In this document: positions 1 to 64,000 of the stretch, piece after piece
How positions within the stretch are numbered: position 1 is the stretch's first letter
Layout: every line of letters starts with the position of its first letter
Assembly (NCBI GenBank): GCA_950097015.1
Contig: CATNEN010000003.1
Location: 3,658,001-3,722,000 of the forward strand
Direction: 5' to 3'
Origin: Macrostomum hystrix
Taxonomy: Eukaryota; Animalia; Platyhelminthes
DNA: 64,000 bases
Notes under the pieces: generated by a model
The model's database searches: none
Seen by the model: only the letters and a program-made list of their open reading frames with translations
Told to the model about the DNA's origin: nothing
Program-made: the position numbers and the translations under genes

Positions 1-694
1 GATTTAGTATGGATTTAGTATGGATTTAGTATGGATTTAGCATGGATCTAGCATGGATCTATCATGGATTTAGTATGGATCTAGCATGGATTAAGTATGG
101 ATCTAGCATGGATTTAGTATGGATCTAGCATGGATTAAGTATGGATCTAGCATGGATTTAGTATGGATCTAGCATGGATTAAGTATGGATTTAGTATGGA
201 TCTAGCATGGATTTAGTATGGATCTAGCATGGATTTAGTATGGATTTAGTATGGATTTAGTATGGATTTAGCATGGATCTAGCATGGATCTATCATGGAT
301 TTAGTATGGATCTAGCATGGATTAAGTATGGATCTAGCATGGATTTAGTATGGATCTAGCATGGATTTAGTATGGATCTAGCATGGATTTAGTATGGATT
401 TAGCATGGATTTAGTAATGGATCTAGCATGGATTTAGTATGGATTTAGTATGGATCTAGAATGGATTTAGTATGGATCTAGCATACATTTAGTATGGATT
501 TAGTATGGATCTAGCATGGATTTAGTATGGATCTAGCATGGATTTAGTATGGATTTAGCATGGATTTAGTATGGATCTAGCATGGATTTAGTATGGATCT
601 AGCATGGATTTAGTATGGATCTAGCATGGATTTAGTAATGATTTAGCATGGATTTAGTATGGATCTATCATGGATTTAGTATGGATCTAGCATT
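1..694. repeat. Intronic minisatellite, 11-bp unit (ATGGATYTAGY)
   Basis: Directly visible tandem array that ends a few bases from the GTGAGC donor at 695-700. Confidence 0.97.
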
Positions 695-700
695 GCTCAC

Positions 701-3700
701 CTCTCTGATAGTCCTGACGCCGACCATATCGGCGGACACCCAGGAGGAGCAGTCCAGCACAATGGTGTGCACGAGTTCACTGGAGGCACCGGCGCTGTCT
801 CCAGCAGCTTCATCATCGCCAGACTGTTGAAGTTCACTAGCCAGACGCAGCAAATAGTCTCGAAATCGTTCAGCGTTGGCAAAATTCACCGGAGCGTCGA
901 AGCGAACAATTTTCAATCCGGGAATCTCGTTAGCAGAAGCGTACACTTTCACATTCCGGTAGATGTCCGTGTCTTCAATGCGGCCCAGGATGGCAATCCT
1001 CGGGTTCTGCGTTCGCAGAATCACTGAGAACAGTGTGAAGCCCAGACCAATGGCCAGGCCTAGGGTGACATCCAGGATGAGAACGGACAGAGCTGACACC
1101 AGCCACACGCTGAAATCAATGCGAGACACTCGCCAGATCTGCGGCAGCTCGGCGACTTGCAAGATGATGTTTACTAGAGACACGACAATGATGGAGCCCA
1201 GAACGCAGGTTGGAATCGCGCGAAAATATGGCCCGATAGCCAGCAGAACAAGTAGCATACCCATGCAACTGACAAGGCTGGCTAATTGGCTTTTCATGCC
1301 CACCTGGAGTTGGGTTTTTGAGCCGGGCAAGCTTTGTGAGGTTTGAAATTCTCTTTTAGACTTTTGTCGTTTCTAGGAAAGTAGCTACGATTAGGAATGC
1401 AAAAGTTTTTGGTTTCTTAGAAATTATCGCTAAGAGGAAGTTCCAGCTTTCTTAGAAATTTTTCCGGTTGGTTGTAAGAGGAGGTTGTTGTCTTGTGGTT
1501 AGACCGTCGGAATCATGACGTGAAGGTCGGGGGTTCGATTCCCGACTCCACTGGAACAATTTGTGTCATTTAGCAAGACACTTTGCTCTGCATTTCCTCA
1601 GTTCACCTAACTGTTAAATTTGAGGTTGGGTGTGGCGTCCCCCCCCCCCAGTCCATGGACTGAACAGCCGTACGCAGCCTTCAGATGCGCCGCGCAATAG
1701 CTGCTGCTGTGCTTATTGTAATTAATGGCAGTCTTTTTAACTAACTCACCGAAACAACAACGGAATTTCTGGCCAAAGCGCCGCAGGCAAAGAAGCACTG
1801 GAAGAAGCTAGAGATCAGGCTGCTGACGCCCAAGATTGCAAAGTCCTCGTTGAAGTCGTAGTTATATTGAAACTCCAGGCAGTACATTTTGGCCAGAGAC
1901 ATTGTGATGACACCGCCGACAATGCCAACCGGGATTGCCGAGGGGAATACAGTCGGCAGGAATCCCAAGTCAGGAATAATCGGAGCCGGGAGACCGCGTG
2001 GAACATCGCCAACAATGGCCACGCTGAGACTGGCGTTCATATCGGAGAATTCCGAGGCCAATAGTGTCGCAATGATGATGAAAAGCTCGATTGGCAATGG
2101 CACTTTGATCTTTTTTTTAATGCGAGGATTGACGTACTCTTTAAATAGGTACAGTACAACACAGCAGCCGGCCGATAGGCCCAGGGTGACAAAATTTGTT
2201 TTGCTGATCACAGCGAATAGGTTGGTTAGACTCTGCGGAGTGACGGGCGGGCTGGAGTTCATAGATTTTGAATAAGGTAGATTTGAATAGGGTAGATTTG
2301 AAAAAGTTAGATTTTGAATAAGGTAGATTTGAATAGGGTAGATTTGAAAAGGTACATTTTGAATAAGGTAGATTTGAAAAAGGTAGATTTGAAAAAGGTA
2401 GATTTGAAAAAGGTAGATTTTGAATAAGGTAGATTTGAATAGGGTAGATTTGAAAAGGTAGATTTTGAATAGGGTAGATTTGAAAAAGGTAGATTTTGAA
2501 CAAGGTAGATTTGAATAGGGTAGATTTGAAAAAGGTAGATTTGAAAAAGGTAGATTTGAAAAAGGTAGATTTTGAATAAGGTAGATTTGAATAGGGTAGA
2601 TTTGAAAAGGTAGATTTTGAATAGGGTAGATTTTAAATAGGGTAGATTTGAAAAAGTTAGATTTTGAATAAGGTAGATTTGAATAGGGTAGATTTGAAAA
2701 GGTACATTTTGAATAAGGTAGATTTGAAAAAGGTAGATTTGAAAAAGGTAGATTTGAAAAAGGTAGATTTTGAATAAGGTAGATTTGAATAGGGTAGATT
2801 TGAAAAGGTAGATTTTGAATAGGGTAGATTTGAAAAAGGTAGATTTTGAACAAGGTAGATTTGAATAGGGTAGATTTGAAAAAGGTAGATTTTGAATAAG
2901 GTAGATTTGAATAGGGTAGACTTCTAAGCAGGTAGATTTCTAAGCAGGGAGGTTTCTGAGAAGGTAGATTTCTAAGCAGGTAGATTTCTAAGCAGGTAGA
3001 TTTCTAAGCAGGTAGATTTCTAAGCAGGTAGATTTCTAAGCAGGGAGGTTTCTGAGAAGGTAGATTTCTAAGCAGGTAGATTTCTAGGCAGGTAGATTTC
3101 TAAGCAGGTAGATTTCTAAGCAGGTAGATTTCTAAGCAGGTAGATTTCTAAGCAGGTAGATTTCTAAGCAGGGAGGTTTCTGAGAAGGTAGATTTCTAAG
3201 CAGGTAGATTTCTAGGTAGGTAGATTTCTAAGAAGGTAGATTTCTAAGCAGGTAGATTTCTAAGCAGGTAGATTTCTAAGCAGGTAGATTTCTAAGCAGG
3301 TAGATTTCTAAGCAAGTAGATTTCTAAGCAGGTAGATTTCTAAGCAAGTAGATTTCTAAGAAGGTAGATTTCTAAGCTAGATTTATAAGAAGGTAGATTA
3401 CTAAGCAGGTAGATTTCTAAGCAGGTAGATTTCTAAGCAGGTAGATTTCTAAGAAGGTAGATTTCTAAGCAGGTAGATTTCTAAGCAGGTAGATTTCTAA
3501 GCAGGTAGATTTGCAAGTAGATTTCTAAGCAGGTAGATTTATAAGAAGGTAGATTTCTAAGAAGGTAGATTTCTAAGCAAGTAGATTACTAAGCAGGTAG
3601 ATTTATAAGAAGGTAGATTACTAAGCAGGTAGATTTATAAGAAGGTAGATTTCTAGATTCAAAGTTATAGGCAAATCAGATGCAAACACTAACCCCAACA

Positions 3701-6700
3701 ATTTTAAACAGACTCTCTGATCTCTCAGGCTTGACGCCTAGCAACAGCGGCAGCTGGCTAACAACCACCTGCACAGCGGCAGCGCAGGTGAATCCCTTCA
3801 ACATGGCATCGGAGACGTATCGCATGAAGAATCCCAGACGGAACAGGCCGATGGCAAAGATAATTAGCGAAGCAGCGAAACTGCCAACAATAGCCGACTG
3901 TAATTTGGCGTATTCTTCTACTGTATAGTTCATTGGCAATTGAATCTCAGTGCCATTGAGCTGAGACTCCAGATTTGGTATGTAGGCTTTGTAATTATTC
4001 AGAATCATGTCCGATAATAGCAGAGACATGAGTGAGAATGTGCCAATGGATAGGTGGCGAGATCGGCCAAATAAAGCGAAGATTAGCACAGGAATTAGCG
4101 ACGTGTAGAGTCCGTTGATTGGCTTCAGGCCTGCTAGAAGACCGTAGGCTAGGCCCTGTACGATGAAGGTATCGGTACGATTTTTCTAGAGGTTTTTAGA
4201 TTAATTTTAGTTTAAATCTTTAGTTCAAACTGAACCAAAAATTTACGATTTCATACTACTGTTAGGAATCTAATGTTTTTTATGAGTAATCGAATGATTT
4301 TACGAGTAATTTAGTACAAAAACAGCTTTAAGATAAAATCCTACTAGTAGTTTTACGACTAATCCTACTAGTAGTTTTACGACTAATCCTACTAGAAGTT
4401 TTACGACTAATCCTACTAGTAGTTTTACGACTAATCCTACTAGTAGTTCTACGACTAATCCTACTAGTTGTTGTTTGGAATAATCCTACTAGTTGTTTTA
4501 CGACAAATCCTACTAGTTGCTTTACGACTAATCCTACTAGTAGTTTTACGACTAATCCTACTAGTAGTTTTTAGGAATAATCCTACAATCGGTTTTACGA
4601 CCAATTCTACAAGCTGTTTTACGAAGAATCCTACAAGCTGTTTTACGACTAATCCTACTAGTTGTTTTACGACGAATCCTACTAGTTGTTTTACGATGAA
4701 TCCTACTAGTTGTTTTACGACGAATCCTACTAGTTTTTTTACGACGAATCCTACTAGTTTTATTTACGAGAAATACTACTAGTAGTTTTTAGGAATAATC
4801 CTACAAGCGGTTTTACGACTAATCCTACAAGCTGTTTTACGACTAATCCTACAAGCGGTTTTACGACTAATCCTACAAGCTGTTTTACGACTAATCCTAC
4901 AAGCGGTTTTACGACTAATCCTACAAGCTGTTTTACGACTAATCCTACAAGCTGTTTTACGACTAATCCTACAAGCGGTTTTACGACTAATCCTACAAGC
5001 TGTTTTACGACTAATCCTACAAGCTGTTTTACGACTAATCCTACAAGCGGTTTTACGACTAATCCTACAAGCTGTTTTACGACTAATCCTACAAGCGGTT
5101 TTACGACTAATCCTACAAGCTGTTTTACGACTAATCCTACAAGCTGTTTTACGACTAATCCTACAAGCTGTTTTACGACGAATCCTACTAGTTGTTTTAC
5201 GACGAATCCTACTAGTTGTTTTTAGGAATAATCCTACAAGCTGTTTTACGACAAATCCTACAAGCTGTTTTACGACTAATCCTACTAGTTGTTTTACGAC
5301 AAATCCTACTAGTTGTTTTACGACAAATCCTACTAGTTGTTTTACGACAAATCCTACTAGTTGTTTTACGACGAATCCTACTAGTTGTTTTACGACAAAT
5401 CCTACAAGCTGTTTTACGATGAATCCTACAAGCTGTTTCTATGACTAACGATATGGTAATAATTCACAACTTCTAAGCTACATGGAATAAGCTATTTCAA
5501 CAAAACTACAAAAGTACTCAAAGACAACAAAAAAGTTTTGAAAAAAACAAACCTCCTTAGAATAGAATGTCACCTTCCCGTGTTACGAAAACTTAGTTCG
5601 ACCTGAGTAGAAAATGTATCTCTCTATTGTACATTCTCTGTCCTTTCTAACCACCTTGCACACTTATTTCGCTATTAATATATTCATTTCTATCCAAACA
5701 ATGTACTTTGTAGTTTTTAGCAATCTACTAAATTAATGACATGACAGGTCTCTCTCTTTCTTACTCTAGCCTCTTAATGTTTAAGCATTGCCTCACAGTC
5801 CTTTAATTAGTAGACCTCCAAGTGTTACAGAGCCAGCCTATCTTTCAAGCCAACTAATAGGCAACACTGCTTTTAGAGCTGTTTGTCTGCTTTGAAACTG
5901 CCACCTTGACGTGCATTCTTATTTTATTTTATTTTATTATTTCATATCGTCCACTTGTCCCTGTCTCATCGTTTGAGTGCTCGTAAATCGTTTACGGCCC
6001 TTATCACTGCCGATTTTTTCTTAACTACCTCTCACCCTCTTAATCTCCCTTTTTACTTTTTATTATTATTTGCAGGAGGGCTGCGGCCAATGGCACACCA
6101 TTTGGTGACACTAGACCCGCAGCCAGCGATGAGGCAATTCTGCCCATTTCGCTGACTCCTGAGCACACAAGCACACAGATACTGTACGCAGGCATACACT
6201 CACACAGGTGTGTACATCTGCCCTGACTTTCTCATCGTCAGGCAGTGTACACTCTCACTGTGCCTTGGATGTTGGCCCTCAATTCCCCCAAAGCCTTCTC
6301 TCCGCGGCTGCGCCCCAAATAAATGTGGCCTCGCCGCGGAATCTAACTTAGTGACCTTGGTGCGTGAGGCGAATGTGTTAACCGCTCTGCCACCGACCCC
6401 CCTTAATCTCACTCTCACCCTCCTAATCTCCCTCTCATCCTCCTAATTTCCCTCTTAGCCTCCTAATCTCCCTCTCACCCTCCTAATCTCCCTCTCACCC
6501 TCCGAATCTCCCTCTTAGCCTCCTAATCTCCCTCTCACCCTCCTAAACTCCCTCTCACCCTCCTAATCTCTCTCTCGCCCACCTAAACTCCCTCTTAGCC
6601 TCCTAATCTCCCTCTCACCCTCCTAATCTCCCTCTTAGCCTCCTAATCTCCCTCTCGCCCACCTAAACTCCCTCTTAGCCTCCTAATCTCCCTCTCACCC

Positions 6701-7451
6701 TCCTAATCTCCCTCTTAGCCTCCTAATCTCCCTCTCGCCCACCTAAACTCCCTCTTAGCCTCCTAATCTCCCTCTCATCCTCCTAATTTCCCTCTTAGCC
6801 TCCTAAACTCCTTCTCGCCCACCTAAACTCCCTCTTAGCCTCCTAATCTCCCTCTCACCCTCCTAATTTCCCTCTTAGCCTCCTAATCTCCTTCTCACCC
6901 TCCTAATCTCCCTCTCATCCTCCTAATTTCCCTCTTAGCCTCCTAATCTCCCTCTCACCCTCCTAATCTCCCTCTCACCCTCCTAATCTCCCTCTTAGCC
7001 TCCTAATCTCCCTCTCACCCTCTTAGTCTTTCAATCACGTTCTTAATCTCCCTCTCAGACTCACCTGTGGTATGTGAAACACGCAGGTGGTAAAGCCTGC
7101 AATGATGTCAGACACAATGTCCATCCTGGCGTACTGACCAGACCGGATCTGACCAACCAGCGGCAGCAGATTCAACGCCCGATGCCGCCAAGCCTCGCGA
7201 CTGCAATCGCAGGCCTTCACAATGGCCGCCTGAAGCATGCCACCAAACGGCGGATGACCCAATGGAGCTTCGCCGTACGTATCATTGAAATCTGCGTAGC
7301 TAAACACTGGCCTGGTCACTCGGTACTCCAGTTGCACAGCTTCTCCATCTGTTGTTGCAATCTTCCGATTTGAGCTGTCGTGCTCAACAACAGGTACGGC
7401 AACATCAGCCAGATTTGTTGATTTTGCATCGAAATTGTTTTCAGCCGGCAT
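701..7451 (-). CDS. SLC26 anion transporter (prestin/pendrin family); 3' end lies beyond the window start
   Basis: Exons 7065-7451, 3694-4155, 1750-2232 and 701-1303, all GT-AG and joining in frame. Motifs: DIIAGFT..HIPQ|GLAYGLLAG, GLYTS, FGRSRHLSIGTF, KGFTCAAA, IVGDVPRGLP, STAS domain (KIVRFDAPVNFAN, IVLDCSS..D..GV). Paralog cannot be assigned. Confidence 0.93.
1479..1722 (+). mobile_element. tRNA-derived CORE-like SINE, family A
   Basis: B box GGTTCGATTCC, TTAGCAAGACAC core and CAGTCCATGGACTG palindrome; colinear with the copy at 63142-63448. Confidence 0.85.
2262..3655. repeat. Compound intronic minisatellite (AGGTAGATTTGAAAA-type units, then AGGTAGATTTCTAAGC-type units)
   Basis: Two ~15-17-bp unit types share the core GGTAGATTT and switch near 2920. 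The array fills almost all of the SLC26 intron. Confidence 0.97.
4335..5445. repeat. Intronic minisatellite, 24-bp unit (AATCCTACAAGCTGTTTTACGACT)
   Basis: Directly visible tandem array. Confidence 0.97.
6060..6402 (-). mobile_element. tRNA-derived SINE, family B
   Basis: Reverse-complement match to 17808-18110 (TGGCAGAGC A box, GATTCCGCGGCGAGGCCAC, CTCAGGAGTCAGCGAAAT, GGTCTAGTG, short simple-repeat tail). Confidence 0.8.
6415..7058. repeat. Intronic minisatellite, 20-bp unit (TCCTAATCTCCCTCTCACCC)
   Basis: Tandem array abutting the SLC26 exon 1 donor. Confidence 0.97.
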
Positions 7452-7784
7452 AGCTTAAGTTTATGCCAGAATTAACTTAAGTCGCTCGCCAATTTTCAAC
7501 ACAACTGCAAGAAATGAGGGGCATGACCCGACTTACGTATTTTCTACCCGGCGAGGGGTGTGACATCAGCGGACCAATTAGAAGCGTTCAATATGTTACC
7601 CTTGTGTTCACGTTTTCTCGCTCCAACCTTGCAACAAGCTGTCCCTTTGATAGATTATTATCTGTCCTTTGATGTTTAGGCTTTCCCATGTTTCTACCGT
7701 AAATTATAGTTTCATGGTGTCGTCTAAAACTGTTTATTAAAATAACTGTGTAGCCTTCTAAGTAATAAAAATAATAATTGATTA

Positions 7785-8040
7785 CACAAGTCACAAAAAT
7801 AGGACCAGATTTGCAGCCGACAGCACAGCCGCAGCTATTGCTGTTCAGTCCATGGACTGGGGGAACGCCACACACAACCCTAAATTACCCCAGCTGATGC
7901 AGGTACTCATTTAACAGCTGGGTGAACTGAAGCATAGCATAGTTAAGTGACTTGCTAAAGGACACACATTGTTACAGTGGGGTCGGGAATCGAACCCTTG
8001 ACCTTGAAGTCGTGAGTCCGACCCTCTTACCGCTAGGCTA
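7785..8040 (-). mobile_element. CORE-like SINE, family A
   Basis: Reverse-complement copy with B box, core and palindrome; lies between ABCB8 and SLC26. Confidence 0.85.
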
Positions 8041-8422
8041 GTTTAGTTATCATTCCAAACGATTGTATTTTATTAATCCGCCTCTAAAATGTCAAACTAT
8101 TTTTAAACTTTTTTATCTATACTCATTAAAACAAAAATGCTAAAAAGCGAAAGAAAACAAAACAAACAAGAAAAGAATAAATCAATAATAAATATAATTT
8201 ATTCAAATTATTTATTCAAATTCGATAACAATTAAACAAATCAAGCATATAAAAAATGCAAAACAAGATCAAAATTACTAAATGAAAAGTAAAATAAATA
8301 TTATTCTACTTTTTCTTTGAAGCTAGTCAATTATACTATAAAAAATCTAACCGCTTAGTTATAGTACTAAGTTGAGCGTATCATGAACCCTAATTTTTTC
8401 AAATCGAACCCTAAAGACATTA

Positions 8423-11400
8423 TCAGCCAATCAAGTCCGTCTCGTGTCGTTCAACCATGGCCCAGTAGTGGCCACGTTTCTTCAACAATTCGCTGCGCTT
8501 TCCTTGCTGCAAGAAATATTTTAAGGATTGTAAAAAATGTGCGTATAGACTACTGACAGTAGGTAGAATGGTAGATAAAAAATTAATGGGCAAATGCCTC
8601 AGGGCAAATGTATTAAATCCTTCAGGGCTAATTTTCAAATTACTTCAGGGCTAATTTTCAAAATCCTTCAGGGCTAATTTTCAAAATCCTTTAGGGCAAA
8701 TTTTCAAAATCCTTTAGGGCTAATTTTCAAAATCCTTTAGGGCTAATTTTCAAAATCCTTCAGGGCTAATTTTCAAAATCCTATAGGGCTAATTTTCAAA
8801 ATCCTTTAGGGCTAATTTTCAAAATCCTTCAGGGCTAATTTTCTAAATCCTTTAGGGCTAATTTTCAAAATCCTTCAGGGCTAATTTTCAAATTACTTCA
8901 GGGCTAATTTTCAAAATCCTTCAGGGCTAATTTTCAAATTACTTCAGGGCTAATTTTCAAAATCCTTTAGGGCTAATTTTCAAAATCCTTCAGGGCTAAT
9001 TTTCAAAATCCTTTATGGCTAATTTTCAAAATCCTTCAGGGCTAATTTTCAAAATAGTTCAGGGCTAATTTTCAAAATCCTTCAGGGCTAATTTTCAAAA
9101 TCCTTTAGGGCTAATTTTCAAAATCCTTCAGGGCTAATTTTCAAAATCCTTCAGGGCTAATTTTCAAATTACTTCAGGGCTAATTTTCAAAATCCTTCAG
9201 GGCAAATATATTAAATCTTTCAGGGCCAACTTTCTCAATCTTTCAGGACTATTTTTCTAAACCCATCAGTGTTCATTTACTAAATCATTTAGGTTCAGTT
9301 GTCAGTAGCACATAAAAAACCAACAATTCAAAAGCTACACCAACCTCAAGCACTCTGCCGTTGCCCATGACAACTACATAGTCGGCAGCCTCTATGGTAG
9401 AGAGTCGGTGCGCAATGACAATCACGGTGCGACCGTGCATTGCCTGCTGAAGGGCCGCCTGAACCAAGCGCTCACTCTCAGAGTCCAGGGCGCTCGTGGC
9501 TTCGTCAAGAATCTGGAAATTAATTAGGCCAGATAGAAAGAGCAGAATTCTTACAAAAAAATCCGAATTCTACAAAATGAATCTGAATTTAAATCGCTAC
9601 TTAAAAAATTTACATCTCAATCAAGAGCCAGATCCTAAATCCTCATCACTTACAATCTAGAGCCAGATCCTAAATCCTCATCACTTACAATCTAGAGCCA
9701 GATCCTAAATCCTCATCACTTACAATCTAGAGCCAGATCCTAAATCCTCATCCCTTACAATCTAGAGCCAGATCCTAAATACTGATTCCCAGATCCTAAA
9801 TCCTCATCACTTACAATCTAGAGCCAGATCCTAAATACTGATTCCCAGATCCTAAATCCTCATCCCTTACAATCTAGAGCCAGATCCTAAATACTGATTC
9901 CCAGATCCTAAATCCTCATCACTTACAATCTAGAGCCAGATCCTAAATACTGATTCCCAGATCCTAAATCCTCATCCCTTACAATCTAGAGCCAGATCCT
10001 AAATACTGATTCCCAGATCCTAAATCCTCATCCCTTACAATCTAGAGCCAGATCCTAAATGCTTATTCCCAGATCCTAAATCCTCATCCCTTACAATCTA
10101 GAGCCAGATCCTAAATACTGATTCCCAGATCCTAAATCCTCATCCCTTACAATCTAGAGCCAGATCCTAAATCCTCATCACTTACAATCTAGAGCCAGAT
10201 CCTAAATCCTCATCACTTACAATCTAGAGCCAGATCCTAAATCCTCATCACTTACAATCTAGAGCCAGATCATAAATCCTCATCACATACAATCTAGAGC
10301 CAGATCCTAAATCCTCATCACTTACAATCTAGAGCCAGATCCTAAATCCTCATCCCTTACAATCTAGAGCCAGATCCTAAATCCTCATCCCTTACAATCT
10401 AGAGCCAGATCCTAAATCCTCATCACTTACAATCTAGAGCCAGATCCTAAATACTGATTCCCAGATCCTAAATCCTCATCACTTACAATCTAGAGCCAGA
10501 TCCTAAATCCTCATCACTTACAATCTAGAGCCAGATCCTAAATACTGATTCCCAGATCCTAAATCCTCATCCCTTACAATCTAGAGCCAGATCCTAAATA
10601 CTGATTCCCAGATCCTAAATCCTCATCCCTTACAATCTAGAGCCAGATCCTAAATACTGATTCCCAGATCCTAAATCCTCATCACTTACAATCTAGAGCC
10701 AGATCCTAAATCCTCATCACTTACAATCTAGAGCCAGATCCTAAATCCTCATCACTTACAATCTAGAGCCAGATCCTAAATCCTCATCACTTACAATCTA
10801 GAGCCAGATCCTAAATACTGATTCCCAGATCCTAAATCCTCATCACTTACAATCTAGAGCCAGATCCTAAATCCTCATCACTTACAATCTAGAGCCAGAT
10901 CCTAAATACTGATTCCCAGATCCTAAATCCTCATCCCTTACAATCTAGAGCCAGATCCTAAATCCTCATCCCTTACAATCTAGAGCCAGATCCTAAATCC
11001 TCATCACTTACAATCTAGAGCCAGATCCTAAATCCTCATCACTTACAATCTAGAGCCAGATCCTAAATCCTCATCAATTACAATCTAGAGCCAGATCCTA
11101 AATACTGATTCCCAGATCCCAAATCCTCATCCCTTACAATCTAGAGCCAGATCCTAAATACTGATTCCCAGATCCTAAATCCTCATCCCTTACAATCTAG
11201 AGCCAGATCCTAAATACTGATTCCCAGATCCCAAATCCTCATCCCTTACAATCTAGTGCCAGATCCTAAATCCTCATCACTTACAATCTAGAGCCAGATC
11301 CTAAATCCTTATCACTTACAATCTAGAGCCAGATCCTAAATCCTCATCACTTACAATCTAGAGCCAGATCCTAAATCCTCATCCCTTACAATCTAGAGCC

Positions 11401-14400
11401 AGATCCTAAATCCTCATCACTTACAATCTAGAGCCAGATCCTAAATCCTTATCACTTACAATCTAGAGCCAGATACTAAATCCTCATCACTTACAATCTA
11501 GAGCCAGATCCTAAATACTGATTCCCAGATCCTAAATCCTCATCCCTTACAATCTAGAGCCAGATCCTAAATCCTCATCAATTACAATCTAGAGCCAGAT
11601 CCTAAATCCTCATCACTTACAATCTAGAGCCAGATCCTAAATCCTCATCAATTACAATCTAGAGCCAGATCCTAAATACTGATTCCCAGATCCCAAATCC
11701 TCATCCCTTACAATCTAGAGCCAGATCCTAAATACTGATTCCCAGATCCTAAATCCTCATCCCTTACAATCTAGAGCCAGATCCTAAATACTGATTCCCA
11801 GATCCCAAATCCTCATCCCTTACAATCTAGAGCCAGATCCTAAATACTGATTCCCAGATCCTAAATCCTCATCCCTTATAATCTAGAGCCAGATCCTAAA
11901 TCCTCATCCCTTATAATCTAGAGCCAGATCCTAAATCCTCATCCCTTATAATCTAGAGCCAGATCCTAAATACTGATTCCCAGATCCTAAATCCTCATCA
12001 ATTACAATCTAGAGCCAGATCCTAAATCCTGATTCCCAGATCCTAAATCCATATCCCATACAATCTAGAGCCAGATCCCAAGTCATCATCCCTTACAATC
12101 TAGAGCCAGATCCCAAATTCTCATCCCATACAACCGAGAGCCAAATCCCAGATCCCGATTCCCGCAGAACCCGCAGCTTCAGACTCACCAGCAGTGCGGG
12201 ATCTTTGAGCAGAGCTCTAGCGATGGCAATCCGCTGCTTCTGCCCGCCGCTAACAGCCAATCCCCGCTCGCCAACGTGAGTGTCGTAGCCCCTTGGAAAG
12301 CCGACAATGAAATCGTGCGCCTGAGCCAATCTGGCAGCCGCTTCAACCTCAGCGTCGGTGGCGTCGGGCCGGCCGTAGCGAATGTTCTCCCGGATGCTGG
12401 TGCAGAACAGGGCCGGCTCCTGAGGAATCAGGCCGACTAGGCGACCGCGCACCCAGCCGGGGTCGTAGGCGCGAAGATCTCGGCCAGCCAATAGGACGCG
12501 GCCCTCGGTGGGGTCATAGAACCTGTAGATTTGATTGGATGATAGATTTGTTGATGCCGGCTGAAAATCGTTTTAAGACAAGCCAGAATAGATGGTGTTA
12601 CTTTTGTTAAGATATGGCGGCTAGATCGAAGAACGCGCTAAATTGGCGGCGGCAAGATCAAAGAAGACAAATAACTGGTGGCGGTTAGATCAAAGACCAC
12701 ACAAAATCGATGGCGGCTAGATCAAATAACAAACAAATTCAGTGGCGGCTATAGATGAAGGGGTCTGACCTGGTCAGCAGTTGAGTCACCGTGCTCTTGC
12801 CGGCTCCTGATCTGCCACAGACGGCCACAACGCAGCCGCTGGGTACAGATAAGGTGACATCGTCCAGTACGGGCGCATCCGGTCTGCCTGGATAGGCAAA
12901 TCGGACAGATTCCAATCGGACCAGCTCCTGTCCAGGTGACACTGTACTGGGCAGCTCGGTTAGAAGCCCAGGCCGTCCTCTGTCCAGCTCGATGGCTGGC
13001 CGGCTGTTCAACAGGCGGAAGACCCGGCCGCCGGCTGTGGCGCCTTTGATGGCGTGGCCAAACAGAGGCGACAGATTAGCCGCAGAGCGCATGGCGGTCT
13101 GGACACCGACCAGGTAGGCGGTCAGTTCGCCGGGCGTCAATTCGCCGCGACCGATGCAGACGCCACCGCCGCAGAGAACGGTGAGAACTACACCATTGAC
13201 GGCCAGGTTCGATAGGGCCTATCGTTTTGACATAACAAAAAAAAGTAATTTTCGATACATATCGGGTAGGTGTTGATTGTTGAAAAAAACAAAAAATTGC
13301 CTAGATCAATTGCAAATTGAATTTTTTGAGTTCAGGTCACTTTCACGGTCACGGAGTTAGTTTAAAATAGTTTGTAGTTTGAACTTGCTTGATGGGGATC
13401 TATTCACACAAACTCATTCGAAGGAGGAGTTCAAATTGTTGAAAGAAACTAAAAAAACACCTGACATCTTACCTGAAACAAGCCAATACCTAGAGCCAAC
13501 CTTCTAGCCAGGCTGGCCGCCTCTTCAACCTGTTGCTCGTATAGTCGAAGCTCTTCGGCCTCCATGCCGAAGGCTTTGACGCTACGCATCTGAGTGAGGG
13601 CTTCGTGGGCCACAGCGTTGGCCGCGGCGTGTTGAGCAGCTGCTCGCTTGCTCAAAGTCCGCAGCATAGAGCCTAGGCCAAGGCCGACAGCTACAACTAG
13701 GGGTATGTACAGTAGAAAGAAGGCCGTTAGTCTGGGCGACATGGCGACTAGGTAGCCGAGGCTGCCGACAGCTTGCGTTGTGTTGCGAAGGCCTTGCGAT
13801 ACGGCCGACTTGAAGGCACTTTTGAAATCCTAAAAAAAACGAAATATTAAAAAAATCTTAAGTGAAGAGGAGCTAAACAATAAGGTTATGGGTAGGAGGT
13901 ATAATGGGTTAAATTATGATTGAAAATTAAGGATTTATTGAGTTGATTTTCGTTAATCCCTTAATCTGTTTAACGTGAAGGACTTAATTTAGAAGTTCAC
14001 ATTTGAGGATAGAAGTTGACTCTGGAGTGTAAATTAGGGGTAGGAGATGATTCTGGAGTGTACATTTGGGGGTAGGAGTTGACTCTGGAGTGTACATTTA
14101 GAGGGTAGGAGTTGACTCTGGAGTGTACATTTGGGGGTAGGAGTTGACTCTGGAGTGTACATTTGGGGGCAGAAAATAACAGTCAAATGTACATTACATT
14201 AAGAACCAAAATATGGACTGTACCTTGAGGGTTGGAAGTTTTTTCGTTTGACATCATAATATATTTTTATGCCTCGATCTCAACTCACCTGAACATCGCC
14301 AGACAGCCTGCTAAGCAGCTCAGCAGATCGGTGCTTATCAAAGAAGGCAACATCCTGGTTGAGCAGGGTTGCCATCAGGCGCCGACGCAGGCGGGCTGCC

Positions 14401-15589
14401 AGATTTTCACCGACGCAGCCCAACAGGGAGATGTAGGCGAATGTAACGCCACTCTGGTAATGGATGGGGATTTGGGAAGAGAGGTTATAAATCCTCCTTA
14501 ACTGAGGTTCTGGGCAGGTAGGCAGTGTAATCTACCTGAGCGGCATACACAGCTAGCAGCCTTAACGCCGGTGCCATCACCGTCCTAAGCTGGTCCCAGT
14601 CGGCACTCTGCAGTTTCATCACGGCGTCAACCATCTGACTGATGCCAGCAGGAATCTGGACGTTCAAAAATGCGGCAGCCACGGAAGCGGCCACGGCAGC
14701 CAAGAGCAGGTGAAGATCCGGCAGCAAAAGACTTCCAAGAAGTCGCCAACTGAACTTGCCAACATTTTCAATGTCGTCACGCACTTGTGATTCGCTATCG
14801 TCATCTGAATTCTGATCAGTGCGAGCCAGTACTGGCTGTTTAATATCCACTACGGACTGTCTATTAATTGACTCGGCATGTACAGTGTCAAACCTGTACA
14901 AACGTGTCAGCCAATCAGTCCGCGAGCAGCAATAACCGGCGCCTCCGCCAATCAGAACAGTCGCAGCTGCCAGGCCTAATTTCTTAACAATTTTTGTTGA
15001 ACACGTCTGCTGTTTACTGGCAGTTGCTATTAGCAACGAGGAATCCGTTAAAGCGCGACGGACGATGGACACAATGCGCTTAGATGGCCTTGAGGCCAAG
15101 CACAGCTGAAGAAGACGCGATTGAGTCTGCAAGGGGAGTTGAAAGTTTTTTATCTCTTTTTGAAAAAATATACAATTATTACACCTGTCCCTATTGGGCC
15201 ATACGTGCAGCTTACAGCACAGCCGCAGCCATTGCACGGAGCATCTGAAGGCTGCGTGCGGCTGTTCAGTCCATGGACTGGGGAGGGGGACCCCACACCC
15301 AAAAATTGTTTCTCTGGAGTCAGGAATCGAACCCTCGACGGTTAAGTCATGAGTCCAACGCTCTTAATCACTAGGCCTCTACAGTGCCTCTATCCAAGCC
15401 TATTTTAAAATCTCTACAGTTCAATTGGCTTTAAATCTTTGCATACACAAGAAAAAATACAGGAGATACAATGAGAGACTTAAAAAACGTCGAGTATATT
15501 TACAAAAAAACCGATTCACAATTTCTTTTAAAATAATTTTTAAATTGTTAAAAAAATACCTAACTTACTACTTTCAGCGATGAAACTGA
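8423..15589 (-). CDS. ABCB8: Mitochondrial ABC half-transporter, ABCB8-like
   Basis: Exons 15569-15589 (21 nt), 14536-15126, 14289-14453, 13473-13829, 12770-13218, 12189-12522, 9345-9512, 8423-8506. Motifs: [13 protein letters not shown]|DFKSAFK..VSQGLR, Walker [10 protein letters not shown], signature [32 protein letters not shown]. No in-frame genomic ATG before TM1 (see findings). Confidence 0.9.
8595..9230. repeat. Intronic minisatellite, 23-bp unit (CAGGGCTAATTTTCAAAATCCTT)
   Basis: Tandem array in the last ABCB8 intron. Confidence 0.97.
9620..12160. repeat. Intronic minisatellite, 35-bp unit with optional 21-bp insert
   Basis: AGAGCCAGATCCTAAATCCTCATCACTTACAATCT interspersed with ACTGATTCCCAGATCCTAAAT; about 2.5 kb, nearly the whole intron. 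Confidence 0.97.
14010..14170. repeat. Short intronic minisatellite, ~32-bp unit
   Basis: GACTCTGGAGTGTACATTTGGGGGTAGGAGTT, about 5 copies. Confidence 0.9.
15175..15390 (-). mobile_element. SINE family A, internally deleted
   Basis: Palindrome at 15267-15280 and B box near 15322-15333; lies in ABCB8 intron 1. Confidence 0.8.
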
Positions 15590-15939
15590 CTGAAATTAGA
15601 AGCGTGATATAGAATTTAAAAATATATGAAGCTATGTTGCTAACCAATAGCTCGTACTACTTACAAAACATAAGCAGCACAATTAATCAAAGTAAATACA
15701 TGCATAAAAATTTATACAGTAAAAATTGAATCCATGGAATTACTACGAAAACTGTTCTTGGAGAACTAACAGTAAAATTACAACGCGGTACAGTTAAAAA
15801 TATTGACCATATTCTAAAATACAGTCGAAAAAAAATGTAAAAATAGGGACTGAACTCAATAGAAAGATTATTGCTCTGCTCAATTTATACAAGAAAAACT
15901 GATCGTTTTCTAGTATGCTCCTATCCCATCCGGTTCTTC

Positions 15940-16365
15940 ACTCATCTCACCCTGTTCTCCCTCATCTCACCCTGTTCTCCCCTTATCCCAACCTGTTCTC
16001 CCCTTATCCCAACCTGTTCTCCCCTCATCTCACCCTGTTCTCCCCTTATCCCAACCTGTTCTCCCCTTATCCCAACCTGTTCTCCCCTTATCCCAACCTG
16101 TTCTCCCCTCATCCCACTCTGTTCTCCCCTTATCTCACCCTGTTCTCCCCTTATCTCACCCTGTTCTCCCCTTATCTCACCCTGTTCTCCCCTTATCTCA
16201 CCCTGTTCTCCCCTTATCTCACCCTTTTCTCCCCTTATCTCACCCTGTTCTCCCCTTATCTCACCCTGTTCTCCCCTTATCTCACCTTGTTCTTCACTCA
16301 TCCAACCCTGATCTCCCCTCATCCCAACCCTGTTCTCCCCTCATCCCAACCTTGTTCTTCCCCTA
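15940..16365. repeat. Minisatellite, 21-bp unit (TCTCACCCTGTTCTCCCCTTA)
   Basis: Tandem array downstream of the stop codon at 16398. Confidence 0.95.
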
Positions 16366-16397
16366 TCATCAAGCCTCACAAAGGTGTCATCAAATCT

Positions 16398-17716
16398 CTA
16401 ATCAGAAAAGTCGTACGCTGCAGCCGCAGTTGCCAACTGCTCCTGTTGTCGATTTCTTAGACGCTTGCGGAAAGTCCTCGTCAACCGTTTGGGAAGAGTG
16501 AAAACATTGACAGCCAGTAGAACTGATGCTAATAGTACAGAGCCGGTCTGCAAACGGAACCAGTTATAACAGGACAATGAAAATGTGAAGGACCGTTGCG
16601 TTCGCCGAAGAATACACTACGGAGATAGCAGATTTTCAAATTGTCTGAACAAATTCAGTCACTGTGTTTGTTGTTTTATTTATAGCTTTCATGCTACCAT
16701 TTTTCTGTTCTCAACATGCCTTTCCCTGTGCCCAAAAATGGATTAAGCATCTGAAAACGACAAAACCACTTGGAAACTAGCTCATCGTTCTCTTCTATCC
16801 TCTATTCTCCATCTTCATTCCTTTTTTACTTAAGCGCGCGGGAATGCATCTTGGCGTACAGGATTGACTTTGTCTATGGTAAAACCTCATTCATAATGTT
16901 AGGGCCAATGTTCATATAGATCGGAGGTCGGCAAACTCCGGCCCGCGGGCCAGATGCGGCTCTCGAAGCTCTCAAATCCGGCCCGTTGCCCCTTCCGACA
17001 CCTATAGTACTGCTTCACCTTTCCCCTGTCTCATCTCCCCCCGTGTGTCACCTTTCCCGTCTTATCTCACCCGTGTCTCGTCTCTCCCGTGCCTTATCTC
17101 TCCTTTGTCACATCTATACTCTGTCTCATCCCTCCCCTGTCTCGTCTCCCCGTCACCTCTTCTCTGTCTCATCTTTCCCCAGCTCTGTATCTGCTTCCAC
17201 AAAAGTTTCTTTATTCTAAAAACGCATTTTTTCGGCAAAGACAGGCACTCGGCAGGCCGATTCGAACCCCAGACCTCTTACCGCAGCGGCCAAGCCAAGC
17301 AGCAGATGAAATGACAGTCTAGAGCCGAACCAAACAGCGGCTCCAAGTGCGGCGGAGACCGTCAATTTGGTCACGTGACGGGAAAAGCTACTTAACTTCT
17401 GACTAATCATTGAAAGCAGTTGGAACCGGGAAATTCTTTCAGATTTCGGAGTATAACTTCCAGATTGCTGATCAATATCTGGCAGAGATTCGAAAAAATC
17501 CGAACTGAACCCGTTGTCGCCAAGTGACAGATCGGTGTGGTTCGAATCGTCATTAGAAGAAGATTCCGCTCGGACAAGTGAAAAAGTACATCGGAATCTT
17601 TGATTGCCTGATTTCCTACAGACTAAACCAGTAGCTGAAGCTGAACCAGCAGAAACCAGAGCCAATGTCAAGCGGATTCGACCGATTCTAGCTGCATGTA
17701 GACAGAGGAATTGCAT
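16398..17716 (-). CDS. Uncharacterised 194-aa protein with basic N-terminus (possible mitochondrial presequence) and two hydrophobic segments
   Basis: Exons 17282-17716 (GCG|gtaaga) and 16398-16547 (ttgcag|ACC) join in phase 0: ...LLLGLAAA|TGSVLLASVLLAVNV...AYDFSD*. Confidence 0.7.
16922..17195 (+). mobile_element. Partial hAT-type MITE with internal CT-rich repeat
   Basis: GGTCGGCAAACTCCGGCCCGCGGGCCAGATGCGGC matches the left end of 23860-24398 and is followed by the same TCTCCCGTGTCT repeat. Confidence 0.75.
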
Positions 17717-17807
17717 TCGCTGAAATCAGTGTTCGAATGGGACATTTTTCATGATTTATATCTGTGCTCAAAGTAAATGCTTATTAGTCTCATCCTATCA
17801 CCTCATC

Positions 17808-18112
17808 AGGGGTTGAGTGGCAGAGCATGCTTAACTCGTCCGTCTCTCGCGCCAAGGTCCCTGAGCTCGATTCCGCGGCGAGGCCACATTCAATTTAGGG
17901 CGCAGCCGCGGAGAGAAGGCTTGGGGGCTTGTCATGCAATTTGAGAGTGTGAGTGTACACTGCCTGAAATTCAGGGCAGATGTACACACCTGTGCGTGTG
18001 TGCTCAGGAGTCAGCGAAATGGACAGAAGTGCCTCCTCGCAGGCTGCGGGTCTAGTGCCACAAAATGGTGTGTCATTGCCGGCAGCCCTCGTGCAATCAT
18101 TATTATTATTTG
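17808..18112 (+). mobile_element. tRNA-derived SINE, family B
   Basis: A/B-box-like head and (ATT)n tail; similar to 6060-6402 and 44695-44920. Confidence 0.8.
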
Positions 18113-18524
18113 TATCCTTACGTTCGCATTATTATCCCTCATTATCCCATCTTACTGTTCTCCCTCAATACCATATTGTTCTGTATTATCCCCTATCCTG
18201 TTTCTCCTATCCCTAACAAGTTCTCCTTCACTTTTAATCTGTGGCTATTGAAATAAAAAAGAACTTTGATTGCACACGTAAAATAAAATTCGCACCTCAC
18301 ATTAAGAGAATGAGGCGACTATAAACTTTATTAAAAACAAAAAATGCAGCATTTTAACTACTGCTACTGATAAGGGGGCATGTGATAATTTTGAATCACA
18401 TGGTAGCACTTTTGCAACAGAAACTTACAGTAGGGACTATGTTAGCATTTTTACTACAGAATCGGCTTAGAAAACTTTTTTCGTATCTATACGTTCGTAA
18501 GATGGGATTTTCATGACCACATTG

Positions 18525-18920
18525 CTCCTCCGCTCCCTACCCCTTCCTATCCGCTCCCCATCCCTTCATATCAGCTCCCTACCACTTTATCTCCGCTCCC
18601 CACCCCTTCATCTCCGCTCCCCATCCCTTCCTATCCGCTCCCCACCCCTTCATATCAGCTCCCTACCACTTTATCTCCGCTCCCCATCCCTTCATCTCCG
18701 CTCCCTTCCCCTTCATCTCCGCTCCCTACCCCGTCATCTCCGCTCCCTACCCCTTCATCTCCGCTCCCTACCCATTCATCTCTGCTCCCTACCCACTCAT
18801 CTCCGCTCTCAACCCTTTATCTCCGCTCCCCATCCCTTCATCTCCGCTCCCTTCCCCTTCATCTCCGCTCCCCATCCCTTCATCTCCGCTCCCTTCCCCG
18901 TCATCTCCGCTCCCCATCCC
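18525..18920. repeat. Minisatellite, ~21-bp unit (CTCCGCTCCCTACCCCTTCAT)
   Basis: Directly visible tandem array. Confidence 0.95.
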
Positions 18921-18992
18921 TGTTGCCATCCAGTGAAAAAAGAAAAAAAACAGAAAAAATCCATAGATCGATTTGCTGATTTAATCAATCAT

Positions 18993-19259
18993 TCAACTCT
19001 TCCTCACTCCGCCAAAGCCACCGAACCGTCTCATCAGCACCGAACCGAGATCGTCCACAACGGCAGCGCCTGCGTCGGTCAAATCGGCGGACGAAGCTGA
19101 CAGCGCGGCGGCGGTGACCGAGGCGGACGCGGCGACCGACTCGGCAGCCACCGACAGCTGTTTGCGACGTTGGCAACGCTGATACTCGCGCGACAGGCTT
19201 TGGATTAAGGCCAGGAAACCGGCGCCCAATAGGAATGCAGATAGAACAGCCAAGCCTTC
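18993..19259 (-). CDS. Small single-TM protein exon with no N-terminal ATG
   Basis: GC-rich ORF that begins exactly at the acceptor tttttatgtag|GAA GGC TTG GCT (EGLAVLSAFLLGAGFLALIQSLSREYQRCQRRK...). Confidence 0.55.
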   Translation of the reverse strand, partial: EGLAVLSAFLLGAGFLALIQSLSREYQRCQRRKQLSVAAESVAASASVTAAALSASSADLTDAGAAVVDDLGSVLMRRFGGFGGVRKS

Positions 19260-19324
19260 CTACATAAAAAAATAAATAATTTATGTCTTTAATATTTAAG
19301 GTTAGCGGTCAGGAAATGCCATCT

Positions 19325-21170
19325 TAATTATACCGCGTCATTGTAGTTAGCCTACGCGTGTTGAAACGATGTTGAAACTAACGGCAGCCCGCCCGCCGCT
19401 GTTGTCACTCATGCGCTAACAATTAGTTTATATTTATTACTTAATTAGTACGAAATTAATCAAAGATCGCGTAGAACGTTAACATGACAAATGAATGGAA
19501 AATTAAAGCTCGATACGAGCTTAGAAACCATTTTAGACGCAATAATAGAATTAAAAACAATAAAAACTGTCAGATTAGTCACAGTGAGTAAAAAGCACAA
19601 TTGTCAGTTGCTGCCGTGCCCTTGGTTTATGCTGATCGTGCAGTTTTCAAACTTACAATTACTGAAAACGTTAGGTACTCCGGCGGAAGGAACTCCAATT
19701 GCAACACTGCAGTTTGCGATCGCAGGCGACGCAGTTGTTGACGGGCCAACCACAGTATAGCTTTCGACCACAGGAGAAGACTGCGCTACAGGAAGAACAG
19801 AGATGTCTGAGGTAGACGGTGCTGTCGAAAGGCGGCTACTAATCGTTGGAGACAAGGCCACTTTCTTTGAAAACTTTAGTCTTTTATTGTAGAGCTCGAC
19901 GCTTTCCGCTCGCTTATGGCCAGTCACAGCTTGAATCTGGGGTACACTGACGCCGTCTTCAATCAGGTTCGTGACCACGCTTGCACGGATGCAGTGGTTG
20001 GTGTGATTCCGGCCAGCAAGACCAGCAAGTTCGCACAGCGTCTTCATAAAGCTGTTTAGCCAGTTCTTTCCTAGTATGAAATTATTGTGATACCAGTAGC
20101 CGTCAGTATTGTAACCACGTTGGATTGGCTTTGGCCAGAGACACTCAACGTTCGTCGGTATCTTGCTCAGGTACGAGTATAATTAAACTGCGCGCGCTGG
20201 ACACGTGGTAGGTTCATTTGGAGTCTCGACAATCGTTGTTGGATTGTCAGCAGAAATAGCCTTCTCAATACTAGTCTTCATCACGACTACGTAGCGCACA
20301 CCGTCATACTATTTGATTTGCAGGTCTCTCTTGCTCAATCCACGCAACCATTCACGTCCTCTAAAACCGAAACCATACACGATCTTAAAAAGTACTTCCA
20401 TCTGCAGCCGCGTCGGAGTCGACCGGTCAAAGTACGAACGCAAGCGCACGAAGTCGTCATCCTTAATCGGACAGTAGGTACTAGCACCTCCTACTAGTTT
20501 CTTCTCCTAAAGAGCAGCAGACAACGCCTTAAACGTACGCTCAAACGATGCAAACTGTTCATTTCCAATGATCTTGAGATCCCTTCTTTCAGAAATGTAG
20601 TGATGAATCGACGCTCGGAAGCAAACTAAAGAACGAACGGCGTAGGATTTGCCATCGGTCATCTTTAGCGACACAAACCATAGCATTAGGTATGCGCACA
20701 GATAACGCAGGGCATACTCTCGATGTTGTCCGGCAAGTTTTGGTCACGCAAGAAATTATTCGATCGTTTCACGTGCACTTCCATTTTCTTGGTGGTCGAC
20801 TCACGCTTCGCTTCATCTTCCACACGCCGCAGATCGCTCTCCTCAGTCTCACTGAGCTCTCGCAGAAGTGATGCATCATCTATCTCAGACGGATTTTCCA
20901 GCTCGGCATCTATCAGTCTCTGATGTGCAGCCGTCAAGCCCGACCATTGACTAATCGCTTGACCTGGTTCACGACGTCCAAGGCGCGTCAAAAAATCTAG
21001 CTCATCAGAGCTTAGACCGCTAATACCGTTCTCTAGAATTGAATCGTAACCAACATGTCGAGGCAGTAAAAAGAATAGGCTGCAAAACAACACTCGTCTT
21101 CACCACAAATACTATAATAGCTCAATGATAAATTAATACTATAATAATAAGTCTATCCGCTGATTATACT
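19325..21170 (-). mobile_element. Decayed Crypton (tyrosine recombinase, DUF3504-type) DNA transposon
   Basis: YR motifs GFRGREWLR (about 20345-20372) and TNHCIRA..L...IQAVTGHKRAESVELY (ORF 19604-20047). Reading frame is broken by stops and frameshifts near 20686 and 20508. Ends approximate. Confidence 0.8.
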
Positions 21171-21273
21171 CCACATTGCTTTCAAGGCTGTGTCATCAGT
21201 TCAGCCAGAAGCCGGTGGCTCCAGTTTTTTGCTGTCCTAGGGCCAGCCACTATTGTGACCGGCCATTGCAGTG

Positions 21274-22047
21274 ATGGTGTCGCTGTTGTCCGCCAGTCGC
21301 GCACCCGTTGCTAATACTGCAGTCGCCAATGTCAGTGCAACAATGCCTGTTTCTTCATCGCCAGCCTCATCTTCGACTCCTTCGCCCGCGATTCCAGTCA
21401 CCGAGTCGGGAAGCCACAGTCGAGGAGGAGAAGGCGGCGGAGGCGGAGCTCTGACGGAGATCTCGCAGACTCATGTGTTCGTGGCAGTGCTTGGCGCCGG
21501 TCTAATTGTGCTGCTGGCCCTGGCCCTGGACAGCATGTTCCGGCGCCAGCGTGTGGCCTGTATGCGCCGCTGCTGCCGGCGACCTGTCAGTCCTGACGGT
21601 CGACGCGAACAGGGCGAGGACGAGTGGTACCTGCAGCGGCCGCCGCCTCTAGGAGACGACCAACAGCAGAGACGCCGGCGTCAGCAGCAGCAAGGTCTGA
21701 GATGCCGCTGGTGCAGCAACGGCTGCGTCGGCGGCAGCGCCAGCGGCGGACATCCTGTCGGAGCTTCCATCGCCGAGTTGGAGCCGGCGCTGAGCTTCGG
21801 TGCTGGCGGCAGCGGCGGAGGAGGCGCCGGTGGCGTTGGCTACGCCTGCGGTGTTGGCAGCTCGCCCGGCTCCAGACGGCCAATCTTTGTTCGACGTGGC
21901 GGCGGCGGCGGCTCCAGGTACGGCGGACGGGCAGCCGGCGGGCAGAGGAGCGGCCAGCATGACAGCAGCGGGCCCTGGGAGGACGTGTCCACCACAATGC
22001 CGCCGTCCTACGCCTCCTGCATGCATCCGGAGCGGACCGCTCTGTGA
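21274..22047 (+). CDS. Single-pass membrane protein with juxtamembrane Cys cluster and C-terminal PPxY motif
   Basis: S/T/P-rich ectodomain, TM VFVAVLGAGLIVLLALAL, CMRRCC, MPPSY; GC-rich uninterrupted ORF. Confidence 0.7.
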   Translation: MVSLLSASRAPVANTAVANVSATMPVSSSPASSSTPSPAIPVTESGSHSRGGEGGGGGALTEISQTHVFVAVLGAGLIVLLALALDSMFRRQRVACMRRCCRRPVSPDGRREQGEDEWYLQRPPPLGDDQQQRRRRQQQQGLRCRWCSNGCVGGSASGGHPVGASIAELEPALSFGAGGSGGGGAGGVGYACGVGSSPGSRRPIFVRRGGGGGSRYGGRAAGGQRSGQHDSSGPWEDVSTTMPPSYASCMHPERTAL

Positions 22048-22229
22048 TCCGGTCTGGCACCCGCGGCAGGGATTTCCCAGTCTTGCGCGTAGATTGGGAT
22101 TATCTGTAGTACACTGGGACTGCCCGCGTTGATTGTGTTATGAAGGTCGGGGGATTTCCCTTTTAAGTCACTGGTCGTTAAATGGGATTTCCTTTTTTAT
22201 CACAGATTGTTATACTTAGATTCCTCTTT

Positions 22230-22600
22230 TATCACCGATTAGCAGACTAGAATTCCCCTTTTTAGCACTGATTGGTAGATTGGGATCTCCCTTTGCTCAC
22301 TCATGTAGCTACCACTGATTAGCAGAGTGGGATTCCCCTTTTATCACTGATTAGCAGACTGGGATTCACCCTTTTATCACTGATTAGCAGACTGGGATTC
22401 CCCCTTTATTACTGATTAGCAGACTGGGATCCCCCCTTTACTACTGATTAGCAGACTGGGATTCACCCTTTTATCACTGATTAGCAGACTGGGATTCCCC
22501 CTTTATTACTGATTAGCAGACTGGGATCCCCCCTTTACTACTGATTAGCAGACTGGGATTCACCCTTTTATCACTGATTAGCAGACTGGGATTCCCATTT
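22230..22600. repeat. Minisatellite, 32-33-bp unit (ACTGATTAGCAGACTGGGATTCACCCTTTTATC)
   Basis: Tandem array in the probable 3' UTR; AATAAA at about 22823. Confidence 0.93.
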
Positions 22601-23274
22601 TTAAACTGGGATTGATAGACGTAAGAATTATTCGATTAAAGTTGTAGCTTATATAATTTTTGTCTTGGATTTCCCGTATTTCCTAGAAAAATATAACCTT
22701 TGAATAACAAGACTCGAGCTCTATACATGCTTTAAGCTTGAATGGAACCCTGAATTGACTGGCCTGGTTTTTGTTTTTGTTTTAAAAGTTTGTGTTTTTC
22801 GCTTCTTACGAGTATCAGAACCAATAAAGACCGATGAAAAATGAATACACAAACACTTCTATAAAAAGTGTGTGACTAGAAGTTTAGCAACTGATGTCAC
22901 CAAGTTAAAAAAGGTAAAATTTTAAAAGGAAAAAACTGTAATCCTAAAAATAGATTGGCTAACAATGGTCAGTGAGTCGGAAATCAAAAAGACGACTTTA
23001 CAAAGACAATGCGTCAAAAAAACAGGGAAAATCGCACAACAGCTGAAAGAAAAAAACTATAGTTTTTGTTAAAAAAAAACAACAAAAAATCGTTGCTGTC
23101 CTTTTAAACAAATAATAATAAAAAACAATCAGGCCAGGCCAGATACTTCGGTACAATTTAAATTTATAATTAAAAGTGCAGGTTATAGTCGGGGCAAGGA
23201 ATGGACAATAGGAAAGTTAGAAGCTTAGAAATTGAGAGGAAACTTAAAACAGCTAATATAGGTCTCTGTCTAGG

Positions 23275-23430
23275 TTTCTATATTGGTCATTAAAAAGTGT
23301 CTATATTAGTCATAGAAAAGTGTCTTAATTGGTCATTGTAAAGTTTCTTTATTGGTCATTGTAAAGTGTCTTTATTGGTCATAGAAAAGTGTCTTGATTG
23401 GTCATAGTAAAGTGTCTTTATTGGTCATTT
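23275..23430. repeat. Degenerate minisatellite, ~23-bp unit (ATTGGTCATTGTAAAGTGTCTTT)
   Basis: About 6-7 copies. Confidence 0.85.
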
Positions 23431-23859
23431 AGAAGTGATTACATTATTCATAAGAAATGTAAACTAGTCATAAAAACTGAGTCATGAAAGCTGTAATAAA
23501 AATGATAACTATTTATGAAAGTCATCTCCAATTGGTCACAAAGATAGGTAATCATTTTCTATCGAGTTGCTACATATATATTTTGCAGTCATTATTTTAA
23601 ACCTAGTCATGTTTACTGTTTGCATATGTAATTTACTGCATTGCACTATATTTTCTGGTCATATCATGCTTTTTTTTACTTTATAGATGTGTTTTTGCTG
23701 TCATAATTAAAAAATAATTGCAAAGCGTTTGTTACAGAATCTCGGCTACATATTTGGACTAATATTCTAGAGTAATTTAAATTTGCAGCTTGAGTCTGAC
23801 TTTAATTATTCGAAATGTAGCCTTTTTTATTTTCGTATCGGTTTATATTGTCTTTACTG

Positions 23860-24398
23860 CAGTGGTCGGCGAACTCCGGCCCGCGGGCCAGATGCGGCCC
23901 TCATCTTTCATGTGTCTCATCTCTCCCCTGCCTTATCTCTCCCACTTCTTATCTCTCCTCTCACATGTCTCATCTTATCTCTCCTCTCCAGTGTCTTATC
24001 TCTCCTCTCCCGTGTCTTATCTCTCCTCTCCCGTGTCTTATCTCTTATCTCCCGTGTCTCATCTCTCCCGTGTATTATCTTTCCTCTCCCGTGTCTCATC
24101 TTATCTCTCCTCTTCCCTGTCTTATCTCTCTTCTCCCGTGTCTCATCTCTCCCGTGTATTATCTCATCTCTCCCTGTCTTATCTCGCCCGTGTCTTCTCT
24201 CCTCTCCCGTGTCTCATCTCATCTCTCCCGTGTCTTATCTCTCCCGCGTCTCATCTCTCCCGTGTCTCGTCTCTCCCGCGCTTCGTCTCTCCCGTGTCTC
24301 ATCTCTTCACTATCTCATATTTCTACAGTCAATACGTCCCACTGTCGTCTATCGGGTTCTCTCTTTGGCCCGCTAGCTAATAAGTTTGCTGACCCCTG
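23860..24398 (+). mobile_element. hAT-type MITE with internal minisatellite
   Basis: TIRs CAGTGGTCGGCGAACT / AGTTTGCTGACCCCTG; perfect 8-bp TSD CTTTACTG (23852-23859 and 24399-24406). Confidence 0.92.
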
Positions 24399-25039
24399 CT
24401 TTACTGCAAGAATTGTTTTCCTAAAAAGAGTAAAATATAATAATTAGAAAACTATAAGCAAACATTTTTTCTATGACTTCACTTGGTACCACCTAATTTC
24501 CATCAACTATGGCCGTGAGGTTTTACAATTTCTTCTAATTGATATAAATAGCATATGATACTTCAGATAATATCTTTTTTTATTGTATAGTCGACCTTGT
24601 ACGAGCCCCGTAGTTAAAAGCAGAAGTTTGATACAATTTAATCGTAAAAGTGTAGAATTGGCCTGTTGCAAAGTCGCGTCATGCTTAATTTTACATTTCG
24701 TGTACATAAGCCAGATATACAGGTATAAAACGCAGGTACCCTGAGATCGCTAATGTAAATCACTGTGCCAGCCTGTGATCCGCCCTTAAACATAAGCCAG
24801 TAAGTACTACAGCAAAAATGGGTGCTATTCTACAAAAAATAGTTAGCTCAATCACCTGGCTCCTGTCTGATAAACTAACTGAAAGGCACAGGCGTCAACT
24901 GGAAGATCAGGCCGCTTCCAATCGACGCTTCACGATCGATTCGCAGCTGACCCAAAGGGTTGTAGGTGAGTTCGAGCCCGAGTCTTCCACCCTCTTCAGT
25001 ACCGATTTAGCTCCCTCCAACTGCTGTACTGATGCTTGA

Positions 25040-25790
25040 AAGATTCTTAAGCTGCTTGAAAGGCTAGTTCTTGGCGCCTCCTTCACGTTGAGCTGAGGAA
25101 CTCTCCGCTCTGCGCCAACCAGCGCGCCTTTCGATCCGGACGCTCCATCGAAAGTGCTCTGCTTGCAATTGTTGACAAGCTGGAGCGCGCCGTGCTTGGC
25201 ACCGGTTTCGCTCTCTCGCTTTTCCTCGACATTGATGGTGCCTTCGACAATGTGCTCTTCGAAGCCTTTAGGCGAGCCCTGGAGCGCCGGGCTGCTCACG
25301 AGCACCTCACCCGCTGAGTTATGTATATGATCTCTCATCCAACTGCCACCTCGCACCTGCTTGGCCACTCGAGCTGTGTGAAAGTCCAGAAGGGAGGCCC
25401 GCAGGGTGGCAGAGTCCGATCCTTTGGAACCTTGTCATGGACGAGCTGCTCTGCAGCCCTGACCCGAAACCTGTCCAGAAAATCGGCTATGCTGACGACG
25501 TCACCGCCACTGTGGCCGGACCGTCTCCCCCGGTCCTCAGAGACCTTTTGCAAGCGTTCATCCACCGTGCCGAGCGCTGGGCTCATAGCTGCGGCCTCAA
25601 ACTCTCTGAGTCCAAGACCGTTGCCATTATGTTCACGAGCAAATGAAACTGGAGGATTGAGCCTCTTCTTCTCTATGACAAAACCCATCGCCATGGAGAA
25701 GCAAACTAGATGCTTAGGTGTCATCCTCGACCACAGGCTGAGCTGGACACCTCACATCAAACTCAAAACTCGCAAAGCTCTCGCGACGCC
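25040..25790 (+). mobile_element. Non-LTR retrotransposon reverse-transcriptase fragment (degraded)
   Basis: FLDIDGAFDN, GGPQGG, LVMDELL, IGYADDV, LKLSESKT and LGVILDHRLSW spread over several frames. Confidence 0.9.
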
Positions 25791-26084
25791 TAAAAATTCT
25801 GGCCTCAACTTGCACGGAAAACATTAGTCATCGCTGCCTTGCGGGTCCAGTTGTTATTTCTAGAAGTCTCTGCTCCTCAGAAAGTTTACTCTACACCCAG
25901 TCCACCCATACCATGCCGGCTTCAAATGATTATTAGTGCGCAAAGCCCTAAAACTGCCCCACTCCGAATCCAAAACTGAAGGCCAGGGGAGAGAGGGTTA
26001 ACATGAGCCTATTTAAACGAAACGGTACGAGTGTACGCTCACGCCCATGTAAATGGGCTATCCTTAAGCGGGCCGGATTGCAAT

Positions 26085-26168
26085 GCTGATGATGCACAGG
26101 GCCTGAGGGCCGGATAGAGAGGCTTCGCGGGCCGGATGTGGCCCGCGGGTCGAAGTTGCCGACCCCTA
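26085..26168 (+). mobile_element. Orphan hAT right end
   Basis: CGCGGGCCGGATGTGGCCCGCGGGTCGAAGTTGCCGACCCCT; same terminal family as 23860-24398. Confidence 0.7.
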
Positions 26169-26303
26169 GTTTAAGTTATATAAAGTAGTTGGCACTCCCT
26201 TTCTTTAGATATAGCTCATAGCTCGTAAAACAACAACCCCAGACTGCAAAAATTAAAACGATTTTTTATTATTTTTATCGCAACAGACCCGGACACCGCA
26301 ACA

Positions 26304-27809
26304 ATGGCACTGACTATTCCTGCGATGGGAAATCCGTTTAGCATTGGAGCACTGTATGATAGTCAGCGAAGCCAGATCATTCCAGGAATCAAGCTGATAA
26401 CACAGCAGCAGGTAAAAGATATGCTTGTCATCACCGAAAACACAAGCATGGAAACTGATATTCTAACAGAGGAGTCCATGCAAGGCACCAGCTCAGACTT
26501 AGCACTGAAAGGCAATCTCTCGCTGTCTCTTCTGAGCGGTGCTCTTAAGGTGAACGGCTCCGGAAGTCACCAAGTGAAGTCAACAGACAAGAAGGAAACC
26601 GAGAGCGTAATTTATCGTTTAAAGGTGCACTCAAAATATGAAGAGCTCCATTTTCCTCCAGACCTGAAGCTGACGGACACAGGTCGTCTCCGCGATGCCA
26701 CGCACGTTGTGGTTGGGATCCAATACGGCGGAACTGCTCTGTTCTTCTTCGAGCGAAATAAGGAGGTCTCAACGAGCAACAGCAAAAGCAGTGGAAATCT
26801 AAGTGCTGATATCAGTACTTTTGCATCACTGGTCAGCGTCTCGGGAGCAGCTTCACTCGATGTTAGTTCTGATGTGACTAAATCCATGCAGAAGATCAGG
26901 GTAACTTACAAAGGCGACTTTCACTTGGCCAGCCCACCAACCAACTTTGTCGACGCCCTAAAGTGCATCCAGTTGATTCAGGGAGCGGAAGCTCGATCGC
27001 CTTTGACCGTCACTCTGGTTCCATTGTCGTTGCTGATCTCTGAAATTCCACCGGAACCAATGCCGCTACCGCTTAGCTTAGTGACAAAAGCTGTTGGATG
27101 CTATGAAAAACTAAACGGGGCTCTCGCCACTCTGAGCATTGTTCTTGGCAAACTGAGATCGACCTTCTGGAGCCACGTGGTTCAAAAACTAGAAGCCGAA
27201 ATGCGAGAGCTCAAATCGCTCAAGGCATCCCTGGATGACGCCGTATTTGAAACCCTGCAAAAGCGCTCTGATAGCTCTGTGGGAAAGAAACTAAATAGCC
27301 TCAACGAGAAGATTTCCTTATTCGACTCCGGATCAAAGTTCGCTCATTTGAAAGAGTGGGCAGACACGGTCCATGAAGCCGGAGATGTTCTGGTCGCGAT
27401 TTCTGAGAGGTTTCAAGCCATGGGTGCGCAGATCATCAGCGACCAGTCTGAGAGAGCCAAGTTCATTATGGGAAGCTTGACTGGCAAAAGTCGGACTCTG
27501 TACAGTCTGACATGTCCAGTTGCGATTTTTGAAATTCAAGACTTTAACCCCGCAATTGGACTGAAACTTTGGAACAATCAGAAGCAGGCGACCCAGTTCT
27601 TCTTGACATTAGCCAAGCTAATCAGTGCTAATCAGATATTAGGGAGCGATGAGGAAGCCATGTTCGAGCGACATCTGAACAAACAACAGGCCTTGTCGAA
27701 TGTGGCAGTTGAACAATCTGATACGTCGAAGACAGCCAAAAAGGAGTCTGGAATACAGCTGAGCAGCGAGACGACACTCTGGACTCTGGACGACAGTGAG
27801 GATCGATGA
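26304..27809 (+). CDS. Stonustoxin/neoverrucotoxin-type MACPF pore-forming protein, paralog 1 (intronless)
   Basis: AMGNPFSIGALYD....IIPG and ATHVVVGIQYGGTALFFF match the SNTX-family motifs (ALGRPF.LG.LYD; ATHVV..I.YGA.A.F.F), followed by a helical region. Confidence 0.85.
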   Translation: MALTIPAMGNPFSIGALYDSQRSQIIPGIKLITQQQVKDMLVITENTSMETDILTEESMQGTSSDLALKGNLSLSLLSGALKVNGSGSHQVKSTDKKETESVIYRLKVHSKYEELHFPPDLKLTDTGRLRDATHVVVGIQYGGTALFFFERNKEVSTSNSKSSGNLSADISTFASLVSVSGAASLDVSSDVTKSMQKIRVTYKGDFHLASPPTNFVDALKCIQLIQGAEARSPLTVTLVPLSLLISEIPPEPMPLPLSLVTKAVGCYEKLNGALATLSIVLGKLRSTFWSHVVQKLEAEMRELKSLKASLDDAVFETLQKRSDSSVGKKLNSLNEKISLFDSGSKFAHLKEWADTVHEAGDVLVAISERFQAMGAQIISDQSERAKFIMGSLTGKSRTLYSLTCPVAIFEIQDFNPAIGLKLWNNQKQATQFFLTLAKLISANQILGSDEEAMFERHLNKQQALSNVAVEQSDTSKTAKKESGIQLSSETTLWTLDDSEDR

Positions 27810-28952
27810 AAATTATTGTTCATTAATAATAAGTTTCGATGAACTGAAGTTTAGATACAAGTGTATTTTTAGAATTTTATTGTTTTTGCCACTTATTTTC
27901 ATTTTCAGTTTTTTTAATTATTTCTCTGTCACGTACAAGGTATTTTTGTACTTAAGTGAGAAGCGGTGAAAATGTATCTGTTATAGAAACCATTTCCTAT
28001 GAATTTATCAAACTGACTATAGATAACCATTATCAATATTTTTTCACTTTTTCAGACGATTTGTTTTCTGGAGTTTATGTTTAAGCGAATTGACTTTTCA
28101 TTAACGTCGTTTCCCTCTTACTTTTTCCGATCGACGTTTTCACATCAAAGCTCGTCATTGCTTGCTAGGCCGGGCAGTTCTACTGCGGAAGTGACGCCGA
28201 GTTAGACTATAATAATTATTTTTGCTTACATCGTTGCTGGTATAAAGTTTAGCGTGTTTTGATTTGCTTTAAAGCGTCATTTTGTTTTTATGCTTTTTTG
28301 TCTTATATAATCTATTTTTACTTTAAATGCGAATTTTTGAATGCTATATTGTTTTTAGTTGCCATACGTATGTACAGAAAAATACCTGGGGCTCGTATTA
28401 TAAGGCTTGATTTTCAACTTAAGTGCTGAAATTCGCACTGTCAAAATAGGAGCCAAGATCAGACATATCTTACGAAAGCTTTATAGTACAGGCCTCTTGC
28501 TTTTGAATGACTTTTTTAAATGTCATTTACCTAAGTGACGCTTGTTTGTGCCACACTAAAGTTCGTTGGACGCGATTTTTATGAGTTTTCATATACTATT
28601 CCTCAATATACCGATTTTTATATACTATTCCTCAATACATCCTTTTTATTTTGTTATAGTGCTGGACGCATATACTTTTGAATTCTTAGCCGCTGTTATA
28701 CTACTTTATAGCTTTCAGATCTGAATTACTGCTACGATTTTTATGATATCATTTGTTCGCCTGAAATATAATGTTTTAGAAGTTTTTAAAATGGCTATTA
28801 TAGTGTATATTATAGTATTACTTGTCTTTGCAACATCTTAAACAAATGTTTACAATGTGCCGAGGAAATAAAATGCTAGACAAGTATTTAGACCGATTCA
28901 GAGTAAAATTTATGGATTAACAATCAGCAGGAATGTCGCCAGTTCAGTGGCA

Positions 28953-30800
28953 ATGAATGCGAACCAAAATCTGTCCATTCCAGCGACGAAGAAGATGCAA
29001 GCCAAAGCGGAGTGTTTCCCATGCCTCGGCCGGCCCGTCGCCCTCGGTCAGCTGTATGATATTCGGCGAGATGAAATAATTCCGCAAAAGCTCTGGCCTG
29101 AGGAGCGCATTCGGCAGATGACGTCACGGCAGATTCAAGCACCACTCGTGAGTTTCTCGCTGGATTGTGAGTGGGACTCGCAGCAGAGAGCTGAGAAGCT
29201 AGGACTAGATGCTCAACTTCAATTCAAAATTCAGTTCAAGCTTTTTTGGTGGTCACTTTACGAAAAAACGATGACAGGATCAGCAAGGTACTATTCTGAT
29301 GCAACTTTACTTGAGACAAAGGGAAGCATCACATTGCAGTACGATGTGAAAGGAGCATTTGATGAACTCCAGTGCGTCAATGAGTACATCAGCGACCCCA
29401 AGCAGCTAGCTAGTACGAACGCAACTCACGTTGTGACCGGCATCAGGTACGGAGGCAAAGCGTTCATCGTGTGCAAGGGTTGGACGAATGTGAGCAACTT
29501 TTTCGAACAGGCCACATCCAACTGCTGTTCTTTGGTTGACTCTCATGTGCGTGACTGGATTAGAGATGCAGGTCGTTCTGTAAAAGCTCGGACTAATTCC
29601 AAAATCCCAGGCCTCTCTTTGAGAACTGAAAGTTATCAAATCGAATGCCATACAGATTTCAGGAAGCCAGACAAGCCTCTGCGTAATCCTGATGATGTTT
29701 TGGAATACTTTAGGAAGCTGGACTCCAAGGGCGCAAACACAGCCATGGAAATATATCTCACACCCCTGAGCTACTTTAGTCCCTCACTGCCTATGTCGAT
29801 CTCGATGCCAAAGACTCAACACCTGCTAGAGGCATGCGAGTACCTGCAGGCGTTGAAAGCGGGAGCCGAGCGGACAGACCTGCTCATGGGCTCGATCTGC
29901 AATGAAGCCGAGCTCAACCTCTCAATCGGTGAGACCATCTTCGGCTACAATAATCTGCTTGGCAAGCAAATTGACCGCTATATGGAAAGAATGCGTCAAA
30001 GCTTTGTGGTACATCGAACTCCAGAGGAATTCGTTGAGACTCACCTGTCAGGTAGTTTAGACAGCCTTTTTACCTTCAGCAGCTTGGACACCTCTTATGA
30101 AATGTTCGGTCGCCAAACATCGGAGCTTTGCACGCTGAGTGCTAGGCTTCGAAAGGGTACGCCGCAAGCCAGCGCAGAGGAGCTCGAGAAGCGAGCGGAA
30201 GATCTAACTAAAGAAGTAGAGGAGCTGTTTAGCCTGCACGACTCGAACAAACAGATTCTGGAGCAAGCCTCCTCTGGAAATCGTATTGTCCGGATTTTGC
30301 GCACAAGAATAGTAGAGACTGAGCGACAGGACCAGTCTTGCATCACATGGTGTATCAAGTGCCGATTGACTTGTCATGAGAATTGCGGCCTGCAAAATAA
30401 CGAAGACAAGGCACAGTGTTCCGCTATGAATAGTAGCGGCTTTTGCAACAACTGCGGCTGTCATTGGCGAATTCACAGGAACAGAAAAACTGAGCAGAGA
30501 GAGGTTGAGTACTATGAAGAAGTGGCGCTTCCGGATGTAAGCAAGAGGTATGGCGAAAGCCTGAACCAGCGAGGTGCTGAAACCCGGGTCAAGTATCACC
30601 TGGGAGTAGACGCAGAGATGACTCTGCAGAAAGCGGCCTACGGACTAGTGACCGCCTACAGGTGCTTGAAATGTCTGCACGGAGGCCTTGACTTCGACCA
30701 GTTTATCAGACAGAAAATTCAGGCAAGGCGTTTACAATCACAAGAGTCCGACCGCTTCATCCAATTAGTCAAGGCTATTCAAACTCGCGTTAAGGATTGA
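28953..30800 (+). CDS. Stonustoxin-type MACPF protein, paralog 2, with Cys/His-rich C-terminal domain (intronless)
   Basis: CLGRPVALGQLYD....IIP, ATHVVTGIRYGGKAF, IYLTPLSYF; C-terminal CIKCRLTCHENC...CSAM...CNNCGCHWRIH. First ATG at 28953. Confidence 0.85.
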   Translation: MNANQNLSIPATKKMQAKAECFPCLGRPVALGQLYDIRRDEIIPQKLWPEERIRQMTSRQIQAPLVSFSLDCEWDSQQRAEKLGLDAQLQFKIQFKLFWWSLYEKTMTGSARYYSDATLLETKGSITLQYDVKGAFDELQCVNEYISDPKQLASTNATHVVTGIRYGGKAFIVCKGWTNVSNFFEQATSNCCSLVDSHVRDWIRDAGRSVKARTNSKIPGLSLRTESYQIECHTDFRKPDKPLRNPDDVLEYFRKLDSKGANTAMEIYLTPLSYFSPSLPMSISMPKTQHLLEACEYLQALKAGAERTDLLMGSICNEAELNLSIGETIFGYNNLLGKQIDRYMERMRQSFVVHRTPEEFVETHLSGSLDSLFTFSSLDTSYEMFGRQTSELCTLSARLRKGTPQASAEELEKRAEDLTKEVEELFSLHDSNKQILEQASSGNRIVRILRTRIVETERQDQSCITWCIKCRLTCHENCGLQNNEDKAQCSAMNSSGFCNNCGCHWRIHRNRKTEQREVEYYEEVALPDVSKRYGESLNQRGAETRVKYHLGVDAEMTLQKAAYGLVTAYRCLKCLHGGLDFDQFIRQKIQARRLQSQESDRFIQLVKAIQTRVKD

Positions 30801-32126
30801 AACGACTATGAGAATCTCGCCAGACGGCACGAACGTCTTGGAGAGAATGCGGCTTCTCGAATTTTTGCTGTAGGAGCTTTCGGGACCATGAGTAGAAATT
30901 TAGGTGCCGGAAATTCGAGGCGAGATTCGGTCGAGAGAAATTCTTCCGAATGCACCATGAGTCAAACAAATCAGAAATCTCACGCGTCTCTTTTAAGTGC
31001 CTTAAACTAACTGTGACAAATTATTGAGAAATGATTTCTTCCATAGTTAGCCATATCGGGTATCAAGTATTGTTAAAATCAATTACGAACGTAGAATGAT
31101 TCGTAGAACCTTACTTAACAATATATACTTATTTAACTACACTATTTCTTGTTTGACCTGAAGTAGCTCTGTAGTATTTTACAAAGCCTTAAAACTTTTG
31201 TTCGAAAAGTTATAAACACTTACTTTTTATTTCTTTTAATGCCAGCGTTTTGTTGACAAAAAAATGGCCAAAATTGTAATACTTCTTACGCTGCATGTGT
31301 GCAGAATAAGTCTTTTTAACTACGACTCTTACCCAAATTATGTACTGCAGCTTTTTGACTACACGCATCATATACCACTGTAACTTTGTTATCATTTCAC
31401 TATAAGCTAAATTGTTTTGCTGAACCCACTGTTTCCTGACTTTGAAAGAGGAATTTAGTGGAAAAAAACAGAGTATAACAATATACTTTCTTTATTTCAT
31501 TTTTCCATAACAAGTTTTTTTTGTTCAAAGTCACAATATAAAAAATTAAAAATTCTAAAACACTAGCCGGTGTTTTTATGGCAAGATTAGAATGCGGGAA
31601 GAATATTGCTGGTTATAACAGTTTTTATTTCTTCTAGTTTGTGACTACCACAGATACTATAATAACTACGAGTATAATAGTTATGATAGTATCTGTGTAT
31701 CTGTTATTATAGTATCTGTGGTCTTCACAAAAGAATGTATTTTCTCTAAAGAACTTCAAAGGAATCATTCTCACTTAACACCAAAGTTTTGCCAGATTTT
31801 GCCATAGACTAAATATTAATTTTGATAAGTTTTTCGTTTGTCTAAGCTTTTCAAGTGGGGACTCCACCTCCATATCCACACCCCGCAAAGAGGCTGTACG
31901 CCCCGTTGAACCCGCTGTATTTTTTCCATAGACATTCTTACCGGGCCGTGAAACCGACTGAAAGCATAGAACTCAGAGCGATTTTTCCATAGAAAGTCTA
32001 AGCGGCCGTGAAACGCGTTTCACGCCCGCTAACTACAACACGAATATGGATAGGCTAGGTATCGAGGTAAAACGTGCAGCCTATTAGTATTTATATATTA
32101 TCTCTCGTGTTTTTTTCTGTAAAGTC

Positions 32127-32395
32127 GAGGAGGTCGACTTGAAGGTCGGGGGTTCGATTCCCGACTTTGCTGGAACAATGTGTGTCCTTTAGCAAGACAT
32201 TAATTCTAGATTGCTTTAGTTCACCCAGCTGTTAAACGGGTACCTGCATCAGCTGGGATAATTGAGGGTGTGGCGTCCGCCCCAGTCCATGAACTGAACA
32301 GCAGTACGCAGCCTCCGCGCAATAGCTGCGGCTGTGCTGTCGGCTGCAAATCTGGCCCAATTGGGCCAGGTGTAACCAATAACGATAATTATTAA
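32127..32395 (+). mobile_element. CORE-like SINE, family A
   Basis: B box, core and 3' hairpin colinear with 63142-63448. Confidence 0.85.
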
Positions 32396-32480
32396 TATAA
32401 TAAAGTATCTCTAATCTCTTCCGTGTCTCTTCTATCCTGTCAATTCTGTGTTTTTTACTTCTCCATTCCGGAAAACCAAC

Positions 32481-32927
32481 CTTATTAATCAGACAGTTCA
32501 CAGTTCGAACAGCGAATTGCGCAGCCAGTCTAATAATTAGACCAATCAAGGACTCAACAGTTTCCAGAGACCGCCGAATCAGATGCTCCGGTTCCAGTAG
32601 CAGCAGCACGGCTAGCCTAGCCAGGGAGGCTGTGACAACCGACGCGCCGAGATATTTAAGTAACCTCAAAGCGCGTTGAATACGGCCATCGTCTATGGTA
32701 AAACCATCATTGACGGCTTTTTCGCGCTTTCGACTATTAGCAGTGCTAGCAGCAACAACTACCGGAGCAAAAAAGCGATCAGCATTACTCTGAGAAGTAT
32801 GGACAGTTCTAAAATAGGTAACCGCCGCAACAGATGCAGTTGTTACTGATAATAAACTGCGCCATTTGTAAGAATTGTTTGTCGACCATCGGGTAAAGAA
32901 TTTCGCCCAACGGCTTGTTAGAATCAT
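32481..32927 (-). CDS. Uncharacterised protein, first coding exon (mitochondrial-presequence-like N-terminus, hydrophobic segment)
   Basis: Acceptor ctttcag 9 nt before the ATG and candidate donor AAG|gttggt at 32480. Downstream exon not identified; the ORF-track extension runs into a SINE. Confidence 0.5.
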
Positions 32928-33568
32928 CGTAGATGACTGAAAGTGTTTGTTAAAACAAAATTTAATTAGGTTTGACTTGAATTACAATTTTAGACTCATT
33001 TGCAATGATTTCCGTAATCGGTAAGTTAATGTGACCAGTAACTAGTACCCAACCGTGTAATCCATTCGACTAAGACGAAAATAACCAAGACAATGTGAGG
33101 CAAAAGAAATTTTCTGGGAAATCATTTAGTTTAACAAATCTTGAAAGCGTTTCTTGCTCGTCCTCAAACTTTAGCTTTAATTGTTTGTTTAATTTACAGG
33201 AAATCATTGCAAATAGTCTTGAATTATATTAAAAGTGACAGTTTTCGGTCTTATAAAAAAATTATCAACAAAAAACTAATGAACGCGTGAGCTAGAAAAA
33301 ATGGAGCATTGAAGAATGACAATTGCGGTTATATTATTGTATTATTCAATTCTGAATGATAAAACTAGAATTTAAGATCACAGACTAACAAGTTTTTACA
33401 GAACTTGACACAAGACATGTACTTTTAGTGGCGAAAAATAGCATATATTCAATCAAATCCACACAAGTTCGACTAGATGACAAATAATAGAATTATTCAT
33501 CAACAAAAATCTGTCAATTTTCTTTGATTGTCAGATCCACTTCAGTTATCAATTGTAGCAACTGTGGA

Positions 33569-34975
33569 TCATTGTTTGCTGTCTTTTTGTCTCGAAGCAG
33601 CAGCAGCAGCAGCCCTATTAGCAGCAGCAGAACCATCAGCAGCAACAGCAACAGCAGCAGCAGCCGGATCAGCAGCAGCAGCCGGATCAGCAGCAGCAGA
33701 ACCATCAGCAACAGCAGAACCATCAGCAGCAGCAGCAGCAGCAGCCGGATCAGCAACAGCAGAACCATCAGCAGCAGCAGCAGCAGCAGCCGGATCAGCA
33801 GCAGCAGAACCATCAGCAACAGCAACAGCAGCCGGATCAGCAACAGCAGAACCATCAGCAACAGTAACAGCAGCCGGATCAGCAACAGCAACAGCAGCAG
33901 CAGCCGGATCAGCAACAGCAACAGCAGAACCATCAGCAGCAGCAGCAGCAGCAGCCGGATCAGCAACAGCAGAACCATCAGCAGCAGCAGCAGCAGCAGC
34001 CGGATCAGCAGCAGCAGAACCATCAGCAACAGCAACAGCAGCCGGATCAGCAACAGCAGAACCATCAGCAACAGGAACAGCAGCCGGATCAGCAACAGCA
34101 ACAGCAGCAGCAGCCGGATCAGCAACAGCAACAGCAGAACCATCAGCAACAGCAACAGCAGCAGCAGCCAGGTCAGCAACAGCAGTTGCAGCATCATCAG
34201 CACTCGGTAGACTTAAAATAGTATTTTCAGCAGACTCGTTGACTGGCTTGAGCAGCTGCTGAGCTGAACAGCTACGCGGAGGCTTCAACAATGGCTGTGT
34301 CGTCGGCGTCGGCGGAGGCAGATGCGGAGGCGGTGGCAGGGGCGGCGGAGGTGTGGGCGGCGCGTGCGACACCAACGATGGCGGTGGCGGAGGCGGCGGA
34401 GCCTGACTAAAGTCGAAAGCGGCGGGAATCTCCACACTTTTAGTGGCCTGAGCACGCCGCATTAGATTCTGCGAATAATCGATAGTGCGCGAACGAAGGA
34501 ATGTCTTGGCCGACTCCAGCACCGACGACGACTGATGACTAGACGACAACGAGGCGGCGGCAGCGGCAGCATTAGACGACGAAGCACCGTTTGCGAGGCT
34601 GTCAGCACCGATAGAGTCGCGCTTGATGGCATCGGTGACACTGGCTGCCATACTGCGTCGCCGCTTCTCGTAGTCCAGCTGCTGCTTGGTGAACAGGGCA
34701 TTACGAGCCAGCTCGCCTATCGACTGGAAGGTGCCACGGCTGCGGCCCATGGAGCGCAGGACGGACAAGAAGCAGTCGACATCGGTGACGTGGCCGGAGA
34801 TGTCGCGATCTAGTCTGGCAACGTCGGCTCGCTGAACGGCTAGTCGAGGTACAGTCTTCCTAATGTGCTCCTCAATGCGGTAGAGAGCCAAAGATGGCTC
34901 ATTGGCAAGAATTCTGGCTACTTCGCTCATCCGATCGGCCAGAGCACGAGCCCTAGCCTCCGTTTCGTTTGACAT
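33569..34975 (-). CDS. BORCS8: BLOC-1-related complex subunit 8 with long low-complexity C-terminal extension
   Basis: MSNETEARARALADRMSE..ILANEPSLALYRIEEHIRKTVP matches BORCS8/MEF2BNB (VLANEPSVALYRLQEHVRRSLP). Start placed at ATG 34975. Confidence 0.85.
   Translation of the reverse strand: MSNETEARARALADRMSEVARILANEPSLALYRIEEHIRKTVPRLAVQRADVARLDRDISGHVTDVDCFLSVLRSMGRSRGTFQSIGELARNALFTKQQLDYEKRRRSMAASVTDAIKRDSIGADSLANGASSSNAAAAAASLSSSHQSSSVLESAKTFLRSRTIDYSQNLMRRAQATKSVEIPAAFDFSQAPPPPPPPSLVSHAPPTPPPPLPPPPHLPPPTPTTQPLLKPPRSCSAQQLLKPVNESAENTILSLPSADDAATAVADLAAAAVAVADGSAVAVADPAAAAVAVADPAAVPVADGSAVADPAAVAVADGSAAADPAAAAAAADGSAVADPAAAAAAADGSAVAVADPAAAAVAVADPAAVTVADGSAVADPAAVAVADGSAAADPAAAAAAADGSAVADPAAAAAAADGSAVADGSAAADPAAAADPAAAAVAVAADGSAAANRAAAAAASRQKDSKQ
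33596..34200. repeat. CAG-rich minisatellite inside the BORCS8 reading frame
   Basis: (CAG/CAA)n interrupted by CCGGAT and AACCAT; all units are multiples of 3. Confidence 0.95.
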
Positions 34976-37376
34976 GCGTCTATTATTATTATTATTATTG
35001 CCGACACTACTAGTAGTAGCTAAGCTAGTTCTACCGGCGTAGATTAATTGCACATTGTTGTCCATGCATGTAGAAACAAATTAGGCATTTGATTAATTTT
35101 TCATCGATGCAATAAAATATCGACTTCTTTGGTAGTTACCTGGACAATGCCGTCTATTTGTTTTTGGCAATTCTGAAAATAAACAGAAGCTTTAAATACT
35201 AATTAAAGAGCTCAAATATGATTCAAGTTCGCAACGAGCGCACAGGTGGAATCAGGTTTCAGACTAGTTTTATATCAAACTAAAAATAGCTTAAAAATCA
35301 GTTAAGTGTGTGACTAGTTGAGGCTATTAAATAAAAGTTTTCTCATGACTAGCACTAGCCTATTTTAATTAAAAAACTGTACCTTAATAGTAAAATAGTT
35401 TCATAGAAGCTTCAATCAACTTAAGTAACTGACATATTGAATCTCTTTTGAGTTAAACCAGAGAAGATAAGACTTAACAATAAATTACTTCAAGATTGAC
35501 AGATATAAAAACTAAACTGACCCTTGTCCCAAACTGACAGACTTACAACACCTGAAACTAAATTAAATATTGCAAAAAAAACTCTAAAAACATGAAAAAT
35601 GTGGTCAGTTTTTTCATTCCTTCTGAAATATGACTTTTTATTTCCGTCAATTCACTTGGTTCACCACTATCCTTCACTGTGAATAGGCATTCAGGCTTCG
35701 AGAACTTCGCGGCAAATTCAGCACTCGGTGTCCGATTCGTAACAAGTTCTGCAGCACTTAGTTTGTTATGATCATCGCAATAAAGCACTCCTAAAACAAA
35801 TATAGAACAGACGCTGGCTCATAGAACAGCGTTTGATAAGAGATGGCAATCAACGGTACAATAGGCTAGAGTAACAATAGTTTCATATGTTATTTAATAA
35901 TCATATAATAGGTAAGGTAAAGTGGGGCAGCAAAGGCAAAGAAAAAAGCACGTGACTATACCTCACCGTTCTAGCTGATAGACTTTTATCTAGCTTAAAC
36001 TCGACTTGGGGGGGCTGGAAAATGTATTGCAATCGCATGTATAAGATTAATGAGCTAGACTGGATAGACACACTATAGTAGTCTAAGGGCAATCTTTATG
36101 GACACAATAAAAAACTTTGAACTGGCAAATGAGTTATGCATTTTTAATGAAGTAACTTTGCTGTTTTCTAAATAACTCATATTGTGTACATGACATTAGG
36201 GACATATATTGTTAATTTATTAATATAACTGGGGAAACTGATTGATTTTTTATTACTAAATCGAAAGCGCAGCGAGCCGAATAATAAAAAGAAAACAGAA
36301 GAAAAATAACAACTCAACAGCAATGCTCTACTAATCGATACAATAGCCACTCGGGTTACTAGCTACAGTTAATATGCGGAATAAGCAGCCTAATTACTTT
36401 TGAATCTATTTTTAATAATCGCACATTACTAATAGTAGTTAATAAGGTGTGACTCATTTTATTGTTTCTAAACTCTTTCACCAGTATGCAGTTTTAGATT
36501 TCTGATATAGTCATAAAAATAACTGCAGACAACAATTTGGCAACCGAATAAATAAATTGTAAAATAGTTAAGTCTTACGAGAATAGATTTAATAAATGTT
36601 TTTTTCGCGCTTATTAATGTGTCTCAAGTTAAGTTTATATATATACTTGTTATATTGAAACTGGACAAAAAGCACAGAAGTAGACTGGGAAGGCGTACAC
36701 AGGAGGGCTGAGAACCAACACAAACTTAAGAGAAGAGGCCTAATGAGGATCATCTAGTCAAGCATGGGATGGATCGCTAATCCATAGCAGTTGGAATTTT
36801 ATTAAATTGACTCTGCATTAAACCAGGTGTGCCACTTGAAGAATTATTAATATGAATTGGAAAATTCAATCATACTTGAACAATAAAATTAAGAAGAAAG
36901 CCAAGCATCAAAAAGCAGAAGAAACCAACAAGTTACTGAACTATTTAATTCATATTTCTTCTTTTTTAGTTAAAGTAGTAAATTTTGCTTTTAAAAAAAA
37001 TAAGAAAGAAGGCGAACAAATGTTAAATAGCTTGTTGACTTATCCGCACAATATGAAACAATAACCGTTGTTTTCCGTTAATTTGTCGACAATGGCTAAA
37101 GTTGCAATTAAGATTTCAGATTTTATTTATAACTGTTTTGAAAATCCACAAAACTCACATTTTATGCCACAATCTTTGTCAAAGAAAACCAAATCGAACC
37201 TGCAAATTAGCAGCAAACTAGGTCAGTTAGAACTTTGATGGTGGTGAAAATTGTGAATTAGTCATTGCCTTCCTCATCGGTCTAGACGATATCTTTGCCC
37301 CACACAATCCGATTGCTGACGATTTCTAGACTAGGCCATTGGCGGGGAAGGCAATCTCAGGCCAGTATTGGCCGAA

Positions 37377-38291
37377 TTAGGCCTTGCCCTTGTCCTGGAC
37401 TGAGCGACAAGCGACCACGCCTTCTTCGTTCATCGAGCACAGAACCTGCAATGCGATGGATGGCGCTATTAGTGAGCACGTTGGTGATGGCGCGCTGTAC
37501 TAAATGTGTGAGAGAGGGAAGGTATGGGGAAGAAGTGGGAGAAGGGATGAAGGAGAAGTGGGAGAAGGGATGAGGGAGAAGTGGGAGAAGGGATGAGGCA
37601 GAAGTGGGAGAAGGGATGAGGGAGAAGTGGGAGAAGGGATGAGGGAGAAGTGGGAGAAGGGATGAGGGAGAAGGGATGAGGGAGAAGTGGGAGAAGAGAT
37701 GAGGGAGAAGTGGGAGAAGGGATGAGGGAGAAGTGGGAGAAGAGATGAGGGAGAAGTGGGAGAAGGGATGAGGGAGAAGTGGGAGAAGGGATGAGGGAGA
37801 AGTGGGAGTGGGCAGTAAGAATAAACTGAGTAGACTGAGAAGTAGGAGAACCAAGGCATTAATAATTGGCTCACCTGGATAACAAGCGACTCTTCGGCTT
37901 CAAAGCGGCGACGAATCTCGTTGCCAAGATCGCCGTCTGGCAGGCGAACGTCCTCCTTCATGTCGCCATTCTCGGCCATCAGCTCCAGGAAGCTCTCATC
38001 CGAGATGTTCACAAGCTGGTACTCGCGCCTAATAACAGTGGGCTCCTGGACGATGGCGCTAGACGGCGACACTTCTTCGTACTTCTTGCCATTGAAGATG
38101 TCGATGGCCACCAGATTGACCTTGGCGGAGCCGTGCTTGCCAGTCTTGGAGGTGCTCATCTCAACGATCTTGCTCGGACGGCCCTTGATGAGAATATAAC
38201 CGCCCTTCCTAAGAGCGCTGCACGATTTCGGAACTGACAGAGAGGCGCCAGCATCGGCGCTTTGGTATTCATTGTCTTCGTATTCGGCCAT
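37377..38291 (-). CDS. EIF5A: Eukaryotic translation initiation factor 5A
   Basis: Exons 37875-38291 and 37377-37445 ([22 protein letters not shown]). [25 protein letters not shown] hypusine loop. Confidence 0.95.
37515..37810. repeat. Intronic GA-rich minisatellite, 23-bp unit
   Basis: GGGAGAAGTGGGAGAAGGGATGA tandem array. Confidence 0.95.
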
Positions 38292-39514
38292 AGTTTAAAT
38301 TAAAATTCCTTTTATTTAGATCTGCCAAATTAAGTAGAAAACAACGGTCGCAGACTAAGATGCGCTGGGCTGGAAAACAAAGCAAAGATGAAATGTTTTT
38401 TTAGCTTTATTGAAAAAATTATCGACCTTTAAAGTTATTTTGTTATGCAGAAATGGGGTTTAGCCTTGTGGGTATAGCATTGAGCCCCACAGAATTTCAT
38501 GTGTTAACTTGGTCTTGCTTAGGTTATATCTAAATACATATAAGTTATTAGTTGAATAAAGTTTTATTTTATTAATGCGCTACGCAAGTTTAAAAGACAA
38601 ACAATAGCATGCGGTGTTTAATACCAGGCTGCGCGAGCCAACTAAAAGTCATGTGTATATTTCTTTACTGTTGACAGCAATAAAATACCAACCCCCCGTC
38701 AACTTTGAATTAGACAGAAAATGCCAACACTAGAATATAGTTAAAGATTATAGTTTTACTAGTCAGTTAACTGTTATTATTTTCAATCGGATAAGACAAG
38801 CAATACGAGAACAGGGCATGCTGATATACAGCTGTTAAAAGCGACACAATGGCAATTGTAAGTTACCGAACAGTTCAAAGATAAGAAGACTATTTAAGAA
38901 AAAAAGCAGACAAGATAATTGACACTTAGACGAAGAGTGAAAAACTCTACAAGTTGCCGCTTTTTAAAGGTCAAAATTCAACAACGAATCGCGAGTTGTA
39001 GATATAGCAAATACAGTTTTGTCTGTACAATAAAATTAGTAAATGGAGAATAAAAATGCTTGATTGATCATTTAAATATCGTTAACAATAAGAAACCGGT
39101 TTGTTATTTTAAGTTAAAAACACAGATTATTATTTACAGGTTTTAGTAAAATGTAAATTTTCTCGCATGCCACTAAATGGTAATATCTTATCAATCCACG
39201 ATTAAATAATGCCAACCAGAATACACAGCAAGTAATGTAGAATACAGAAAATAACCAATAGAGAACAAGCTGTACTTGTAAAAAAGAGACACACGAGCGG
39301 TGCAAAGGTGCGCATTAAAATTGTATAAATATAGATGATTTCAAAATGAATGGTAAAAGTGCAATATCAAGACTAATAAAAATCAAAAACATCAAAATTT
39401 TAGCCGAACACAAAAAATCAGAACTAGCAACAAAACATTCAAATAACAAGTTTATAATGAGCTCTAAAATAAAAAACTAATAATTGAAAAAGCACATAAT
39501 CTACAAACGACTCA

Positions 39515-42500
39515 TTAATCAACATCGCTCAGGCCTTCGCTATCCGAGTAGACGTATTTCACCGCCGAAGATTTAGCTCCGCGACTAGGCCGATCGGCTG
39601 AGACTGGATCGGACGAATCCGCCGCGGATTTCAATCTTACATCGTCGTCGTCGTCATCGTCGTCACTGTCGCACTCCCAGGGCTTCTTCTGCTTCTGAGA
39701 GCCGGCACTGGACTGCTTGACTTTCTTTGACTTCGGCTGGGTTGGCTTCTCGTCCGTGTCTGCGGACTTCCTGGCCTTCTTAGCTGCGGGCTTCTTAACT
39801 AGCATAGACTTCGGCTTCGTTGTTTTAGTCGTTGGCGACTTCTTGGATTTCTTAACCGGTGTAGACTGACTAGCAGGACGAAAGTCTTCGTCTGAGTCCT
39901 GAGGATCGTCATGATCATTATCGAGGTCGCTTAGCGAAGACAACGAATCTTCGCTGCTATCATCAGCCGGGCGTTTCTTAGCCTTCCCGGCCGATTTGGT
40001 CTTTGTTGTTGCTGTTGTTGTAGTAGTCGGCTTCTTCTTGACAGTCTTGCTCTGTACAGCTGGCGATGTTGTTGAAGCTGCTGCTGGACACTTTTTAGAA
40101 GCTTCAGCTGATGCGGAAGTAGATGCTGAGCCGCCTACTAAGCAGGAGACGTCCACGCCAGAGTCGGACAGTCGCTGCCAGAGCGGCTTTGGCCCAGCGC
40201 CGCCGAACTCGCCGTCGCTATCAAATTCGAATCCGCCGGCAGCAGCCGCCAATTTGGCCTTCTGTTGCTTCTTTGCCTGCTTGGCAGGTGCTTTATCGCC
40301 GTCATTGCCAGCCAGCTGCTGTTGCTGCCTGACTCTAGCCAGCATCTGTTCGTCAACCTGAGGAACGATTCGACGAGCGCCCAGCGTCGGCAAGTGTTCG
40401 ACTGTTAGCCTGGCAGATTTAGCTGTCCGAGCTTTATTACCGGCTGCGGCCATCTTGGCTGCAGCCAGCTTGCGAGCCTGCTCATCGGCTCGATCGGCTT
40501 CAAGCTTAGTCAGCTGATCGATGGCCGACTGAAGACTGTCCAAATCTTCTGTCCACATGGCGCGCGGAGTTTTAGCTCGCAGAGTTGTCAATTCCGCTGA
40601 CTTGGCATCGCGTTGACGCAATAATTCGTCTTTACGTTCGCGAGTTAACGACAGCATCGGCAGGCTGAGCAGATAGTGGTATTCGGGACCATCGGCGCTG
40701 GACGATGCAGCGTCGTCAGCTGATGGATCATCGGCTGCGCCAAGGCTGGCGAAGGAAGCCAAATTGGCGCGCCAGCTTTTGACGGGATCAGAGTCGAAGC
40801 CGGAGCTCTGTAGCAGCTTGACGCAGGCGGCACTGAAACAATGTAAGATAATTTGTTATTAACAGTAGAAGGAGAACGCTATTTTCCTTCCTTGGTATTA
40901 CAAATACCCACTGCCTACTTCACGATAGCTCCCAAACCGAATGACCGATTTTCGCTAAAGTCCACTGTTCGATGAACAAGTAGCACTGATAGCTGTATAA
41001 ACCTCTATGGCGAATCCATGTTGGTTCAAAAAACAATTTAATCCATACAAAATAGATGACATTGTTACATGATGAAATTGCGTGCAGAAAATGTGTGCCT
41101 ATCGTGTTGGTTTTTTGCCACAAGACACCCCGACGAGAATCGTTGAATATCTCGACGATGTCGATGTTTGGTGATTATGGAAACAGTTTTATCGGATAGA
41201 TCGTAAAATTCTAGGCCGTATTCTAATTAGCAAACATACAGAGGGGTAAGACACCTACCGAGGTAAATCTTCAATAACGAGCCGCTTCTCAATCTTGTCC
41301 ACAATGAACCTGGCCTGATTGTCTAGTTTAAGGCTCTCAGCTGCCAGCTTGCCTAGCAGGTAGAGCTTTCTCTTCTCGTACCAGTCTAGTCGAAGGTTGA
41401 AGAATTCGCGCAGAATCTCTTCAACGGTGTTGTAGCGCTTGATGCAGTCGTTCTGATCGAAAAGGATCATAAAATTGGTGGTCAGGCTAGTCTGCAGTTT
41501 GAAGAATTTGTGCAGCCCAATCTCTTCGGCGGCGCGAAGTTTATCGGCGGACATTTGCACTACAAACTTCACGGTAGTGTCTGTGTGATATTCCTTGTAG
41601 TCTTGAATCTTTGGTGGCTGCTTCTCTGTACCGTTGAGCATAGGCTCAAGTACGGACTCTTTGTAGGCCTGTGTCCAAGTCTTCACCGGTAGTTCAGTAA
41701 TTTCCACGGTGTTGTCATCAACTACGGCCACCTCGCCAAAGATAGCGTATTTATTCGTGTCTAATTCGCGTATTTCGCCGCGGAAGCCACGAAACGCCGG
41801 CAGCATGGGTTTCGGCTCTTCGCCAGAAAGCATTCGGCGAAGATTGGCAATGATGTCGGCCACATCAAAGTTAGGAATCTTGGTGCTCCAACCTGTGCCA
41901 ATGCCATCAGCGCCATTTACTAGCACCATTGGCAGCACCGGCATGTACCACTTTGGCTCAATAGTCAGATTGTCATCGCGTTGAAATTCTAGCATAGGCT
42001 CGTCGGCCGGATTAAACACGTGACGCGTTAGCGGCGACAAGGATGTAAAAATGTAGCGCGGACTAGCCGCGTCACGACCACCGTGCAGTCTGGTGCCAAA
42101 TTGACCGTGCGGTAGTAACAGATTTAAATTGTTGGCGCCGACAAAGTCCTGGGCTAGACCAATGATGGTGCCCATTAGGGACACCTCGCCATGGTGATAG
42201 GCTGACAGTTCGGCAACGGAGCCAGCAAGTTGAGCGACCTTAATCTCCTTGAATAGATTGCGCTTAAAGCAGGTGAACATCACCTTTCTCTGGCCAGGTT
42301 TTAATCCGTCAATCATAGACGGTATGGATCTCTCGTTATCCATATTGGAGAACAAGATGAGCTCTTTATTGACAAAGTCCGAGTAGGACACCGATCGAGT
42401 GTCGCGCTCGTACAGGTAGGTCTCCTGTAGGCCGAGATCAATCCGACGCCGGCGCTCCTCCATCCAGTTGGAGAGCCATTCCTTGCGCGAGTCTGAGCTC

Positions 42501-44553
42501 TTGCCGAATGCCAGCTTGATGGCTTCATCGTCTTCTTCGCCCTGATGTTAAAAGAATTGGTGTAAAATGGTAAAAAATATGTAAATAATTGTAAGACAGT
42601 GTAAAACGCGAAGTCTCTAATTACCTTATAAGTGAACTTGATTCGGTGCCTGGTCATATCGTTAAAATAATCTTTAGCCTCAGCCGAAGTGGAGGTACCA
42701 AGACCTTTGTAATACTTGACACGCCAGGTGTGCCAGTCAGGCGTGGCATTGCGCCACTCTTCAAACTCTGGCATAGAGAAGAACGATAATTCTAACTTGT
42801 TTTTGAAGACTTTCACAATAGGCGTAATGAACTCTTCGATGAAATTCTGACGCAACAATTCGGGCCATTTGAAGTGCAAGAAGTTGATAATCAATCCTTT
42901 AATGTGCGAGCCATCCTGGTCTTGATCGGCCATGATCATCACCTTGCCGTAACGAAGGGTCTTCAGATCCTCAGGAGTATTGTACTTCTTGCTGTACTGC
43001 AGCCCGAGAATCTTTACCAGGCTGTTGATCTCGGCGTTTTCCATCATCTGCTGAAAGGATGCTTCGCGAGCGTTGAGCAGTTTGCCTCGCAGAGGAAATA
43101 CACCGTAGCGATCGCGGCCAACAACGCCGAGGCCGGCAACAGCCAGACTCTTGGCGGAGTCGCCCTCGGTGAGAATGAGGACGCACTCGAGCGACTGTTT
43201 AGTGCCAGCTAAATTGGCATCGTCCAGTTTAGCTATGCCTTTAAGCTTGCTGTGCTTAGCTTTGTGACACTGCTTGTCCAAGTTTTGCATGGTCTTGAAC
43301 CGCACCCAATTCATGACAGCCTCAATGATGCCACATTTGCCAGCCTTGGCGATAAATTTTTGACCTAGATCGCATTTCGAGCCGAACATTGACTGCTGCA
43401 GCGTCATGTACTCTTTTGTCTGCGAATCGAATGTCGGATTCTCCACTAGGCAACGGCAGAACAGCCACAGATGATTTTTTAGGTTGGACGGCTTAATTTG
43501 GACGCCGCCTTTACCTTGCTTTTTCTTGACAACCTCGATGAGCTGCTTAACAATCTGATCAGCTACGTAGTCAACGTGCCTACCACCTTTAGAAGTAGCA
43601 ATAGAATTGACAAAGCTGATCTGTTTGAAGCCATCAGTGCTTAGAGTGACAGCCACTTCCCAACGATCGTTGATCTGTTCGTGCACAGCCTTCAGAGGAT
43701 TGCCAGCATCGTCAGTTTTGTCTTTTAGGTACAAATCAACGTAATCCTTGAAAGTCTTAACGCCGAGTCTTTTGCCGTTTAAGAAGACCTTTATGCCGGG
43801 ACAAGAGGCGGCAACATCGTAGGCTCGTCGAGTGAACAGATCCACCATATCTTTGGTGAGCTTCTGCATTTTGAACTTCTTTAAGTCGGGCTTAAATGTT
43901 ACGCAGGTGAAGTCTTCCGGACTGGCATCCGAAAGGCGAACATCCGTCGCTTTGGACATGTTGCCGTGCCAGGTCTGTTTGAATTTCTTTCTATACTGCT
44001 TGCAAGAAGTCTCCAGAGTGAATTCTGTGCTAAACACGTTGCATAGCTTGGCCCCGTAGCCGTTCCTGCCACCGGTGACTTTCTTTTCGTCGTCGTTAAA
44101 GTTGCTAGAGGTAAGCAGGTGACCAAAGATAAGCGTCGGAACTAGCATCTTCTCTTCCTTATGCTCAACAACAGGGATGCCTTTGCCATTATTCCAGATC
44201 TTGATGACATTCTCCTCCGGTTGGATGTCAATTTTAATGCAAGACATGCTCGGATCTCGTTGCTTGTTATCGGCCGCATTAACAAGGATTTCGTCAAATA
44301 TTTTGTACAATCCGGGCACAAAGGTAATGTCTCGCTGAACCATAGCTTCAGTTTCAGAGTCGAATACCCACATAGATTGTGTCACCGGTTCTACGGATCC
44401 GATGTAAGTGTCCGGTCGAAGCAAAATATGCTCTAACTGAGTCTTCTTCTGATATGTCTTCTCAATTGATCCTTTTCCAGTCTTAGCTTGGCCGACGTCG
44501 AGCTCGGGCAGTGGGACCAGATGGCTGGACGCGAAAGCTTCCAAGTCCGCCAT
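39515..44553 (-). CDS. TOP2: DNA topoisomerase II
   Basis: Exons 42625-44553, 41259-42541, 39515-40832. Motifs: EILVNAADN, GGRNGYGAK, TEGDSA, PLRGK, DQDQDGSHIKG, YYKGLGTS, catalytic Tyr in ASPRY; Lys/Asp-rich tail. Confidence 0.97.
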
Positions 44554-44694
44554 GTTTAAGAGGCGGACTTTTGCTTCTGACAAAGTCTTTTTTAAACAAA
44601 ATACTTGACGCGTTTAGTATAGATTTTTTGCCGTATCTCTTAAAGCGGTGTCTGAAATGGGCAATGCGCATCAGAACATTATTTATTAACAGTC

Positions 44695-44920
44695 GACCCG
44701 CAGCAAGCGAGAGGCCATTCTGCTTATTTCGCTGACTCCTGAACACACTGATACCGTAGGCAGACACAGAGACATAAATGTGTACATCTGTCATCTGAAT
44801 TGTTCATTGTCAGTGCGTTGGGAGTTTGCACTCATGAGCAAGCCCTAAAGCTTAATTAATGTGGCCTCGAATCGAGCACTCGGACCACTGAGAGGTAACC
44901 ACTTATGCCACTAGCCCCCC
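44695..44920 (-). mobile_element. SINE family B (diverged)
   Basis: ATTTCGCTGACTCCTGA, TGTGTACATCTG and ATGTGGCCTCG blocks shared with 6060-6402. Confidence 0.7.
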
Positions 44921-45569
44921 TCGACAAAAACCGAAAGCAGTAAACTAGAAACCAGAGAGATTAGTTGTTCTAGAGGGGGAGGGATAATTTATTGATAACT
45001 GGTAATCGTGGGCAAAAACCTATTATCCTGGGTAATCCTTACAAACAAAGCAGAAACCACTAAACTAAAAGGGGAACAAGTAATAAAATTAAACAGCTTA
45101 CAAAAAACACATTTGAAAAAAACTGAGATTTTTCACGTAAAAGATCTTACTTTATTCAGTATTTTGTTGAGTAGATTACAAACCTAACAATGTCAAAACT
45201 TATCATTCTTAAATATCTAATGAAAATTGACTATAATATCCGTACCGGGAGAAAAAATATTACAATAGCTGTGGAACAATTAAATTCAGCTTAATGAGCC
45301 ACTGTGTACCTAGTCGGAAAATGTGTTCATGCAAAATATAAATATTGAATATTGCGTGAAGGGTATCAACTGAATCTGATATATTTAGTAGTGCAAGCCA
45401 AAACTACTAAATTATGAATTATGAACTCCATGATAAGAAAGCCTAGTATGCAGAACAAGCCTCATTCCTCAACCCCAAATCATATGGACTAAGCTATACT
45501 GTTCATCCCATCTTAGGGATTAAATTGATTGACAATTACCAACAAATCGCCTAATAGGATAATATGAAG

Positions 45570-46835
45570 CTACGTAGGGCAGGTGCTGACAGCGGGCAGA
45601 ACTTTGCCAGTACAAGAGCCGAATCCGATTCTATGACCGTCGCCTTCGCACCAGCCGGTCATAACCACTTCGTCGCCGTCTTGCAAGAATCGCCTAGTAA
45701 CATCGCCGCCAAGGCTAACCGGCTTTGAGCCCTTCCAGGACAATTCTAGCATCGAGCCGTAGCTGTCTTCGGTGGGACCGGAAATTGTGCCCGAAGCTAG
45801 CAAATCACCAGGACGGATATTGCACCCAGTGACAGTGTGATGCGCCAATTGCTGCTTCATAGTCCAGTACATGTGCTTGAAGTTTGATCTAGTAACAACG
45901 CTTGCTTGAGCGGTGCCCTCCGGCTTAATGCCAACCTCCAGACTGATGTCAAAAGTGTATGGATCAGAATGCTTTAGATAGGGCATCGGAGCGGGATCCT
46001 GGGCATAGTTAGGCCTGGCAAATGGCGCCAAAGCGTCCATGGTAACAACCCAGGGACTGATGGTAGTGCCAAAGTTCTTGGCCAGAAAGGGACCAAGCGG
46101 GACGTACTCCCATTTCTGAATGTCGCGCGCAGACCAATCATTCATGAGCACCATGCCGAAGATATGCTCATCGGCTTTGTCAATAGGTATCGGCTCGCCC
46201 AAGCCATTGCCCGGACCAGTGAAGAAGGCCATCTCTAGTTCAAAGTCCAATAGTTTGCACGGTCCAAACACTGGCGGCTGATCTTCAGCTGGGCAGGTCT
46301 GGCCAACTGGACGATGAAGAGGCGTTCCGGAAATGACAACGGAACTAGCGCGACCATGATAGCCAACTGGCAGCCACTTCCAATTGGGCATCAGGGCGTT
46401 ATCCTTTCCGCGAAACATTGTGCCAACATTTGTGGCATGATCGATTGAAGAATAGAAATCTGTGTAATCGCCAATGTTAGCTGGCAGGTGCATGCGGGCG
46501 CGCTCCTGCGACACAAACGCGCTCTGCATCAGGTGGGAATTGCCCTGTAGGGTTAGATTATCGGCACTGAGCAGTTTTTGAAGCGTAGCTCGAGCCTCTC
46601 TCCAGGCGGGCCTACCGAGGGCCATGAAATCGTTGAGCACAGTCGACTCAAACACGGCCTGATGAGGCTTAAGACAGGGTCCATCAAAGAACTGTTTCAC
46701 AAGCGACAAGTCGAGAATCTGGTCGCCAATGGCAACGCCGATGCGATGACGAGGATTATCCTCGGTGGAAAACACGCCATAGGGCAGATTTTGCAGAGGA
46801 AAATGAGACTCGGGCGACACCGGAATGAAGGACAT
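45570..46835 (-). CDS. FAH: Fumarylacetoacetase (intronless CDS)
   Basis: [71 protein letters not shown]; 421 aa. Confidence 0.98.
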
Positions 46836-46949
46836 TGCGCTATTGCTAGCTGCAAATTAGGTGTTTATTAACTTTTATCTTAAGCGTGTAAGAAATATTA
46901 CAGTAGATCATTCTAATGCGACACGATATAAAGCATAACAGGACAATAA

Positions 46950-47300
46950 ACCAAGTCATCAACAATGACCCTAACTAAATCAAGCCAAACTGTATCCCGA
47001 CTCAACTCATCAACAATGACCCTAAATAAATCAAGCCAAACTGTATCCCGACTCAACTCATCAACAATGACCCTAACTAAATCAAGCCAAACTGTATCCC
47101 GACTCAATTCATCAACAATGATCCTAACTAAATCAAGCCAAACTGTATCCCGACTCAATTCATCAACAATGACCCTAACTAAATCAAGCCAAACTGTATC
47201 CCGACTCAACTCATCAACAATGACCCTAACTAAATCAAGCCAAACTGTATTCCACTATATTCATCAACGATGACCCAAACTAAACTGTATCCCGACCCAC
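46950..47300. repeat. Minisatellite, 51-bp unit
   Basis: TCAACAATGACCCTAACTAAATCAAGCCAAACTGTATCCCGACTCAACTCA, about 6-7 copies. Confidence 0.95.
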
Positions 47301-48927
47301 AATCGCAATATCTAAAGGGTTAAGCTTTATAAAAAGTAAGACTAACAAAGAACATTAGCTTCTTTACTAAAATTATTTTTTATTTACTCACACAACAAAC
47401 TCGACAGCGAGGGGAAAGCGAAATCGCATCAGAAAAGAGACCAAGCTTCATGAAAAAGATCCATACAGGTTGGAGTTATGCCAACAAAAATAGCTATAAA
47501 ATAGATGGAGTGGTGAAGCTTAGTTAGCTTTAAAAAAGTACAATCCTTACCAGAAAAAAACCCGACAAAAAATAACTAGAGTATTTCCTATTTACATTCT
47601 TTGTTTGTTTATCATTTATTTAAATCAAACTTCCACACGGACGACAAAAAACAGAAACGTTAGACAAGAAACCTTTGAAGTTTAAAAAATAAAACGAACA
47701 CGCAAAGGATCTCCAGTTGACAATTACAAAGGATCTCCAGTTTAGATGCAGCTAATACATTAATTCGCGCTAAAGTTGTCGGGGTTTATTGGAAAAAATC
47801 GATACACTAAAAGATCTATTGGGTTTTGATCACTTACTCAAAAACTCTACTAGAAGAGAATGGCAGTACGAGTTACAAATTGAATAAAAACGCAACTATA
47901 TTTATATTGCAACTCCTGAAATTTATGTATGTCACAAATCGTGCTTGGGAATAAATATATGAAAAAAAGCTGAGTCAAACTTTTCATAAATATATTTTGT
48001 ATTGTATTAGAATAAAAAAACAATCAAATCGCAGGAAAGCTACACGGGCGGGTGCAAGTTAAAAACAGGTGACACTGACACTCAGAGGTGTACTGTTGCA
48101 TGGTCGTATGTCACAATGACAGTTTTGCCGGCACTCGATAGCTGCAGAATAAGCGGCAGAATAAGCGAATTGCTACTAGTAGCCTTTGAAAAGTATAACA
48201 AAAAACAGCAATTTTACTAGTAGCTAAGTAGTTATAAAATTCTTTATTTTTGTAGCAGAAAAGACTTTTTGTTTGGATAAGTCAAATGGACGCCATCAGA
48301 TTGCTGAGTAGAAGTTGTCTCTGTTAGTAGTATCTTCAGTATTTTTTAAGACTGAAACTCGAAACCAACTGTCTAATTTCGCTATCTTATAAGTACAAGT
48401 TTGTCTGTATTACCTAACAACCAACGTAGTAAACGTTCAGCTTTTAAAGCTTCGATTTCGTCTTTTTAATTAAGCGATTAATATTCTTAGTGTATTTGAG
48501 AATGTTCACGAATTTCTGTAACAAAATTAGCTTATGGATTCATTGTTCAACTTTATATTTTTGTGCTTCGGCAACTAACTTGCGCGAAGCGTTGAGTGAC
48601 AGGCAATGATTTAATAAGACAACAGAAAACATAACAAAATGGGCTAAATAGGAGTTGACCAAAAGACTGTTAATCTGCAATTTATCAATAAAGCTGGTTT
48701 AAAGATTTTTTTGAAGCAAAATCAATCGATTAATTGGTTCGTTTCATTTGTTAGTGGCAAAAAAGCGAGCAATAAACTAATTTAGTATACAATTTATCAA
48801 GCGACAAAGAACTACCTTTTTCGTTACAATTTAGTTTATTTCTGAAAAAATGAACTTTCTCTTCATTCAAGACTTTAGTATCAGCTGTCACTTAGCCGGA
48901 TGATAAAAACACTTTCTTCATTTACAC

Positions 48928-51861
48928 TTAGGTCTTGACTGGCCTGTGTCGCACGTCGCTGTCGTTGGCGTTGCGCTCCTCTTTATTAACCTCGGCAGCT
49001 TCCTGCTCCTCTTGGCTGCGCTTCTGATTGGACCGCTTCCTTTCGTACAGCAGAATGATGGCCACTAGAATGATAACTTCGGCTAGGATGCCCAGGAATG
49101 GCCATAGAGCAGCCAGGCGATCTAAGAGTTGAAAAAATAACGATTACTGATCGGGACTTGTAGCTAGGTGTAGCTAAGCGGACTCACGAATTGAACGTCA
49201 GGGGTTCGATTCCCGACACCACTGTACTAATCTCTGCATTGGTTAAGTTAACCCAGCTGTTAGTATATAGTATCTTATATATGAATTCTAGCAACCAGTT
49301 TCTCCTATACCCCTATTCTAATTTTCAACTCATCGATGATTGAACAAAATAATACCTTAGGAAAGGGGAATGCTGGTGCAATTAAGAGTTCGAAACATAG
49401 GCCTACATTCATGCTTTACGCAAAATCGTCGCCAATTTTTACCATAGACAAATAAACGTTCACTATACTTAGGATTTTTGTGAGAACCACTTGCTCAAAC
49501 TACTATCTTACCCTTAACCCTGAGCTTAATGTAGGCCTGGCCAATACCAGCATCGTTCTGAGCAGTACAAATGTACAATCCGGCATCTGTTTTCTTCAGA
49601 TCTTTAATTGTCAGAGTGGCATTGTTGGCGCTCAATGTGAAGCGCGAATCGTCCATATTAATGGTTTGATTGTCCTGCGGATGGATTTAATAAGACTTAT
49701 AAAATAATGACAACCCTGTAAAAAATTCGCCTGCTTCTTCGGCGGGTTTTTTGTGCAAAATAGGAGTGGAATCTCCCAAAATCCCCCCTATCTCGCAAGA
49801 GTTAAAGAAACCGCCCAGGAAGCAGCCGATGTAACCGTAAATTGTGCGGAAACCGCCGAAGAACCAGTGGCCCATGGGACAACCAGAGAATTATTTACGG
49901 GCGATTCCTCGGCGGTTTCTGAGCATGGAATCTTCCGAACTGGAGGATTCTTTGGGTGATTCCATTTCACCACCAAGAAGCAACGAGAAAACGCCCAGTT
50001 GGGTAGATTCTAAGCATGGAATCATCCGATTGGTATGTTTCCAGCGTTCGGCTGTTTCTTTTTCTGGAAACACCGCAGATTACAACTGGAATCACCCAAA
50101 GAAACATCCCTATTTTTAGCGGGAATACAAGACCTACAGAATGCAACATAAAAAGGGCTCTATAAGATAACCTTGCTCCAAGTGATGACAGCTTCCGGAT
50201 AGGCGGCAATGGTGCAGCTCTGCGTCATAGTGTCGCCTTCCATCGATGAGCGATAGTCTTTGTCGCTCATTTTAACGACCGGGGCGGCTGCAAGTTTATT
50301 TACAACATAGCTTGATTGAAAAATGTGCAACATGTAGCTAAATCGTTCAGTCCATGGACTGGAGGTCTGGGGGGTACAGCTCCCACCTAAATGACAATTC
50401 TAGCTAAAATTCGAGCAAACTAAAGACGCTTAGAGCCTGGAAGGTATACCCGGTCACTAGTCAAGGTATACCCGGCTACCAAGCTTGTCGTTATCAAGAT
50501 ATGAAAATTTTATTTTAGCCCGTTGTAAAGGGCTGTCAACAGTTTAGTCCATGGACTGGAAAAGCCACCACACCAATCAAAAATCATTTGCTGGTACTTG
50601 TTACACAGCCGCGTGAACTGAAGCCCTAGCAAATACAGCGCTATACTCAAGGACACCAATTATTTTTCATATTGTATCATACTGAAGCCGCTAACTAGCA
50701 GGCTGCAAGCGATTTTTTAACTTACTCATCACAACCGGATAGAAAGTACCATTGTTCTCAATCGCGCACTTATATTTTCCAATGATAGATGCGGCTTTAT
50801 CGGCAAATTTATTGAAGACAAACTTGGCGGTACGCTGGATGCCAGACTGGGCCACAGATTGTGTGCCAAAGTCCTGGTCAACACTGAAGCTCGTGCCATT
50901 AGCCCAGGACCAGTGCACTGCCACACTAGCAGATGTGGTTTCAAACAGGCAACTAATAAATGGATAATTATCGCCATCCACGGTTGAGTTGAAGACGCGC
51001 GTTACAACAGACACTTTGGCACTGCTCGAGTCCAATTCGACCTCTTTGGTAGTGGCGATTGTTGGCAGTGTAGCATTGGTGTAGTTCACTACAAAGCATG
51101 TTGGGGTGGTTGGAACATTAAGTTATTAATGGTATAAAATTTGAGAATTGCAATTTAATAACCAAATACCACAGAATATAAAAGGAAACAAAATAAAGAT
51201 GCTATCTAAAGATTTAGCAAACAAAATTAGCACGCTTTAGCATTTTAACTACAGTCAAATCCGTTTAACTATTTCGTGTAACAGGTAAGGTCACAATGCA
51301 TTTTCTAATTACAAGACTACAATTAATAATGTAAACACGATATACATATACAGAATAGATAAGAAAAAAGGTAGTACCAAGCAATCAGAATAGCAAGCTT
51401 ATTCTGTTCCACCATATAAACATGCACAGTGCATTTCTAATAAATAATACTCAAAAATACAACAAATTAGAACACGTATTAAACAAAGACGCAACCAATT
51501 ATCTTACCAAGTTTAAATAAGTACAGATATGCAATTCCCGTCTTAGCTTTAGATGCTGACATACAGGTAATTTTACCAGAATCATTCAAATTTAACTTTA
51601 GAATTGACACAGTCTGTTGGAAACTGCACTCATTTGAAAAGCTTTTAGTAAGATTTTCTGTCTCATAGAACTTGAAATCGTCATAAGCTTGAGATTTTTT
51701 GTAAGTCTTATTGCCACGCCCTTCCATAATGAATTCGAATAAATTGCAGTCAGTGCAGGGCATAGAACAAGTTCCACTACAGGTCACATTGACAACTAGC
51801 TCTTTGTTCCATTCTACGTTTTGCTGTTTAATATTAACTTTCAAACCGACTTCAAGGACAG
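48928..51861 (-). CDS. Basigin/neuroplastin-family Ig membrane protein, three Ig domains; 5' end uncertain
   Basis: Exons 51508-51861, 50726-51088, 50172-50287, 49512-49674, 48928-49121. TM RLAALWPFLGILAEVIILVAIILLYERKR with the intramembrane Glu typical of the family; DSGKITC, GKYKC, DAGLYIC. Possible upstream micro-exon 51941-51970. Confidence 0.88.
49153..49262 (+). mobile_element. SINE family A, 5' fragment
   Basis: GGGGTTCGATTCCCGAC and ACCCAGCTGTTA. Confidence 0.7.
49714..50123. mobile_element. Putative EnSpm/CACTA-type MITE in an intron
   Basis: Imperfect TIRs CCCTGTAAAAAAT / ATTTTTAGCGGG, flanked by AA on both sides; internal AAACCGCC-type repeats in both orientations. Confidence 0.55.
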
Positions 51862-52307
51862 CTAAAATTGGCAAAGGAACGAGAAAGACAAAATTAAAGT
51901 TTTTATTTAGGTAGACACGCTTAAAGTTCTCAGACATTACCTTGTATAGAAAGAGAATTTACATTTAAAACTGTAATCACTTCCATATTATTAAACATAA
52001 AAATTCATACTTAATCAAGTACATACAATGGATTGCAGAATCTAGAAAAGCACTAAAAAGGATAATTTATTTTACAGCCCTAAAAACACTAACATTTCTG
52101 TTTTGAGACATTCTTTAATAAATGCTTGAATCACTATTGTAATGAACAAAAAGAAAGTAAATACCTTGACCATATAATAAGATGTTTTTCAATTTGGCCC
52201 TAAATGAAAAAAAATAATGAATAACAACTGAATTAATATATAATTATAACTTATAATATGATACTTCTTATTTATCAATTTTTATTAGAATTATTAAAAT
52301 GAATGAA

Positions 52308-52532
52308 CAGTGGCGGCGCAGGACCTCCAGCTGGGGGGGGCGGTGGTTGGGTAGTCACCCCCCCAGCCACCAAAAAAAAGTCTCAGGTGACCATCCCCAT
52401 GCCCCATGGGGTGACCACACTTTTGAAAAAAATATGGTAAAGTACCATTTTTTTAGTGGGTGGTCACCCCCTGAGGGTGGTGAGGGGTGGTCACCCAGGG
52501 GCAGCCCGCCCCCCCCCTGCGCGCCGCCACTG
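52308..52532. mobile_element. hAT-type MITE
   Basis: TIRs CAGTGGCGGCGC / GCGCCGCCACTG; 8-bp TSD TGAATGAA (52300-52307 and 52533-52540); GC island in AT-rich DNA. Confidence 0.92.
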
Positions 52533-54153
52533 TGAATGAACTATGTATTATTGAAGAGTTCACTACTGAGCTCTATTGAAGAGCTCAGAACAAGAATCTA
52601 GACTTCTTAAAAAATTACTAGTTAGCTTTTAACATTTTTCTATGAAAATGTAAACTGGAACTTACTAGCATACCTTGAAAATTGGTTGTTTCATCTTGTT
52701 ACTTCTTTTGCTTTACATTTAAGCAAGCTTGCAAGCAATTTCCAAAAATGACATATAAACAATTGACACTAAATAACATTTTTAGTTGTTACAAAACATT
52801 GTAAGTTCTACAATTATCAAAACCAACACTTTACTAATCACAAAAGATAAAAACTATGACTAGAAAAGAATACACTAGCTTTTGGTATGAGGATTCTGAT
52901 AAAAAGGATTTAAATTTGCCATTCTGACTTAAAGACTGAAGTTAAACAAAAGATTAAGATGTTTTACAAAAAAATCAATTAGTTAAGTATTCTTACGAAG
53001 CATATTCTCTTTGGTAAGCCATACCTAGAAAGGTGTCCATTGGCAAGGCTAGGGTAATGTATCATCAACCGAACAGTGTATCTTCAAAACCGAACAAGAA
53101 TTTTGACTCCTTCCTTGGTCTCATGCAAGACAGAAACAAGCTATTGTGTTTCACAGAACAACTAATTTGAAAGTTGAAGAAATTATCTACAAGCTGAGGC
53201 ATGATGTGCAATGAAGCAATAAGAGGGAAGAAAGATATAGATGTTTCAGTAGAAATTTTTATTGCAAAAGCATACTTTTTAACAACATTTTTTCAGTATG
53301 TACTTTAGACGAAGATTGTATGTGGTTGCTTGCCAATTAAATGACCATAAATGTAGTTATTTATAGAACATGAAAAATGCTTTCAAATGACATAATTCAT
53401 GATAGTTTACTCCTTAAAATAAGATTAAACCACTCACTCAGATTATAAAACCAAACATCAAATTCTCTGTTTGGTTTGAAGATACATGAAAATCATTGTT
53501 CAGTTTTAGATAAAAAGCAGGAATAACTTTTATTCTATTTGACAAAATAGCAATAAGTAGATACTTTTTAGAAAGATGTAACTATTTTCTATAACTTGGC
53601 TTTTGATTTATCATCATATCTTAAATAGAAAATCTGTAGCTTAAGTTTGAAGTTAAAAAAATACACATTCTTGTTTGGTTGATGATACATTACCCTATTC
53701 CCATACACATTTTGCTTTTAAAATATGTTTTAGCTTAAAATATTCCTAAAAATGTCTACACAAATTTGTAAACTCCTGATTCAAAATTAGAGTAGCTATT
53801 GGCAACCATAAGCATCAGTGTAAGCGTAACAGCCTAATATAATTTAATTTAGCATTATTTTGAATGTTTTAATTTTTTAAAAGACTTAACTGTTCAACTT
53901 TTTAAGATTGTTTTATTTGTAAATTTGTGAAAATCTTTATATACTAAGTGCATTTGGTAGATGCACAGCTAATAATAATTTACTTATATTCAAATTAAGA
54001 ATATGATAGGGAAATGACTTTGGCAATGGTAAGGAAATATACTTTCTGTTAGACTAAACTATAAAATCGCGCATTGATATTTTTTTGAATTTTTTAAGAA
54101 TTCTTTAGCTATTTAGCTATGATTACCCAAATAATTATTGCAATATACATAGC

Positions 54154-54442
54154 CATACATGTGCAACACCCGGCCGACCCAGCCGACCCGGCCGAACCGG
54201 CCGGGTGAAACGAGGGCCAAGCAAGGTAAGTCGCAAAAACCAATAGACCAAGCGCAAAAAATCAAAGGGGGGACCAAGGGACAAAAAAGGAAGGCGTGAA
54301 GAAAAGGAAAAAGGGGAGAGAAAAAGAGAGCAAATGAGAGCAAACTAAGTCGTAAATAGAGCAATGAAATGAACTAAGTCGCAAATGAGAGCAAAAACTA
54401 AGTCGCACTGCCGGCTAAGATTTGGGAGGTTGCGCATGTATG
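54154..54442. mobile_element. MITE with 8-bp TSD (hAT-like)
   Basis: TIRs CATACATGTGCAAC / GTTGCGCATGTATG; TSD TACATAGC (54146-54153 and 54443-54450). Confidence 0.88.
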
Positions 54443-54935
54443 TACATAGCTACAATACAGTCATACCTATTCTTTCATTTAATGAGTAGGCCTATAGTCT
54501 AGATTATAGCATGGTGTACAAACGAAAATTTAAATATTTTATTTATATGTCAAGAACTATTTTTTGTAAACCATCTCATGAAAATTTTGCTTAATTGTAT
54601 ACACATATGCAAATTCTAAATAAAAGAAAAAACTAATTAAAAAACTAAATCAGAAAGCAAAAAAAGACTATAAAATGTTTTAAATATAAAATAATGATGT
54701 TTTTCTTTTTTACTATATGCATAATAATAACTATTGAGATTTATTTGATTAAAATTTCTATATATATAGTTTTACCTAATTCTCATGAGCTTATAAAATG
54801 CTCCTATCTTATATTAAAAAAGCAAGACTTCTTTATTTCTTTGAATAGTCATGTAAGTTCACTTGGCTTTTGCATATACTAAATTGATATCTATATGGTC
54901 TTTACCATTATAAACCTAATGGTAACCAAGTAAAA

Positions 54936-55230
54936 GGGCAGATAGCTCAGTCAGTAAGGTGTTGGACTCTGGATCAGATGGTCCTGGGTTTGACTCCCAA
55001 CCTAGTCTAGAACTATTCGTGCAGCCCTTGGCAAGCTGCTTTGCCCTGATGTGCAGAGTCTACTCAGCTGCAAATGAGTGTTGCCATTTCATCGGGTAAT
55101 AATAATTCCAGCTGGCGTGAGAGAGCCGAGAGTACAATAGGTGTGCAGTCCCCACCTGCTACGGCTGCTAGTATGCTTGACACAACACCTGCACTGGCCA
55201 TTGGGTCTAGTGTCATTATTATTACCATTA
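54936..55230 (+). mobile_element. tRNA-derived CORE-like SINE, third family
   Basis: TAGCTCAGTCAGTAAG A box, GGTTTGACTCC B box, CCTTGGCAAG...CAGCTGCAAATG core, GGTCTAGTGTC(ATT)n tail. Confidence 0.75.
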
Positions 55231-55415
55231 TGGCTCTATTGACTATCTATAGCGAGGTTAAGACCGGTTTCTATGCCAACTTGATTTACACATTTGAATG
55301 TACATTGAGTTTATACCAACAGCAATTGAAGATCTAAATGTATCAAAAAAAGTTTGGTGTAGAGTCCACTTTTTTGACTGTTGAAGTGGGCTTATGTCTA
55401 TGATAATGTTATTCC

Positions 55416-55887
55416 GGCAATATTCTACTTCCGTTCGTTATATTATTTTTTCGTTTGAATTCGTGCCACACGTGCATTCTGAGTTTGAAAAGTTGTGCTG
55501 ACGTGGCTTTGCCGTGACTTGACACTTGGATCTATGTCTATGGCAAAATCTGGCAAATATGGGGAAACAGGAAGCTAAGGCACAGAATTCTGCAGCTGAA
55601 GATTATGCGAAGGCCAAGCTGCATCAAATGCATGGCACGAGTGCTGCTCTATTCAAAAGCCACCTCAAAGAATTCTTATGGCGCTGTCTATACCCCAAGA
55701 ATAGCTCCGGTCACCTCCTCTACTAGATTAGGCACTTACCTGGTTTGAAAGAAGAAAGACTGACCAAGACTTTTCAGAACTGTCTGACCAAACTACGACT
55801 TTTTGTTACCGTTAAACTTGTTTTTTTGTCGCTATCTGTCGTTTGCAAACAAAAAAATAATATAATGAACGGAAGTAGAACATTGCC
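55416..55887 (+). mobile_element. Non-autonomous Merlin (IS1595-like) DNA transposon
   Basis: ~42-bp TIRs GGCAATATTCTACTTCCGTTC... / ...GAACGGAAGTAGAACATTGCC; 8-bp TSD GTTATTCC; internal transposase remnant AKLHQMHGTSAALFKSHLKEFLWR. Confidence 0.88.
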
Positions 55888-56889
55888 GTTATTCCTACAG
55901 CCAGCAATACACTCAATTAAACCAATAAACTATGAGCACTTTATCCATAAATGAAAACAGAAAATCTAACACCAAGAAGACAATTTAAATTTAATTACTT
56001 ATCACAAACTGACCATATTCTTTTACTTTGTTTTCTAATTTCTCAGTAGCTATAACTACATGTATCCATAGGTTTCATCATTCTTTTTGATGTTTTTGTA
56101 CCCACTTTGTCTGATTTGAAAATTCAACTGTTAAGCATTTTACTCCTGTACAATCAATTCAAACATTGATACCTTTTATCACCATTTATTTATACCAAGA
56201 CAAGACGTCCTGAGTCATATTAAAAAAAACTCAATAAGTAAAAAACTATTTCCACTTACAAATCGCAAATGCCTTGCTCAGAATAATGCTTGCGATGCAG
56301 AGAAGTAGAATACTCTTCATTCTTAATCTATAAAAAGTACTTTCAGCGTAAAACGACAGATACTTATTAATAATATACCAATTTACATACAATTTTAATT
56401 ATGGAAGCAAGGAATAAGTGACCAGTGTCATGTAGTTCAAACATAAAAATAAGCTTGTAAGGTTTAATAATTATTCACTCAGCCTAAACTTTATTTTAAT
56501 ATTTGAAATACTAAAAACTAGAAGCATATACATATAATTTTTGAGAAAGTGGAAACTTTGTTTGATATGTGTGTAACGACAATCGTAAAAAATGAAGACA
56601 AAATTAAAGCCGTAAAAAATTACTACTTTAGATGAGATAAAACGCACGTTATAAAACACTAGTATCTCAGCTGTTCAATGTTTATAATTAATATCTAAAC
56701 CTAATTGCTATGGATGGTTGGATGGATGCCCTTGTACCTAATAAATAAATTAGGTTTCTCAATTTACAAACTTGCATATTCAATACTTTTTTAGAGACAT
56801 ATCTTTTAGTAGTCGATTAAAAATAGCTTCTAAACAATTATTTAATTAAGTGGCTGTTACACGAACATAATGCATTATAATTTGCTACT

Positions 56890-57552
56890 TGACTTAGCGG
56901 CAGGGGGCCTCCATGACGGACGCAGCGAGGAGGCGGCTGGTGCCGCCCATATCGCTAACCCCTGGCAGCCAGACGGCCTCCAGCGAGGCGGTGCCGCTCA
57001 GGGTGGTCCGTCGGTCGGTTCCGCCGCGCGATCTTCCTCGCCATAGGCTGGGAAGAAATCAGCTCGGCCGGTATCCCGGAGGAAGTGGGCGAGCTGTGGG
57101 ATGTTCTCGGGCGAGCAGGCTTCGGCAAGAGTCGGTGCCGGCCCGAGGTGCTTTAGCCTAGCCCGGGTGAAAGCCGGGCAGTGGCAGATGAAATGCTCGG
57201 CGTTTTCACGGCCGGAGCAGCAGAAGGGACACGTTTCCTCAGGCACGTGGCCTTGGAGGTAGCGGTGTCTGGTGAAGCAGCCATGTCCCGAAAGGGCCAT
57301 GGTGACTGCTCTCAGGTCTCTGCGGTTTAGCCTGAGTAAGGCCTTACGCAGGTTTCTAGAGGGGGTTGGCACCGCAGCCCTGGACTGGCGACAGTTCAGG
57401 GTGCTAGACCACCTCCTCCGGTGCTGGGTCTCCATCCAGTGGTTGATGCTGGAGTTGACAACGGAGATGGGGATCGGGGATTCCGGGCCCGGGCCCATCA
57501 GGGAGCTGGCTGCTCCAGCCTTTGCAAGCTGGTCCGCCATCTCATTCCCTGT
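56890..57552 (-). mobile_element. 5'-truncated LINE 3' end (RNase H end plus CCHC knuckle; Loa/I-group-like)
   Basis: GNEMADQLAKAGA, LSGHG, CPFC...ENAEHFICHC; GC-rich block with sharp edges. Confidence 0.88.
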
Positions 57553-58179
57553 GAGCCCTATAATTTGCTATGAAATGCAAGGATGTGCTATGAAAAGTGT
57601 GGCCTTTTTGCAAGTGGTATATTTTTTATAAGTTAGAAAGCTGAGATTCACAATCTGAAAAGGGGATAAATTTATATATATAAATTTGCTTTTTGCAGCA
57701 AAAGTTTTTTTAATTTGGCGTTAGAATTGTTCTATAAATCAACAATCGACTAAAGTTTTTTATTTCAATGCTAAATTTCGTAAAATAAAAAAAGAAATGG
57801 AAAACATTAGGTAGTATATACGAACATCAAAAATCGCAATTCGGCTTGAGCTTGAGCTTGATTGGGACTTCTGACCGAGGGGTACGAGTTCACTAATTGT
57901 TATCAGCTTTAGCTAGCATGCTGAATACTAAAAAGTTATAATATACGAGTATATATATTTAGAAGGGATTAGTTATAGATCAGAACCCAGTCCATGGACT
58001 GAACAGCTGTACGCAGCTTTTATCACAACAGCTGCTGCTGTGCTAAAATCAAGAAGTAATTTGTATGAAAACACAGCTAAGCAATCAGAGGTTTTTGTTT
58101 TCGGAGTGCAAGAAATCTTTCTCCTATATTCAGCGTTCAATTTCACTGACCAATCCCAGCAGGCGCACATGTGCTACAA

Positions 58180-61100
58180 TCACACGCTCTCCTCGTCGGA
58201 ATCAATCTGCGACTGGCCGGATTTCTCCGTGAAGGTCAAGTCGCCGCAAACGTTATTGCATTCGTGTCTGACAAATATCTTAGCATTGTTATTGATGCTG
58301 CACTTGCCCAAGTAGCGAACTTGTATTATTCTGCCCTTCAGACGGGTCGAGTTGTTCTGATTTGAGTTCTGTAACGAAATAATTTTGTTATAGTTATGTT
58401 TTGGCTCTAACAGATAATAATACCACCTGAATAAGATGTTCAATAATCAATAGATAAGACGCCCCTAGAATTTCGCTTCGTGACGTCATCACGAATAATT
58501 TGACAAATACAAAGCGGCACCGACCCCAAATCCATGGTAGCAACCCGCTAAATCCAGGGTGGCACTTAATCCACAATGGCGCCCATAGAACATGTCAGTC
58601 TGAATAACCCTAAAAGTGCTTTTGCTAGCCACATTAAGTGCACACTTTGCACGTACTTTTCATAGTCACATTTGCGTACATACGAGCTAATCGTATATAG
58701 TGTACATGCAAAAAAGAATTCTTAATTTCTCACCACATCCTCGCCCAAGCAGGAGTTGTTCATGAAGCGTACTTCATTCTCGCCATTGATGCGAAAATAG
58801 ACACCGTCCGGCTTCGCGTCGAGCACCTCAGCAAGGTACTCGTGGCCCAATTTAAAGTGAAGCTTTAGCGCACCTTTAACACTGCGCCTCTCCTTCAGTC
58901 GTTGAATGACCCACCTGCCCAGCAGCTGCAGGAATCCTAGAATGATGCCGATGCCCATCAGAGCGAATAGGCCGCATAGGTATTCGAACCCCAGTTGGAC
59001 CTTGTTCTCAATGTCTGTCTGTCCTGAGTAGCAGCGGTTTAAGTCGAAGTATTTGGAGCGCAGCTGAGCAAACTCAGTGTCTTTACGCGCTTTCAGTTGA
59101 TCGTTTAAATCGTTTTTAAAACGGAAGCCTCGTCGAAAGAACCAAGTCAAATAGTGACTGTTGGCTATGTTGCCCATGACCTTCAGTTTGCAATCGAGGT
59201 TCTTAACAAAGCTCAACGTGTCAGCACTGGCGATGAGGATAAATGTTGGATCTAATAACACCTTCGCTATGGCTTCATCGACGTTGTTCAGGTACATTTC
59301 ATCCGGCCACTCCAACTGAGCTCTGGCGTGCACCTTTGGCCAATTGGTCTTCACCTGCCTGTCCACTAGCGAGTCCTTGATGTAGCCCCATTTGTAGCCT
59401 TTGGTATTGGCTAGCTCGCCAACGGAGGCAAAGACCACCTGCTCGTCTGGCTTGATTAGGAAAGCAACCAGATTGCTCAGGTAGGTTGTCATGTAAAGAA
59501 GCGTAGAGAACCATAATAGCAAGGTGAATAGTCGACTAGACAATTTCTTAGGCTCAGTCTCCACCTTGGACATTAGAAATGACGACAGGACTAAGAAGAA
59601 CGATTCGAACGGCGTGTACATGATCTTGTTCTGCGTGTTCGGACTGATTTTATCGCACACGTACAGCGTTGCAGACAGCAATACTATGGCAACCACAATG
59701 CTGATCCAAACGTAGAATGAAAACGGTTGAAATACGTGAAAGAAATCTGTAGAATGGACCATCTTTCTGTTGAGCATCTGAATGCCGTCTTGAACCATGT
59801 CTACTGACAGGTCCACATATTCGATTCGATCGAATGTTGGAGACATGAAGTTTAGGGACACGTCTGCGGACTGGGAGATTCAGTGGTGGTGGAGGTCAAT
59901 GATGGCTACCTGTTTGATTTTCATACTACAATAAGAGTAGAAAAAATACTGTACAACTGTTCAGTGCGTGGACTGGGCAGACCGACAAACGCACGTAAAT
60001 GTCTACCCCAGATGATGCTGGTTAAAATTCGAACTATCGACCTTCCTGACAAAACCCCGAAGCTCTATATCTACTTCGGCTAAAGTTGAAACTCCCATTT
60101 TAGCTCCTGCTCATACTAAGTAAAAGCCCCTAAAGATGAAGTCTCACCCCATTCTTGAGCATCTCGAACACTTCGTTCTGACTGTTCGTAGCCACCAGTT
60201 TGTACTCGAAGCCGAGCCTAGTCCTCATGGCTTCCACAATCTCAATGCACAGTCCGCGGGCGGTGCTCTTATTGCTGTTGTAGTCGTAGAAGTATGGCTC
60301 AGACTGCAGGCAAGATGGTGCGAGCGATTTTGGATGATAATTCTTATGTCAAGAGTACAATTTCTAAGAAAGATTTTTCGCGTAGCTTTTTTTTAATTCC
60401 ATCGACTCTGAATCGCGTAAGAGAGCATGCATTTTATAAGAAATAAAAGCTTCAAACGAGACAATTGACTAACCATATAGGCAGCGAATGTAATGCGACT
60501 GCGCGAAATTGCGTCAACGCCTTTGTACTCCGGCCTGTACGGCGGCGAGGCTTCGCTAATCCAACGACCAGAGAGGCTAAACAGGTTGTCAGGCGGTTGG
60601 CTTCGATTGCTGCGCAGGACACTGATTTGTACACTGGATCGAACGTGACTATTAGCGTCGTAGGTGAATGAGCCGCTTAGCGGGTCCACTATGCTGGGCT
60701 CCTGCAAATTTAGCCCCATAGGAAAGAACTCAGATAGAAAAATGACGAGCGAAACTCCTCATTCGGAGGAGGAGGACAAAACTCGTGTGGAGATAAAACT
60801 TCTATCGCACAAATTCCACTAATGTCAGGCTAACTTATCCCAGTGACCTTTAAATCAGGTGAACTAAAAACATCCCGTTTGAGGACGGCGCGATAGCCCC
60901 AGACCAGCCCTATTTGTAAGGCTCCTTTCTTCGACTTAACTGGAAAAGCGGAAAAGCGCCATACATTCCTCTGCTTTTCGACACCTTTTCCAATTTTCAT
61001 CAAAACTTTAATTCCAACTTCTACATTTTTGCTCAAGCTTGTGGGTATTCCTTTGAGCAGTGCGTAAACAATGTCTAAGAAAAACAGAAAACATCGTTTT

Positions 61101-64000
61101 CCCAAAAACAGAAAGTTGCAATGCATAAAAGTTTAATAATTTTCGTTGAATTTCAAAGTTTTTTGGTTGATTCGACAGGTATTTTCTTTTGCGATCTCAA
61201 CACGTTAAGCCCACCATTGAGTGAAAATTCTGATTACTAATAGAAGTGTTTTCTGCTTTACAAATGTTTAAGGTTGTGCTTGTAAAACTTTAATTGTTAT
61301 TGCTTGTTGGAGAATAAGCAAGATGATTATTAGCAGGGGTAAGGCGGCGACCAAACAGAGAGGTAATAAGAGGGGAGAGAAAAATACATCAACAATCTCT
61401 AATTGGGTCAGATGCGCAGCCGACAGCACAGCCGCAGCTAATTGCGCGGCGCATCTGAAGGCTGCGTACGGCTGTTCAGTCCATGGACTGGGGACGTCAC
61501 ACCCATCCTCAGTCAGTCACATATCCAGCTGATTGTGAAGTTTAGCAAAATAGTAAACTTAATCAACATGACTCACCGCCGCAACAGAATGAGACAAGGT
61601 TACGTTTGAAGCAGTACGCGTCCAGCTGTTGAAGGCCTTCAAAAAGTGGTTGATACAGTCCAGAAGAAACGGCTGAAGCAGCTCCTGTCTCGTGTACTTG
61701 TTGCTGTCCATTAGACGGAAGGTGTAGAACTCGGCGTCGCTACGATAAAACCTGGTCAGGTGCTTTTCCGTGTCGAACTGAGGATCAAAATTACATGAAA
61801 AGTACACAGGTGATTTGCTTTAATCTATCTCGAAAGCATCTAATACAATATACAAAGCACTCACCAGACTTGGCACAAAAAAATACTGGGACGACACCAG
61901 AATGCCAGCCCTCGACGCCTAATTGGGAAAAATTAAAAAAGACCAGATTTTTTATCATTCTCTCTCTAAGATGACAGAAATCAGAACAGACTTCTGTCAG
62001 AACAGTCAGAACTCTGTGTGAGTGTTCTTGATGCGTACAGCACGGGCGGAGCCAGGGGAGGCAAGGCGTCCCCCTGTTAGTGGCGTCGCCCTTGTAGTGG
62101 TAACCCGGTAGTACTCGCGCCCCCCCTAGTACTGACGCCCCCTAGTACTGGCGCTCCCCCTAGTACTGACGCCCCCTAGTACTGTCGCTCCCCTAGTACT
62201 GGCGCTCCCCCTAGTACTGACGCCCCCTAGTACTGGCGCTCCCCTAGTACTGGCGCTCCCCTAGTACTGGCGCTCCCCTAGTACTGGCGCACCCCTAGTA
62301 CTGGCGCCCCCGTAGTACTGGCGCACCCCTAGTACTGGCGCTCCCCCTAGTACTGGCGCTCCCCTAGTACTGGCGCTCCCCTAGTACTGGCGCTCCCCTA
62401 GTACTGGCGCTCCCCTAGTACTGGCGCACCCCTAGTACTGGCGCTCCCCTAGTACTGGCGCACCCCTAGTACTGGCGCTCCCCTAGTACTGGCGCTCCCC
62501 CTAGTACTGGCGCTCCCCTAGTACTGGCGCTCCCCTAGTACTGGCGCTCCCCTAGTACTGGCGCACCCCTAGTACTGGCGCTCCCCTAGTACTGACGCCC
62601 CCCTAGTACTGGCGCTCCCCTAGTACTGGCGCCCCCCTAGTACTGGCGCCCCCTAGAGGCACGTCCACCCCAAGAAAATAATCCTGGCTACGCCACTAGC
62701 GTACAGTATCAGCGTGCTCAATATTCAGTGGAATTGGCAGAAGCACCTACTCGCTGGCTTCAGGTCGACTTTAGTTTTTATAATGATATAAATTCGTACA
62801 GAGTTATTATACACGTTTAACGCCAAAACCATTTTGTGCTAGGTGTACCTGCTGGAGAGTCCTCTCCATCAATGCTAGATTCGGCTCGTCAAACAGCATG
62901 ATCCAAGCCACTCCGCCAGGTAGGGAGTTGGGATCATACCTGCTGAAGGCGTTGTAAATATCACTATCTGAGCTGCTGTTATCCACCTGGTGAACGCTGA
63001 ACAGACGAGTGGCGAAATTAACCAGGAATTGACTGCTAGCTGCAAAAAAAGCAATCCAATTCAAAGTTTAAATATATAAAAATAAAAACGGCCCTTTCAA
63101 GGACACTTTAATTTTCGGATTTTGAGTAATTTGAGCAAACCGAGGGAGGTTGTAGCCTAGTGGTTAGGGCGTCGATCCCACGACTTGAAGGTCGGGGGTT
63201 CGATTCCCGACTCCACTGAAACAATTTGTGTCCTTTAGCAAGACACTTAACTCTGCATTGCTTCAGTTCACCCAGCTGTTAAATGCGTACCAGCATCAGC
63301 TGGGATAATTGAAGGTGGTTGTGGCGTACGCCCAGTCCATGGACTGAACAGCTGTACGCAGCCTTCAGATGCGCCGCGCATTAGCTGCGGCCGTGCTATC
63401 GGCTGCACACCTGACCCAATCGGGGCAGGTATAATCAATTAAATTAATTCTTAATTGTCCCAAAAATATCACGAAAAAAGTGTTCAAAGGTTCGAATTAC
63501 CAGGGGTACCATCGGACACCGCAACGAGCGTGTTCCATTTGTAGACAGCTGATACATCGTACAATGCGACACTCAGATGAAAATTGTCTATTTCAATTTC
63601 GAATATATTCGGCGTGCCTGGCGGAAAGTTGAAGACCTTCTTGCGGATGACAAAGTACGGAATGCCTAGAGAATAGGACGCAATGGCCAGACTGATGTAA
63701 TAGTCTGAGATCACGGCCGCGACACCGAAGGACACAAGACTCGATTGAACTGAAATCGGCAATGAAATCTATTAGTCACTTGTTGATAAGTTAGGCCGAT
63801 AGTTGAAATTCAAGCCATTTCTAACCGGTTTGCGCGCCAGAAACACCCTGCTGATTGGCATCGATTGATAACAGGACAAAGTCGACAGATAGGCCGGTTT
63901 TAGCAGCGTAGGGAAATCTGGCCCTGGACAAGCTGGGATTGCTGACCAGTGTCTTCAGGTAAACAAACACGTTGAAGTCTTCCACGGCTGCAGAGGGATT
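58180..64000 (-). CDS. Divergent ionotropic glutamate receptor family subunit (ATD, LBD, M1-P-M3-M4) with S1-like cytoplasmic tail; 5' end lies beyond the window
   Basis: Exons 63826->64000, ~63501-63749, 62849-63039, 61865-61918, 61577-61777, 60474-60701, 60148-60303, 58734-59870, 58180-58368. Motifs: EPY..., GLCIEIVEAM...LGFEY, DRIEYVDLS, FQPFSFYVW, PKKLSSR, TYLSNLVAFL, M4 GLFALMGIG. Confidence 0.88.
59950..60080 (-). mobile_element. SINE family A fragment
   Basis: CTGTTCAGTGCGTGGACTGGG and CCCAGATGATGCTGG. Confidence 0.6.
61398..61532 (-). mobile_element. SINE family A, 3' half
   Basis: Near-identical reverse complement of 63330-63420. Confidence 0.85.
62041..62698. mobile_element. hAT-type MITE filled with an 18-19-bp minisatellite (CCCCTAGTACTGGCGCT)
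   Basis: TIRs CACGGGCGGAGCCAGG / CCTGGCTACGCCACTA; 8-bp TSD GCGTACAG (62033-62040 and 62699-62706). Confidence 0.9.
63142..63448 (+). mobile_element. Full-length tRNA-derived CORE-like SINE, family A
   Basis: A box TAGCCTAGTGG (63153), B box GGTTCGATTCC (63197), core TGTGTCCTTTAGCAAGACACTTAACTCTG..CAGCTGTTAAATG, 3' hairpin 63409-63430. Confidence 0.9.

Follow-up and report, generated by a model that had tools for sequence, protein, structure and literature searches.

Gene structure and transcripts

The window, by which we mean the whole 64,000-nucleotide stretch of Macrostomum hystrix DNA analyzed here, carries an expressed multi-exon gene for an ionotropic glutamate receptor (iGluR). It runs on the minus strand from 57988 to at least 63982, with a 58734/58368 junction between its last two exons (Table 1). 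The start codon was not located within the window and may be beyond 64000. Read on the minus strand, the large exon ends at 58734 in GAG GAT GTG/gtgaga, with the GT of the intron at 58733-58732; left unspliced, the long open reading frame reaches an in-frame TAA at 58724-58722. The acceptor is ttacag/AAC, with the first base of the last exon at 58368, and past it the spliced frame remains open (NSNQNNSTRLKGRIIQVRYLGKCSINNNAKIFVRHE...EESV) down to the TGA at 58182-58180. Since the large exon (59870-58734) comprises 1137 nt, or 379 codons, the junction is in phase 0.

Use of this splice had been predicted from the letters alone, with RNA-seq named as the means of checking it, and the prediction was borne out by transcript contigs from three public runs of one study (X4, X5 and X6). 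These contigs of ~2.9 kb align with zero mismatches to 57988-58368, 58734-59870, 60148-60303 and 60474-60702. The interval 58369-58733 (CT..AC on the plus strand, hence GT..AG on the minus strand) is exactly absent from all three, contig depth within it being 0. Because the contigs join 58734 to 58368, the iGluR frame extends to the TGA at 58180-58182. The adjoining junction, 59870/60148, was also seen in run X1 from a second study. Note that evidence of this kind consists of assembled contigs, from which rare variants are dropped and which do not give isoform ratios. A short dispersed repeat begins at 57986.

Table 1. Features of the receptor gene in the window, listed by coordinate, with the basis for each assignment.
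Feature	Position	Strand	Basis
3' UTR of last exon	57988..58179	-	X4/X5/X6 contigs start at 57988; minimum extent
TGA stop of spliced frame	58180..58182	-	Sequence and ORF translation
Acidic C-terminal extension beyond S1 (CNNVCGDLTFTEKSGQSQIDSDEESV)	58183..58260	-	Disorder predicted in ortholog; unconserved
S1 second half: loop end, b4, b5 (...RLKGRIIQVRYLGKCSINNNAKIFVRHE); start of last exon	58261..58368	-	Family tail HMM, ortholog identity, A5 profile
365-nt phase-0 GT..AG intron, inside S1 between b3 and b4	58369..58733	-	Transcript contigs; same position in paralogs
S1 first half: b1-b3 (FKLGHEYLAEVLDAKPDGVYFRINGENEVRFMNNSCLGEDV); end of large exon	58734..58856	-	Family tail HMM, ortholog identity, A4 profile
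Large exon, 379 codons	58734..59870	-	Ends from transcript contigs; Pfam Lig_chan
Basic juxtamembrane linker (QRLKERRSVKGALKLH)	58857..58904	-	Alignment; helix continuing M4 in ortholog model
M4 transmembrane helix (YLCGLFALMGIGIILGFLQLLGRWVI)	58905..58982	-	Hydrophobic stretch ending the Lig_chan match; aligns to GluA2/GluK M4 in relatives
Exon, part of ligand-binding domain	60148..60303	-	Contigs; tblastn of P0003 362-414, 75% identity
Exon	60474..60702	-	Contigs; tblastn of P0003 285-361
Amino-terminal domain exon, approximate ends	61565..61918	-	tblastn of P0003 200-288
Amino-terminal domain exon, approximate ends	62849..63040	-	tblastn of P0003 136-199, 67% identity
Amino-terminal domain exon, approximate ends	63487..63753	-	tblastn of P0003 52-140, 71% identity
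5'-most exon in window, approximate ends	63827..63982	-	tblastn of P0003 1-52, 38% identity

From the end of ligand-binding segment 1 the large exon runs through M1, the pore loop, M3 (YMTTYLSNLVAFL), ligand-binding segment 2 and M4 into the S1 domain described below, whose first half it contains. Its proposed identity as an iGluR is upheld by a match to Pfam Lig_chan (PF00060) of 70.6 bits (E 1.6e-19, cut-off 30.8). In P0003, a partial protein that is the ortholog in M. lignano, Lig_chan scores 67.7 bits. SBP_bac_3 scores 30.8 bits (cut-off 26.4) across residues 368-689 of P0003, corresponding to a bilobed ligand-binding domain into which the channel is inserted, and Lig_chan-Glu_bd scores 28.5 bits, slightly under its cut-off of 30. 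Both S2 cysteines are invariant across the receptor family. The whole P0003 model, whose mean pLDDT of 51 is low, fits full-length GluK2 and GluA2 by Foldseek (E 8e-22 to 1e-17, 750-850 columns); among the matches listed there were iGluR rows only, S1 matches being masked.

As in the AMPA and kainate receptors GluA2 and GluK2, the receptor comprises an amino-terminal domain, a ligand-binding clamshell, M1, a pore loop, M3 and M4, and its M3 gating motif (YLSNLVAFL) is of the SYTANLAAF type. The tail sets it apart from GluA2 and GluK2, being a conserved domain predicted to fold. C-terminal regions of known iGluRs are short or disordered and act via linear motifs (PDZ ligands, phosphosites and the like). 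The receptor also resembles the protostome variant IRs, which are divergent, lineage-expanded iGluR relatives with altered ligand-binding residues. To our knowledge, none of the IRs described has a folded domain on its cytoplasmic side, and the IR reviews and phylogenies searched covered neither flatworm members nor an S1-type tail.

Sequence and predicted fold of the tail

The sequence-only reading had assigned the tail following M4 to the S1 domains of polynucleotide phosphorylase (PNPase) type. The paralogs of this genome were used to build one profile per half of the domain, each from a separate exon (A4 for the first half and A5 for the second), and both profiles were searched against the PDB (177,635 sequences). 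A4 matched human PNPT1 at 632-655 (E 0.058) and A5 matched it at 680-704 (E 0.0087). Each match is marginal taken singly; the two are collinear on PNPT1, their spacing agrees, and PNPT1 was the only real PDB match of both. The same two segments of the human PNPT1 PDB chains contain the strings that the sequence-only reading had given for this protein. PNPT1 was also the top PDB match when the last exon of a single paralog was searched with phmmer; phmmer searches of the PDB with other single exon pieces returned nothing useful. The resemblance between tail and PNPT1 is far beyond chance.

A family tail HMM was built from the M. lignano and cestode proteins. It scored 38.1 bits (E 1.5e-10) on the ORF of the S1 first-half exon alone and 22.2 bits (E 1.4e-5) on the last exon alone, and with it the six S1 ORFs known in this genome all ranked within approximately the top 25 of 2320, in register. 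Scores from hhalign for the tail HMM against the known S1 ORFs were 19-25, the maximum among 300 random ORFs being 16.7. The first half of the domain is 76% identical to residues 748-789 of P0003 and the second half 65% identical to residues 802-835; the acidic C-terminal extension is unalignable to P0003. The proposed check with the Pfam S1 profile (PF00575) did not reach threshold. Taking the 22-bit gathering score as the operational threshold, there was no match on the two window exon pieces (searched separately) or on P0003. In four relatives S1 was the best Pfam match of the tail, at 20.2 bits for P0005, 15.2 for P0132, 14.7 for P0002 and 12.2 for P0007, so that the score is below the cut-off in every member. 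A PUA_4 match on the window pieces (E 0.071) was taken as noise.

All structures discussed for the tail are predictions, modelled on two natural relatives, P0093 and P0003. The five-stranded OB barrel that had been anticipated was found in the AlphaFold model of P0093, where strands at 225-233, 237-242, 249-253, 277-285 and 292-296 and a helix at 254-257 are arranged in the order b1-b2-b3-helix-b4-b5 as an antiparallel barrel (tail pLDDT 65-87). Foldseek returned 42 matches for P0093 at E<=1e-3, most of them S1 domains and the remainder iGluR chains on the channel part. The top matches were all S1 domains, with E down to 1.5e-5, and the highest identity was to human PNPase (25%). Alignment of the P0093 tail to S1 domains with VIA-align gave Z values of 10-10.7 and rmsd values of 2.0-2.8 A over 73-78 residues. 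The model of P0003 has the same S1 topology at moderate confidence (tail pLDDT 61-73), with a helix at 709-747 in which M4 is continued into the linker; its residues 832-857 have pLDDT below 50. Neighbours of the ESM Atlas model of P0003 were S1 domains only (TM 0.68-0.77), the best being chordate PNPT1. A complex prediction with four copies of the P0093 tail had a score of 0.00 and gives no answer on homo-oligomers.

Comparison with the S1 domain of animal PNPT1 (PDB 9kjr, 9kjt and 9njb) reveals a shared five-stranded OB barrel, in which a helix separates b3 from b4, and the motifs L-E-F-G-x-x-Y-x-A, G-V-x-V and G-x-x-I-x-V-x-Y-F/L-G-x-D in common. The flatworm domain differs in that it ends a membrane channel, without the two RNase PH cores and the KH domain that precede it in PNPT1, and in that the b2 residue is M in PNPT1 but W or Y in the flatworm tails. 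By reading of the alignment, these tails also lack the histidine that classical S1 domains typically have on b3. Generic S1 domains (bS1, eIF2alpha, RNase E/R, Tex, DHX8 and exosome cap subunits) have the same fold, whereas their sequence similarity is weak, as reflected in the Pfam S1 scores of 12-20 bits. The possibility that the window protein is itself a PNPase was rejected: it is an iGluR up to M4, and only its S1 domain is PNPase-like. Taken together, we assign a probability of approximately 0.85 to the identity and architecture in which the post-M4 tail of this gene is an S1/OB-fold domain of ~80 residues, with the animal PNPT1 S1 as its nearest sequence relative.

Distribution and conservation of the family

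The suggested search for relatives combining an iGluR with an S1 domain was productive. This genome has four paralogs whose tail is split in the same way, and in three to four paralogs the S1 intron lies at the same place, in phase 0 between b3 and b4. The architecture is also found in M. lignano and in cestodes (Rodentolepis, Hymenolepis, Spirometra and Schistocephalus). The source name of one relative is "S1 motif domain-containing protein", and the Schistocephalus relatives bear the source name "Polyribonucleotide nucleotidyltransferase 1", which suits only their tail. Within this analysis no member of the family was seen outside flatworms. The claim that no iGluR-S1 fusion is known also stood, in that no publication on such a fusion was found in the literature searched. 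The combination is conserved in flatworms and undescribed in that literature, and the S1 tail has been kept since before the split of free-living macrostomids and parasitic tapeworms.

Mean identity within the family reaches 31-32% in the S1 strands, compared with 19-21% in the ligand-binding and channel regions and 16% in the loop, and three of the five invariant columns fall in the tail. As judged from these alignments, the receptor family is best conserved in its S1 strands. Several searches were less useful. The sole match to the large exon in a protein homologue search, M. lignano P0001, is a garbled gene model, and the tail region of P0010 returned only P0010 itself in such a search. When whole short relatives were searched against the PDB, iGluRs filled the lists among the matches listed, so that no information on the tail was gained. 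Weak further matches in this genome (C33:4847608, C25:1884346 and L002) were judged to be chance or relics.

Two ways in which the domain could be illusory bear on the assignment. The splice evidence for 58734/58368 comes from assembled contigs of one study, with rare variants lost and isoform ratios absent, and the junction might reflect infrequent or faulty splicing, or an error of assembly, the normal protein stopping at the TAA at 58722. We consider this very improbable given an identical, error-free contig in three runs with zero depth in the intron. The M. lignano ortholog and three paralogs that share the intron position moreover retain the last exon, and a barrel without this exon would miss b4 and b5. 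That the S1 likeness is due to chance, and the tail an ordinary disordered iGluR C-terminus, would accord with the blank Pfam S1 result on the two window exon pieces. This explanation is scarcely credible when two independent half-domain profiles choose PNPT1, collinearly, among all PDB sequences searched, two independent structure predictors both give an S1 barrel, and conservation within the family is highest in the tail. A true S1 domain at the end of the receptor is the reading we retain.

Possible origin and function of the S1 domain

The domain appears to be a putative exon capture, in which part of a gene for a mitochondrial RNA enzyme was transferred to a membrane receptor. Its most likely source would be the 3' end of a PNPT1-type gene, taken up in an early flatworm, after which purifying selection would have retained it. 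Profile searches of this genome for possible PNPT1 genes were blank with PF03726, returned only other S1 and KH genes and one exosome RNase PH subunit with TIGR03591, and returned five exosome-like loci and no PNPT1 with PF01138. PNPT1 was thus not found in this genome by these three profiles, a result that does not prove its absence.

Due to the established topology of iGluRs, we infer that the S1 domain lies on the cytoplasmic side. A tetramer would then have four copies of it just below the inner mouth of the channel. The default ligand of S1 domains is single-stranded RNA. The most probable mechanism, though at somewhat less than even odds in our estimation, is that the OB surface binds a cytoplasmic ligand, by default single-stranded RNA, and so ties the receptor to RNA or RNP particles, or that these affect its gating or trafficking. 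Classical S1 domains use an aromatic b2 residue for base stacking; a b2 aromatic (W or Y) is kept in most family members, and D and R in the b4-b5 segment, which PNPT1 has too, are mostly kept. The net charge of the S1 domain ranges across the family from +13 to -8, with cestode members neutral or acidic, which weakens the RNA-binding idea as a general property.

This range of charge also favours a reading in which the tail is a genuine S1 fold that has been turned to protein-protein contacts, assembly or trafficking and binds no nucleic acid, for example as a dock for a scaffold or kinase in the manner of the eIF2alpha S1 as a protein interface. S1 domains of eIF2alpha rank with the best structural matches, the b3 histidine is missing, and most of the invariant residues (Y, G, F and Y-x-G) look like core rather than surface positions. 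The retained b2 aromatic and b4-b5 D and R argue the other way, and no partner is known; such re-use should be considered possible but less likely than not. We regard as unlikely the fuller form of the RNA-binding reading, in which four PNPase-type S1 domains under the pore bind RNA, so that the receptor anchors specific mRNAs or RNPs at the signalling membrane or is itself gated or modulated by cytoplasmic RNA. If this were true, an ionotropic receptor would be physically and directly connected to RNA, for which no iGluR precedent is known.

A conserved, folded tail of a nucleic-acid-binding type, set against the short or disordered tails of other iGluRs, points to a cytoplasmic input to or output from the channel unlike any described for these receptors. 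As tapeworms have the family and no member outside flatworms came up in this analysis, it may deserve attention as a receptor class specific to parasites. Transgenesis and RNAi exist for M. lignano. The S1 tail, a small domain, should be easy to express, and channel recordings could be made with and without it.

Receptor gene and 3' splice

The large exon of the window gene matches Pfam Lig_chan at 70.6 bits (cut-off 30.8). A search with a profile of this exon and its paralog over 1.84 billion representative proteins yielded two that are nearly full length and run beyond the large exon by exactly the lengths of the respective last exons: P0003 (Macrostomum lignano PAA92080.1, 857 amino acids) and P0002 (M. 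lignano A0A1I8HFD1, 783 amino acids). P0003 is collinear with eight minus-strand blocks and is 80% identical in the large exon; the window therefore holds the ortholog of this protein. P0003 itself matches Lig_chan, SBP_bac_3 and, near threshold, Lig_chan-Glu_bd, and its AlphaFold model aligns with the full-length receptors GluK2 and GluA2 across 750-850 columns, with E values as low as 8e-22. The M3 gating motif, read from the sequence, is retained as YLSNLVAFL. This is a complete subunit of the ionotropic glutamate receptor (iGluR) type. By established iGluR topology, everything after M4 is cytoplasmic.

The long ORF in the window ends ...NNSCLGEDV, followed by VRN and a stop. At this end the DNA reads GAG GAT GTG/gtgaga, and from the downstream acceptor the frame is open to a TGA. 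A contig of about 2.9 kb in each of three public RNA runs from one study (X4, X5 and X6) maps to the four transcribed segments in the table with 0 mismatches and skips the last intron exactly. No contig sequence was found inside this intron in the four public runs compared over 57900-61200. Because the large exon has 379 codons, the junction is phase 0. The splice proposed in the sequence-only reading, 58734 to 58368, is thus the one used in transcripts. Note that expression evidence for this junction comes from a single study, and that assembled contigs demonstrate presence rather than isoform ratios; the neighboring junction, 59870/60148, is carried by run X1 from a second study.

Features of the receptor gene and its surroundings (window positions)
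Feature	Position	Strand	Detail
Blocks collinear with P0003	63982 to 58246	minus	eight blocks
Transcribed segment	60474-60702	minus	
Transcribed segment	60148-60303	minus	
Large exon	58734-59870	minus	last exon base 58734
Long ORF (ORF list)	58722-59861	minus	
Last intron	58369-58733	minus	GT..AG on gene strand
Last transcribed segment	57988-58368	minus	acceptor ttacag/AAC at 58368
Codons for -E-S-V	58183-58191	minus	
TGA	58182-58180	minus	
Short dispersed repeat	57986-58020, 61402-61492, 63331-63420	both orientations	35-nt core, ~90 nt in two copies
Tandem array	62071-62719		17-nt unit, ~38 units (from length); within receptor-gene intron
180-aa ORF	56998-57540	minus	just downstream of receptor gene

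Identity of the tail

The two tail exons of the window were searched separately, never as one joined protein. Exon-wise profiles of the four paralogs, A4 (b1-b3) and A5 (b4-b5), were run against 177,635 distinct PDB sequences. A4 matched human PNPT1 632-655 at E 0.058, below which there was just noise (E 2.6); A5 matched PNPT1 680-704 (E 0.0087) and nothing else. Each match is marginal alone; the two independent searches choose the same protein at collinear positions. The half-domains lie 24 residues apart in PNPT1 and about 26 apart in paralog L004. The PNPT1 sequence quoted in the sequence-only reading is indeed present in PDB PNPT1 at these sites. PNPT1 is also the top PDB match of the L004 last exon alone.

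Ten natural proteins, from M. lignano and cestodes, served to build a tail-only HMM. Scored apart, the window pieces gave 38.1 bits (first) and 22.2 bits (second). Of 2320 ORFs ranked by this HMM, the top 25 or so include all six known S1 ORFs of the genome (eIF2alpha, RPB7, SPT6, DHX8, a Rrp5-like protein and one other), aligned in the correct register. By hhalign, 4 of 7 S1 ORFs score 19-25, above the maximum of 16.7 among 300 random ORFs. The Pfam S1 model is the best tail match in four relatives, below its 22-bit cut-off (highest 20.2 bits), and has no match on P0003 or on the two window pieces.

Predicted structures of relatives agree with an S1 barrel. In the AlphaFold model of P0093, a database relative of 298 amino acids, the tail (pLDDT 65-87) has the order b1-b2-b3-short helix-b4-b5. 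Its best Foldseek matches in the PDB are all S1 domains (a/eIF2alpha, E 1.5e-5; others are ribosomal S1, GSP13, PNPase KH-S1, DHX8 and RNase E), with 42 matches at E<=1e-3 and the highest identity, 25%, to human PNPase. VIA-align of the tail gave Z 10-10.7, with an rmsd of 2.0-2.8 A across 73-78 residues; bacterial PNPases are among the matches, at rmsd 1.9-2.0 A. The P0003 model has the same tail topology (pLDDT 61-73), and for residues 750-832 of an independent ESM Atlas model of P0003, S1 clusters are the sole structural neighbors (TM 0.68-0.77), the best being a chordate PNPT1 cluster. As modeled, the tail adopts a diverged S1 fold, and it is homologous to the S1 domain of PNPT1. The window protein as a whole is not a PNPase, since nothing ahead of the tail is PNPase-like.

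Distribution, conservation and origin

The search for iGluR relatives with an S1 tail found them in four genes of this genome, in M. lignano and in cestodes. In all four genes (the window gene on C3, L004 on C38, L047 on C24 and L051 on C7) the large exon ends just past b3 (...NNSCLGEDV/gt, ...NNSLHSDPTK/gtgagt, ...SPDPNK/gt and ...SPDASK/gt, respectively) and a short last exon encodes b4-b5, for example ...LKMRQKIQVQYFGKDSATQNRIFARL in L004 and ...TVEVVYFGNDPKTGERLFKRSG-stop in L047. Two of the paralogous proteins terminate just past b5. The same tail follows an iGluR channel in proteins of the cestodes Rodentolepis nana, Hymenolepis weldensis, Spirometra and Schistocephalus solidus, and in two further proteins from transcriptome assemblies. 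The S. solidus source name is 'Polyribonucleotide nucleotidyltransferase 1' and that of one R. nana protein 'S1 motif domain-containing protein', so automatic annotation had already picked up the tail.

Three of the five invariant columns in a 15-sequence alignment lie in the tail. Mean pairwise identity is 32% in b1-b3, 31% in b4-b5 and 16% in the loop between; it is 26% in M4 and 19-21% in the ligand-binding and channel regions. Compared exon by exon, the tail pieces of the window gene and P0003 are 76% (b1-b3) and 65% (b4-b5) identical, and the loop and acidic end gave no alignment. On these alignments, conserved strands and a variable loop have the look of a folded domain under purifying selection.

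The PNPT1-specific motifs, together with the phase-0 intron that the tails share within the domain, suggest capture of 3' exons from a PNPT1-type gene before the macrostomid/cestode split. An insertion of 17 residues, located exactly where the b3/b4 intron lies, distinguishes Spirometra isoforms P0007 and P0153, and model P0004 stops exactly there after reading into the intron (K/VES); both hint that the intron position is also shared beyond this genome. Exon-level searches with PF03726, TIGR03591 and PF01138 found no PNPT1/PNPase gene in the genome, which does not prove absence; RNase PH matches look like exosome subunits, and PNPase-type S1 sequences were seen only on the four iGluR genes.

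Several sequences were observed in passing. P0152 (M. lignano, 974 amino acids), in which the family tail runs straight into 7-TM receptor-like sequence, is probably two adjacent genes merged by the gene caller. P0001 (M. lignano, 446 amino acids; 'OB_NTP_bind domain-containing protein'), the only match of a word-indexed protein search, is a garbled model with scattered ortholog fragments. A short ORF piece, TGIWIRLRGWREVEFDPN (C33:4847608-4847667; L060 ~1500-1560), resembles tail b2-b3 (E 0.013); it could be either a relic or a chance match.

The published literature searched does not describe any iGluR that ends in an S1 or OB tail; the family proteins are public in databases under automatic names. 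The channel family itself is known; its cytoplasmic domain, conserved and folded in the predicted structures, is unreported.

Possible function and neighboring elements

We regard the architecture, splice, conservation and predicted fold as established, and function is graded separately. In the P0093 and P0003 models M4 continues as a basic helix into b1 within about 10 residues, so four S1 barrels per tetramer would lie close beneath the inner mouth of the channel. Single-stranded RNA is the usual ligand of S1 domains. Most family members have W or Y, an aromatic residue, where b2 provides its stacking position, and the D and R near b5 that PNPT1 also has are mostly kept. The b3 histidine is not kept in the receptor tails, and the net charge of the domain spans +13 to -8, the cestode tails being neutral or acidic; the histidine loss and the charge range were counted against a general RNA role. 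Weighing these, we give binding of RNA or a polyanion a probability of about 40%. A tail that serves protein docking or assembly is rated slightly less likely than this, and the remainder falls to other roles.

The window protein ends -E-S-V, which resembles the class I PDZ-binding termini of NMDA receptor subunits. This ending is not conserved: the M. lignano ortholog has -T-S-A, and the paralogs have acidic runs or end after b5.

The short dispersed repeat sits at the transcript 3' end, where receptor gene contigs end, and in two introns; its core recurs with 2-3 mismatches in many unrelated transcript contigs. Judged by its translation alone, the 180-aa ORF, whose end is rich in cysteine and histidine, looks like the C-terminal portion of a protein encoded by a retrotransposon.
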